NCBI RefSeq assembly: GCF_000143415.4
Contig: NW_003314270.1
Coordinates: forward strand, 2,101,048 to 2,165,047
Source: Selaginella moellendorffii
Taxonomy: Eukaryota > Plantae > Lycopodiophyta
Reading direction: 5' to 3'
DNA length: 64,000 nucleotides
Of the stretch, positions 1 through 64,000 are shown in pieces (the first letter of the stretch is position 1; each line of letters begins with the position of its first letter). Position numbers and translations under genes: made by a program. Under the pieces are notes generated by a model, which did not search any database, had not been told where the DNA came from, and saw only the letters and a list, made by a program, of their open reading frames with translations.

Positions 1-2
1 CT

Positions 3-1355
3 AAGAAAGTTCCACCACCTTCACCTCATTTTCTCTCAAGCATTGATCTTTGCTACAGCAAGCCAGAATTCTCCACACTTGTGCTCTTCTTCAAGGATTG
101 CTTCTCGCCTTCCACAGGAGCTAAGAGTCTTGTAGACAGCCTCAGGTCTTCACTTTCCAAGGTGCTAGTATTTTATCCTGTTCTCGCTGGAAGGCTCAGG
201 GTAAACGAGAGTGGAAGGATCGAGGTAAACATGAACGGTCAAGGTGTCCACTTTGTGGAGTCAAAGGTGGACTCGAGCTTCCAAGATTGGCAAGACATAC
301 GCCAGTGTCCACTAGACATAGATTTATCACTCGACACCGGAGTTGTCAACCCCAGCGATGTTCCTCTTATCAAGTTCCACTTGACGCAATTTCACTGTGG
401 GAGCATTGCCATAGCAGTCCATTTTTTGCACATCGTTTTGGACGGCTCCAGCCTCTACAACTTCCTCAACGCATGGGCTAAAGTTCACCGTGGCAGCACT
501 TTATTTTGTGAGAGCTTTGGAAGAGAACGGGCGCTCTTGGCTCGGGATCCTCCAAAGGTGGACGCACCGGTGCCTTTCATCATTGACGCTGCTGCACGCG
601 ACAAGCAAATTGATCCAAGCAACATCACGCCTTGCAATCTGGTGACACTTCGAATGGAGCAAGCTGCTATAGACGCTTGCAAGCGAGAAGCTCAAACCGG
701 CGCCTTTGCATACAACGGTGGAAAAGCTACGGGCTTTGAGGCCGTGTTGTCCCTGCTGTGGTCGTCCATACTACGTGCACAGGGAGTCCCTCAACACCTT
801 GACACGGCTATCTTGTTCTCTATCAACCTGCGGGGCCAGAAGCTAGCAGTCGTCCCCCAAAATTATTTCGGCAATGCCGTTGCCAATTGTCAGGTTCATG
901 CGTCTCGAGCTGGCGACATAGTTGCTTCGGACTTATCGTATGCTGCGCATCTCATACACAAAGCAAAGATCTCCTGCAATAGAGCGTCGGTGCAGAGCAT
1001 GCTGGACTGGCTGGAGCTGAATTCTGCTCATCTTCACAAGGAACTTCACTGGAGGCGGGGAATCATGTCCACGACCATGACCAATTTCCACATGTATGGT
1101 CTCGATTTTGGGTGGCGAGGAGGAGCACTTTCCCAACTTTGCTTTCTGCCCAGCAAAGTTCCACCACACATGCCATTTGTTGCAATGCTGCCCTCGCCAA
1201 GACCCAAGTCAATAGAGATTGTCATTGGGCTGCATCACCAGGACAGAGAAGTGTTGCTACAAGACCATCTCTTCACACGCTATTTCTCAGCGTCAGAGAT
1301 TAAGCTGTGGACTGGAGATCGCATACGTAGAGCATTAAGGAGAGTCCCAAAGTAG
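3..1355 (+). CDS. BAHD acyltransferase, intronless, N-terminus cut off by the window edge
   Basis: HXXXD motif (HIVLDG), DFGWG-like motif (DFGWRG), YPVLAGRL and NYFGNAV segments. The frame is open back to base 3 (KKVPPPSPHFLSSIDL...), so the GTG at 81 is not the true start. Confidence 0.93.
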   Translation, partial: KKVPPPSPHFLSSIDLCYSKPEFSTLVLFFKDCFSPSTGAKSLVDSLRSSLSKVLVFYPVLAGRLRVNESGRIEVNMNGQGVHFVESKVDSSFQDWQDIRQCPLDIDLSLDTGVVNPSDVPLIKFHLTQFHCGSIAIAVHFLHIVLDGSSLYNFLNAWAKVHRGSTLFCESFGRERALLARDPPKVDAPVPFIIDAAARDKQIDPSNITPCNLVTLRMEQAAIDACKREAQTGAFAYNGGKATGFEAVLSLLWSSILRAQGVPQHLDTAILFSINLRGQKLAVVPQNYFGNAVANCQVHASRAGDIVASDLSYAAHLIHKAKISCNRASVQSMLDWLELNSAHLHKELHWRRGIMSTTMTNFHMYGLDFGWRGGALSQLCFLPSKVPPHMPFVAMLPSPRPKSIEIVIGLHHQDREVLLQDHLFTRYFSASEIKLWTGDRIRRALRRVPK

Positions 1356-3509
1356 TTCTTGCCTTTCACACAATATGATATTGCATTGTAATTTGTTAGC
1401 TTAAATAGTGTGACAAATTATTTTGTATTGTTTGTTTATAACTTTAACACCCATTCAAAATGCAATAATGTAGTCGTGTTCATGACAACGGACCGTGTTG
1501 GAACACGGCTCGTTGAGAGGCTGCCTGGCGATGGCTACAGGTTTCACACCATGACACCGTCTCCAAGCACCACCAACCATGTACCTCGACGTGACCATGC
1601 AACTGGAAATCGGAACACCTTCACTTATACTCTGGAAGGCTGGCCAGCTTTTGGAAGCAAAGGCCAGCTCACCGGATTCACTTTGGCTCGATCCTGATAC
1701 TCTGATGGAACAAAGAAAACACAAACTTCAACTTGCAGGAGAGATTGATCCAAAGCTGGAGACCATGCTGTACACCTCTTGTGCACAAAGCCAGTCCTCC
1801 ATTAATAGCAAACGAAAAAAAAAGAGCAAACAAGAAAAAAGATTGAGTGAACCTGTACCTCAGTGCAAAGGTGCACATTTATTTTAATCTTACTAATTTT
1901 TATTTTCTTTAGAAAACCTAGATATAATTTACATTAGATAAAAATAATATTGTGTGAAACGAAAACAAGTGTAAAGAATATACCTGGAATATCCAAGTAT
2001 ATTCTAAGATATTCCTCATTGTTAAATTTTTCTATGTAAGATTTAAAAATCTCCAATCATTTGCATTGTAGTAACAAATTCCAATAAAGCTTTAACCACT
2101 GCCCAGACATGAGAAGAAGAACAAGAACATAAGAGTGTTGACCAAAATCATTCTATACCTGCTTGAGATATGTTCTGTCAGCACCAGTGATACACCCATG
2201 GCCATTTATGGCAAAAAGATATTGTTAGCAATGAAAGCTAGCCAAAGCAAACACTTAACCATAATAAAATTTGATGTTGAAATTTTAACTCATTTATCGG
2301 GTTACTTTCAAAAGCTTATTCTAACTAAAAATTATAGCTAAAAGTTGATTTACATATTTATGAATATATTTTGTAAATAATACATCCAAGTAAATTTTTA
2401 CTGAAATTATTATCTATATCCTTACTGCTACTGCTAACTTAATTTTTTACTAAATTTTATATCTTATTTTCTAACAAAAAAATAGGAAGTTATTAATATT
2501 AATTATATCTTATTTTTCAAATATGTTATTACTGATAATAATAACTAAATTTAGTACTAAAAATTTATCTAAATATAGATTTACTATTTTAAATCTATTG
2601 TAGTTTTTTGCAAAAAAAATTACTTTATAAAGCAATTACACATTACAGTGGTACATATAAGTGATAAAAAAAAAGAAGCTGAAATTACCCCAAAATACTT
2701 AAAACAATTTGATTAGTTTTGTGATGTTTATATTTTTCTCAGAATAAAAAGTTTTAATTTTTATCCCAAAACATTAATTGATTTTAATAAATGAAATTCT
2801 GAAAATTTTGATCATAGGAGAAGGATGACCATTTATTTCATGAATGGATCTTTAGTTTTTATTTGCCCTTTTTTTCCTACACAAAAACCATGAATAACTA
2901 TTTAAAACATATCCATTTATTATTTTTTATAGAAATTTATTGCAACTCTATCCTTCTAGGCTCAATTCTTATAGGTGACTATAGCTTAATCCTTATATGT
3001 GTTGTTTATAATATTGTTTTTACTATCATTATTAGAACAAATGTAAAACCATATTAGCATCCACACTAAAATATGATCCATGAAACGCCTCTTTCATTAC
3101 TTCAAAAAATCATGTTTTGAAGCTTTTGTTTTTTTAGAAGCTCTTTAAATTTCATAAATTTACTCTCAATATTTGTGGGATCTATTAAAAATAAAAGTTT
3201 AGCTTCACATTATAAAAAAATAAAATTTTACTTGAATTTGAGATGCTTCTTCCTTTCTTCCCCATTGCAAAAAAAGCAAGTCGTTTTGTTTATATTTAAA
3301 GAAAAGTTAAAATCTTGGTAAAATTAATTAGCTATTCAAACATTTTGAATTATATATAAACAATTAAAAATAATGATTCAAAAGATGATTTATAAGGGTT
3401 TTAATATAAAGGAAAAGTGCCATGAATTAGAGTGCACCCCTTTTTTCTAATTAGTTAAATTTTAAGATAGTTAGATTAAGCATCCTTAAGTTTGCTAACA
3501 ACAAGACAG

Positions 3510-4417
3510 AAGCAAGTGGTCTAAATTGAAATTAATCCAACAACTACCAAAATCCCACTATTGTAATATTAATATATAATATTGTAGCTATACACTTGGA
3601 CTTCACATTATTTCTTCCTCTTGGAGTGATGGAAGACAATTAGAGTTCTCTCGTGGATGAACTAGGATTTAGAGGAACATAAAAAGGAGGTATTGGTGGA
3701 TTTGTTGATAATGTCAATTGTTCCTAATCTCTTTGTACAAAGCATTTCAACACATGTATAATTTTGGAGGATTTGCCTATTAGATATCATATTAAACCTT
3801 ATAATCTTGTGGTCTAATTTGCCGCAACACCTAGTACAGTCCCTTCCACTTAACAAGGAGCCCCTTAGACAAACCATGTACCATAAGATTGGGAAAACAA
3901 ATTAACATGAAGTCATCCATTTTATATTTTGCATATAAATGATGATAGGAGTTGTAGTGCCATTGTTATCCCACTTATATGTAGCCTAAGTGTTCAGTAG
4001 ACTCTACTCAAATAAATGGAAGAATGTTCATCAAATATTAATCCCAAAACCTATCATTGGCAACTTGTGGCAATCGTGAAGGTAAACTCAACTTTATTGG
4101 TAATATCAAATTATAACTATATTATGGTCAAGCACTAATAGAACTTTACATTTTTATGACATATGTATATCGAAAAGACAGCAATAACCATTCCAATCTG
4201 AATATTGAAAGTTTACATACTTCACAATCATCTTTATAAAGGTTCAAATGAGCTATTCCACCACACTATCTGTATATGGATGATAAACACTTATGAAAGT
4301 GTGGCAAATCCCCAATTGAGGCATCAAAACATGAAATGCCTCACCCATAAATGTGGAACTATTATCTGAAATAATTTATTCCGAACAGAAATACTGAAAC
4401 ACCACTCGATTGAGGAC
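3510..4417 (-). mobile_element. Decayed Ty3/Gypsy remnant: integrase core, PPT and start of a 3' LTR (family C)
   Basis: Minus strand near 4390-4250 reads IISDNSSTFMGEAF...GICHTFISVYHPYTDSVVE, matching the integrase SDNG...YHPQTDGQ.ER region. Purine tract AAGAGGAAGAAATAA is followed by TGTGAAG at 3607. Homologous to 25290-26162 in inverted orientation. Confidence 0.75.
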
Positions 4418-4914
4418 TATAGCGCATGTGATCATAGAATGAGATTTGGATATACTGTTACCGTGGATCTTTAGAACCTTAGGGGATAAATGGGGATAAA
4501 ATAATTAATAAGGGCTTTCTCATCAAGCAATTGCCCTTTTTTTAGTTGGCTTAAGGGGAGAGAGATAAGGTGCACTATAGTTGGTATCAGAGCCAATAGC
4601 ACGGGTTCAATTCCCATTGATTAGTGGCTACTTAAAAATATAATATACCCCTAAACAAGGTATATTCCTAGGTATGAAGGTATTCACCGTGGGACTGTAG
4701 TACGGGTGGATGACATTAACATCCCTTCAGTATATTCCTAGGTATGAAGGTATTCACCGTGGGACTGCAGTACGGGTGGATGACATTAACATCTCTGAAG
4801 GGGGGTGAGTGTAGCACATGTGATCATGGGATGAGATTTGGATATACTGTCACTGTGAATTTTTGAAACCTTGAGGGATAAATAGGGATAAATTAAGAGA
4901 TAAAGTGTGTTACA
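4418..4914 (+). mobile_element. TRIM (terminal-repeat retrotransposon in miniature), ~497 bp
   Basis: 5' LTR 4418-~4579 (TATAGCGCATGTGATC...) and 3' LTR 4810-4914 (TGTAGCACATGTGATC...TTACA). Met-tRNA PBS TGGTATCAGAGCCA at 4582, PPT GAAGGGGGGTGAG just before the 3' LTR, TSD AGGAC (4413-4417)/AGGAA (4915-4919). Confidence 0.88.
4660..4797 (+). repeat. 70-bp tandem duplication inside the TRIM internal domain
   Basis: GTATATTCCTAGGTATGAAGGTATTCACCGTGGGACTG(T/C)AGTACGGGTGGATGACATTAACATC occurs at 4660 and 4730. Confidence 0.95.
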
Positions 4915-4919
4915 AGGAA

Positions 4920-7900
4920 GAAGATAATTAACTATCCTAAATGATAATCAATCATCACTAATGATCACCAATGCAAACACTAGCATAAATATTGAAACTA
5001 AAGAGCATAAATATCTTTTTTCACAACTATTAACAATTGGAATAATGAGCATGAGAATTTAATGATGTAAAAGCTTGAAGAAGCCTATAGATAAATCTCA
5101 TATAATAGTGATGATGAGTCTCAAATGAACTAATATCAATGCTAAAGAAGTAATCATTGGTACAACCCGCAATATCCTTTTCAACATATTTAGAAGTTCA
5201 ACTTTATAATGCTAAAGCTAATGAAAAGCATGTTTGCATCAATCCAAAAGCTAAGTATAATGAAGATATACTCAATAAATAATCATTAAACGGTCCTCAT
5301 GAATCCATTTTCTATAACAAAATGTAACCCACTTCATAATAAATACAAAAAAAATCATTAATGATGATATAATCTAAAATCAATCCAATAAAGAATCAAT
5401 CACTCTAATATTAATCACTAACTCTTCCTTTTACAAGGGTAATATAGTTTATGACAAAATCACTTTTCAAGGAAAAACTAAAGATAAACCCCATATAGAA
5501 CAAAATTAACTTAATTTGCCACTTAATTATTTAAATACTAACATAATTACTAACTAACAAATACATAAATGCCAAAAATATGAAGTTACAACAAAATCAT
5601 CAACACTATCTATATTGATACAATCAAACTCAACATCAATCTTATATAGAGACATCTCATTTCACTTGAATCTTAACATCAATAATGTCAATGATATGGC
5701 ATCACTTTAATGCCATGAACATTAAAATAAAGCTAGAATAAAGCAAAAATGAATCACCACTCAAAACTCTTTTTAGCAACCAAATTAACTAAGATAAAAA
5801 ATACTATACTTTATATCTGAGATTAACCCTGCAATAGTACTTAGCATTAAATAATACATCATCAAGGAGTGATTCACCACATCTAAGACTCAATGAAGTC
5901 CAATACTATAAACTAAATCCAACCAAATGATACAGATAGAGGTAAAATCAACATACTAACATGAAAAAACCATAAAAGTTTAATAACAGAATCTTTTGCA
6001 ACACCATTTGCTAAAAGAAGCTACCAATGCTAAATCATTATCGAGTGAAGAAAGTGTCATTAGTCCTCAACGAAGTCTACAATAACCACTAGTTATAAAA
6101 CAAGTAATAATCATTTTTCAGCTCACTTCACAAGAGCCAAACAGTAACCTTATGTTATCGAGTTATATATTTGTCCAAGAAGAAGGTAACACTCTAAGTA
6201 CAACATAAAGAATCATGGATAGACATGAATTAAATGACCATTCAAATTTAATCAAACTACAATAAGCTCTCCAACACATATAACTAATAGTTCTAACCAT
6301 ACTTTGAAGAGGCTAAATATGCACGATCAACACTCAATTGAAACTAAAGTGAAGACCATAAAATAAACTCATTTAGGTATACAACCTCCTAATAGACAAA
6401 GTTATAATACAAGTATTAACACCTTAATTACAAACAACTAAATTAGATATCACCATCCTCAACAAAAGCACAAGAGTACCAAAATTAAGTCAAGATTAGT
6501 GTAAGTTTACTACTCTCATAGAGTTTATGAAATGCAAAGTGCAACCTACTACTAAACTTGATGTTACAAAAAAAAGGCACAAGAGTTATATTTTTAGAAA
6601 AATGCAACAACCACTTTTCTACACCATCTTTAGACTCTATTCAACTCAATTGCCTTAGCCCTAAAAGTAAACATCCCTTTCGGGCCGTATCATACAAACT
6701 ACTTAGTAGGGTTTAAGCCAACTGAAGTAAACTTCAACCTTTTCACTAATTTGTGCTAGCTTATAAAAATAAGATGGTTTTTGAACAAAATAATCAATAA
6801 ATCAACCATTAAAAAAACCTATGAAAATTTGTGAAAATTTTCCATCCTAAAGCTAAAAATGACTTTCAATTTAGAAATGTAAACTTTCAAGACTCAACCA
6901 ACTTCCTCCTACTTACAACTTCATATAAATTCACCTTAACATAAATTTTTATGAACCAACATTATGCTTAAGTATCAAATATCATTCTTATATATTCAAC
7001 ATCAAACATTGACATCCACAAAATGCAAATGAATGCCCAAGATTTGATCATGAAGACCGTATTTATGAATATATATATTGCACTAGCATTCTTCTTTAAT
7101 CACTTTGAAAATCTAGTATGAAGTTAAAATACTAACAAGAAAAATGACATAGCTCTAAAGAATATTCCTCATCACTTAACATAGTAATACCACCTCCACT
7201 AGCACAAGAACATAAAGCTAATGCCTCAACTACACACCACCATTCAACAATTTAATCCAAGTGCTAATAAATTCACCAACAAGTTATAACAAATGAATGG
7301 TACAACTTTTTCATACATTAATAAATAAATTCTCATATCACTAGTTTAATATAATGGATCAATTTTAGAGAATCCAGTCAAAGCCACTACAATGCTACTA
7401 CGTGCAAGTAGATTAGCATTACCATCAACCACTTTGGGGTTGATCATCATTTGACCAAACAACTTTGTAAACACATCAGTCATGATCACTATGATATGAA
7501 ATAAAAAATCACAATGATTTGATCATCAATTGAACAATATCACGGGTTAACCCACATTATTACTTTAAAGGTTTACATGAGTATCAAGTGTTAACTAGAT
7601 TTGACAAAATGCATTATAAATGCCACACCCTATCGATAAAGATTTACAATATCTAACACCATCAACTTTGTTCACAATATAAATAAGCTTATGCACTTTC
7701 TTTTTGACCAAGCTTAAAACTAATTCAATACCAAACTACTCAAGGAGGAATAATAAAGTTCGCCGAAAACAAATTAAGCATTGCAACCCAACCCTTCCAA
7801 TAACAAGTCTAAGCAAATGGTTTAGTGTTTCACTATTATCTATCACTTGTAAAATTATCATAACCAATATACATCGAAGTAGGGACTTTAATTGCATGAT

Positions 7901-8540
7901 ATGAACATAAATAATGAGTCACATTTCATTGCCAAATCATCCCTCGAAAAAGATAAGATTATTTTTGTAAATGATCCCTTATCAATCTCAACTTGATTAA
8001 ACCTCAAACTTATATTCACATTGCCTTTAGTCTAATCTAAGAAAAGTGTATAAGAGAGCATAACAACAATTACCTAAACCAATAGACTAATCCTTACAAT
8101 CTTAGTTGATTAATTCATATTCATGCTTAGGAAAGATCCATTAGTGCCATACTAAATAGCTATAGACCAACCTATTTGCCACTTATAGCAAACTCAAGGG
8201 AGGTTTACTTTTACCCATAGTAACATAGAATTATTTATGGTAATAATTGTTAAACAAATATTAATTTTGCCAACTCAATCTGTAACTTTAAGTTGCTAAT
8301 GTGCCTCACTCATAAACCCAAGTACAAACTTGTGCAAATGGTGCACCTCAAATCTATCTTATGAGCTCAAGCGAAAGCTCATACAATCTAGTATAAAAAG
8401 GTAACCAAAATCCATACTTAAGGAACACATGCAAAGCCATATTAACTAAATATATACCCACTTAAATCATCATTTTCATCTCTACATATGTAATAAAATT
8501 AGTTACTTAATCTTATTGGATAGTACTCGTTGAGAGTCAT
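4920..8540. other. Highly AT-rich, A/C-skewed ORF-free tract, probably ancient decayed retroelement sequence
   Basis: No ORFs >70 aa, strong strand skew, lies inside the TE nest. No motif could be confidently recovered. Confidence 0.35.
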
Positions 8541-8678
8541 TTTTTGATGTGGTTTTCACCCTTTACCCACCATAGAATAACTGTGAAGCAAAACTTTAAC
8601 TATTGGACATGTGGGCCAAGGGTAAGAGTGAAAGTGTCATGAATATGACTTCAGGTAATTGAAAGATACTTGTCAGCC

Positions 8679-10335
8679 TATAGTGCATGTGGTTTTCACC
8701 CTTTATCCTATGGTGATTTATCATAGGATAACACTACGAAGTGGAACTTAAACTCTCCATATGCCACGTGTTATATGCCACATGTTACATGCCACGTGTC
8801 CATAGGATAGTGGTGTGGAACTTGAGGTTCAAGGCCTTGGGCCACTGAACGAAGGAATGGTGCCAAACCCCCAAGCATGGAGCCAAGGAATGATGGAACC
8901 GGACCACAGAGCAACTCTTGAGCATATAGCCCAAGGAGCGAAGGGACAGGAGTCCGGAGTGACTTGGAACAGTCCTAAAGCAACCAACATCCTAATGCCA
9001 AGACTAACATGCAAAATGGAGCCAAATAGAGTCTAGCGCTATTTTAGCATACCGGTGGCCTAACGTGAGGGCATAGGTACTCCACCAGCTAGCATGGTGT
9101 GGAATTTGGGCTTAGACCCAAGCTGGACACAGAACAAGGACAAGCACGCAAGCGGGAGTTAGACTATGCCTCAAATTGGTCAACCATGCCCAATTTACCC
9201 ACTATCTCTATTATACATTTGGAGCCCCCCATAGCCCCCCTAAACCCTAAACTCTCCATGTGCCATGTGTCATATGCCACATGTTACATGCCACGTGTCC
9301 ATAGGATAGTGGTGTGGAACCTGAGGTTCAAGGCCTTAGGCCACTGAATGAAGGAATGGTGCCAAACCCCCAAGCATGGAGCCAAGGAATGATGGAACCG
9401 GACCACAGAGCAACTCTTGAGCATACAGCCCAAGGAGCGAAGGGACAAGAGCCTAGAGCGACTTGGAACAGTCCTAGAACAACCAGCATCCTAATGCCAA
9501 GACTAACACGCAAAACGGAGCCAAATTGAGTTTGGCGCTATTTTAGCATACCGGTGGCCTAACGTGAGGGCATAGGTACTCCACCAGCTAGCAGGGTGTG
9601 GAACTTGGGCTTAGACCCAAGCCGGACACAGAACAAGGATAGGCACGCAAGCAAGAGTTAGGCTATGCCTCAAATTGGTCAGCCATACCCAACCTACCCA
9701 CTATCTTTATTATACATTTGGAACCCCCCATAGCCCCCCTCCCCCCCCCCCCCCCCCCGAGAAACACATGCTTTGGGCTTTCACCCCAAGCCTCCCTTAG
9801 TACTAGGAGTTAGTCTCTGGGACAAGCTCAAAACTTAGTAAATATGGAATGGTGCTAGAATGTGAATTTGGACATGGGACGAACACCACTGTGTTCAAGA
9901 CAATCTCTACATTCCGTAAATATGCTAAATGAGCAAATCTAGACACTTTCCATAAATAGCATTTAGGGCCAAAATGAGACTAACATAAAGGGCATGATAG
10001 CAAGGGTGTTTGGTAGACACAGTAAGCTATCATCTAGCGATATTGAGGGACTAATCTCAATATGCAAAGGTTCTTGTCACTAGCAAGTGCAAGACAAAAC
10101 AAAGCGGGAACTCCCTACCGGGCTAAGTATGCTTAGGTAATAACACGTAGGAATTCCGTCCTTATACTCGTCCGGTTTAAGTACACTCAAAATGCCTAGT
10201 TAACTCCACTAGCACAAGAGGTACTAATAAAGGGTCTAGCAATACCGACTTCTTGCCATCGTGGCAGTAAGGAAAGAGTGTCCGTAAGGACTGGCTGACA
10301 AGTAACTTTTGATACCTAAAGTCACATTTGCGACA
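8679..10335 (+). mobile_element. Solo LTR of family B (~1.15 kb unit plus an internal 499-bp duplication); strand is relative, true orientation unknown
   Basis: Termini TATAGTGCATGTGGTTTTCACCC...CATTTGCGACA (T[G>A]...CA). TSD CAGCC (8674-8678)/TAGCC (10336-10340). Homologs at 24398-25260 and 26418-27425. Confidence 0.8.
8749..9740 (+). repeat. 499-bp direct tandem duplication within the solo LTR, followed by a poly-C run
   Basis: TAAACTCTCCAT... starts at 8749 and 9248. Paired ORFs 8815/9314 are near-identical. Confidence 0.95.
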
Positions 10336-10879
10336 TAGCCAATCTTTATAGACACTCTTTTCTTACTACCATGATGGCAAAAGATTGGTATTGTTGATTC
10401 CCTTTAGTAGCCCATTTTGTCCAAGTGTTAGTTTACTAGGTTTAGCATTTATACTTAGCCAAATGAACATAAGGTAGGAACTCTTATGTGTTTCTAGTAA
10501 GGGGGTTCCAAATGTATAGTAGAGATAGTGATTGGAATGTATGTCCAACCATTTGAAATATTAATTTACCTCCCACTAAGTTGTGTTGCTCCTTGTTTTG
10601 CGTCTGACTTGGGTCTAAGCCCAAGCTCCACACTACTCTAGTTGGTAGGGTATCCTTCTCCTCGCGTTAAGCCACTGGTATGCCAAAATTGTGCCAAACA
10701 CCATTTGACACCATTTTACATGTAGGTACTAAATACAAGGAGTTAGTGCTTGTGGGATTGTATTGGACCCTTGTTTTGTAGTGCAATGAGCTTGGAGTTC
10801 AGCTCCAAATTCATGTGCAATACAGAAAGGTGTAAAGGAACTAAAGTATAGAATGACTTATGAGTGAAGGGACAAGTGC

Positions 10880-11085
10880 ATGAAATGACATTAAAATAGT
10901 CCTAGAGCTTCTGGCATCCCAATGCCAAGACTAACACACAAAACAGAGCTAAATGGAGTTTGGCTTTATTTCAATATATTAATGGCCTAACATGAGGATA
11001 TAAGTACTCCACTAGCTAGTATGGTATGGAGATTAAGACCTAAACTGGATGTAAAACAAAGACAGGCACACAAGTGGGAGCTAGA
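10880..11085 (+). mobile_element. Fragment of LTR family B, inverted relative to 10570-10770
   Basis: GTCCTAGAGCTTCTGGCATCCCAATGCCAAGACTAACAC...GTGGGAGCTAGAC matches 8972-9165. Confidence 0.75.
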
Positions 11086-11109
11086 CAATAGAGGGAAACT
11101 ATAACTCTG

Positions 11110-11477
11110 TGTGAGACACAAAATCCCTAGGCCCCAAAGTGGAGCCAGAAGGGCGCCACATGGTAGTGGCCGAAGCGAGAGCCAAACGAGCGTAACACGT
11201 TTGGACCAAAAGCTCCGACTTGAAAAGTCAAGAGCGGGAGTGGACTCCCAACGAAGTGCTCGAGGAACGAGCACGAAGCGAGCAAAAGGCGAGGCTCCAA
11301 AAAGGGACCCAAAAGGACCAACACATGACACGTGGGAGTGTCCGAGATGGAGTCCGAAGTGGAGTCCGAGATGGACCCGAGTTGGAGTCCGAAGTGGAGT
11401 CCGAGATGGGCCCGAGATAGACCCGAAATGGAGTCCGAGATGGAGTCCGAGATGGAGTCCGAGATGGAGTCCGAAGT

Positions 11478-11512
<35 letters not shown>

Positions 11513-12621
11513 TCGGGACCGAGACCGAGACCGAGGCCGAGGCCGAGACCGAGCCCAAGCCCGAGTCCGAGTCCGAATCCGAATCCGAGTCCGAGTCCGA
11601 GTCCGAGTCCGAGTCCGGAGCCTGAGAGGGTGAAAACCCAAAGCGTTCGTCTCCCAGACCCTGGGGGGTTTGGTGAGCTCCAAAAGTATAGTAGGGGGAG
11701 GACTGCAGTGGAGCCAGTTTGGCCAGGAAAGGCCAGTTTGGCCCAGGAAGGCCAGACCCAGTGTTGGGTGATGAACTGACCACTGGGAAGTCCAAGACTA
11801 GAGTGAATACGGACCGACAAGCGGGGTAGCTTGGTGAAGTGTTCAAGAGCCGGCTCTAGTTCCCCCGGGAGATCGACTGGCCGATGCTCCCAGTCCAAGT
11901 GTGGGTGGCACTACCTACTTGGATACCAGGCGTGGCTCAACGGAACCTCGCTCTAAGCCCATGGCTAGAGCACCCAAAGGCGATAGGTGGGGAGAGTAAC
12001 CAGGTGGCTTGCGTAAGGCCACGGTGTTCCGAAATGTCGTCCCAAAGGCCCAGACTGTGGAAAGGAAGAGGAGCAGTCCTCTGGGGTAGTGACCAAGGAC
12101 ACAGTCGTGTGGTGAGGAAGTCCCAGAGGACCGTGGGACTTAGTGGTCGAGCCTGTGGGCCTCGATCCAGTGGCAGTGTTGGCAAACACGGCCAGGGGCA
12201 GAAAGGGACTTGGTAGGAACTGACAAAGGGACTTTGGGGAAGGCGATTCCCCAGGTCTGTGGGCATCCTAAGGATGCTAAGGAATGGATCTAGGATGACC
12301 CCTCGTAGATAGATGGCCCAGTCTTGGAGAGACGGGATGGTGATGCAAGTGGTATTGGACCATTTGCGCAGCAAAGGTGAATGGGCATGGCCTTAGCGTA
12401 ACGGGCCGAGATGTCAGTGGTACCTTTGGGTGTCAGTCATGGGATCGGACACGTGGAGCACTTGGACCAAGTGCAAAGGTTGAGTGGCATGGATGCCACT
12501 CTCGGGGATAGCAAGCCCCAAGTCCTGAATGGGACTTATGGAGGTTGTGAATGAGACTCCTCCAAGTGGTCGGAGGTGTGGTTAAGTGACTAAAGTAGAA
12601 TGGAAAAATTAGTCGCTTACA
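11110..12621 (+). repeat. LTR 1 (1512 bp)
   Basis: TGTGAGACACAAAATCCC...AGTCGCTTACA, followed by the PBS. Confidence 0.93.
11341..11619 (+). repeat. LTR-internal VNTR, 12-bp GAGATGGAGTCC units then 6-bp GAGACC/GAGTCC units (copy 1)
   Basis: Directly visible; the source of the low-complexity ORFs (SESESE, RPRPRP, GLGLGL). Confidence 0.95.
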
Positions 12622-12624
12622 ATT

Positions 12625-12636
12625 TGGTCTCGGAGC
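12625..12636 (+). promoter_or_regulatory. Primer-binding site, variant of the initiator Met-tRNA PBS (second copy 18522-18533)
   Basis: TGGTCTCGGAGC versus consensus TGGTATCAGAGC, 3 nt after the LTR end. Confidence 0.8.
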
Positions 12637-15600
12637 TGTTCCTTAGTCCGACTTTTATTGGTGCTCAAGTATATCACCACTAGTGTTGGCATCGGAAGGT
12701 CCGAGTAGTGGGCCTATCCTTGAGGAGTAGCAAGTCGGGAAGACATGGCTCTCCATTATAGTTCATGTGTGAACTTGTAGACGGGGTGGTGGATAGAAAA
12801 GGGCCAATAATGGAACGACTTTGGGATCTTGGGAACAGTATATGGTTTTCCTCAAAAAAAAAAAAGTTGAGGATGTGATCCAGATGAGCGTTTGACTTAG
12901 CAAACTGGCTAATGTAGTTGTGGTAAACAACTACAGTTGGGATCACGGGAAAGATAAAGACTCCAACGCAATAAAGGAGTCACAAGATTTTCCTCATATA
13001 GTTGAGGTTGGTGCTCATGAATGTGAGACCAGAAGTAATGACCGTGGGAGGTCAAATATGGAAGAGGACTCAAGCCCTTGAAAAGGTAGCCGGGGCTACC
13101 TCTAATAAATGCTGGAACAACCCAAGGAGTTGGGGGTGTATTAAGTGGATGAATTGGTATTCTCATCACATGGACAAGTAGTCCTAAAGGGCAAAGGTTG
13201 ACCCCAGAGAACAAAATCAAGTGTCGGAGTAACACTTGTGAAAATAGTCCTTTTGAGTAGGACAGGAATGCAAGAAGTGTATTCCAGTGAGCTAGCGCCT
13301 CACAAGTAGGACCTTACGGGTCTGTAGATTAACCAAGTCCAAAACTGTTGGATGACTCAAGTAGAGTCAACGGATGGTCCTGAAAGGACTGATAGAAGCA
13401 TTTGGACTGAGGTGTGTTGTACCCCACAAAGGATGGGGGGGGATTATAGGATCCAAGGATGAGAACAGAGGGTATCTCATCAATAGCAGAATGTGCCATG
13501 CTAAAGTTATGGGAAAGGTGTTCCCAGAAGAAAACAACTTTGACATAAAGTTGTGTGTGACCTCTATGGTGCAGTGCTAACGGATGGTTGGCATAAGAAA
13601 GAGCGGTGTTGGTCTTGGCAAAGACTTAGACACGAAGGGGAAATGTCATAGAGGTAGGCTCATAGAGCCGATGGTGTGGAGACACCAAATGTGCCAAGGT
13701 GTGATACCTTGAGGCTATGTTGGTGGGTTCATGAGAACCCCTTGCCAAAGGAATCCCAATGGAAATGGGAATAGCATAGCCTAAGTTGCAGAGCATGCAG
13801 TTGGAGTGTGGTGACCCAGATAATGATGGAGGTGTGAAAGCACCAAGCAATGAGTTGTAGGACTTGACAACTATGAGGCAACTAAGCAAGAGGTGCAAAA
13901 TAACTGGTTAAACAGGTAGAAGGTAGCTACCCAAGACTTCTTAATAGCATAGGGAAGTTGGATATACCCTTACGGGGGATAAGTTGCTTGTGTTGCGATA
14001 TAGTAAGTCAATGTCATAAAAGGAAATACTCATTGTCAAGAAAGCCATCATTGGGACACCCGAACACTCTAGAACACCAGAAGGTGGTGTTTGATGTCGC
14101 GAGGGCAATGGATAAAGCCCAAGGGACTAAGTCCCTAGCGAATGATGGATAGAAGGTGCTATCCAAATGTCCAAGGTTGCGGAGACAGGAGAGGACTGTC
14201 TACCCGAGTTGGACAAAGCCAAAAATGGAATTTTGGCAAGGCTAGTGATGGGCATGTAAAGGCCCATAAGCAACCATGTAATCCCAGTGTGTGGGATTAT
14301 AAGGTGAGTATGCCCGGATTGAGGAACCACTCCCTAGGCTATTGGGTAGGTTCATCCCTAAGAATACTTGCTAAAGCAAGATAGAAAGTGCAAAGCTATC
14401 CTCCGGGTCTGGAGGAGAATGACCAAAGGAAAGGTGTGAAGCCAAAAAGCAAGAAATAAGGGGATAGAACCGAACCGTAGGAATCAAAGGGCATAACCAA
14501 GGTTGGTTATGCCAGCTGGGAGTGGAGAATCAAGTGGGGGCTCGAGGGTGTTGCCGCTAGCAACCGTGATGCCATGGAAAGTCTAAAATGTGGAATTGTC
14601 CATGTTAGACTATGTGGCATTTGGAAGGCTTGCAAAAAGGGAGGCCTTAGCAAGCTGAGGGACAGAGTTCCTTCAAGGTTCCCAAAGACGATTCTAGGTA
14701 GCTTAGTACCTAGAAAGGCCAAGTGTAAATGGTTCATGGGACGCGCGAAATCAGAGTGGCGCAGCAGAAGCGTGGTCTTGAAGCTTGCCATGAGGCAAGG
14801 CTATCAAGGTTAGGGAAGTAGTTCCCGAGTGTTCAAAGAGAGGGCTTTGAACGAAAGTCGATGGTCAAGGACTTTCACGCTTATGCAGGAACCATGTTAC
14901 AGTGGTCGGAGGACTTGCCAAGCGAGATTGGCACGTCGAGGGAACAAATACCCTAGTTGAAGGTGATAACTTCAAAAAGGGTGGGCCATGGGGCCGAGCA
15001 TGGAGGAGTCCATGCATGATCACAGACATGTCAAGTGAGAGGACTTGGCAGTGTGGAGGAACTAGGTTCCTCAGCTGTGATCTATAGCGCGCTTTAAAAA
15101 TAAGTTGGTGCACCGGCGTGGGGAGTCACGCCAGGCATCTTGTGTGATGCCGTCCGTAGATACATATACGGAGGTTGGGTTCGAGTTCCAACCCTCTAGT
15201 GCTTGGGTTCGAGTCCCAAATCACTAGGGCGTGGTGATGGTTTGGAATATGAGGACACTCATATTTCGGTGGTCATTGACTCTCAGTGGGGAGACTGGTT
15301 TGGGCACACCGCCAAGCGAGGGATGCCTCGGAGTCGTGATGCACGGTTAGATTGCTTAGTGTGAAAGCTCAGCATATCTAACTTGAACGCTTTGGTGCAA
15401 GTGGCACCAAGGTCGTGGTGAGTGAGATGGGGACACCTAATCTCCGTTGCTATGAACCCTTGGCCGTAAGGGCTGGCTTGGGTGCACCGCCAAGTGTGGG
15501 GGATGCCCCAGGGTTATAGTCAACAACTTGGAGGTCTAGAAGACCAAGTACCTCTTGGCAACTCTGTTAAGGTGCCAAGGTGAGATCACTAGGTGATCTT

Positions 15601-16727
15601 ATGGCCAGATAAGGACAAGGTCCTTGGTTGGCTAAGGAATGAAGTTCCTGGTTCAAAATGTTGAAATTGAACTGTTTAAGGTGGTGTGGCTTGGTCGTGA
15701 TGACCAAGTGGGAAGAGCATCTAAGGGAAATAAACTATGTCCGTGAGATGGCATAGTGAGTCCGAGGAAAGTAGTCTCTATAAAAGACCCATGGGAGGGT
15801 CACGAAGTTGGGCCGTGGATAGAGCCCATAGCAGAAGATGCTAAAGAGACGTACTAGGGGTGAACATCCTCCGGACTTGGCAAAGAAGAGTCTTTGCTAT
15901 GGAACCGAAACAATACCTCAAGGAGGGAGGTAGAGATTCGATGTTGCTTGGTGCAACAATCAACGGATAGGAGCAAAAGATGACTGGCCAAGATAGGGCC
16001 ATGGAATCCCTTGGGGGGAATCCAAATGACAAAGTTAGGCGAGGAACACTAATGTGTTGGACGCTAACAAGTTGCGGGAAAGGAAGTGTGTTTCCAAGGA
16101 GGGATTCCGAAATGCTCCGGTTTGGCGAAAGTGGAAGCTCCAAGGGAGGGAGCGGTAAGGTAGCCAAATGATAGGGCCATGAACAGCCCTAGCACAAAGT
16201 ATGATAACTGGAACTTTGGCACGAAATAGAAGAGAGGATGATGGTGCCCTCGAGTAAAGAACTTCCTAGGATGGGAAGTGGAGTTGCACAAAAGGTGCAA
16301 GGCAAGGTGTCGGAGACACCTAGGAAATTGACTCCAAGAAGTCAAAATTCAAAGTTCCAAAGTGCAAAGGTTATATCGATGGAAATTGAGACTACTCGAG
16401 AAGGAGTAGTGGGATTGACTTAGAGAAGGGTCTCTAAGAGGTTTAGCGAGAACTAAACCAATAAAAGGAGAGAACCACTATATGTGGTCCAATCAGTCTC
16501 TAAGTTGAAGAGACTACCCTTCTTAGAGGATATGCAAAAGGCATGGTGAGCCTTCAATGTCCAACCATTGACGAATATGGAGAAGGCATGGTGAGCCTTC
16601 AATGTCACACCATTGACAAATATTGGCTACGCGCCAAGGATGGAAATGGTAACACATGCGGGTGTTACTTTATAAAATGGTTCACTGTTCGATGAGGACA
16701 TCGAACTTCGTCTATGGGTGGTGGAGT

Positions 16728-17374
16728 TGTGAGACACAAAATCCCTAGGCCCCAAAGTGGAGCCGGAAGGGCGCCACATGGTAGTGGCCGAAGCGAGAGC
16801 CAAACGAGCGTAACACGTTTGGACCAAAAGCTCCGACTTGAAAAGTCAAGAGCGGGAGTGGAACTCCCAACGAAGTGCTCGAGGAACGAGCACGAAGCGA
16901 GCAAAAGGCGAGGCTCCAAAAAGGGACCCAAAAGGACCAACACATGACACGTGGGAGTGTCCGAGATGGAGTCCGAAGTGGAGTCCGAGATGGACCCGAG
17001 TTGGAGTCCGAAGTGGAGTCCGAGATGGACCCGAGATGGACCCGAAATGGAGTCCGAAATGGAGTCCGAGATGGACCCGAGATGGACCCGAGATGGAGTC
17101 CGAGATGGAGTCTGAAATGGAGTCTGAGATGGACCCGAATGGAGTCCGAGATGGAGTCCGAGATGGAGTCCGAGATGGACCCGAGATGGACCCGAAATGG
17201 AGTCTGAGATGGAGTCCGAGATGGACCCGAAATGGAGTCCGAGATGGAGTCCGAGATGGACCCGAGATGGAGTCCGAGATGGAGTCCGAGATGGGCCCGA
17301 GATGGACCCGAGATGGAGTCTGAGATGGAGTCCGAGATGGAGTCCGAGATGGAGTCCGAGATGGAGTCCGAAGT

Positions 17375-17409
<35 letters not shown>

Positions 17410-18518
17410 TCGGGACCGAGACCGAGACCGAGGCCGAGGCCGAGACCGAGCCCAAGCCCGAGTCTGAGTCCGAATCCGAATCCGAGTCCGAGTCCGAGTC
17501 CGAGTCCGAGTCCGGAGCCTGAGAGGGTGAAAGCCCAAAGCGTTCGTCTCCCAGACCCTGGGGGGTTTGGTGAGCTCCAAAAGTATAGTAGGGGGAGGAC
17601 TGCAGTGGAGCCAGTTTGGCCAGGAAAGGCCAGTTTGGCCCAGGAAGGCCAGACCCAGTGTTGGGTGATGAACTGACCACTGGGAAGTCCAAGACTAGAG
17701 TGAATACGGACCGACAAGCGGGGTAGCTTGGTGAAGTGTTCAAGAGCCGGCTCTAGTTCCCCCGGGAGATCGACTGGCCGATGCTCCCAGTCCAAGTGTG
17801 GGTGGCACTACCTACTTGGATACCAGGCGTGGCTCAACGGAACCTCGCTCTAAGCCCATGGCTAGAGCACCCAAAGGCGATAGGTGGGGAGAGTAACCAG
17901 GTGGCTTGCGTAAGGCCACGGTGTTCCGAAATGTCGTCCCAAAGGCCCAGACTGTGGAAAGGAAGAGGAGCAGTCCTCTGGGGTAGTGACCAAGGACACA
18001 GTCGTGTGGTGAGGAAGTCCCAGAGGACCGTGGGACTTAGTGGTCGAGCCTGTGGGCCTCGATCCAGTGGCAGTGTTGGCAAACACGGCCAGGGGCAGAA
18101 AGGGACTTGGTAGGAACTGACAAAGGGACTTTGGGGAAGGCGATTCCCCAGGTCTGTGGGCATCCTAAGGATGCTAAGGAATGGATCTAGGATGACCCCT
18201 CGTAGATAGATGGCCCAGTCTTGGAGAGACGGGATGGTGATGCAAGTGGTATTGGACCATTTGCGCAGCAAAGGTGAATGGGCATGGCCTTAGCGTAACG
18301 GGCCGAGATGTCAGTGGTACCTTTGGGTGTCAGTCATGGGATCGGACACGTGGAGCACTTGGACCAAGTGCAAAGGTTGAGTGGCATGGATGCCACTCTC
18401 GGGGATAGCAAGCCCCAAGTCCTGAATGGGACTTATGGAGGTTGTGAATGAGACTCCTCCAAGTGGTCGGAGGTGTGGTTAAGTGACTAAAGTAGAATGG
18501 AAAAATTAGTCGCTTACA
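16728..18518 (+). repeat. LTR 2, shared central LTR (1791 bp)
   Basis: Same termini; preceded by PPT and followed by PBS. Confidence 0.93.
16960..17516 (+). repeat. LTR-internal VNTR (copy 2, expanded)
   Basis: Same units, ~280 bp longer than in LTR1. Confidence 0.95.
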
Positions 18519-21500
18519 ATTTGGTCTCGGAGCTGTTCCTTAGTCCGACTTTTATTGGTGCTCAAGTATATCACCACTAGTGTTGGCATCGGAAGGTCCG
18601 AGTAGTGGGCCTATCCTTGAGGAGTAGCAAGTCGGGAAGACATGGCTCTCCATTATAGTTCATGTGTGAACTTGTAGACGGGGTGGTGGATAGAAAAGGG
18701 CCAATAATGGAACGACTTTGGGATCTTGGGAACAGTATATGGTTTTCCTCAAAAAAAAAAAAGTTGAGGATGTGATCCAGATGAGCGTTTGACTTAGCAA
18801 ACTGGCTAATGTAGTTGTGGTAAACAACTACAGTTGGGATCACGGGAAAGATAAAGACTCCAACGCAATAAAGGAGTCACAAGATTTTCCTCATATAGTT
18901 GAGGTTGGTGCTCATGAATGTGAGACCAGAAGTAATGACCGTGGGAGGTCAAATATGGAAGAGGACTCAAGCCCTTGAAAAGGTAGCCGGGGCTACCTCT
19001 AATAAATGCTGGAACAACCCAAGGAGTTGGGGGTGTATTAAGTGGATGAATTGGTATTCTCATCACATGGACAAGTAGTCCTAAAGGGCAAAGGTTGCCC
19101 CCAGAGAACAAAATCAAGTGTCGGAGTAACACTTGTGAAAATAGTCCTTTTGAGTAGGACAGGAATGCAAGAAGTGTATTCCAGTGAGCTAGCGCCTCAC
19201 AAGTAGGACCTTACGGGTCTGTAGATTAACCAAGTCCAAAACTGTTGGATGACTCAAGTAGAGTCAACGGATGGTCCTGAAAGGACTGATAGAAGCATTT
19301 GGACTGAGGTGTGTTGTACCCCACAAAGGATGGGGGGGGATTATAGGATCCAAGGATGAGAACAGAGGGTATCTCATCAATAGCAGAATGTGCCATGCTA
19401 AAGTTATGGGAAAGGTGTTCCCAGAAGAAAACAACTTTGACATAAAGTTGTGTGTGACCTCTATGGTGCAGTGCTAACGGATGGTTGGCATAAGAAAGAG
19501 CGGTGTTGGTCTTGGCAAAGACTTAGACACGAAGGGGAAATGTCATAGAGGTAGGCTCATAGAGCCGATGGTGTGGAGACACCAAATGTGCCAAGGTGTG
19601 ATACCTTGAGGCTATGTTGGTGGGTTCATGAGAACCCCTTGCCAAAGGAATCCCAATGGAAATGGGAATAGCATAGCCTAAGTTGCAGAGCATGCAGTTG
19701 GAGTGTGGTGACCCAGATAATGATGGAGGTGTGAAAGCACCAAGCAATGAGTTGTAGGACTTGACAACTATGAGGCAACTAAGCAAGAGGTGCAAAATAA
19801 CTGGTTAAACAGGTAGAAGGTAGCTACCCAAGACTTCTTAATAGCATAGGGAAGTTGGATATACCCTTACGGGGGATAAGTTGCTTGTGTTGCGATATAG
19901 TAAGTCAATGTCATAAAAGGAAATACTCATTGTCAAGAAAGCCATCATTGGGACACCCGAACACTCTAGAACACCAGAAGGTGGTGTTTGATGTCGCGAG
20001 GGCAATGGATAAAGCCCAAGGGACTAAGTCCCTAGCGAATGATGGATAGAAGGTGCTATCCAAATGTCCAAGGTTGCGGAGACAGGAGAGGACTGTCTAC
20101 CCGAGTTGGACAAAGCCAAAAATGGAATTTTGGCAAGGCTAGTGATGGGCATGTAAAGGCCCATAAGCAACCATGTAATCCCAGTGTGTGGGATTATAAG
20201 GTGAGTATGCCCGGATTGAGGAACCACTCCCTAGGCTATTGGGTAGGTTCATCCCTAAGAATACTTGCTAAAGCAAGATAGAAAGTGCAAAGCTATCCTC
20301 CGGGTCTGGAGGAGAATGACCAAAGGAAAGGTGTGAAGCCAAAAAGCAAGAAATAAGGGGATAGAACCGAACCGTAGGAATCAAAGGGCATAACCAAGGT
20401 TGGTTATGCCAGCTGGGAGTGGAGAATCAAGTGGGGGCTCGAGGGTGTTGCCGCTAGCAACCGTGATGCCATGGAAAGTCTAAAATGTGGAATTGTCCAT
20501 GTTAGACTATGTGGCATTTGGAAGGCTTGCAAAAAGGGAGGCCTTAGCAAGCTGAGGGACAGAGTTCCTTCAAGGTTCCCAAAGACGATTCTAGGTAGCT
20601 TAGTACCTAGAAAGGCCAAGTGTAAATGGTTCATGGGACGCGCGAAATCAGAGTGGCGCAGCAGAAGCGTGGTCTTGAAGCTTGCCATGAGGCAAGGCTA
20701 TCAAGGTTAGGGAAGTAGTTCCCGAGTGTTCAAAGAGAGGGCTTTGAACGAAAGTCGATGGTCAAGGACTTTCACGCTTATGCAGGAACCATGTTACAGT
20801 GGTCGGAGGACTTGCCAAGCGAGATTGGCACGTCGAGGGAACAAATACCCTAGTTGAAGGTGATAACTTCAAAAAGGGTGGGCCATGGGGCCGAGCATGG
20901 AGGAGTCCATGCATGATCACAGACATGTCAAGTGAGAGGACTTGGCAGTGTGGAGGAACTAGGTTCCTCAGCTGTGATCTATAGCGCGCTTTAAAAATAA
21001 GTTGGTGCACCGGCGTGGGGAGTCACGCCAGGCATCTTGTGTGATGCCGTCCGTAGATACATATACGGAGGTTGGGTTCGAGTTCCAACCCTCTAGTGCT
21101 TGGGTTCGAGTCCCAAATCACTAGGGCGTGGTGATGGTTTGGAATATGAGGACACTCATATTTCGGTGGTCATTGACTCTCAGTGGGGAGACTGGTTTGG
21201 GCACACCGCCAAGCGAGGGATGCCTCGGAGTCGTGATGCACGGTTAGATTGCTTAGTGTGAAAGCTCAGCATATCTAACTTGAACGCTTTGGTGCAAGTG
21301 GCACCAAGGTCGTGGTGAGTGAGATGGGGACACCTAATCTCCGTTGCTATGAACCCTTGGCCGTAAGGGCTGGCTTGGGTGCACCGCCAAGTGTGGGGGA
21401 TGCCCCAGGGTTATAGTCAACAACTTGGAGGTCTAGAAGACCAAGTACCTCTTGGCAACTCTGTTAAGGTGCCAAGGTGAGATCACTAGGTGATCTTATG

Positions 21501-22624
21501 GCCAGATAAGGACAAGGTCCTTGGTTGGCTAAGGAATGAAGTTCCTGGTTCAAAATGTTGAAATTGAACTGTTTAAGGTGGTGTGGCTTGGTCGTGATGA
21601 CCAAGTGGGAAGAGCATCTAAGGGAAATAAACTATGTCCGTGAGATGGCATAGTGAGTCCGAGGAAAGTAGTCTCTATAAAAGACCCATGGGAGGGTCAC
21701 GAAGTTGGGCCGTGGATAGAGCCCATAGCAGAAGATGCTAAAGAGACGTACTAGGGGTGAACATCCTCCGGACTTGGCAAAGAAGAGTCTTTGCTATGGA
21801 ACCGAAACAATACCTCAAGGAGGGAGGTAGAGATTCGATGTTGCTTGGTGCAACAATCAACGGATAGGAGCAAAAGATGACTGGCCAAGATAGGGCCGTG
21901 GAATCCCTTGGGGGGAATCCAAATGACAAAGTTAGGCGAGGAACACTAATGTGTTGGACGCTAACAAGTTGCGGGAAAGGAAGTGTGTTTCCAAGGAGGG
22001 ATTCCGAAATGCTCCGGTTTGGCGAAAGTGGAAGCTCCAAGGGAGGGAGCGGTAAGGTAGCCAAATGATAGGGCCATGAACAGCCCTAGCACAAAGTATG
22101 ATAACTGGAACTTTGGCACGAAATAGAAGAGAGGATGATGGTGCCCTCGAGTAAAGAACTTCCTAGGATGGGAAGTGGAGTTGCACAAAAGGTGCAAGGC
22201 AAGGTGTCGGAGACACCTAGGAAATTGACTCCAAGAAGTCAAAATTCAAAGTTCCAAAGTGCAAAGGTTATATCGATGGAAATTGAGACTACTCGAGAAG
22301 GAGTAGTGGGATTGACTTAGAGAAGGGTCTCTAAGAGGTTTAGCGAGAACTAAACCAATAAAAGGAGAGAACCACTATATGTGGTCCAATCAGTCTCTAA
22401 GTTGAAGAGACTACCCTTCTTAGAGGATATGCAAAAGGCATGGTGAGCCTTCAATGTCCAACCATTGACGAATATGGAGAAGGCATGGTGAGCCTTCAAT
22501 GTCACACCATTGACAAATATTGGCTACGCGCCAAGGATGGAAATGGTAACACATGCGGGTGTTACTTTATAAAATGGTTCACTGTTCGATGAGGACATCG
22601 AACTTCGTCTATGGGTGGTGGAGT

Positions 22625-23248
22625 TGTGAGACACAAAATCCCTAGGCCCCAAAGTGGAGCCGGAAGGGCGCCACATGGTAGTGGCCGAAGCGAGAGCCAA
22701 ACGAGCGTAACACGTTTGGACCAAAAGCTCCGACTTGAAAAGTCAAGAGCGGGAGTGGAACTCCCAACGAAGTGCTCGAGGAACGAGCACGAAGCGAGCA
22801 AAAGGCGAGGCTCCAAAAAGGGACCCAAAAGGACCAACACATGACACGTGGGAGTGTCCGAGATGGAGTCCGAAGTGGAGTCCGAGATGGACCCGAGTTG
22901 GAGTCCGAAGTGGAGTCCGAGATGGACCCGAGATGGACCCGAAATGGAGTCCGAAATGGAGTCCGAGATGGACCCAAGTTGGAGTCCGAAGTGGAGTCCG
23001 AGATGGAGTCTGAAATGGAGTCTGAGATGGACCCGAATGGAGTCCGAGGTGGACCCGAGATGGACCCGAGTTGGAGTCCGAAGTGGAGTCCGAGATGGAC
23101 CCGAAATGGAGTCCGAGATGGAGTCCGAGATGGACCCGAGATGGAGTCCGAGATGGAGTCCGAGATGGGCCCGAGATGGACCCAAGATGGAGTCTGAGAT
23201 GGAGTCCGAGATGGAGTCCGAGATGGAGTCCGAGATGGAGTCCGAAGT

Positions 23249-23283
<35 letters not shown>

Positions 23284-24392
23284 TCGGGACCGAGACCGAG
23301 ACCGAGGCCGAGGCCGAGACCGAGCCCAAGCCCGAGTCCGAGTCCGAATCCGAATCCGAGTCCGAGTCCGAGTCCGAGTCCGAGTCCGGAGCCTGAGAGG
23401 GTGAAAGCCCAAAGCGTTCGTCTCCCAGACCCTGGGGGGTTTGGTGAGCTCCAAAAGTATAGTAGGGGGAGGACTGCAGTGGAGCCAGTTTGGCCAGGAA
23501 AGGCCAGTTTGGCCCAGGAAGGCCAGACCCAGTGTTGGGTGATGAACTGACCACTGGGAAGTCCAAGACTAGAGTGAATACGGACCGACAAGCGGGGTAG
23601 CTTGGTGAAGTGTTCAAGAGCCGGCTCTAGTTCCCCCGGGAGATCGACTGGCCGATGCTCCCAGTCCAAGTGTGGGTGGCACTACCTACTTGGATACCAG
23701 GCGTGGCTCAACGGAACCTCGCTCTAAGCCCATGGCTAGAGCACCCAAAGGCGATAGGTGGGGAGAGTAACCAGGTGGCTTGCGTAAGGCCACGGTGTTC
23801 CGAAATGTCGTCCCAAAGGCCCAGACTGTGGAAAGGAAGAGGAGCAGTCCTCTGGGGTAGTGACCAAGGACACAGTCGTGTGGTGAGGAAGTCCCAGAGG
23901 ACCGTGGGACTTAGTGGTCGAGCCTGTGGGCCTCGATCCAGTGGCAGTGTTGGCAAACACGGCCAGGGGCAGAAAGGGACTTGGTAGGAACTGACAAAGG
24001 GACTTTGGGGAAGGCGATTCCCCAGGTCTGTGGGCATCCTAAGGATGCTAAGGAGTGGATCCAGGATGACCCCTCGTAGATAGATGGCCCAGTCTTGGAG
24101 AGACGGGATGGTGATGCAAGTGGTATTGGACCATTTGCGCAGCAAAGGTGAATGGGCATGGCCTTAGCGTAACGGGCCGAGATGTCAGTGGTACCTTTGG
24201 GTGTCAGTCATGGGATCGGACACGTGGAGCACTTGGACCAAGTGCAAAGGTTGAGTGGCATGGATGCCACTCTCGGGGATAGCAAGCCCCAAGTCCTGAA
24301 TGGGACTTATGGAGGTTGTGAATGAGACTCCTCCAAGTGGTCGGAGGTGTGGTTAAGTGACTAAAGTAGAATGGAAAAATTAGTCGCTTACA
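22625..24392 (+). repeat. LTR 3 (1768 bp)
   Basis: Same termini; preceded by PPT and followed by the TSD. Confidence 0.93.
22857..23390 (+). repeat. LTR-internal VNTR (copy 3)
   Basis: Same units, different order and number from copies 1 and 2. Confidence 0.95.
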
Positions 24393-24397
24393 CTCTG

Positions 24398-25260
24398 GTT
24401 GACTTGGTTATTTTGTTGGCTTGCACTTGCTAGTTGCTAATGTTAGGAATTCATGATATTAAGTTTAGTGCTTCAATACTTGCTAAGTGATAGCATATTG
24501 TGTTCACTAAGACACTTTCATTATCATTCCCCCATATGTTTGTTCTGTTTGTTTCCATTAGCTATTTATAGAAAGTGTCTAGATTTACTAGTTTAACATA
24601 TTTATAAAATGTAAGTCCTAAACATGATGGTGCTGTTCCTTTGTCTAAATTTACAATTTAGTGTTATTCCATATTTAGTAAATTTTTATTATTGTTCCAA
24701 AAATTAACTTTTAGGACTAAACATCAAATGTATAATAGGGATAATGGGGTAGGTTAAGCATGGCTAACTAACCTAAAGTATAGTTTAACTTTCTTTTGTA
24801 TGCTTATTCTTGTTTTGTGTTTGACTTGGGTCTATGCCCAAGTTCTATACCATGCTAATTAGTGGTGTACCCATATCCTTTTGTTAGGCCACTAATATGT
24901 TAAAATATCGTTAAATTTCATTTGGTTCTATTTTGCATACTAGTTTTAGCAATGGAATGTTAGAAGCTCTAAGACTGTCCTAATATTGCTTTGTGCTTTT
25001 GTCGCTCACTCCTTGGGATGTATGCTCAGGAGTTACTCCGTGCTCTTGTCCCTTTACTCATTGAGTTGTACACTTGAGAGTTGTTTCATGCTTAGGTTTC
25101 TTTGCTCTTTAGCTCCATATTTAAGAGTTTGGATTTGTCCCTTAGGTCTTGAAACTCACTCCACTACCCTTTGACACATGGCTGAAGGTTATGGTTCTGC
25201 TCAATGGTTTTCCTATAATAAATCACCACAAAGTAAAAGGTGCAAACCACATGTGCTACA
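24398..25260 (-). mobile_element. Truncated, decayed LTR-family-B copy
   Basis: Reverse complement begins TGTAGCACATGTGGTTTGCACC at 25260 and aligns with 8679-10100 minus the duplication. Confidence 0.8.
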
Positions 25261-25289
25261 CTAGTGCATTTGCGATTGCTATTAAGTAC

Positions 25290-26162
25290 TTCCTCCTCAA
25301 TTGAATGGTATTCCAACATTTCTATTTAGAGTGGATTTCTCTTGGATAATGGTCCCATATTTATGATTGAGCATTTCATATTTTAAAGTCTTAGTTGGAG
25401 ATATACTACACTTTCACAAATACTTAGATAAATGGAATGGCTTGTTTAGATCTTCAAAAGGATGATTGCAAAGTACATGAGCTTTCAACATTTAGATTGG
25501 GATGGTTATTTCCCATCCCTTCAGTATATGTATATTATATGGGTACAAAGCTTTGTTAGTGCTTCACCATATAAACTATTATATGGTCATGATTAGATAT
25601 TGCTAACAGAGTTGAGTTCCCCTTCATGATTACTATGAGCTACTGCTGTTAGATTCTTTAAAGAGCATTCTTCCACTTGTCCAAGTTGTTGAACACTTGG
25701 GCCACGTATTAATGGGATAACAATGGCATTACAACTCCCATCATCATCCATTTGTAGAGTATAAAGTTGATGACTTGGAGTTAATCCATTTTCATAATCT
25801 TATGGTACATGGTTTGTCTTAAGAGCTTATTGCTTAATGGAAGGGATTGTATTGGGTGTTATGGCAACTTAGACTGTAAGTTTATAAAATTTAGCATGGC
25901 ATTCAATAGGCCAATCCTCCAAAATTATACATATGTAATAGGTAAAACAAAAGACTAGGAACAATTGGCACAACCTATAAATGCACTAGTGTCTCTTCCT
26001 AATGTTCTTCTAGATGTTAACCAAAGAACCCTAACTACCTTTTATCCCTTTTAAGAGGGGATGATATAATGTCTAAGTGTATAGGTACTATGCCATATAC
26101 TAATATTAGCGTTGTGGGATTTTGATAACTATCAAATTGATTTTAGTTTGGACCATTTGCTC
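25290..26162 (+). mobile_element. Decayed Ty3/Gypsy integrase, PPT and LTR-start remnant (family C, second copy)
   Basis: Colinear with the reverse complement of 3510-4417. PPT AAGAGGGGATGA followed by TATAATGTCTAAG at 26065. Confidence 0.75.
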
Positions 26163-26235
26163 TTTTAAATAAGCTAGGGTTTTTGGACTAATTGATATGT
26201 ATATTTCTATATTCTATTTCCATATTCCATACACA

Positions 26236-26320
26236 CTTATGTATATCTGTGTATATATATGTATACATACATACACACACACACAAAGATATATATATAT
26301 ATGTGTAAACATATATATCT
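26236..26320. repeat. Compound (TA)n/(CA)n microsatellite
   Basis: TATATATAT, ACACACACACAC and ATATATATATATAT runs. Confidence 0.8.
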
Positions 26321-26417
26321 TGAAAACCAATAGTGTCTAAAAGATTATTTTATAAGTCACATATATGTCTTCAAATAATTCATGTATATGTGTTATAAAT
26401 TTATATATCTTACAGAC

Positions 26418-27425
26418 TATCGCAAATATGACTACAGGTATCAAAAGATATTTATTAGTATATCTTTTTAGATATTCTTCACTTACTACCAAGACGGCAA
26501 GAGATTGGTATTATTAAACCTTTTATCAATCTCTACATAAGCTAGTTGAAAAATTAATTTTCATATGTACACTTGGCTAAAAAAAAAATTCCTAAATGCT
26601 ATTAGTCAAGCATACTTGACTTGCTTAAAAAAATTCATTCATTAATTTACACTTACTAATGTTAAGAACTCCTGTAATATTAAGTTTAGTCCCTTAATAC
26701 TTACTAATGGATAGTTTACCATGTTTGCCAAGACACTCTTGCTATAATGATTTATGTGTTAGTTCCATTGGCTATTCATGAAAAATGTTTAGATTTACTA
26801 GTTAGACATATCTGCAGAATGTAGAGATTATCTTGAACACAATGGTGTTGTTTTTGCATCTAGATTCACAATTTATGACCATTTCATATATAGTAAATTT
26901 TCATAATTGTCATAAACACTAACTCCTCAAACTAAGGTGAAAGCCCAAAGCATGCATTCTTCATTAAGTATGACTAGCCAATTTAAGATATAGTCTAACT
27001 CCCTACTTGTGTGTTTGTCTTTATTTTGCATTTACCTTAAGTCTAAGCCCAAATTCCATACTATGTTAGTTGATAGAATACCTATAGTATTAAGGGGAAA
27101 TTGTACCAAACTCTATTTGGCTCCATTTTGCCTATTGGTTTTAGCTTGGGTCTAAGCCTAAGCATTTCATATTATGTTAAATGCTTTAAAACTTCCTTTG
27201 TTGTTCTATTCTCCTATCCCTATGCTCCTTGAGCCTTACACTTATGAATCATTTTGTGCTCCAATTCTTTCATCCTTGGTTGTATGCTTGAAAGTTGGTC
27301 TCTATCCTTTTGTTTAGTGGCTTAAAGCCTTGAAACTCAAAATCCATTTCACTGCCCTATTCAGTTTTATGATTATCCTATAATAAATTATCATAGGGTA
27401 AAGGGTGAAAACCATATATCTTACA
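26418..27425 (-). mobile_element. Old solo LTR of family B
   Basis: Starts TATCGCAAATATGACTACAGGTATCAAAAG and ends GGGTGAAAACCATATATCTTACA, the reverse complement of the family termini. Degenerate TSD CAGAC/TAGGC. Confidence 0.72.
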
Positions 27426-27624
27426 TAGGCTAATATATTTTTTTGCTATGTTGCCAGTTTATGTACACTTCTCGCCTTGAAAGATGTACCTCTCCTAAAA
27501 ACTTGCAATCATAAGTTACTTGCCATATGTAAATAATATTTAAGCAATAATATATATCACAAATTTATAATTAGCCACCAATATTATATAAAATAGAATA
27601 CATAAAAATCCAAATAATTTGTTG

Positions 27625-27870
27625 TATGTTGCATGCAGCAACCCTTGGTTTGCTTAATAATAGTGTTATTCCTATTTATTAATCAAATTAATCAAATTAA
27701 AGTTTATAATTATAAAATGTTTATAATTTATAAACACAAGATAAATGTTGTATATTAACTATTAAACGGTAGAATAACTAGAATATACTATACAAGATTA
27801 TTCTAAATGAATAACAACTGTTAGATGGTAAAATATCCCAGAGTATCCAAGAATATTCTAGGTATATCCG
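27625..27870 (+). repeat. AT-rich dispersed repeat (~220 bp), copy 1
   Basis: TTTGCTTAATAATAGTG...TTTATAATTATAAA...AAATATCCCAGAGTATCCAAGAATATTCTAG matches the reverse complement of 32170-32380. Confidence 0.65.
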
Positions 27871-28717
27871 TTACCACCTTAAATGTTTGCTTAAGCAAAC
27901 CAAAACTGTATCAACTTAAAAAATATATGTTTTTGGTTTTTGGTATATATTATATTCATCTTATTCTTCTCTAATAAGAAACCTAAAAATAATTAAAAAC
28001 CAAATGAGAAACATGTAATAAATATAATTCCTGAAATTCCAAAAAAAATCATAAAATTGCATTAAAACATGAATAGCATAATAAAAACTCAATATGGAAG
28101 AGGGACAAATTTGTGAACTGCTCATTGCCCTCACTAAACTTTAAGATGGACAACTATTTTTCAGTCCACTGATTTCCTCAAAGAACACTAAATTTCCTAG
28201 TCATTCTAGTAATCCTTGCGCTTATAACTAATCTGTGCATGTTATAAGTGATTGGAGAAAATTAGGCCTCAAATTATCTAGCTTTGACAATTTTGGATCA
28301 GTTCCTCTTCGCACAAAGAAGAAGACCAAGATTTGCGTGAGATAACAAGCATTTTTTTAGCGAGAATGGATAGAATAATTCACAAAAAAACATTAGCTGC
28401 TTCAAATTTACAGAAATTAAAATTAAGATGTGAAAATCCATGTCACAGCATTGACAATCTGGTGAAACTGCGAAGTGTTGTTACTTTGTGCCTTATTTTA
28501 TTTTTTCTTGATTTTCCTATCTGAGACTTTGGTCTTCTTGGTCTTGCTAGCAGCCCATGAGCTTGGTGAGACTGAGATCCTGTCAATTGCCCTTCAAATC
28601 TGAACTCGAGCCGTGGGTTTCCAATTACAAAATGGAGAATTGGAAATGAAGAAGATTGCATGGACTTGGTGGAATTAGATTTTTTTTGAATTTACATTTT
28701 TGATAAACAATAAAATG

Positions 28718-30196
28718 CTACTTCTGAGCACAGATGTTGGAGATCATCACATACCGCTCCGTCGAACAAGCACCACCAAAATTTCCCGACGAGCCAATCA
28801 AACCACGACCACCACCGTGAACCCGGCAAGCTCCCAGCAAAGTCCTCACTCCAACCTCATCCACGCTGCTCAAATCCCCAGCTTCCTCCACGCTAGACCC
28901 AATCCGCCCCAGCAAATCCAGCACGCAATTCAGATGCTCCGCCCTCGCCTCCACTCCAAAGTCGCCATAGATCGACGCGACGCAGCTCAAACCATGGCGA
29001 GCCAGCCCCGAGTGGCTACACGCCGACACGATGCAAACCACGGTGATACCATCCGGATCAATCCCCTCGAGCTTCATCCGCTGGAACAGCTCGAAAGCTT
29101 CCCATCCAGCGCCGTTTCTAGCATACGCCGCCACCATCGCGTTCCAAGTCACAACGTCCCGGCCGGGAATCTCCATCTCCTCAAACACCAGCCGGGCTTC
29201 CACCAAGTTGCCACACCTGCCGTACATGCTAAGAACCGCGTTCCGTACGCTAAGTTCTCGCAGGAATGAGCCCGCCGCCACCGTCCTCGCGTGGAGCTCC
29301 CGGCCCTCGGCTATGGCACCCGCGATCGCGCACGCGTCCAGGGCCTCGATCATGGTGACGCTGCTGGGCTTGATCCCGTGGAGCTCCATTGATCGAAAGG
29401 CGGCAAGCGCGCGCTTGGAGTCGCCGCTCTGGTTGAGCGCCGCGACGATCGATGTCCAGGAGATGCAATCCCTGGTAACCATTCCCTGGAAGATCTCCAT
29501 GGCTTGCTCGAGGAGCTTGGATCGGCCGTAGAGGTGGATGAGAGCGTTGCAAACTTTGAGGCTGGTGGAGAGCTCGCTGCTGTGCCGGATGATCGTCGAG
29601 TGTATCGACTTTGCCTCGTCGAGCAAAGAGCGATCGCCAATTCCCAGCGAGCAGGAATCCAGGAGGCTGATGATCGTCAGCTCGTCGGGCTTGATCCCCT
29701 CGAGGTTCATCCTCCTGTGCAGAGAGATCGCTTGCCAGGGATGCCCGTTCTGGCTATAAGTCGCGATCATCGAGTTCCAGGCCACAAGATCTCGCCGCGG
29801 CATCGCATCAAAGAGATCCTTAGCTCGATCCACAAAACCATTGCGCGCGTAAGCCACGAGCATTGTCGTCCACGAGCATGCATCCTTCTCTGGCGCCATT
29901 TCAAAACTCTCCATCGCTCGTTCCAAATGCCCATTGCCGGCAAATACTGCGAGCATGAGATTCCAGGAGTAGACGTTCTTGATGGCGATCCTTTCAAACA
30001 CAGCCGCGGCATTCTCGACGCGCCCAAATCGCCCATACATCTGAACCAGCAGATTCCCAAGAAAGGTCTCGCGATCTCCGCCATTTCTTGCGATCTGCGA
30101 ATGTGCGCGCTCCACCTCCGCGGCCGATCCGGAGCTCCGCAAGAGAGACGCGAAGATGGGCGAGTCTCGGCATTGGGCTTCTCCGATGGAAGGCAT
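28718..30196 (-). CDS. PLS-class pentatricopeptide repeat protein with a short E-like C-terminus and no DYW domain; intronless
   Basis: 492-aa ORF with repeated SWN.MIA.Y..NGH, D..T...LL.AC and NALI.MYG motifs, ending TLLGACRVHG...YVMISNICA. Confidence 0.93.
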   Translation of the reverse strand: MPSIGEAQCRDSPIFASLLRSSGSAAEVERAHSQIARNGGDRETFLGNLLVQMYGRFGRVENAAAVFERIAIKNVYSWNLMLAVFAGNGHLERAMESFEMAPEKDACSWTTMLVAYARNGFVDRAKDLFDAMPRRDLVAWNSMIATYSQNGHPWQAISLHRRMNLEGIKPDELTIISLLDSCSLGIGDRSLLDEAKSIHSTIIRHSSELSTSLKVCNALIHLYGRSKLLEQAMEIFQGMVTRDCISWTSIVAALNQSGDSKRALAAFRSMELHGIKPSSVTMIEALDACAIAGAIAEGRELHARTVAAGSFLRELSVRNAVLSMYGRCGNLVEARLVFEEMEIPGRDVVTWNAMVAAYARNGAGWEAFELFQRMKLEGIDPDGITVVCIVSACSHSGLARHGLSCVASIYGDFGVEARAEHLNCVLDLLGRIGSSVEEAGDLSSVDEVGVRTLLGACRVHGGGRGLIGSSGNFGGACSTERYVMISNICAQK

Positions 30197-30233
30197 TCCA
30201 TCGAAAATATCCTTTATCTATAGACAAAGATCT

Positions 30234-32001
30234 CTACAATCTATTAACAAGAAGTAGATCATTTGCTGGTGGAAGTTGTGTCCCTGCAATGAAATGCTTA
30301 AAGAGAAACAGCGCCTCTCCTGGCTTGTCTCTTGGAACCTGATGCCCAGCACCTCTCACCGACGCAAATGTCAATGAATCATACACCTCCGCTCGCCCTC
30401 CCAGATAGGCAATCTTAAATTGCAAACATCATCAAACTCTAGATGATTGAATTGATACTCTAAAGATTCACTCACCCCCTCGCCTGGGTACCCCCATCCA
30501 TACCATGAGGTCACGACGCTCAGGTTGAGTGCTTTGAGCCAGCGTCGAGTCGAGAGTGTGGAAACCACGCTATCCACATCCCCACTGCAATTAAAGAAAT
30601 ATTTCACAAAATGCAGTATAATCAAAACATTTATGTACCAACCTGTAAATCCATATTCTTAGATTATGCTCAAACAGATCTCTGTACACTGGAAGCATTG
30701 ACCGCTGCTTGTCGATTGGCAAGTAGCTCCTGTCGATGCTTGGGCTGCAAAGAATGATATTAGCAAGTTATTAGTAATTTGTACTTACTTGCATCTAGTC
30801 CAGCGCACCGGCCTGGTCTGAACGTGTAATGCAGCTTGGACTTCCGGAAGATTGAGATAGTTTGTCACAGCATCGAGGCAGGGATTGCACGTCGGCACTG
30901 AGTAAAGATTGTAAGGACTGACTTGGAGTTGCAAGATAAAGATTTGCAAAGAGATGTTGGAGCATTTCATGGATTCTTCTTCGGTTGCATTTGGTTTGTT
31001 ACAGTAGAGCTTCTCTCCTTCATAAAGTTCCTCGGAGATTACCGCATGGGCGAAGAGTGTCTCTCTGTTACCAGGGACGTCGTATAAGTCATCTGTAGAA
31101 GGATTGCCAATCTAGTGAAAGGAAAAAAACCATGGGTTTTAATTTCTCCAAGCACATGAAAACCACTTACCGCAAATCCTTTAAACTTGATTGGATTGTC
31201 ACCCTGCTGATTATGCCCAATAATCTTAGAAGCCAATGTTGGAATAAAATGCCCTGTTATATAAGGACATGAAAAAAAACCATAAAGGATGGAAAAGATC
31301 GGACCTGCAAAGCTCTCCCCTGCAATATAAAATTCGTTCTGCTTATACTCTGAGAACTTGGATAGAAACTCGATGAGAAACAACAACGAATCCACAGCTG
31401 TGGTTACACAGTCAAAACTTCATAATACAAAAGTACTTAGAAATTCATAAGTTTACTGACCAGTTTGATTGTCTGTCCAGAACCCATCATCTGATAGCAA
31501 ATTTGTAAACGAGAATCCGGTGTTGTAAGGAACCTCCAAAAAGATAAAATTTGCAGCTGTAAACTAGTATTACTATTGAATTTAACTTTGACTTAATCAC
31601 AACCAAGATCTTTGTTCCAGGAATATGGGTTGAGGAACAGCCCTGTGCCTGTAGCATTTACACGGAAAGGGCCGATTTCTTCGAGAGCTCCAGCTCCAAT
31701 GGATGAACACCCTGGCCCTGCGAGAGAAAAGAGAACTCGATCTACAGGTTGTATCTTATTACAAACCTCCATTGAGCCATAGCACCAATGGCAATGAGGA
31801 AGCATTTGGATGATCTGCCTCATAAAACCAATAGAAGAGTGAACGATCTGCAGTGGCATTGATCTGGATTTGGCCTGCGTAGTGCCTGAATCCCACTGCT
31901 GGCTGCCCTGGAAGGTCTTGCACCAGGTGTTGTGGATCTGCTGCAAATGCCAAAGCGATGTCGAGCAACATGACGCATAGTACCCATGATCCTCTCGCCA
32001 T
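30234..32001 (-). CDS. Serine carboxypeptidase-like protein (clade II), multi-exon
   Basis: Signal peptide, LPGQP, LWLNGG|PGCSS, GESFAG (catalytic Ser), SGDVDSVV (Asp) and GAGHQVP (His). GT-AG introns can be traced. Confidence 0.93.
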
Positions 32002-32169
32002 TCTCTCTACGGTCGAGAGCACAACAGTGACACGTACCTCTTATCCACACAGATCAAGGCCTGATCGATTTGAAGAGGACTTTCAATTGCTCCAGAACAG
32101 CTTAGTAATTTATTTCTCAAGGGTTAACGAAAATCTTCAAAACTATTGTTGACTTTCATTGACTAATAT

Positions 32170-32380
32170 TAAACATACTTGGAATATACTTGAATATTTT
32201 ACTATTTAACTGTTGTATTCATTTAAATTTATAAACTTTCCTAAACACATTCTAGTGTATTCTTGTTTTAATATGCAATAATATTAATCTTGATATATAA
32301 ATTATAAACATGTTTATAATTATTGATCAATTTGATTATGAATGATACTACTATTAAGCAAAGCATGCTACATGCAGCAA
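32170..32380 (-). repeat. AT-rich dispersed repeat, copy 2
   Basis: Inverted homolog of 27625-27870. Confidence 0.65.
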
Positions 32381-33550
32381 ATTATTCTAATGCTTTTTCC
32401 TCTCATTTTTCTTTGTTACAACTTGTGTGTCTCTCACTGACAAAAGTGACACTTTGACTACAAGAAGTCTTTATACGTTTCCTTTGATAGGCAAAATGGG
32501 ATTGGCTGGACATTAGAAAAGTGGGGTTGCATTATTGCGTGTGGGACTGGAGCTTGTGCTCGGCACGCGATTCGGATAAATGTCCGCGACTGAGATTTCT
32601 CGAAGAAGCGTCAATCGAGCCCACGCAAGCGTACAAACAACACAGCAGCTCATTGTATGGACGTAAAAGTTCACAATGCAAAGGAAAGATGGTGAAAGAC
32701 GTTTGCAACCTCCACCGGTGGGCTATTAGGTCAAAACCGCGAAAGGAATAAACAATTAAAACCATACAAAATGTTGTCATTGTAGCTTGGAGCAGCTTTG
32801 TTGGAGGCCCACCCACGATATGAATGACAAGAAACAAAGTTGGATATGTGGTCCACCCCCTCTTTCACAAAACTTTCACGCAGAATATACCCCAAAATAT
32901 CCGCGGGATATGCTTCCCGCCACGTAGTGCGACGCGGCGAGCCCTAAATCCGACGTGTCAGGGGCCATCATCGCGTCCGTCGGCAGGCTAAACCTGGACA
33001 GTCCGGATCACCCCACGTAGCTTGCTGTTTTGGCGCAACAGCGACCGTGGATGCGCCTGGCGCACGGACGGCTTGGATGGAGAGGGCTATGGAAGCTCTT
33101 TCTCGCGCGCCAATGTAATGGGAGGGCTAGAACACGACGGAAATGTACAGCCCTAGAGAGCTGTGAAGAGCGCTTGTGTGATCGTAGCGCTAGCACGGAT
33201 CATAGTAGCAGCAAGCGCAGCTTTTGGAGGATCGTACCATCTGCGCAACGTAACGGCGGCCAGATCGATCCCATCGCGACTCGCGGGAATTCCTCGTTTC
33301 TTAGTGACTCTCATCTTAGGGTATGTGCGGCGACGCTGCGCCATAGCTTGATCCTCGTGCTTATGCAGCGATTACGTCGCTAGGACGAGAGATTCTTCCG
33401 TCGTCGGCCACTCCTTTTCTTTCTTCCGGGCTGAATTATTTGAGAGAAGATCTTGGGAGGCTCTGTTCCTTTCCATTCTCTCTGGAAATATTTCGACTCT
33501 TCCCAGTTCTTGCGATGGATTGAGCGCCGGATCCTCGCAGATTCGCGGCC

Positions 33551-34850
33551 ATGGCGACCGACACAGCATCGGAATTGCGGGAAAGAGTGCCGCTCCACAA
33601 GAATCCCTTACAGGTCGTGCAAGATCGCCGAGTCGAGCAGCAGCAAGAAGATGGAGAAGAAGGCGAGCTCGGTTTCCGGCAACATATGCTAGCCGGCTCC
33701 TTGGCCGGGATCGTGGAGCACGTCGCGATGTTTCCAGTGGACACGCTCAAGACGAGAATCCAAATGATCACAAGCCCGTGCGGAGGGTCGGGAGCTACTG
33801 CCGCTGCTACAGTTGGATCGAGCAGCACGATTTCCAGATCGCTCGTAAGCTTGCTCAAGCATGAGGGTCCTCTGGGATTATACCGGGGCGTGGGAGCCAT
33901 GGTTCTGGGAGCCGGGCCTTCTCACGCGGTCTACTTCGCAGCCTACGAAGAATGCAAGAGGAGATTTGAGGTGGATGGCGGGGGGGGAGGGGGCTACCAT
34001 CCAATCGCTCATATGTCCGCTGGAGCTTGCGCCACCATTGCCAGCGACGCGGTCTCCACTCCAATGGACGTGGTGAAGCAAAGGCTCCAGCTCAAGAACA
34101 GCCCCTACGCCGGACTGGGCGATTGCGTGAGGAAGATCGCGAGGAGCGAGGGATTGAGAGGCTTCTATGCCTCGTATAGGACCACGGTGGTGATGAACGT
34201 CCCGTTCACTGGCGTTCACTTTGCTACGTACGAGGCGGCCAAGAAGGCGCTCGGGGAGCTCCAGGGTGGTGGTGGTGGTGTTGGTGGTATGAGTGAGGAA
34301 CACCTCGTTACTCACGTCGTCGCTGGTGGATCCGCGGGAGCTCTCGCCAGCGCTGTCACCACGCCGCTGGATGTTGTCAAGACCCGGCTCCAGTGCCAGG
34401 TATGCTGGATTCTTTTGCTTTGAGATTGATTGTGTGCTCTTCGGTTTAGTTTAGATGTTTTCTAGATTCGATGAGGTTTGTCATATTTCTATTTCTCTTG
34501 GTAGCTTAGATTGCTTGCTCGTTGTTCTAGATTTCCTGGCTTGTTTTAGATTCCCAAGAGCTGCATGATTGACTGTCCAGCTTTGGAGTTTTGTAGGACG
34601 CCCCTCCGCACGCTCGGAAGGCTAAAGTTTTCTCTCTTTTGGGGCTTTGCTCGTGTAGGGAGTTTGTGGCGCCGAGAGATTCAGCTCCAGCTCGGTGCTA
34701 GAAGTAGCGAGGACGATCGCGTCGCACGAAGGGGTAGGGGCACTGTTTAAAGGGATGATGCCCAGGATTTTGTTCCACACCCCAGCGGCAGCCATCAGTT
34801 GGGCGACTTACGAAGCGGGAAAGTCATTCTTGCAAAGATGGAATGGATAG
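33551..34850 (+). CDS. Mitochondrial carrier, mitoferrin/MRS3-4-like iron transporter (exons 33551-34399, 34659-34850)
   Basis: Three PxDxxKxR signature motifs; EHVAMFPVDT, GAGPSHAVYF and MNVPFT segments typical of mitoferrins. Confidence 0.92.
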
Positions 34851-35094
34851 AAAAGAATGTGAATCTTGTTTTAATAATATAGTTGCAAATCAAGTAATCA
34901 ATAGCTATGGTTTTGTTATTTCTCTAGTTAGAGAAAACGATTCACTCATACATGGAACTTTCTTTCCGTAATTCTTCTTTTATTATGTATCATTTTATTT
35001 ATATTCTCTTGCGCTGCAAAGTCAGTGATTTAATCAAAGCTTCGGGAAATTAATGCAAAAATACTTACTTTGCTTGTTCTGTACAGAAGTACTT

Positions 35095-36743
35095 TCAATT
35101 GGAAACCATGAGCTCCGTCTCCTTTACAAAACCATCGCCTGTCCAGTCCTTGTCCGAGGCTAGGCCCTTGCGAGCAGCGCGTCGGCTCCTAATCGCCTCT
35201 TGCTGCCTTTGGACGAGATCGGTGTGTGTAGTCATGTACTGCAAAGATGTCCTGGAACCAAAATTCACGAGTCAAGATATAGTTTGAGAGAGAGAAAGAG
35301 TTTAGAATACCCTCTGAAGTCGTCCAGCGATGTGAAGTTATGCTTGGCCATGAACGCTTGCAGCTCTTTACAAAGTCGTTTCACGAGTGGATAGCCATAC
35401 ATCATCACACCTGTGCAAACCTGAGAAAACAAGCCTAGACGTCGAAAGAAGCAAGCAAGCAAGCTAACCTGTACTGTATTAGCTCCTAGAAGAATGAACT
35501 CCGCAGCATTGTCTCCAGATTCAACTCCACCAATGCCAGAGAGAGAAATGTTGCGATCGGGATACTCGGACTTGAGCATCTGCGCAATCGCCATCACTTT
35601 TGCAAGAGCGATTGGACGCACAGCTCTGGACGAGTATCCGCCGGGTGTAGAGTACCTGAGACAACAACGTTTGACCGTGAAAATCCCAGTTTTAGAACTC
35701 AAAGGCATTACCCTTCAACGCATGGCTCAGGTCGTAAAGTATCGAGGTTGATACCCATGATGCTCGTTATAGTGTTGATTGCTGATAAGCCCTCGCAGCC
35801 AGCTTCGATTGCTGTTCGCGCAGGCTATAAAATGCACCATGAGTAGAAAGATCACGCACCAAAAAAAAGAATAAAAAAAGTGTGAGAGCTCCACTACCTG
35901 AGTGATGTCTGTGACATTTGGTGTCATTTTAGCCCAGACTGGAACTGTTGCCTTGGCATTTATCCAGCTGCAAACCTCGCCGAGAAGATCACAATCCTTT
36001 CCAACAGCAGCTCCCATTTTTCGCTCGGGCATTCCATGCGGGCACGAAAAGTTGATCTCCAAAGCATCCTGGAAGAGAAAAAACTATGTTAGAGCAATAG
36101 CAACCAAGTGTGATCAAACTTACAACACCAGTGGCCTCAACTCGTTCGATGATTTCTTCCCACGCATCCTTGTCGTATTCTTCCATGATCGAGCCGATTA
36201 AAATCCGGTCGGGGTATTCCTGCTTTAATCTCCGCAGCTCGGCCAGCATTGTCTCGAAAGGTCTGTCACTGATAAGCTCGATGTTCTCCCACCCGATCAC
36301 GTCCTTGGGACCATTCCCCGATCGCATGCGGGCATACCTTGGTGTTACATTGATCACTTTCGTGGAATCCAGAGACAACTGTCCAAAACAAGAAAAAAAA
36401 TTCGCACAGTGGATATTGCCCAACATTCCCGAGAATAAAGATTCCAGATTTATCCAGATGAGCAAGAGATCGATCGACTTACCGTCTTGGAGATCACGGC
36501 GCCCCAGCCTTCATCGAATGCCTTCTTCATGACCGTGTAATTCGTCCCCGGGGGCCCCGATCCGATGACGAAGGGATTCGGGAGCCTCAATCCATTGACA
36601 CTGACGCTGAGATCAGGCGCTCCATCTGCCAGATTCTCGGAAGAACACGCGATCCTGGTAGGAATGCCGCGATCGAAGCCGCCGCCGCGACGATCACAGG
36701 CGAGAGCTGGGACGAGCCCTCGCATCGAAACCGCTGCCGCCAT
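35095..36743 (-). CDS. PYD1: Dihydropyrimidine dehydrogenase, plastidic, multi-exon
   Basis: LPNPFVIGSGPPGTNY, IGWENIELISDRP, NFSCPHGMPERKMG, YSTPGGYS and C-terminal ...VKETELMVSN*. Confidence 0.95.
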
Positions 36744-37351
36744 AGCGCCTGCGCTAGACCTTCCTCCCTCCCTCCACGATAACCCTGTGATAAGCACGAG
36801 GGAAAGGTCGCGGTTCGATCCCCGCAATCAAAAGTTTTGTATTTTAGGGCTTAGTTACGCAAAACGTACGGACACATATTTTAGGGCTCTTTTCCGTTCA
36901 TACGGACAAACTCATTGCTGATGCCATTTCCACCTTTTATCTTCCATGGACGAAGAAGAATCTCCCATGGAATGGTTTGAAAGCTGGACAAGGCTTTGTT
37001 TCTATAGAGGAGATTCTAGTCCAGAATAAGTAAAGGCTCTCTCGCTTTCCCTTGGGACACCTTGGAAACGCCACCGGAATATCCGCCCGCGTCTAGGCGG
37101 CGCTCCCATTTGGCAGGAAGGGTGATGTGGCTATTCTCTGTAGGGCAGGCGCCCAGTGTGTGGCCTCGGCGGAGCCATTGCCTATTCCCCGACGCCATTG
37201 GAAATCCCCGCCCTGGTGGATGGATTAGGGAGGAGCGGCATCGCCTCTAGCTCGCGCGGTCGATTTGCGCCAGCGATATCGATCAATCGGCGGGGATCGG
37301 TGCGATCGATTGATCTTCCCTTCCGCCGAAATATTTCGGTTCTTGGCAGCG

Positions 37352-38652
37352 ATGGAGGCATATGATCAGAAGAAATCCTGGGGGAGGGAGTTCGTGGCGG
37401 GCGGGCTGGGAGGAATGGCGGGCGTGATCTCGGGGCATCCGCTTGATACCATCAGGATCCGGCAGCAGCAGCCGCGCCACGCTCTCTCGTCGGTGCCGTC
37501 ATCCGCCACTGGAATGGTGAGGCATTTGCTCAGAACAGAAGGTGTGCGCGCGCTCTACAAGGGAATGTCGTCGCCGCTGGCCACCGTTGCCCTCCAGGTA
37601 CCAATTTTTATGATTTTTACTTCAGAGCTCCTTGTTGGAATCCTGTTTGGATCGATTTTCATGCCAGGTTTCGCATTTAGCTACCTGAGAAAGAAAATTT
37701 GTGCCGGTTGCCAGGTACAATTGTTTCAAAGTAGACAATGCTGCTTGCTAGTGTACTGCTGCCATTGTTCCTGTTGGTGAGAGTGTCGTGCTCTGAGTTG
37801 CTTAACTTGGGAGTTTGGTGTCCCTGAGAGTGAGAAATTTGTCTCTGACACGTCTTTTTTATCACAAATCTCGTGGTGGTTTCTTTCTAAAGCTGGTCTT
37901 TTGCGGTGTTCGCAATACTAATTTTTTAATGTGCACAGAATGCCGTCGCCTTCCAGACTTACGCTACTCTTTGTCGAGTACAGTCACCGGATCAACGAAA
38001 CGAGACGCTTCCTCTGCAAAGAGTCGCTGTCGCTGGCTTTGGAACAGGTGCGCTCCAGACGCTGATACTGACACCCGTGGAACTCGTCAAGATCAAGCTG
38101 CAAATCCAGCGATCGCTCAAAGGGTGCTCCAAGTCCGCCAACCTTCACGGGCCGCTCCAAGTCGCGCGGAAGATCACCCAGACAGAGGGCCTCCGGGGGC
38201 TCTACCGCGGCCTTGGAATCACGCTCATCAGGGACGCCCCGGCTCACGCAGTCTACTTCAGCTCCTACGAGTTCTTGCGCGAGAAGCTCCACCCGAGCTG
38301 CCGGAAAAACGGTGGTGAGTCGATCCTCACGCTGCTCACGGCGGGAGGATTTGCGGGGGCTCTCAGCTGGATCGTGTGCTACCCGTTCGACGTGATCAAG
38401 ACAAGGCTCCAGTCCCAGGGTCCCGGAGCCGAGATGAGATACACGGGCATCGTGGATTGCTTGAGGACTAGCGTCCGCGAGGAGGGGAGAGGGGTGCTGT
38501 GGCGTGGATTGGGGACCGCGCTGGCTCGAGCGTACCTGGTGAACGCCGCCATCTTCTCGGCCTACGAGATGAGCTTGAGGTTCCTCTCGGCGTCGAGAGC
38601 TCCGGACGCCAAAGCGTTTCTTAAAGGAGCCGAGGAGGCGACGCTACCGTGA
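37352..38652 (+). CDS. BAC2: Mitochondrial basic amino acid (arginine) carrier (exons 37352-37597, 37939-38652)
   Basis: WGREFVAGGLGGMAGVISGHPLDTIRIRQQQ, PVELVKIKLQ, REKLHPSCRKNG and YPFDVIKTRLQ match plant BAC2. Confidence 0.88.
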
Positions 38653-38893
38653 GTTATAGGGAGAGTGCCCGATTGATCGTATCGATTTGTTTGGTCTTGT
38701 TTTGCTTGGAAATCCCTGTGTTGTGAATAGAGATAACGCCGAAGAAACGAATAGGGATATTCTCGAATCTTAGTGATTGTCTGGCAAGGGAATCGATCCA
38801 GGGTCCACGTGAGCCGTACTTTAGTACGGAGTCCACTTAAAAAGCTCGAGGGCTTCCAGGAGGAGAAAGCAAGTGTAAGAGCGGAGCTAGGCT

Positions 38894-41800
38894 ATGGCGG
38901 AGGGAGAGGAGGTTTTAGGGCCGGGAGCTGGGATGCTCTTCTTGGATGAGGAAGGGGTGGGGCAGGCATTCTTGCAGAGCTTCGGGAGCGACAGCCCCGG
39001 GCGGGATCACGTCGTGGAGGAGGCGCACAAGCTAATGCGGGGGATCTTAGACTCCCGGCCCAATCCCCCCGCGGCGCTTGTGAGCAAGCTCGCCGCGATC
39101 CTCGAGCAGGAGGAGACGAGGTATTTGGAGAGAAAATCTCCAGTGTTCTAGGGCAATCGAGGAAATTCAATCGGTAATGTTTTTCTTTGGCTTCTCTCCA
39201 GGTTCCAGCTCAAGCTTGGGGCGTCGGAAACTACACTCTCGCGATCGTCTCACACTATAGGGAGGCTTTTGGTCATGATCAAAGTAAGCTCAATGGTCGT
39301 ATTTTTATTTTTTTTCGTGCTCATTTCTTCTCCATCTCCAGGAAGATGAGTATTTCATTGATACAATTTCGGGTATTCTGCTAAGGGAGAATGATCCATT
39401 GCCTCTCCGGGCTGCTGCCGCTAGACTACTACTTATTTGCGTGTCTTGCTGGATGGTGAGTTCTTATTCTACATCAGATATAGAAGCTAACAAAATTTTC
39501 CTTTTTATGCAGTATTCCTATTCCTTCGAAGATTTGCTACTCTCCTTGATTAAGCAGCTTGTGACGGAAGAACTAGATAGGCCATGCGTGTTCACAAATA
39601 AGAAGCCGAGTGATGGCGAAATATTAAGGACTTTTGCTATTGGGCTTTTTTCATGTGCCCTCTCCGGGTAAGTTTTTTTCTTTTCTTCCTTTCTTATATG
39701 ACTTTGGAGCTTAAAAAACTGTTTTGGCAGCAGTCAGGAAGTTGCGGAAGAAATTCTTGCCACTGGCCTTCCTGCGAAATTCATGCGTTACTTACGAGTA
39801 TGGACCTTTGGTGACTCGGTTAAACCTGACCATGGCAACGGTGGTGTAGCTAACGGGCACAAAGAAGGTCGAATACGGCCTCGGCAACATGTCGATGCTG
39901 CTACACTCGACAAACGAGTAACGAATGTTGAAGGTGGCAGTGGTGAAAGTTCAGGGAGACAGATTGTAGAAGATATGGTTGACGGTATACCTGAGGAGAA
40001 ACCTCGTAAGAAAGACATTCCGGAAGGTAAAATCAGAGGCAACCACGATGATGAGAGTTTAAGAGTGCCGGAGGTACGTGATCGAGGTGGGGGGAAAAGT
40101 CGGGGGAAAACGAAGCTGTCCGACAGTGGTACAGATGAGAAGCATGTCAGAAAGGAGAAAGCTAGGACGCAGGTCAGCACGAATGAAGATGTGAAAATAT
40201 ACATGGCTGGGAAGGTAGATGTTTCGGTGTTTGCCAGGAGAGCGGTCTCTGCTGCGCAGGCAGAAGCTAAAGGGGCAAATGCTTCCGACGAGGCGATCAA
40301 GGCCGCCGGAGATGCGGCTGCCGAACTTGTGAGGGCCGCAGCACTTGAGGTAGAACTTACGTCCTTTCATAAGATATTTTCTTAGAGACTGTGTTTTACA
40401 GGCACTTGTTACAACTGAAGACGAAGCATCTGTGTTGGCTGCTGCAGAGGCTGCAGCGGCAACAGTTGTAGATGCGGCCGGGGTTGTCAGGTTTGTTTTC
40501 TTCCGTTTCCTTTTTCTTACTCTCTTATGTCTGTTCGGAATTTCCAGGTTGGAATCTTCCTTGAAAGAGAGGGCCAAGCCAAAGGAGATGGAGCCAAAAA
40601 TCCAGGAAGGTGAAAAGGATGAAACAGAACATATTCGGGATCCGAAAAGCTTGAACTTCTTGAAAGCGCAATACTGCGTGCAATGCTTGGAGAAGCTTGG
40701 AGAGTATATCGACATACTGGGACCTATACTGCAAGAAAGAGGTGTTGAAGTTTGCCTTGAGTTGCTGAGGAGATATGCCCGTCCTGGGGAAAGCGTTGAA
40801 GCGCTGGCCATGGCTGCAGATGTTTTAAGGCTGGTTTGTGCACTCGCTTCTCATCGAAAGTTTGCCACACTATTCGTTGATTTGGGAGGTATACAGCAGC
40901 TTCTCTCGATTCCACGAGTTCCGCAACATTATACTGGTGTCTCTTTGTGCCTTTTCGCTATTGCTTCTTTACAGGTATGGAAACTTTTAGCACCATCTCT
41001 TATTTAACGTTTAACTGTATTGCAGGGTGTTATGGAGAGAGTCTGTGCTTTGTCTCCGACAGTTATACATGACTTGGTGGCGCTAGCATTTCAGCTGCTA
41101 GAATGCCCCAAAGATACGCCACGACGAAACGCTGCTCTATTCTTTGGATCGTCGTTCGTTTTTCGAGCTATCATCGATGCTTTTGAAAGCCAAAACGGCC
41201 TCCGAACGTTTTTAAACCTTTTACGGGATACGGTCGCTATAAGATCTGGTGGAAATCTACGTAGCGATCGTGGTTCTTCTGCGGAAGTGCTAACTTCCAC
41301 TGACAAGCAAATCACTTATCACACTTGTGTTGCGCTGAGACAGTACTTCAGAGCTAGCTTTCTGCTCTGGGTGGACTCTTTGAAGCCTTGCAAGGGCCAT
41401 CGCGGAGCTTCTCGCAACTCAAATCACACCAGGGACTCCTACAAACCGATTGACGTGAGCAATGAAGCTACAGAGGCGGTCATACAGCAACTGTGGCGTG
41501 ATAAAAAGCTCGCTGCCCAATTTGTTAAAATCAAATGGCCCGCATTGGAGAAGTTTATCAGCCAGAATGGACACATATATCTACTCGAGCTAGCTCAGGT
41601 ACGTCTGATGGTATTGTAGGTGGAAAATGATTTCATTTTGTTTCTTTCAGGCTGCGCCAGGGGAAAAATACCTGCACGAAAGTGCTCTACATGCTCTTGC
41701 GGTTTTGCAAATCGTGACTCTAGTACCAGGTTATCGGAAAGTGGTGGTCGGTTCTGTCTTGAGCAATGGACGTTCTGGAATGTCAGTTCTTCTAGATGCA

Positions 41801-44800
41801 GCTAGTGGAGCCGCTTTTGTAGACCAGCCAGAGGTAATATGCATTCCTACTGTTGTTTTTTAATCGAGCTCGTACCTATGCAGGTTATACAAACTGCTTT
41901 GTTAATACTGGTAAATCTTGTATGTCCGCCTCCTGCATTTTCAAGTCGCTCCGCGCCTGGTGGTGCTAGTGCAACACCTGCGCCAGTTTCAGACACGAAA
42001 GATAGGCAAAGAGGAGACGACAGAACTGATAACGGAGCCGGGACATCTCTCTCATTGTCTTCACCTCTAGTTGGTGACACGAGGATATCGTTGGGACCAG
42101 GATCTGGAGGGCCTGGACTAGCAGCATCTATGGAGCAAGGCTATCGGTTTGCTCGTGAAGCAGTGCGAGCTAATAACGGCATCAAAGTTCTTTTGCACTT
42201 GCTGTATCCGCGAACAGTTTTGCCACCCTCCGCTCACATTCGTGCCCTTGCCTGTCGGGTGCTACTGGGACTTGCACGGGACGAAGCCATTGCTCAAATC
42301 CTCACGAAGTTACAAGTAAGTTCTCTATAGTTCTTTGTTTCTTACCACCTCTATTCGCTGCAGGTTGGGAAACTTTTGTCAGAACTTCTGAGGGATGGAT
42401 CACAAGCAAATCGTGCAGGACAAGACAGATGGCAAACTGAATTAAGTCAGGCCGCCTTGGACTTGATAGGGGTAAGTTAGATTCCAACTTCGTTGTGCTT
42501 GTACTCACTTCCTGGTGACGGCAGATTGTGACAAATGCAGGTCGAGCTAGCACTGTTGCAAGTGAGGCAGCGGCGCCTACATTGCGACGAATAGAGAGGG
42601 CTGCTATTGCTGCGGCAACACCGATAAATTATCACTCCAGGTAAGTGATCACCTTCTTATTTCCAATTTCAGTTGACTGTATATCTCGTGTTCACAGGGA
42701 GCTTTTACAGCTTATCCACGAGCATCTTCTAGCTTCTGGGTTCACAAGCACAGCTTTAACGCTGCTCAAAGAAGCTCAACTGGCGCCTTTGAATCCCTTG
42801 TTGCCAGCGGCATCACTTCCAAGTTCATCCACCGCCCAAGAAGTTCTCACTGATCAAAAGGTGGAGATGCAATGGCCAAGCGGTCGGTTAAACGGTGGTA
42901 CATTTCTGGCCAACAAGCAGGGCAGCGATGACGACAGACAAAATTTTGATTGTTCGAGGAGGCGGCTAGCCTTGACTCCTAGAAAAACAGGTGCTGGTAA
43001 AGAAGGGGTTACATTAGAGGGACAGGACACACATGCAACGGGGACTAGATTGAATACTACCGAGGACAGCACGTCAAGAACGCCGGTGCTGCCAAAGAGC
43101 TCACTCAAACGCAAGTTAAGCGATAAGGATGCATCCCCAAACAAGAGGCCATACCTCTCCACTAACGGCGCTGCTCCGGCAATGCTTACTACTCCACAGG
43201 TGCGGTTTAAGACCACCGACAACACTTGTGAGACTCCCTTAACGACAACTCCAGCTCTTCAAGATTTGGGAGCCAAGGCCTCGGAGAAGCTCGACGATTT
43301 TCCAGAGCCCTCGAGCTTTACGACTCCGGCCGTCCACGGCTCGCATCCAAATCTACTCGTGGAGCACAACGCGAACGAGCGAGCAACGCTAGACAGCCTC
43401 GTGGTGCAGTACCTCAAGCACCAACACCGCCAGTGTCCGGCTCCAATAACCACGTTGCCGCCGCTCTCGTTACTTCATCCTCACGTCTGCCCGGAGGCCA
43501 GCAGAACTCTCTACGCCTCGTATAACACTTCTACAAGGCTCGGCACGAGAGAGATCAACCCACCTTACGGTGGCATGCACGGGCGACGGCACAACAGGCA
43601 CTTCATCTACAGCAGGTTCCGGCTAGTCCGTGTGAGCCGAGACGAGGACGCAAGGATACTTACGTGCGGAACGTTTGTGCTGGGCCAAACCGGATGTTTT
43701 GCTGCCGGTTGTCACGGCGGAAACATCGTGCTGTTTGATGCAAACAACGGAACCACGCTCGAGAGACACGGCTGCCACTTGACCCCGGTAACAAGCTTAC
43801 AATCGGCCCCGCATTCGATATCAGGTGACTCCGGCTCGGGACAGCTCCTCCTTTCGTCGTCAACCTCGGATGTGAAGCTTTGGAACTCGGCAGGCTTGAC
43901 ACCAGGCCCGCTTCACACCTTTGACAACTGCAAGTCGGCTCGGTTTAATCACGCTGGGACGATGATCGGTGTCACGAGATCGGGGCAACACGCCAAGGAA
44001 GTGATGCTCTATGATGTAAATAACTACACATTATCGCACACACTCACGGACGCTTCAATCACGACTCCAGTCCGCGGCCAGTTTCCGTCTCAGATCCACT
44101 TCAGTCCTTCCGACATCATGGTTCTCTGGAATGGTGTCCTGTGGGATCACCGCATCCCTGGAGCCGTCCACCGGTTCGATCAGTTCACGGACTACTGCGG
44201 TGGTGGCTTCCATCCGGCTGGAAACGAGGTGAGCCTTTAGTGTTGTTTCTAGCTCGTGCTGAGTCTAAAGTTTTGGTTTTGGATCTTTTCCAGGTTATCA
44301 TCAACTCGGAAGTATGGGACCTTCGAACTTTCAAGCTGCTGAGAAGCGTGCCGTCGCTGGACCAGACAGTTCTTACGTTCAACCCGCGAGGGGACGTGAT
44401 CTACGCGACTCTCCGGCGCAACACGGACGAGGTTGGTATGGCCTTGAACTCGAAGCGAGCCCGGCACCCTCTCTTCTCGGCGTTCCGGACCATCGACGCG
44501 GTGGACTACTCGGACATTGCCACGACGCAGGTGGACCGCTGCGTGCTCGACTTGGCCACCGAGAACAGCGAGTCGGTGATCGGGGTGGTGGCGATGGAGC
44601 CCAACCAGGTGATGGACTCGTACGTGAAGTTCTACGAGGTTGGAAGGAGGAGACCCACGGACGATGATTCCGACCCGGACGATGGCATGGACACGGACGA
44701 GGAGAACGAGATGGATGGAGACGATGACGAGGAGGACGACGATGACGACGATGGCCCCCGGCTGCTCTCACCCGGATCGTCGGAAGATGGCGAGGAGGAC

Positions 44801-44974
44801 GAGGAGCAACTGGAGCTGGATCTGAGCGACGAGGATGCTGATATCTCGGCCAATGGGATCTTCGAGTTTCTATCCGAGCCGGACGACAATGGCGATCGCA
44901 GCTCGTATGATGAAGAGAGCGACGATGGCGATTTTGGCGATCAATCGCCCGAGTTCTCTTTGCTGGATTTTTGA
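38894..44974 (+). CDS. DCAF1: DDB1- and CUL4-associated factor 1 (VprBP homolog), multi-exon
   Basis: ARM-like region, LisH (ELLQLIHEHLLASG), TLDSLVVQYLKHQHRQCPAPITTLPPLSLLHPHVCPE, WD40 region (FHPAGNEVIINSEVWDLR) and acidic tail. Confidence 0.95.
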
Positions 44975-45172
44975 TCGCTAGAGTGGAGAGATGTTTGTAT
45001 CTCTTCTACAGGAACTGCTCTAACGGATAATGTGTAGATCTCACGGGGAAGTCTTGCGCTCATCTGGGCCGTTCGTTTAGGAACGGTCGAGATCTTGGCA
45101 CTGTGTTGTATCCAGCCGTCGGATACCAACGGTTGGGATTGGTTGAAATTTTAGAGTCTAGGGTTTTTGGTG

Positions 45173-48031
45173 ATGGAGGACGCGCCCACGCGCTACGGCA
45201 ATGGCGATTCTTCCTCGTCGCGGGGCGGCGGCGATTCTCGGAAACAGGTGTGCTGTGTGTGTTCTTGCGGGCAAATTTCGGGAGATTTTGCGAGGGAATG
45301 TGGCCGGAGGTGATGGAGATTGTGGGTTGTGCAGGCTGTGCTGGAGCGGCTGGCGGGGCTGGAGCCCTGGGATCTGTGTAGCGAGGCCAAGGTGGAGAAA
45401 TGCAGGGCTACCAGGGATTTGAGGAGCTGTGGGAGAACCGTGCAGCATCTCCTCACATCTTGCGGCCACGCGTGCCTGTGCCTGGAATGCTGCCACCGCT
45501 GCGACATTTGCCCGATCTGCCGGATGCCAATTCCGAGAAGTGGGGAGGCCCTCAAGCTCCGCCTCTACGACGAATGCGTGGATGCTGGGCTCCTCCCTTT
45601 CTTCCAGGAGGAAGAGTTTCAAGAGAAAGAAGAAGACGGGCCTTACTGGACGCTGGATGCCTGGAGACTTTGCTCCTTCTTTGACATCTCTGTGGAGAAC
45701 AGCATGGCATCCTTGGTTTGTCACTGTATCCTTTTTCGACGTGCTGTTGTTTCGATTCGTTTTGTTTGTTCTTCCTTGACAAGTGGCCAGATGTGACCGA
45801 CGTTTGCATGGACGAAGCTGCGATTTCAAGTGATCCTGTCATCTCTATGCTTCTTGATGGATCCGTCGTGAAGGAGTGGTGCAAGAGAACGTTCCTCACG
45901 ACAGTGAGAAAGCTACGCGATATATGTAAGTTTTTTCTTTCCTCCTTTTCTTCTCACTAGCTCTCTTGTCATCGTTTCAGATAATTCCAAGCCAACACAA
46001 AGCAAAGCCGATGTTTTAGACAGGCATGGGAAGAGACTACAGGGGTTGTGCTACGTACTGGATGCACTTGAGGCACCACTTACTGCTAGTTCGGCATCTC
46101 TAGTGGAGTTGCAGCAGCTTTTAGAAAGCGTTAGGATAGTGATCCAGGTACGAGCTGATATTCTCTCCTGATGTTTTACTAATTGCTGGAAGCTTTGTTC
46201 CAGCATTTGGATCTGATGACATGGTGCATACGGCAAAAGTTCCTTGATAATGTTCCGAGCTGCTTTACGAGCATTGCTCACTGGAAGGTTGCCTTTCAAG
46301 AACGAAAATGGGCTGCAAACGATAGAGTATGGCCAGAGTACATGGCCAACACTGGACGGCTGGGACCAAAACATGCGGGCGCACTCTTCATCGAAGACGC
46401 TTTGAGCATTGGTCTTGGAAAGGACGACGGCGATTCGAGCAACTTGATGCTTGATCTCGGATCATTGAAGCATGGAAACCTCGCTACGTATCAGGCACCT
46501 GACAGTGACTATCCTCCAGAAAGTACTCGTGCAGCGGTTGACGCTCTTTTTCTGGAAGGAAGCTCTGATCTCTTCTTCGCCAAAAAGGCAATCGTATCCT
46601 TCTGCAATTGTTTTATTACGTTTTCTCTGTTGTCCTTAACACAGCCAGTTTCTCTATTACTTGTTTGATCGGCACTGGACGTGTCCCGAGCTTCAATGGA
46701 GACATGTCATCGAAGATTACGTCATGACCTTCTCGATACCAAGACAGTCAATGCTGGAGTCCTTCGTTTTCTACCTTCTTGACAACAAAAGTGATGAGGC
46801 ATTACAGGTAAGGTCTTGGCAGCGGTTAACAATACTTGTATTGATGCGCTTATTTCAGGAGGCCTGTCGCTGGATCCCAGAGATTGTTAGTCCGAGTCTA
46901 CATCCAAAAGTTTCTCTCGTTTTGCTGGAGAGAGGAAGGCCTGATGCAGCCTTGTCGGTTCTACAATCAACTGGTCGGTTTAGGCCACGCGAGGAAATAT
47001 TGACACCGCTACCACTGTCCGAGGCGGTGACGGTTGTCAGAGTGTTGCTTGAATGCAGCATGCTAAGTGAAGCTTACCTCTACCAACAATCACATGTCAA
47101 GGCTATCCGAACTAACACCAAGCAGCAGAAGGACGAAGATGTAGTTGCCAGTGACTGGGTGCAGGAAATGGACGTTTTGTTAGGGGAAGTATGCTTCATC
47201 TGCATAAGGCAGAACTGCATGGTAAAGGTGTTGGAGCTGCCTTGGAAGCTGGACGAGGAGAAAGTTCTGAGGAAATGTCTTCTTGAGCAGGCGATTGAGG
47301 ATCCATCATCGTCCTCTGGAAGTCTTCTGGCCGTCTTCTATCTTCAGGTACGTTTTTATGCAGTTGTTGAGTTTCCTAACTTCTTTTGTTTTTTTCTTCT
47401 TCCAGCGGTGCCGTTTCTCAGAAGCGTATGCAGTCCATAGGCGCTTGCTCAGCCTTGAGCGGCAATATATAATGGAGAACATGAGCACAGACGTGGTGCA
47501 AAGGATATGTGAGCAGCGAACAAAACTGATGGTACGTCGTACTTCTGTTCCTGACTCTCTAATATACGTTGTGTTGTGCAGGAAAAATCGCTGGAGATAC
47601 TCCCGGAAGTGGAGCGTGAGCAGCTAATGAACGCTACGGAGGATGGCCGGCTCGACAACATGGACTTTGATCCATCACAGGCGGCAGAAGCAACCTCGCG
47701 CGTAGAGGAATTCAGCTTTCGGCAACTTCCAACGCTCCCTTCGAGCATGCCCCTCACGAGCACAATACCAGAAACTCCAGGCTTTAGACAACGAGCGACG
47801 ACGCCGGCCAAGAGTCCCGTGCTGTCGCCGCTGAGATCTCCGTTTCTGTCAGCGGCCAACAAGCCCGGAGGACTCGTGACCCCGGGAATGAGTCCGCTGC
47901 TCGGTAAGCGCTTGAGATACGACACTGACGCGAGCTTTTATGGGCAGACCATTACTGACTTTGAAGCTGCTCCTCGAGAGCATGTCCCTGCCAACGAAGA
48001 CCGCAACCACGCCATGGTTGTCTCCTGGTAG
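45173..48031 (+). CDS. HOS1: E3 ubiquitin ligase HOS1 (RING-like plus ELYS domain), multi-exon; 3' end approximate
   Basis: EAKVEKCRATRDLRSCGR...CGHACLC..C..RCDICPICR, CHYVTDVCMDE, AIFLYYLFDRHW and GSLLAVFYLQR. Confidence 0.93.
45726..45790 (+). other. U12-type (minor spliceosome) GT-AG intron in HOS1, 65 nt
   Basis: 5' site GTATCCTTT and branch site TTCCTTGAC 10 nt before the 3' end. Removal restores CHYVTDVCMDE. Confidence 0.88.
46594..46648 (+). other. U12-type (minor spliceosome) GT-AG intron in HOS1, 55 nt
   Basis: 5' site GTATCCTT and branch site TCCTTAAC 8 nt before the 3' end. Removal restores KAIFLYYLFDRHW. Confidence 0.88.
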
Positions 48032-48302
48032 CTGGTAAACATGTCTAATTTTGCTAATGTTTTGAAAATCTGGAGCTTCCTCCAATTGCTTCTGCAAGGC
48101 ATTCATTCGTTGTTTTCTTCGGGTACGCATCTTTTCTAGTTTCTCTTCGCAAGTTTCTCACGAGGAGCAAGCTTTCTTTCCTTTGTTTTTTTGTGGTAGT
48201 AATTCTCCAGAGCGCAGCCACACCCCCGTTTTGGGATGACACGAGTGGGAGAAAAATGATAGGTACTTGGAATTAAGCAAGTGCTTTGTTTCTTATCTTC
48301 GT

Positions 48303-48333
48303 CCTCTCTCTCTCTCTCTCTCACACACACACA
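48303..48333. repeat. (CT)n(CA)n microsatellite just downstream of the adenylate kinase stop
   Basis: CTCTCTCTCTCTCTCTCTCACACACACACA. Confidence 0.85.
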
Positions 48334-48353
48334 GAGTGAAACGCTTGCTCTTG

Positions 48354-51158
48354 CTAGATCCCGAAGAAGGACCAGATGCTTTTGGTTTTGCTTGCCTCTC
48401 TGGATCACAACCAGCATTCCTTGTGAGGAAGAAGTCACGAGCAACGAAAACTTACTTCGATCGCCCGGCGAAGACGTCTTGCAGCTCTGTTGGGGTGGGG
48501 CGGCCTGCGAATGTTGCTTCCTGGATGTATGTCTCACTGCTGTAGCCTGTGTCAATTCGCTTGTGGACTTCGTAGGGGCCAGGATACTTCATCCTGCAAC
48601 ATCAAACAATTTTTTTTCAACGGAGGAATTTGAGCTCGGTCTCTCTCTCACCTGAGCGCTCCCATGATTGGATAGAACGTTCCAGCTCTGTAGAGGAGCC
48701 TGAAAGAGTAGCAAACGAAGAAAGAGTCTGAAAACTCCATCCTTTGCTCTCTCCCAATCACCTAGGAAAATCAAAGACAACGAAGCTTTCTTATACATTC
48801 CAAGTTAAAGTTTACCTGCATCACTCCTCCGGCGCCTGGAACGTCCTGCAAACACATAAGAAAACCATTACTTGTGAGTTTTAGTTTCCATAATGTTCTA
48901 ACTTGAGTTCGTCACCTTGAGCTGCGGATTGACGAGAATAACTGGTCTGTCTCCGGCTGCTTGCACCATTGCTTGTAAATCCTGTAACAATAGAAAACTC
49001 TCTTTGAAATGAACAAAAAAGGAGGAGAAAATCAACACGCGACTTTCACCTCTATGATGCAATTTCCGACGGCATTTTGCGGAGCCATGAGGATGAACAT
49101 GTCATCCGTTTCGAACACATCGCTTGCAGCTGAGAGAGAGAGATCAGTACATCCATCGATCCAGAAAGAATAAAAAACAAAAAGCATTCATGACTTTGGC
49201 ACCTATTGCACCAATGTTGACAAACGTTCCTTTTGCTCCGTAGTCGCCCCAGTCCATAACCTCGAGCATCCTCCTGGAGCCCGAGAGTTGCAGTGGCATT
49301 CCTCTGAAGATCCCTTCTCCCATTGGGCCTTGTACACAAACCTGAAAGATGTTTAAGCTCGTCAAGTTCTTCCTAGTGAATGAACTGAAAAGAGAAACAA
49401 TAAGGGAGGAAGAGATCAAATACTTTGACTCTTTTCCCATCGTTGGCAAACGTAAATGCAAGCTCTCGCACCAGCTCCAGCAAGGTTCCAGCTCTGTAAA
49501 CATCCTGCACAAGAGAGCTTGATCATCAAAAGCCAGAACAAAAAGGCTGTGTCTTTTGATAAATACCATCTCAGGATTCAGCTCCGGTATTGTGATTTCA
49601 ACCTGATTGTAATAAGACTTTGTTTGCTTCTGTACCTATTATGCGAATATATCATCAGCTGAGCAAACCTTGAGCTTGTGAAGGCCGTCTTCAACCGCAT
49701 TTCTCACGCCTTCGCAGACCTCTGTGTAGAAATACTCGCGGATTTCTCTCGAGTGCGGGATGCTATTTAGTTTAGTCGGCATCCCTCTCCAGCTGTCCTG
49801 GAAGTTTGCTCTAGCATGGAGCTCTCAGCTGGAAAGGAAAGCTTCTTAACTTACCGAGTTGAGAAAATACCTGCTTAGGCTTGGATACTTTTGTAGCAGC
49901 CTTCAAAGAGGAAAATACGCTGTTTAGAAAGAAACTATGACCGAGAACGAACTAGCCAACCTTGATATGATCGTCCAGAAAGCTACTAATGTCTCCAAAA
50001 ACCTCGCTCTTGGGTCGATTACCATCAACCTGGCATTGCATGCATCAAAGCTTTTCTCTCGAAAAAAGAAAAGATCAATCAATCACCACATACAGTTTTG
50101 ATGCAGCTCTCGTACACAGACAACACAGAAGCGAGGTTCTCGTGGTAAGTTCGCAAGCGCTCCATTGCCTAGGAAGTTTAGCTGTGAAACATTCTTAAAA
50201 ACAACATCTTTACCTTTTTTTCGGTGTCGTCACTGCGTTGAATCAGCCTCGCGGCAACCTCTGGATCCTCGGGAGGGAAATACTTGAGGTGGTAAATCTT
50301 TCCAGTCACGGGATCGAGCCTTCTTCCGACCACTCGCTCGATCAAGACGTCTTCGGGCACCTGAGAAATTCAGCGTGAAGGAAGAACCAAGTCGAAGAAA
50401 AGAGGCAATACTTGCCTCCAGTAGTATGAAAAGCTGTGGTCTTATTTTCAGAGCTTCGAGTGCTTGAGCCTGTGATAAACTCCGGGGATATCCATCCAGG
50501 AGCCAGCCAGCTTCGCAAACATCTGGTAGCTGCAATCTTTGCTTGACCATCTATGAAAACTTTCGCGAGTGAGAATGAAAGAGAATTATGCGATAGAACT
50601 TACCGAGACCACAACATCATCGGGAACAAGTTTGCCTTGATTCATAAACTCCTTGGCCCTCTTCCCATAATCAGTGTCTGCGGCAACTTCCGCTCGTAGC
50701 AAATCTCCAGCGGAAATATGGACCAGATTGTACTAGAATTGTCACACACAATTGTAAGCTTGCAACACAACTTTCAGTGGATGGATCATACCTTGTCTTT
50801 GATCATCTCACATTGCGTGCCCTTGCCTGACGCTGGGGCGCCTGAGATCATAACGTTGAGGCCACCCCCTTGCTTCCGAGCGTAAATCTACACGAGAACG
50901 AGCAAATCCATTGACAACCACACACACAAAGCCGATAACAAATCAAGGATTGGATTGAGGCCATACCACTATCCGAGTGGTCTTCTTTGTGGAGGAGATT
51001 GAGACGCTCTTATAGGGCGCATTGGTAATGATCGATTGCCTCTCTTTCCAGGCCGGAGGATACAAGGACCAGGAGGCCACGCCACAGCTGGAAGCACCAT
51101 TGGTGCTCTTGTGGGGCGAGCACGGCGAGCCCAGAACACCAAGCGAGTGCGAAGCCAT
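48354..51158 (-). CDS. Chloroplast adenylate kinase with C-terminal DUF1995-like extension (AMK5/At5g35170-like), many exons
   Basis: [14 protein letters not shown]-loop, [10 protein letters not shown] and [17 protein letters not shown]-terminal domain [19 protein letters not shown] and [13 protein letters not shown]; last exon ...SIWSFFGI*. Confidence 0.9.
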
Positions 51159-51978
51159 AGCTTCTCACTTCGGCCAAATGAAAAAGAAAATATTTTAGTA
51201 ATTTTAACATGATTTCTCGCGGCCACTTGAAAATGACCCAAGAATATGCCTGGAACCTCTGAAAGGTGAAGGATTATCGACACTAGTGGATTATTTATGC
51301 CAAATAAAATTGCTACTTATTGAAAGAGGTGGAATGGAATAGAAGTCACTGTATAAGATGGGATTTAGATGCTTTCGTGTGAAAAGTATCAAATTGAGAT
51401 TGATAGTTATAATTTATAGAGAATTTGCTGAAACTATGTCTAAGGATTATTAGATAATTAAATTGAAAAACCTGTTAAAGAAAATATTAAGCCAAGTAAA
51501 AAATAGGCAAGCCGATTTCCCTACTTCATTTGTTATTCATTCTGAGTTAGTTTAGCTAAATAAACTCCACATTAGGATGAGTACGCACAAAACATTATGT
51601 GGTAAACCATTTTTATTTTCATGTCTCTTCTATGGCATTATTACTTGCTAGGGTCAAATTTCCAACTACTCAGTCCCATTCTAACAAACAAAGTTAAAAA
51701 GCACAAACAGAGTTAGATGTATTTGGAAGTTAAAATATTGCGTTTGATCAACCATTGTACTGGAGAAACATGTGTAGTTCACAACCTTCTAACTTTGGAT
51801 TACTTTTGTTGCTTCATAAGAGAGGTGCATCAGCCTAAAAGTTATGTGACCTAATTGCAGCTGTCAATCTTAAGATTTATGTATACTTAAAACTTATCAT
51901 TTTTCCGAAAACAAAAACCAAGTCTCTTCATTGAGTTATTGGTGGGCTCTCAAATAATGGATTGATTCGCATTTTGTG

Positions 51979-53439
51979 CTATTGCTTGTGGATCAAATTC
52001 TTGATCGACACTGTCGCTCCAGTGATCCCAGCAATGGCACTCAGCACCACCATGGCGCACAGCCCCGCCTTCTCCATCCGGCTCACCTTATCCCCAAAGA
52101 TCTTCACGTAGAACAGGCACGGCATGATGATGCACAGCGTCACGTTGAGGGACGATCCAATAAGCTGGATGATATTCACGAAGTACGGGAAGAGCACGGC
52201 GGCGAGAGCAATGCCGGAGAGGATCATGCTGCGGAGGAAGACGCAGGCGAGGTAGCCGAGCTTTGGGCTGTGCCGCGAGTCAGAGAGATTTGGCAGGAGG
52301 AGCTGCTCGAGTTCGTGGGCGATTGGGGAGAGGAGGAGGGCGAACTGGGTAACAGGGGTGAGAAATGTCGCCCAGATTGCGATCTTGGAGGGAAGGAGGT
52401 GTGGCGGCATGTTGAGGTGAACTTGGGGCCTGGTCTGGGAGCCAAACATGATCGCGCCGAGGATGCCCACGATGACATTGAGCGTGATCGCGGTCGCAAA
52501 GGAGATGACCATCACCTGTTAAAGAGTGTAATTGTGAGTTTAAATATTTTCATGGTCCAACCAAAAGGTGACAGAGCAAGAAGAACAAAATAAATTGATA
52601 ACATAAATGCACTAGAACAAGATCATCAGGAAGCTTACTTTTGGGAAATCGCCCTGGTTCTCCATGGATCTTTGAATGTTTGGCAACACTGGCGTGGATC
52701 CAAACGTGAAAGTGTACACTCCAGTCGCAAGGGGAAGATTCTTGACATTGACAACGGCCACGGGCTGATCGAATCCAATTCCATAGTCTGCTCCAGCCAC
52801 GACGAGGCACACAATGGTGGCGAGGATGCTCATCCCGCACCAAAACGTGAGATAAGAGATCGTCCGCAAGTTCCGGAACCACGTTGTGGGAAGAACCAGG
52901 AGAAACGCCATGCAAGTGAAGAGAGCCTTGCCTCGGATCACGCCCAGGACGTTGATCCTGGAGCTCGGGAATATGTGCGTGAGGGTGTCACCCATGGAGA
53001 CGAGGTAACCCGTGAGCGTTCCAAGGATCCGGAGGTAGAAGAGCGTCCGGACAAGAATTGGAGCCCAGGATGGGAAGGCCTTGGTTGCTACGTCCTGATA
53101 GTTTGCGAGACTTGGATCGTGGACGAGGCACTTAGAGATGAGCTTGGATCCACACCAGTAGAAGGATGCGGTGATAAGCAGAACGAACAGCCCGAAGAAG
53201 CCCGATCTCTCTATCGCGTACGCGGAGGAGAGCGTTCCCAGGCCTGCGAGCAAAGAAAGTTAGAATCATAGATTATGAAGGTGTCCTTGCATACCAATGA
53301 GCAGGACGATGGAGTTTACTGACGCTTGGAACAAGGTGGCTTTGTTGTTCTCCTTGTCTTGCTCCGGGTTCTTGCAGCAGTCATCGATGATCTTCGAATT
53401 CCCGGACTCGAGCTCGACGTGCTGCTGCTGCTTCTCCAT
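51979..53439 (-). CDS. Amino acid transporter, AAAP family (AVT1-like), 3 exons
   Basis: QASVNSIVLLIG|LGTLSSAYA, YQDVATKAF, PNIQRSM and LIGSSLNVTLCIIMPCLFYVKI; multiple TM helices. Confidence 0.9.
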
Positions 53440-54254
53440 GTCGATCAAACAACGATGAAATCGAGTAAGCGAGCGAGAGAGCGGAGAAAAAAAAGAAAGA
53501 GCGAGTTCTAACCGACTCGGCTCTTTCTTTTTTCTAGTGATTTAGAGAGCAAGCAAAGCTTGCTTATATAATGCAGCCGACAAGCTGGATCATTAGATAA
53601 GTGATGCTCTTCTCTTTCTTGTTCAAACAGATTCCAGCCAAGATCCTTGCCGATAAAACTTTTATAATTGAATTTCTCCTCTTTGTGGAGAATCACACTA
53701 CGCCAAAAAACTTTTAAGTACCGAGAACTTGTCAAAGCTTCTGTGCGAAAATCCGGAAAATCATGCAAGTGACACGAGACAGAAAAAAAAACAAAGAAAA
53801 TGAGTATTTGTGCGCACCACCCAAAGTTTCCACCCCCAAACTTACTGGAACAACTGGATTTTGCTGGCAAAATCCCCAAAGAAGTAGCTAAATTACTAAA
53901 GACTATCACGAGATTCGAAGGAGCATTACTAGCACTGCTTGCTTCACCGCGTCACAATTATACAAGCATTATTTGGATGCCCAGAGCATCACCCAGCGAT
54001 TCCCACTCTGCCACTAAAGGAGCTTTCTCGAGTTTGCGAAGCCACAACTTTGATCTTCTAGATCCTGGAATTGTTGGCACACACGTTGTTGCCTCGGTGT
54101 CTGGTCTCCTGGTTGCGAAGATCACACAGTTTGATAATACTTTCTTCCGCCACAAACTCCAGATCGCATTCCTGAAATGTGATTCCTTTGCTGTCAAGCT
54201 AACGCTCACACAGTAGAGTTTTTTACGATTCAGAACGATGTAAATCTTGGGTGA

Positions 54255-55379
54255 TCACTTTGCAAGAACTTTGGGGACCGCTTCCACTTCCTGAAGCCAC
54301 CGAGAGTGCAAAGGGCAGGGATCGGTCGTCCCAGACGCGATTGCTCGCTCCGAGATCCCGTAAAACCATCCGTTCCTCCATTCGAACTGAGACATAGACG
54401 AAGCATGTCATCACAGGAAAAGAGTGCGAAAAAAAGAGTAACGACCTCTTTCACAGCGGTGGGAAAGTAAGCAACCGATCTGGCATACGAACACAGGCGT
54501 TCCTCGAGCCCGGGATCAAAAGCCACGGATTTTTCCGAAGAGGCTGCGGCAGCAAGCTCGGTTATAAGCTCGGAGACCTGTTGCAAGTAGGAAAAAGAGG
54601 GAGCTTTCCGTTTTCTAGAATGAGATGAACATGATATACCTCGTCACGGTACCTCTTCTCGACGTCTCCCACAGTTGCGCCAGGGTGACGGGCACCAACA
54701 AGCATGAAAGCTGAAATCCATATCAGCTTCTCAAGCATGGGCTTGGCAAACTCGCGGGCGTCCAGCACCTGTTGAATCCATCCTGCCATTGGAGTAAGTC
54801 GAGAGAGCTTCTTTCGAAAGAAGAAAGAAAGAAAAGTTCTCTTTTCTCTCTGGTTCTCACGAGAGTTTCTTTGCGATAGTACCTTGCATGACAATCCTCC
54901 AGCGTGTAGCCTTGCAGCAACGGCAGCAGCCCATTTCCCACACGCGGCAGTGAGGCCTTCGGGATTGGCATCCGTCTTGCCATCAACGGGCTCGTCCCCG
55001 AGCTTGGCGACCGCGAAGTAGACGAGGACCTGCGTAGCTTCTGCCAATCCACGCTTCTCCAGCCACGGCTCCAGCATCCCATTCTGGAAGAACACCAAGT
55101 CTGGGAGAAGAAGCGAATGAGAGGAAGCCTAGAGAGAATTCCATGGATTCTATGGATACCTTCGCGACGGTGTGCCGGGGTAGCGTCCACGACAGCGTCC
55201 AGATCGTTGTTCCGGGTGCAAACAAAGATGGGGCCGGAAGAGAGACTGGATGGAAACGGCTGGCCTCGCAGCAAAACAACGTCCCTGCCATGCCCCAGCT
55301 TTTCAAGAGCCGACCCAATTCGGCCCCGCCCAACAATCACTGCCGGTGGCGGCAGCATTGAAGCCACAAATGCCGCCAT
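54255..55379 (-). CDS. Conserved uncharacterised Rossmann-like protein (At1g16080-like), 5 exons
   Basis: AVIVGRGRIG, IFVCTRNNDL, LVFFQNGMLEPW, DGKTDANPEGLT, MLEKLIWISAFMLVGARH and FPTAVKEFEWRNGWFY. Confidence 0.88.
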
Positions 55380-55427
55380 GGTTTCAGCGATAAACCCTAA
55401 CTTGGCACTCGGGTTTAAGCAATTAAT

Positions 55428-55580
55428 GGATATATTTAGAATATGTTTGAAAATCTTAGGATATTCTACAATCGATCCTTGGACATTTAAATATTTATAA
55501 TTTATAAACTACTTTCTAGTATATTCTAGTCTAATGGTATGTTTATAATTATAAACTTCTAATTGGATTAATAAATAATA
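55428..55580 (-). repeat. AT-rich dispersed repeat, partial copy 3
   Basis: TTTATAAACTACTTTCTAGTATATTCTAGT...GTTTATAATTATAAAC resembles 32170-32340. Confidence 0.5.
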
Positions 55581-56680
55581 AACGGTTTCGAGGTAATCCC
55601 GCAAATAACTATAGAGAGTCTTTCAGCCATTTTATGACATGTATCCGCATCAGGTTTCATCAAGTTGCAAAATGCAATGTAGCAATGCGACACCCAATCT
55701 TCGTGCAAGTCTCTTTTTAGTATTGCCTTCAGGGCTAAAGGGAATGGCTGGCATGCCAACTTAAAAAGTAATTTAGCATTCTCTTGCTTAGTCCTAAGAC
55801 TTTCCCAAAGACTTTTCCACTTACGATCATAACCTAAAGGTGGTAATGATAGACATTATGCTAGTTGTTTATCATCCAATTTGAGCCGGCCTCCCTTTAT
55901 GGCATCCTTCACAAACGTATCTCCCAGTTTGTTGTTCACCGTTACAAGCGTTTCAATAAGCTTTGAAGTTGGATTCACAATCATCTACAGCCCTTTTCAA
56001 AATAGATGCAAAGAGAGATACTATCCAACCCAACCTGATAAGCTTGTGCTGGATCAGCAATCTCAAGCAATATACCAAGACCATTGTCCACGTCACTTCC
56101 ATGGCTTATGAAGAACGACTTAACCCTTGGCTTTTGCCCCTAAACCAACGAAGTGTTTAGACTCCATAGGCCAGACCGTGTCAAACACTATTTGATAGAC
56201 ATCTGGTTCTGCAGCCACATTTGGATGTTCCTTAACCATTTCGCGAAAGAGCAGGGTTTGTAGCTCAAACTCTTCTTTGTCTCTCTGAAAGGGAACCCAT
56301 TTAAAAGGATAAGCAACTATTCTGGTGAAAGTCTCCTGATCACATGTCTGGGTAAGCGAGTCCAGAGCATCGTTTGCAAACTCAGCATCAAGAAACCTCC
56401 GGATCACAATGCGGCTGTGCCTCTTCCCAATGAGCTTGTGGAAAACTGGTACCTTTGTCAGTGGTGCCTTGTTAATAATCAAATCAATCAACTTTGTCAG
56501 TTGTTAGTAATCAAATCAATTAGCTCATCCGTGAAGAGTTCTTGACATTCTGGTGAAGGTGCCCAAGCCCCACGCAGAGATATCCGTCCAACTTCAGATC
56601 TGAATCTTTCCAAATGGAATCCATGAAATCCAACCCTAAGTTTACAAATATATATTTGAAGCATTTCCTTAAACAAACTT
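55568..56680 (-). pseudogene. Disrupted coding sequence of an unrecognised protein family, directly downstream of RRN3
   Basis: Consecutive protein-like frames (56497-56754, 56120-56491, ~55970-55568) broken by a 32-bp-period duplication (LIDLITNN/IDLIINK), a frameshift and an in-frame stop. Confidence 0.45.
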
Positions 56681-56687
56681 GATGATC

Positions 56688-59320
56688 TCAAGACATTGGA
56701 AGCATCTGTGCCAAATTCGCCGGTAGCATCCGAGGCGGCGTGATGGACATGCACTCCAAAGAATTCCGGAACGCTTCCTCGCCACCATCATGGTGCTCGT
56801 AGCCTTCCTCTTCGGCCTCCATCAGATCATCCGGATCTAACACCTCTTCCTCCTCCACAACAGGCTCCTCCTCGTCGCTGCTCTGTTCCTCGACTTCGTT
56901 TGCCGAGTGAGCCGCAGACCAGTGCGTGAAGATTGGCTCGATAAATCTGTCCACCATTTTGTTGTTACTCAGCACAGTAGAAACAATTACCATGGTCTTA
57001 CCTGTCCGATCGTCTCAGCAAGTAAGGATCAAATGGGAAGAACATCTCTAGCCTGTTGTCACCTCCATAGGATTTGAATGACAAGACCTCGAATCCGGAG
57101 CTAGGCTCTACAGTGCCGCTGTAGCTGATAAGCTGAATTGCCGTCGCTTGCCTGACAAACTCCTCGACGACGGAGGGAAGACACACCTAGTAGCATAACG
57201 AGCATTAGCACACAACCAATTATGCTCTTGCGGGTTACCTTAAGAGGGCAAAGCTTGTGCTCTATCAGCTGTTGCAATCTCAAGCCTTTCAGCAAGGGTC
57301 TTTGCGTAGAATCCGCATGAAGCTCCCTCAATCTGAAGCAGAGAATGTACATTACTGCCTGCATGAAACATGAAAGTTAATGACCGTCCAAAGCCAGAGT
57401 AAAATGATCACCTGACAAGCAGCATAGAAGACTCCATGAAGGGCTGTGTCTGTCAATTTGAACACGTCGAACCTTGTAGGAGTAAAGCTGACACACCAGT
57501 TTACTAGCCTGTAGATAATAATCTCATTAGAATGACTCCCTTTGTCTTATGAAAGCAGTACCTTGAAACGGATGAAAGCACCACAGGCAAAGGTAAGAAG
57601 TTTGCCCTGGCAAGGTAGCTCGCAAGGTATGCGGCAGCAGACATCCTGGAAAAGAACCATAATTAGAGAGGTTTCCTTCTAAAGCTCAGAGGTTGTACCT
57701 TGTGTTGCTAGGAATAGACCGAGTCACAAATGTCTCGCAAAGAAACCCAGCGAAGTTCACCCCGCAACTTGAAGGAGATAACGAGCACAGATAGAAGATC
57801 AAGAACTGAAGAAAACAAGCTTGTTACTAAAATTCACACTTCACTTCGACAAGACATACCTGCGTAAACTTTGACTTGTAGGTGTCAAGGACAGTCGACT
57901 TGAAAGAAACCATTAGTGTTGTATACACCTCGTCGAGCCTTTCATTTTTCGCACATTGATGCAAGTGCTCAAACACCAGTTCCATCAAATGGTCCATCTT
58001 GTCTGCTATTTCATCTAAAGGCTTCTTCCCTGAATGCGCTGCTAACGCATGCTCCAATTGAGCCTGCAAGAAACTCACGCATTAGAATTCTTATCTAAAG
58101 ATAAACAGATGAGATATTTACCTCACTACCGGGAGCCGCTTGTTTGTCATCGGATTCATCAACATCCATATGGAAGACCAAAACTTTGCTACTATCCTCA
58201 TCCTTCAAAATGTCCTCCCAAGCTATCTCTACCTGGAAGGATAATGAGAATAAGAGAAAAAAAATAATAAAACCGTGTAAGCTCTTACATCTATCTCGAT
58301 CAGCCTGTCGACTATCCCCAACAGCATCCGGCTGCTTATAGCTGGACTAACGCGCTTGCTATCTAAAAGTAACATATTCTCCAGGAACAAAGAATTCCAC
58401 TGCACAAAACTTGTTCAAGGTAAGGCCGTTTGAATCACATAAAAAGAAGAACGAACTTACATCTTTGTCAACCCTTCGATGAGGCATTCTTTGCTGGACG
58501 ATCGGATGAAGCCTCAGAGCGGCAATTGGGACCAACTCCAAAATTCGTTGTAGAGCTAGATGCACACGATTCACGACGTCACTTTTCATGGACAAATGTA
58601 GCGGTTTTAGTCCTTTAAGACTTTCAAAAGTCATCTTTTTTCTAGCAAGCCTGTCTTGTGTATAACAGTCAAGATGCACCTTGATACCACATGAGGGAGG
58701 CAAAAAGTTCCGCACTAGCATGTCCAAGCATCTGGGCACCAAAACACCGCTAGAAGTCGCCTGAAATGAAAACATCTAAGCATTCCGGAGAAACAAATCA
58801 TCTGTCTACCTACCAAATTCACGACAAGGTTCTCAATTGCATCCAGAAGCTCATTGCTGCCACTCCAGAAGCTCATAGAAAACACCTAGAGAAAATTTTC
58901 TTAGTACGAAGCATTAGAAAACAGAAGGGCGACTTACAAGCGATAGCAGCATCTCGTGATCCCGCTCGTTGATAATGCTTACACATTGGGAGAGCGCTCG
59001 TATTCTTGCCTGGAAAAATTACAACGAAAATAAGGCTTCCCTACAATAAAAATTTAAATTCCACGTACCGCCAAGCCAGAGACGCTTTCTGGATCATCGA
59101 AGTCGACGTTTTTCAAGTCCGAGAGCAATTTCCGGTAGCGATCGATGTCCTCCTGCAAGGAACCCAAAACCCTAAGCCTCAAAAACCCCAGGACAAGCAA
59201 TCACACACATACCCCAGACAACGCTTGCAACATCCACGACCGCACAATCTCTTGGAGCTGCTTATCGTCCACTTCCGCAGCCGCCGCAGCCGACTCTTTC
59301 GCTTGCCCTTCCATCGCCAT
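56688..59320 (-). CDS. RRN3: RNA polymerase I transcription initiation factor RRN3 (TIF-IA), multi-exon
   Basis: CLDMLVRNF, VLDTYKSKFTQF, MSAAAYLASYLARANF, HGVFYAACQAVMYILCFR and LEMFFPFDPYLLRRS. Confidence 0.93.
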
Positions 59321-61998
59321 GGCGGCGACACTTGAGCTACATTTCTGCCGGCCCAATTTTAGGGCTCTTGGATTAGGGCTTAGCCGACATCTGGGGTATA
59401 TCCCGCGGCATTTTGCGCGCTTGGAGCTTTCGAAAATTTGAGCAAGCGCGCCATTTAAGTAGGTCTCTTTAGCTAGCTGGCTGACTGGCTGGCTGTTGCA
59501 AAGCCCAAATTCAACCCCTGCGCAACACCACATGGCCACATGCCTTTCGGTACCTGCCGCGTGGCCGTCTGCCATTGGCCAGCAGCGTCGACTTCCACGG
59601 CAGCAGCAGCACATCACGAGTACAAGGCATGTCAGTACGGCGCACATGCCAATGTGTATCTCCGCTGTACGGGTACGTATTTGCGGGCGAGTGGTACCGT
59701 ATGCCCGTCAGGCACATGGGCCAAAAGCGTAGCGCGACGGGATGGTGTCAGTGGCCACATCTTCGTGTGCATGTGGACACGCAACCAAAAAGGATGCGTA
59801 CGGAACGCGGCCTTTTAAAAATCCTCGGGAGAAATATCCCAGCCCTCCTGTGGTGACCGTTGAAAGAATTTAGGGTTTTAAAGGTTAGGGCAAATTGACA
59901 TGCACGTGCAGTGTCGCTCGACTTGTTTAATCTCCGCGGTGAATCACGATTCCGGGGATCATCCAATCGCTTGTTAACAGGAGGGGCGACACATGTATCT
60001 ATCTCGGAGCTTGTCTTTGAATCACAGCGCATAGCACACGTTCACTGGCGAATTGTTTTTGTAAGCGGGACGTGTGTACGGATTAGGTCCTTGGTGTTGA
60101 CCAATCTTGCTTAGGCATTTTGTAAGGTAAAATTTACATTTATACTCCACCAACTTGGATCGTTTTCACATGACAAGCTCTGCTGGCCATGGTGTGTCCT
60201 AATCCGCGTGTTTTCAGTGTGTTGTGATAGTTTCACATGGCCAATTTGCAGGACTTGGCAATGCCCACAAACAATTCTAGGGTTCCTCCTTGTCTGTCCA
60301 CACGGTGAGATCCCTCTAACGTGTAACGTTCTAGTAGAGGGATTTTAAAGGATCACTTCGATTTGAGTAAACTTTGTGAGAAAGTTCCGATCGAATGGAT
60401 TATTAGTGTCTGCTGGCTAGCGATGCAACCGTGCATGTGGGGAGTGCATGGCACTTCCGGGACATGGGAGGTTTCTATATGATGCAAAGAATGTCTTTCT
60501 ATGTTCTAGGCAGTGTAATCAAAGGCAATAATCTACACGGGAGATAAGAAAAGGCGGAATCGAGGCTGGTTGACCGATCTCAAAGCCTGGTGAATGTCCT
60601 GACTTTGAGTTGCTACCCATGGCCACGCCCTAGAAAATCATTTCCAGGGAAACGAGGGAGCCCCAATCACCCAACACTTTCAACTGTAGAGATCTCCCGC
60701 CCCATGTCTCGCCACGCCCCCGTCCCCCAAGATCCGAAATCCACAAGGGGCCAGCTCACCCAAGTTGAATTCCTCGCTAGATCTCACATGGACGCACTAG
60801 AAACTTGTGCATGGATGCGATTGAAGCGGTGGCGAAACTTGCATTTAAAAGAGAAAACAATGCGAGGTAATTCGATCCGAGGGGCTATGGTATCCTTTGC
60901 TTCGTGTGTCGCATAGATTTACATCAAGGCGCGAGATCAATCCATAGACAATGCGAAGTAACACATGCGCTTCGCCACTTTTCTAAAACCATCCCCGGTC
61001 CTCACTTTGACTTGAGTGATGCAAATGCAAATGTATGCTGGCTGGCTGGCTAGTAAATCTTTATAAACATCAGTAAAAACCTTGGTAATCTTACCCTGCC
61101 TACAGCTCCATGGTCTAAATTCATGACATGATCTTCCCCTCCGTGTCAGGGATGGAACATGGCCAAGAAAACTAGAAGAAGCATATTCTTTGTGATTGGC
61201 CTGAAAGGTGCCGGAATTATTCGCACAGTACCCCCACAATCTTTGTTAGTGCATCATGGGCCACTCCAATCACATTCCATTCCATTCCCACACTTATTCA
61301 TTCGTTTCCAATGTAGTTAACCCTACGCCACCTTTGCGTGCACTCCATGCATACAAAGTAAGTTAGTTACCTTGCCCGTTTCCACCGTTGGATGGGCATA
61401 CGCCCGCCGATCCAACCGCTACCAAACGCGTACATTATATGTACTCTTCCGTGCGGAGTGGGCCACAACTTGGAGCAAGGGGAATATCCGTACGTGTGGG
61501 TCATTAGCACGCGCGCATGTGCCCCGGGTATCTGTATGTATCTGCCCTCTATCATTACCACCACCTGCCATCCAATTTAACTTCCATCCACACTGTCCAC
61601 GTCGGCTTTTAACCTGCGTCACATGCACAAATACATTTTCACCCGTGAGGAATATGCCGGGGGAGCTGGACCCATCGTACGTACGGCCGGTTTAGCGGCG
61701 TTTTAACCTACTAGGTTCTCCTTTAGTTTATTTTAGTTTTGTTTCTTGGTATGCGTGCTTGCGCGAGGGCTTTTTGAGCGGCATTCCTTTCCTTGCCCCT
61801 TGAGAGTTTGCTCATCGCGATCGCGATAGTTTGGCCGCTCGTCACGGTCTGGAGTGTGATCTCTCCTATCCACATTTTCCCTGATTCTTGGATCTTCGCG
61901 TTCTTTGCTCGCCCGCTCGTCCCGCGCCCATTTCCGATCGATTCTCTGGTTTCTCGGGGCAGATGCGTTGCTGATTTCTACATTCCAGCGCTCCTCTC

Positions 61999-63379
61999 AT
62001 GGCAAGAGATCCAGCTTACGATCTCTCTCGCGGTTTCACCTCTCCATGCGATTGGGCCGCCTCGTTCGCCAAGAACGAATCGCAGGCTCTAGCCGGCTTT
62101 GGCGTCGCCAGGAAATTCCAGTCGTCACGGTTACAGCAGCAGCCACTTCCCCTGAGATCCATCTTCACAGACAGTACGGTTCCAACGCTAGCTCGCCTCG
62201 CTAATTCTCCAGCCACAAGGGATGATGGAGCGAACGAAATTTGTGCCAGGAATGGAGCCCCTAGCAGCGCGAATCCACAAGACCCAATCGATGGATTGGA
62301 TCTTGGGCAAAGGCCCGAGGCGACGTCCGAGTCGGGCTGGACGGCCTACTTGGATATCTCCGTGGATTGGAACGCTTACAACAGTTTGTCGAGACATCTG
62401 ATAAGACCCGGATCGATCGACGGTGGTGGGTCGATGGAGGACGAGTGGCGGGAAGATTCGTCCATGGAGTCGGACGCGTCCTCTGGTCCCGAGCAGCCCG
62501 AGCTCCTCCGAAAGGAGGGGTTGAGGAGGAACGCTCTACGGGGGAAGAGAAAGTCGGCGGCGGTGAGGGAAACCAATCCGTGTTGCGTCGTCCGGGAGGG
62601 CGATAATGATCTCGATGATACTTGCCAGTCGAATCTCAGCTGTGAGTCGGTCTCGGACGATCCGAGACCGGCTAGACGGCGATGCAAGAGAAGTAGAGTC
62701 GGCGATGATCATCAACCAGCATTGTCACGGCCTCCTCAGGTAAATTAAAACATGGGAGTTTCTGATCTGGAAACTTATCATGGATGCTTCTCTTTGCAGG
62801 TTGTAGATGAGCACTCGGATGAGAATGAGGTCGAGGTTGAGGCTGGCGAAGCCGAGATTTCCAGCCCTCCAAGCGTCAATGTAAGAAGCGAGCTTCTGCT
62901 TCCGGGCTTTGATCGTTTCGTGGATTGACGCTTTTGTCTTCCTTCTCCACCAGATACACGAGAAAGCTGTAGATTCACGCTTGGAGTTGCTGCAGCACTT
63001 GATACCACATAGTAGTAGACAGGTACGGGGCGATCTGGTTTGGCTCTTGAGAAGCGCGCTAAGTATTCCGTGTTTGTGTAAACCATTTGCAGCTGGATGA
63101 AGAGCAAGTGCTAGAAGTCGCGATCGACTACGTGAAAAGTCTGGAAGAGGAGATCAAGGTAGAGCTCCTTGGCTGCTGCGAGCGATCCTAGCGGAAGTTC
63201 TAAGCTTTGTTTTGCCTTCTCAGATGTTTGGAGCTTCAAAGGATGGATTGAGCAGCGAGCAATCTGCCTCCGCTGGCGATAGCGCAATGACCTCGCAGAG
63301 TTGCCAAGCTGCAAGTGCGTTGCAGGACAAGGGCATTTGCATGTTCCCACTGTCAATGGTGGTGGCAACGACAACATGA
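61999..63379 (+). CDS. Putative SOFL/VUP1-motif protein fused to an atypical (non-basic) HLH domain; exons 61999-62739, 62800-62880, 62954-63022, 63093-63158, 63224-63379 (~370 aa)
   Basis: Exon 1 has ESGWTAYL and SSMESDASSGP motifs. Four phase-0 GT-AG introns join it to RLELLQHLIPHSSRQ|LDEEQVLEVAIDYVKSLEEEIK| and LQDKGICMFPLS. Confidence 0.75.
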
Positions 63380-64000
63380 CGCAACGATCAGTCCTTTTGT
63401 ATGATGCATTGCTGCTGCTGCTGAGCTCCTTGTACCAGTGCCAAGTTATAATGCTCTTCTTTTTTGGTGCCAAGATCATCCACTGATCCAACAGAAAAGG
63501 GTATCATCGATGTCTTGGTTTGTAAAACAAGAATGTCTTGCTGCTTCCCAGTTTGCTGGAGCAAGAAGCATGGGCACAACACACAACACACAAATCCTTT
63601 TTGATCTCAAGCTCAACTTGTATCTTGTGTCAACTGTTAAAAAGAGGAAAGAACACCTTGCTCTTTATCTCTGGTTGGTAAGCAGATCTACACCTGCCTT
63701 TTGTTCTCATGCATGACAACACCACACACAAAACAGTGCAAGCGAAAATTTAGAAAGGTACCCACATCATATGTAATGTGTGAGTGCATGTTTGAAGCAA
63801 CAGCCAGGTAAAGTCAGGAAGGATCAAACAAGAGTTAAAACTCTTTTCTGAATGCAGCCATTCACCCAGGCAGCCATGCATGCATAAGCATTAACAACAT
63901 CCCCAATAAAGTAGGGATGATGAAACAGTACTTACTAGAAGGTAGGCTGAGCCCAGCTCTGGAGCAGCAAAATAACACAGGCTTTGAATTTGTTTGCATT

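What the first reader, a model, noticed from the sequence alone, without database searches (positions are those of the whole stretch)
61999..63379. Apparent SOFL/VUP1-HLH fusion gene: plant growth-regulator motifs spliced onto a basic-region-less bHLH
Seen: exon 1 encodes ESGWTAYL, DSSMESDASSGP and LDDT motifs. All four downstream introns are phase-0 GT-AG and keep the frame through 69-nt and 66-nt exons encoding helix-loop-helix (RLELLQHLIP...LDEEQVLEVAIDYVKSL) and a C-terminal LQDKGICMFPLS motif. The expected basic region is replaced by an acidic stretch (DEHSDENEVEVE). Established: SGWTxY and SMxSDASSGP are the signature motifs of the small stand-alone SOB5/SOFL/VUP1 proteins. The 69/66-nt exon pattern and the LxxKGLCLxPxS tail characterise plant bHLH subfamilies IX-XI. 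Inference: a chimeric, non-DNA-binding HLH that could link SOFL/VUP signalling to bHLH dimerisation. It may be a lineage-specific fusion or the ancestral state, and either would hint that SOFL/VUP proteins act with bHLH partners.
Basis: partly seen in the sequence, partly recalled or inferred. Interest (0 to 1): 0.8.

Follow-up and report, generated by a model that had tools for sequence, protein, structure and literature searches.

The report
SOFL-motif protein with basic-less HLH
This expressed Selaginella gene joins the two signature motifs of the SOFL/VUP growth regulators to a helix-loop-helix domain that cannot bind DNA; the same design in clubmosses and conifers suggests that at least the intron-containing flowering-plant SOFL5/6-type proteins are shortened descendants of it.

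Summary
Window 61999-63379 (+) carries a five-exon, 370-aa gene with phase-0 GT-AG introns, identical to RefSeq 'transcription factor BHLH089' of Selaginella moellendorffii. Spliced transcript contigs from four studies join all five exons at the predicted junctions.

Exon 1 has SOFL-A (SGWTAY) and SOFL-B (SMESDASSGP). Exons 3-4 encode an HLH with no H-E-R DNA-contact residues. Exon 5 has the KGxCxxPxS tail seen in LRL/UNE12-type bHLHs.

It is not a Selaginella oddity. The same architecture occurs in Diphasiastrum, Ginkgo, Cryptomeria (named 'SOB FIVE-LIKE 6'), Taxus and Picea. The Cryptomeria gene has the same exon plan. Ferns carry the two halves on separate proteins. The angiosperm hits I saw are short and lack the HLH. 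Amborella and Benincasa SOFL5/6-like genes keep the first two or three intron positions and stop early, at latest inside the helix-2 exon, so they look like truncated descendants.

This contradicts the published view that SOFLs arose in angiosperms and are absent from Selaginella. I found no paper describing the link. The scan reached the same reading earlier on another piece of this genome.

The mechanism is inferred: HLH heterodimerisation without DNA contact, with the SOFL motifs as docking sites.

The parts
61731..61998 (+). 5' leader of the transcript, with two tiny uORFs (ATG at 61751, 8 codons; ATG at 61963, 3 codons)
   Evidence: Transcript contigs begin at 61731-61770. The uORFs were found.
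61999..62739 (+). Exon 1, aa 1-247: the SOFL-type N-terminal region, predicted to be disordered
   Evidence: ORF and splice donor. AlphaFold2 pLDDT is below 55 throughout this region.
62329..62352 (+). SOFL-A motif ESGWTAYL (aa 111-118)
   Evidence: Invariant across 10 family members. It matches the published SGWTxY definition (PMC5873917). hhalign against angiosperm SOFLs gives E 9.7e-14.
62455..62490 (+). SOFL-B motif DSSMESDASSGP (aa 153-164)
   Evidence: It matches the published SMxSDASSxP definition. The two transcript variants that fall inside it are synonymous.
62638..62697 (+). Conserved SCESVSD motif (aa 214-220) followed by a basic patch RRRCKRSR (aa 226-233), a likely nuclear localisation signal
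   Evidence: Conserved in the lycophyte alignment, and a basic KRRK-type patch sits at the same place across the family. The NLS function is inferred.
62800..62880 (+). Exon 2, 81 nt: an acidic linker occupying the place of the first half of a bHLH basic region
   Evidence: Cryptomeria has a matching 78-nt exon and Ceratopteris a 57-nt one.
62954..63022 (+). Exon 3, 69 nt: helix 1 of the HLH, with no basic residues at the DNA-contact positions
   Evidence: AlphaFold2 helix at aa 273-290. The intron positions match those of a canonical LRL bHLH gene.
63093..63158 (+). Exon 4, 66 nt: loop and helix 2 of the HLH
   Evidence: AlphaFold2 helix at aa 300-330 with pLDDT 83-92. A 66-nt exon at the same place occurs in Cryptomeria, Ceratopteris and the Typha LRL gene.
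63224..63379 (+). Exon 5 with the stop codon; holds the tail motif LQDKGICMFPLS (63320-63355)
   Evidence: The same tail occurs in RHL1/bHLH66/UNE12-like bHLHs.
63380..63656 (+). 3' UTR
   Evidence: Transcript contigs end at 63572-63656.

Best explanation
This is a real, expressed Selaginella moellendorffii gene. Its protein is largely disordered at the N-terminus, where it carries the SOFL-A and SOFL-B short motifs and a basic, probably nuclear-targeting, patch. A single folded module follows: a helix-loop-helix domain derived from an LRL/UNE12-type (subfamily IX/XI) bHLH gene, which has lost the H-E-R DNA-contact residues and kept the C-terminal KGxCxxPxS tail.

It belongs to a family at least as old as the common ancestor of lycophytes and seed plants. 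Ferns have HLH-plus-tail copies without the SOFL motifs, and separate SOFL-only proteins. Angiosperm SOFL5/6-type proteins (VUP1-4 themselves could not be tested) appear to be truncated descendants that lost helix 2 and the tail.

Inferred mechanism: the HLH dimerises with canonical bHLH partners, most plausibly the closest clade (LRL/UNE12), without contacting DNA. That would titrate or re-target those partners, as Id, PRE and SAC51-like HLH proteins do. The SOFL motifs would act as docking sites for partners that are still unknown.

Shown: gene structure, expression, motif homology, absence of the basic region, the HLH fold prediction, and taxonomic spread. Inferred: dimerisation partners, nuclear localisation, and the direction of loss in angiosperms.
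For: - Gene model and transcripts. Four studies give spliced contigs that join all five exons.
- Purifying pattern in transcript variants: 10 synonymous against 5 non-synonymous, none altering a conserved motif.
- SOFL homology: the family profile finds named SOB FIVE-LIKE 3/5/6 proteins at E 1e-13 to 1e-7 in 5.8 billion sequences. A lycophyte-only profile against an angiosperm SOFL profile gives 98% probability, E 9.7e-14.
- HLH: the lycophyte profile hits the MYC2 bHLH structure at E 3e-4. AlphaFold2 gives helix 273-290, a loop, then helix 300-330 at pLDDT up to 92. Every top Foldseek match is a bHLH, with 5gnj at rmsd 1.1 A.
- No basic region in any of 25 family members, against H/E/R in 4 canonical bHLHs.
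- Same architecture in Diphasiastrum, Ginkgo, Cryptomeria, Taxus and Picea.
- Identical five-exon, phase-0 plan in Cryptomeria and Ceratopteris, with the HLH intron sites of a canonical Typha LRL gene.
- The family HLHs form one group in a quick tree (SH-aLRT 93).
- Amborella and Benincasa SOFL5/6-like genes keep the first three and first two intron positions. The Amborella gene stops 10 codons into the helix-2 exon and shares the P-[IV]-C-R-[ED]-E junction motif with gymnosperm fused proteins. Profile-profile comparison of the downstream regions gives E 1.8e-4.
Against: - Pfam HLH scores only 16 bits, below the 20.7 gathering score.
- No partner, localisation or DNA-binding data exist for any member.
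- The relic-HLH alignment in angiosperm proteins is only moderately significant (49% probability) and rests on two angiosperm gene structures.
- The tree uses 54 columns and a quick search.
- Several fused members come from unnamed transcriptome runs (SRR6920682 and others), so bryophyte presence or absence is unknown.
- The absence of fused forms in angiosperms is read from ranked hit lists, not from an exhaustive scan.
- The Selaginella protein lacks the LEDTASSP motif and has no recorded PF27761 (VUP_C) hit.
Confidence: 0.72

Rival explanations
1. The architecture is an ancient fusion, and angiosperm SOFL/VUP proteins descend from a never-fused SOFL gene that existed alongside it. On this view stand-alone is the ancestral state and the fused form is a side branch.
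For: Stand-alone SOFL-type proteins exist outside angiosperms: Psilotum P0007, Diphasiastrum P0008 and Cryptomeria P0180. Most angiosperm SOFLs are intronless (PMC5873917), so they carry no intron evidence either way. The relic-HLH alignment has only 49% probability.
Against: Amborella and Benincasa SOFL5/6-like genes share the exon 1/2 and 2/3 boundaries of the fused genes, and Amborella also shares the 3/4 boundary, all in phase 0. They also share the P-[IV]-C-R-[ED]-E motif at the start of the helix-2 exon. The HLH exons carry the intron sites of canonical bHLH genes, so those exons came from a bHLH gene, and their relics occur in the angiosperm genes.
Confidence: 0.15
2. It is an ordinary DNA-binding bHLH transcription factor, as its RefSeq name BHLH089 implies, and the N-terminal motifs are incidental low-complexity sequence.
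For: RefSeq and UniProt label it as a bHLH. The HLH and tail resemble LRL/UNE12-type factors.
Against: Positions 5/9/13 are S/V/E and the 13-residue 'basic' stretch has 0 K/R and 2 D/E. The same holds across 25 relatives. The Pfam match covers only profile positions 17-53. The N-terminal motifs are invariant over lycophytes and gymnosperms and are significantly similar to SOFLs.
Confidence: 0.05
3. The joined transcript is a read-through or assembly chimera of two neighbouring genes, a SOFL-like gene and a small HLH gene.
For: Ferns do encode the two halves separately. The evidence here comes from assembled contigs, not single reads.
Against: The same spliced join appears in four studies, with 84 or more bases on each side of the first junction. 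Exon 1 has no stop codon before its donor site. The same join is annotated in Diphasiastrum (four genes), Cryptomeria and Ginkgo, and seen in independent transcript contigs.
Confidence: 0.03

Closest known systems
SOB5/SOFL family (SOB FIVE-LIKE; Arabidopsis SOB5, AtSOFL1-6)
   Same: It carries SOFL-A (SGWTxY) and SOFL-B (SMxSDASSxP) in the same order and with similar spacing. Profile-level homology is E 9.7e-14. A gymnosperm member of this family is itself named SOB FIVE-LIKE 6.
   Different: It is 370 aa against roughly 110-240 aa, and it carries a complete HLH and a bHLH-type tail. It occurs in a lycophyte, whereas the family was published as angiosperm-only and absent from Selaginella (PMC5873917).
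VUP family (VASCULAR-RELATED UNKNOWN PROTEIN1; InterPro IPR039280; Pfam PF27761 VUP_C)
   Same: The precomputed PF27761 'VUP_C' family hits gymnosperm fused members and, weakly, a basic-less HLH-only member. Angiosperm SOFL5/6-like proteins (the type PF27761 would be expected to cover; untested) share exon boundaries with the fused genes.
   Different: The Selaginella protein has no recorded VUP_C hit and lacks LEDTASSP. No VUP1 sequence and no VUP1 paper could be obtained, so membership was not tested directly.
Plant bHLH subfamilies IX/XI (UNE12/PFB-type and LRL/RHL1/bHLH66-type)
   Same: These are the nearest HLH sequences that also match the tail. The phase-0 intron sites around the helix-1 and helix-2 exons are identical, including a 66-nt helix-2 exon, and the KGLCLxPxS tail is shared.
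   Different: It has no basic region and no H-E-R triad, it has an acidic exon in place of the upstream basic-region exon, and it has a SOFL-type N-terminus.
Non-DNA-binding HLH regulators (animal Id; plant PRE/KIDARI/IBH1, SAC51-like)
   Same: The expected mode of action is the same: an HLH without functional DNA contacts that acts through heterodimerisation. This is inferred from established knowledge of those families.
   Different: No close sequence relationship was found. The match to Pfam bHLH_SAC51 was weak (E 0.13, and only for paralog P0024). Its origin is an LRL/UNE12-like gene, and it carries extra SOFL motifs and a tail.

Membership tests
SOFL (SOB FIVE-LIKE) | SOFL-A domain with SGWTxY | tested here: met
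   SGWTAY at aa 112-117. The definition comes from PMC5873917.
SOFL (SOB FIVE-LIKE) | SOFL-B domain with SxxSDA (SMxSDASSxP in Arabidopsis) | tested here: met
   SMESDASSGP at aa 155-164. hhalign across both motifs gives E 9.7e-14.
SOFL (SOB FIVE-LIKE) | Small stand-alone protein with no other conserved domain, restricted to angiosperms (as published) | tested here: not met
   It is 370 aa with an HLH and a tail, and it comes from a lycophyte. Published range as stated.
VUP (PF27761 VUP_C / IPR039280) | Match to the VUP_C family model | not testable with these tools
   PF27761 is missing from the local Pfam copy. The precomputed field for P0001 is '-', while relatives P0009, P0010, P0159 and P0015 carry faint or weak hits.
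VUP (PF27761 VUP_C / IPR039280) | LEDTASSP-type motif after the basic patch | tested here: not met
It is present in the gymnosperm fused proteins.
bHLH (Pfam PF00010) | Helix-loop-helix dimerisation fold | tested here: met
   The Pfam HLH match is sub-threshold (16 bits against 20.7). However, the family profile hits MYC2 bHLH at E 3e-4, the AlphaFold2 HLH has pLDDT up to 92, and all top Foldseek matches are bHLH structures.
bHLH (Pfam PF00010) | Basic region with H5-E9-R13 DNA contacts | tested here: not met
   P0001 has S/V/E at these positions and 0 K/R in positions 1-13. The triad is absent in all 25 relatives examined.
bHLH subfamilies IX/XI (UNE12, LRL) | Conserved intron sites flanking the 66-nt helix exons, and a C-terminal KGLCLxPxS motif | tested here: met
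   Compared against one canonical gene, Typha RHL1-like.

The most novel reading that the evidence does not exclude
The angiosperm SOFL/SOB5 proteins, and probably the VUP proteins too, have no known biochemical function. They may be evolutionary remnants of an ancient basic-less HLH regulator that worked with LRL/UNE12-type bHLH factors. If so, the SOFL motifs would be the effector end of a bHLH-linked module, and present-day SOFL/VUP proteins may still act in bHLH complexes through helix-1 relics or through shared motif partners.
Probability: 0.45. Interest if true: 0.75.

Novelty: new variant of a known kind. Interest (0 to 1): 0.6.

Why it matters
SOFL and VUP proteins change cytokinin content, brassinosteroid-responsive growth and xylem development when over-expressed. 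A VUP1 homologue is a candidate style-length gene in the Linum distyly supergene. Their molecular function is nonetheless unknown.

Showing that the older form of the family carries an HLH dimerisation domain of LRL/UNE12 ancestry gives a concrete hypothesis that can be tested: these proteins act with bHLH partners. It also moves the origin of the SOFL motifs from angiosperms back to at least the lycophyte/seed-plant ancestor. Finally, it documents a stepwise domain-loss series, from five exons to four, to three, to intronless genes.

Tried and rejected
- **Pfam on single exons.** This gave nothing useful, because the HLH is split across two short exons.
- **RSS3 or PFA-type identity.** I considered whether this is the rice RSS3 or Arabidopsis PFA type of atypical bHLH. 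RSS3 is described as carrying the N-terminal domain of bHLH factors and lacking the DNA-binding domain, which is a different architecture. The RSS3 paper (PMC3694701) is not held and the PFA paper (Zhang et al. 2021, Nature Plants) was not looked up, so PFA identity remains untested.
- **VUP1 paper.** PMC3982757 is not held, so the VUP1 motifs were not checked directly.
- **Literature searches.** Searches for the locus tags, 'SOB FIVE-LIKE 6', PF27761, IPR039280 and the SRA run numbers found nothing relevant.
- **Genomic loci.** No loci were on record for P0003, P0006 or P0024, so Diphasiastrum and paralog gene structures were not compared.
- **Paralog in this window.** tblastn found no copy of paralog P0024 in this window.
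- **Careful tree search.** It did not finish, so only the quick tree is reported.
- **Joined spliced model.** It was never typed or sent to a search tool. The identical database protein P0001 was used by id. Exon coordinates were concatenated inside scripts only, to translate the model and to classify transcript variants.

Full report
**Observation**

The stretch 61999-63379 on the + strand contains an ATG-initiated 741-nt exon and four short exons of 81, 69, 66 and 156 nt. All are joined in phase 0 through GT..AG introns of 60-73 nt.

- ESGWTAYL at aa 111-118.
- DSSMESDASSGP at aa 153-164.
- An acidic exon 2.
- A helix-loop-helix spread over exons 3 and 4.
- LQDKGICMFPLS near the C-terminus.

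The 370-aa product is identical to database protein P0001, which NCBI names 'transcription factor BHLH089 [Selaginella moellendorffii]'. An older 422-aa model (P0002, SELMODRAFT_408928) mis-splices the 3' end.

**Expression**

Contigs from four public runs belonging to four different studies were laid on 61400-64000. Each gave a single 1.5-1.6 kb contig spanning about 61731 to 63572-63656. All four introns were removed at exactly the predicted junctions.

These are assembled contigs rather than single reads, which leaves a small caveat. The contigs differ from the window at 15 coding sites. Ten are synonymous and five are not, and the two that fall inside SOFL-B are synonymous. That pattern fits purifying selection.

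**The N-terminal half**

Pfam has no model that hits it. The published definition of the SOFL family is SOFL-A = SGWTxY and SOFL-B = SMxSDASSxP, or SxxSDA over all members (PMC5873917). Both are met.

A profile built from ten fused family members found named angiosperm proteins 'SOB FIVE-LIKE 3/5/6(-like)' at E 1e-13 to 1e-7 in a 5.8-billion-sequence database. A profile made only from the five lycophyte proteins aligned to a profile of 14 angiosperm SOFL-type proteins (eight of them named SOFL) with 98% probability and E 9.7e-14, over the block from SOFL-A to SOFL-B. The similarity is homology, not chance.

In the family alignment it lies upstream of the basic patch and lines up with a Cys/Ser-rich motif. 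The LEDTASSP motif of gymnosperm and angiosperm proteins lies downstream of that patch, and its position in the Selaginella protein is not conserved.

**The C-terminal half**

Pfam HLH matches only profile positions 17-53, at 16 bits, below the gathering score. Other evidence is stronger:
- The lycophyte family profile hits the Arabidopsis MYC2 bHLH crystal structure at E 3e-4.
- AlphaFold2 with a 30-sequence alignment predicts helix 273-290, a loop, and helix 300-330 at pLDDT 77-92. Residues 1-270 are disordered.
- Every top Foldseek match in the PDB is a bHLH domain, for example 5gnj at rmsd 1.1 A over 60 columns. E-values are weak, as expected for a 60-residue domain.

I anchored on the conserved L-x-x-L-I-P of helix 1 to read the DNA-contact positions. 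Positions 5/9/13 are S/V/E in this protein, and they are non-H/E/R in all 25 relatives examined. Four canonical bHLHs show H/E/R. The protein is therefore an HLH without a DNA-binding basic region.

The canonical bHLHs that match both the HLH and the tail are named RHL1-like, bHLH66-like (LRL, subfamily XI) and UNE12-like. A canonical Typha RHL1-like gene has phase-0 introns at exactly the same three sites around 66-nt helix-1 and helix-2 exons, and it has the tail LQGKGLCLMPIS. The HLH exons therefore derive from an LRL/UNE12-type bHLH gene. The upstream basic-region exon has been replaced by an acidic one.

**Distribution**

The same architecture (SOFL-A, SOFL-B, basic patch, basic-less HLH, tail) is present in:
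- Four Diphasiastrum complanatum proteins.
- A second Selaginella paralog, P0024 (SELMODRAFT_408741), which is not in this window.
- Two Ginkgo biloba proteins.
- Cryptomeria japonica XP_057853028, which RefSeq names 'SOB FIVE-LIKE 6'.
- A partial Taxus chinensis protein.
- A Picea sitchensis protein whose recorded 220-aa sequence ends in the loop after helix 1.
- Several unnamed transcriptome contigs.

The Cryptomeria gene has the same five-exon, all-phase-0 plan with a 66-nt helix-2 exon. In a quick maximum-likelihood tree of the HLH segment, the 29 family members form one group against 120 canonical bHLHs (SH-aLRT 93). The tree has only 54 columns, so its internal order is unreliable.

Ferns differ. 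Psilotum, Ceratopteris and Adiantum have HLH-plus-tail proteins of 144-201 aa without SOFL motifs. The Ceratopteris gene keeps the five-exon plan and has no SOFL-like exon within 10 kb upstream. Psilotum also has a separate SOFL-only protein.

None of those 22 is a named angiosperm protein.

**Angiosperm SOFL5/6-like genes**

The Amborella gene for P0186 has four phase-0 exons.
- Exon 1 ends just after LEDTASSP, at the same place as Cryptomeria exon 1.
- Exons 2 and 3 correspond to the linker and helix-1 exons.
- Exon 4 begins I-C-R-E-E, exactly like the gymnosperm helix-2 exon, but stops ten codons in.

The Benincasa 'SOB FIVE-LIKE 6-like' gene keeps the first two boundaries and stops in the third exon. 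A profile-profile comparison restricted to the regions downstream of LEDTASSP aligns them as expected, with E 1.8e-4 and 49% probability.

Precomputed Pfam hits to PF27761 'VUP_C' fall on gymnosperm fused proteins and, weakly, on a basic-less HLH-only protein. This fits the idea that VUP_C is a relic of the linker and helix-1 region. I could not run that model, and I could not obtain a VUP1 sequence or the VUP1 paper.

Taken together, the most economical reading is stepwise truncation of an ancestral fused gene. I put this at about 75-80%. The alternative is that stand-alone SOFLs are an equally old parallel lineage.

**Mechanism**

The only folded module is an HLH that lacks DNA contacts, and its nearest relatives are LRL/UNE12-type factors. 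The best-supported model is heterodimerisation with such canonical bHLHs. This would form complexes that cannot bind DNA, or that bind it differently, as is established for Id, PRE/IBH1 and SAC51-like proteins.

The invariant SOFL-A and SOFL-B motifs lie in a disordered region. Published point mutations in them abolish SOFL over-expression phenotypes. They would then act as short docking motifs for unknown partners. All of this is inference; no interaction was tested.

**Known or new**

The gene model and its bHLH label are already in RefSeq and UniProt, and a conifer homologue is already labelled SOFL6. However, the SOFL synopsis paper states that no SOFL homologue exists in Selaginella or Physcomitrella and that the family arose in angiosperms. 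These data contradict that.

Full-text searches for SOFL, VUP and bHLH combinations, locus tags and family accessions found no description of the SOFL-HLH architecture. Subscription journals are not covered.

The scan's own notes show that another agent reached the same reading on another piece of this genome. They also record a paralog 1.16 Mb upstream of this window. I treated these notes as leads only.

**Verdict**

I class it as a new variant of known kinds: an atypical HLH combined with SOFL motifs. It is of moderate-to-high interest because it gives the SOFL family, and possibly VUP, a mechanistic lead that can be tested.

Noticed in passing
window 63701-63869 (-): One run (X7) has a short 169-nt contig on the minus strand just downstream of the gene, probably the end of a neighbouring convergent transcript. 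The old 422-aa model P0002 wrongly reads through this region.
   Followed up: no
window 61751-61777 and 61963-61974 (+): There are two very short upstream ORFs (8 and 3 codons) in the 5' leader of the transcript. Their significance is unknown.
   Followed up: partly
L004:10001-11667 (Ceratopteris richardii): This fern HLH-plus-tail gene keeps the five-exon plan, but its exon 1 has no SOFL motifs, and no SOFL-like exon lies within 10 kb upstream. Psilotum encodes the SOFL-only and HLH-only halves as separate transcripts.
   Followed up: partly
L001, L005, L006 (Logan run SRR6920682): One unnamed transcriptome holds at least three divergent fused paralogs (P0156, P0157, P0163). Some lack the tail and have a longer loop. 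The organism could not be identified.
   Followed up: partly
Diphasiastrum proteins P0008 (07G098000) and P0006 (07G098100): This is a pair with consecutive locus tags on the same contig, so probably adjacent. One protein is annotated as SOFL-motif only (179 aa) and the other as fused (265 aa). This is either a truncated model or a recent HLH loss.
   Followed up: no
L012:1-1264 (Benincasa hispida): The SOFL6-like gene lies directly downstream of a xanthine/uracil permease gene. This is noted as context only.
   Followed up: no
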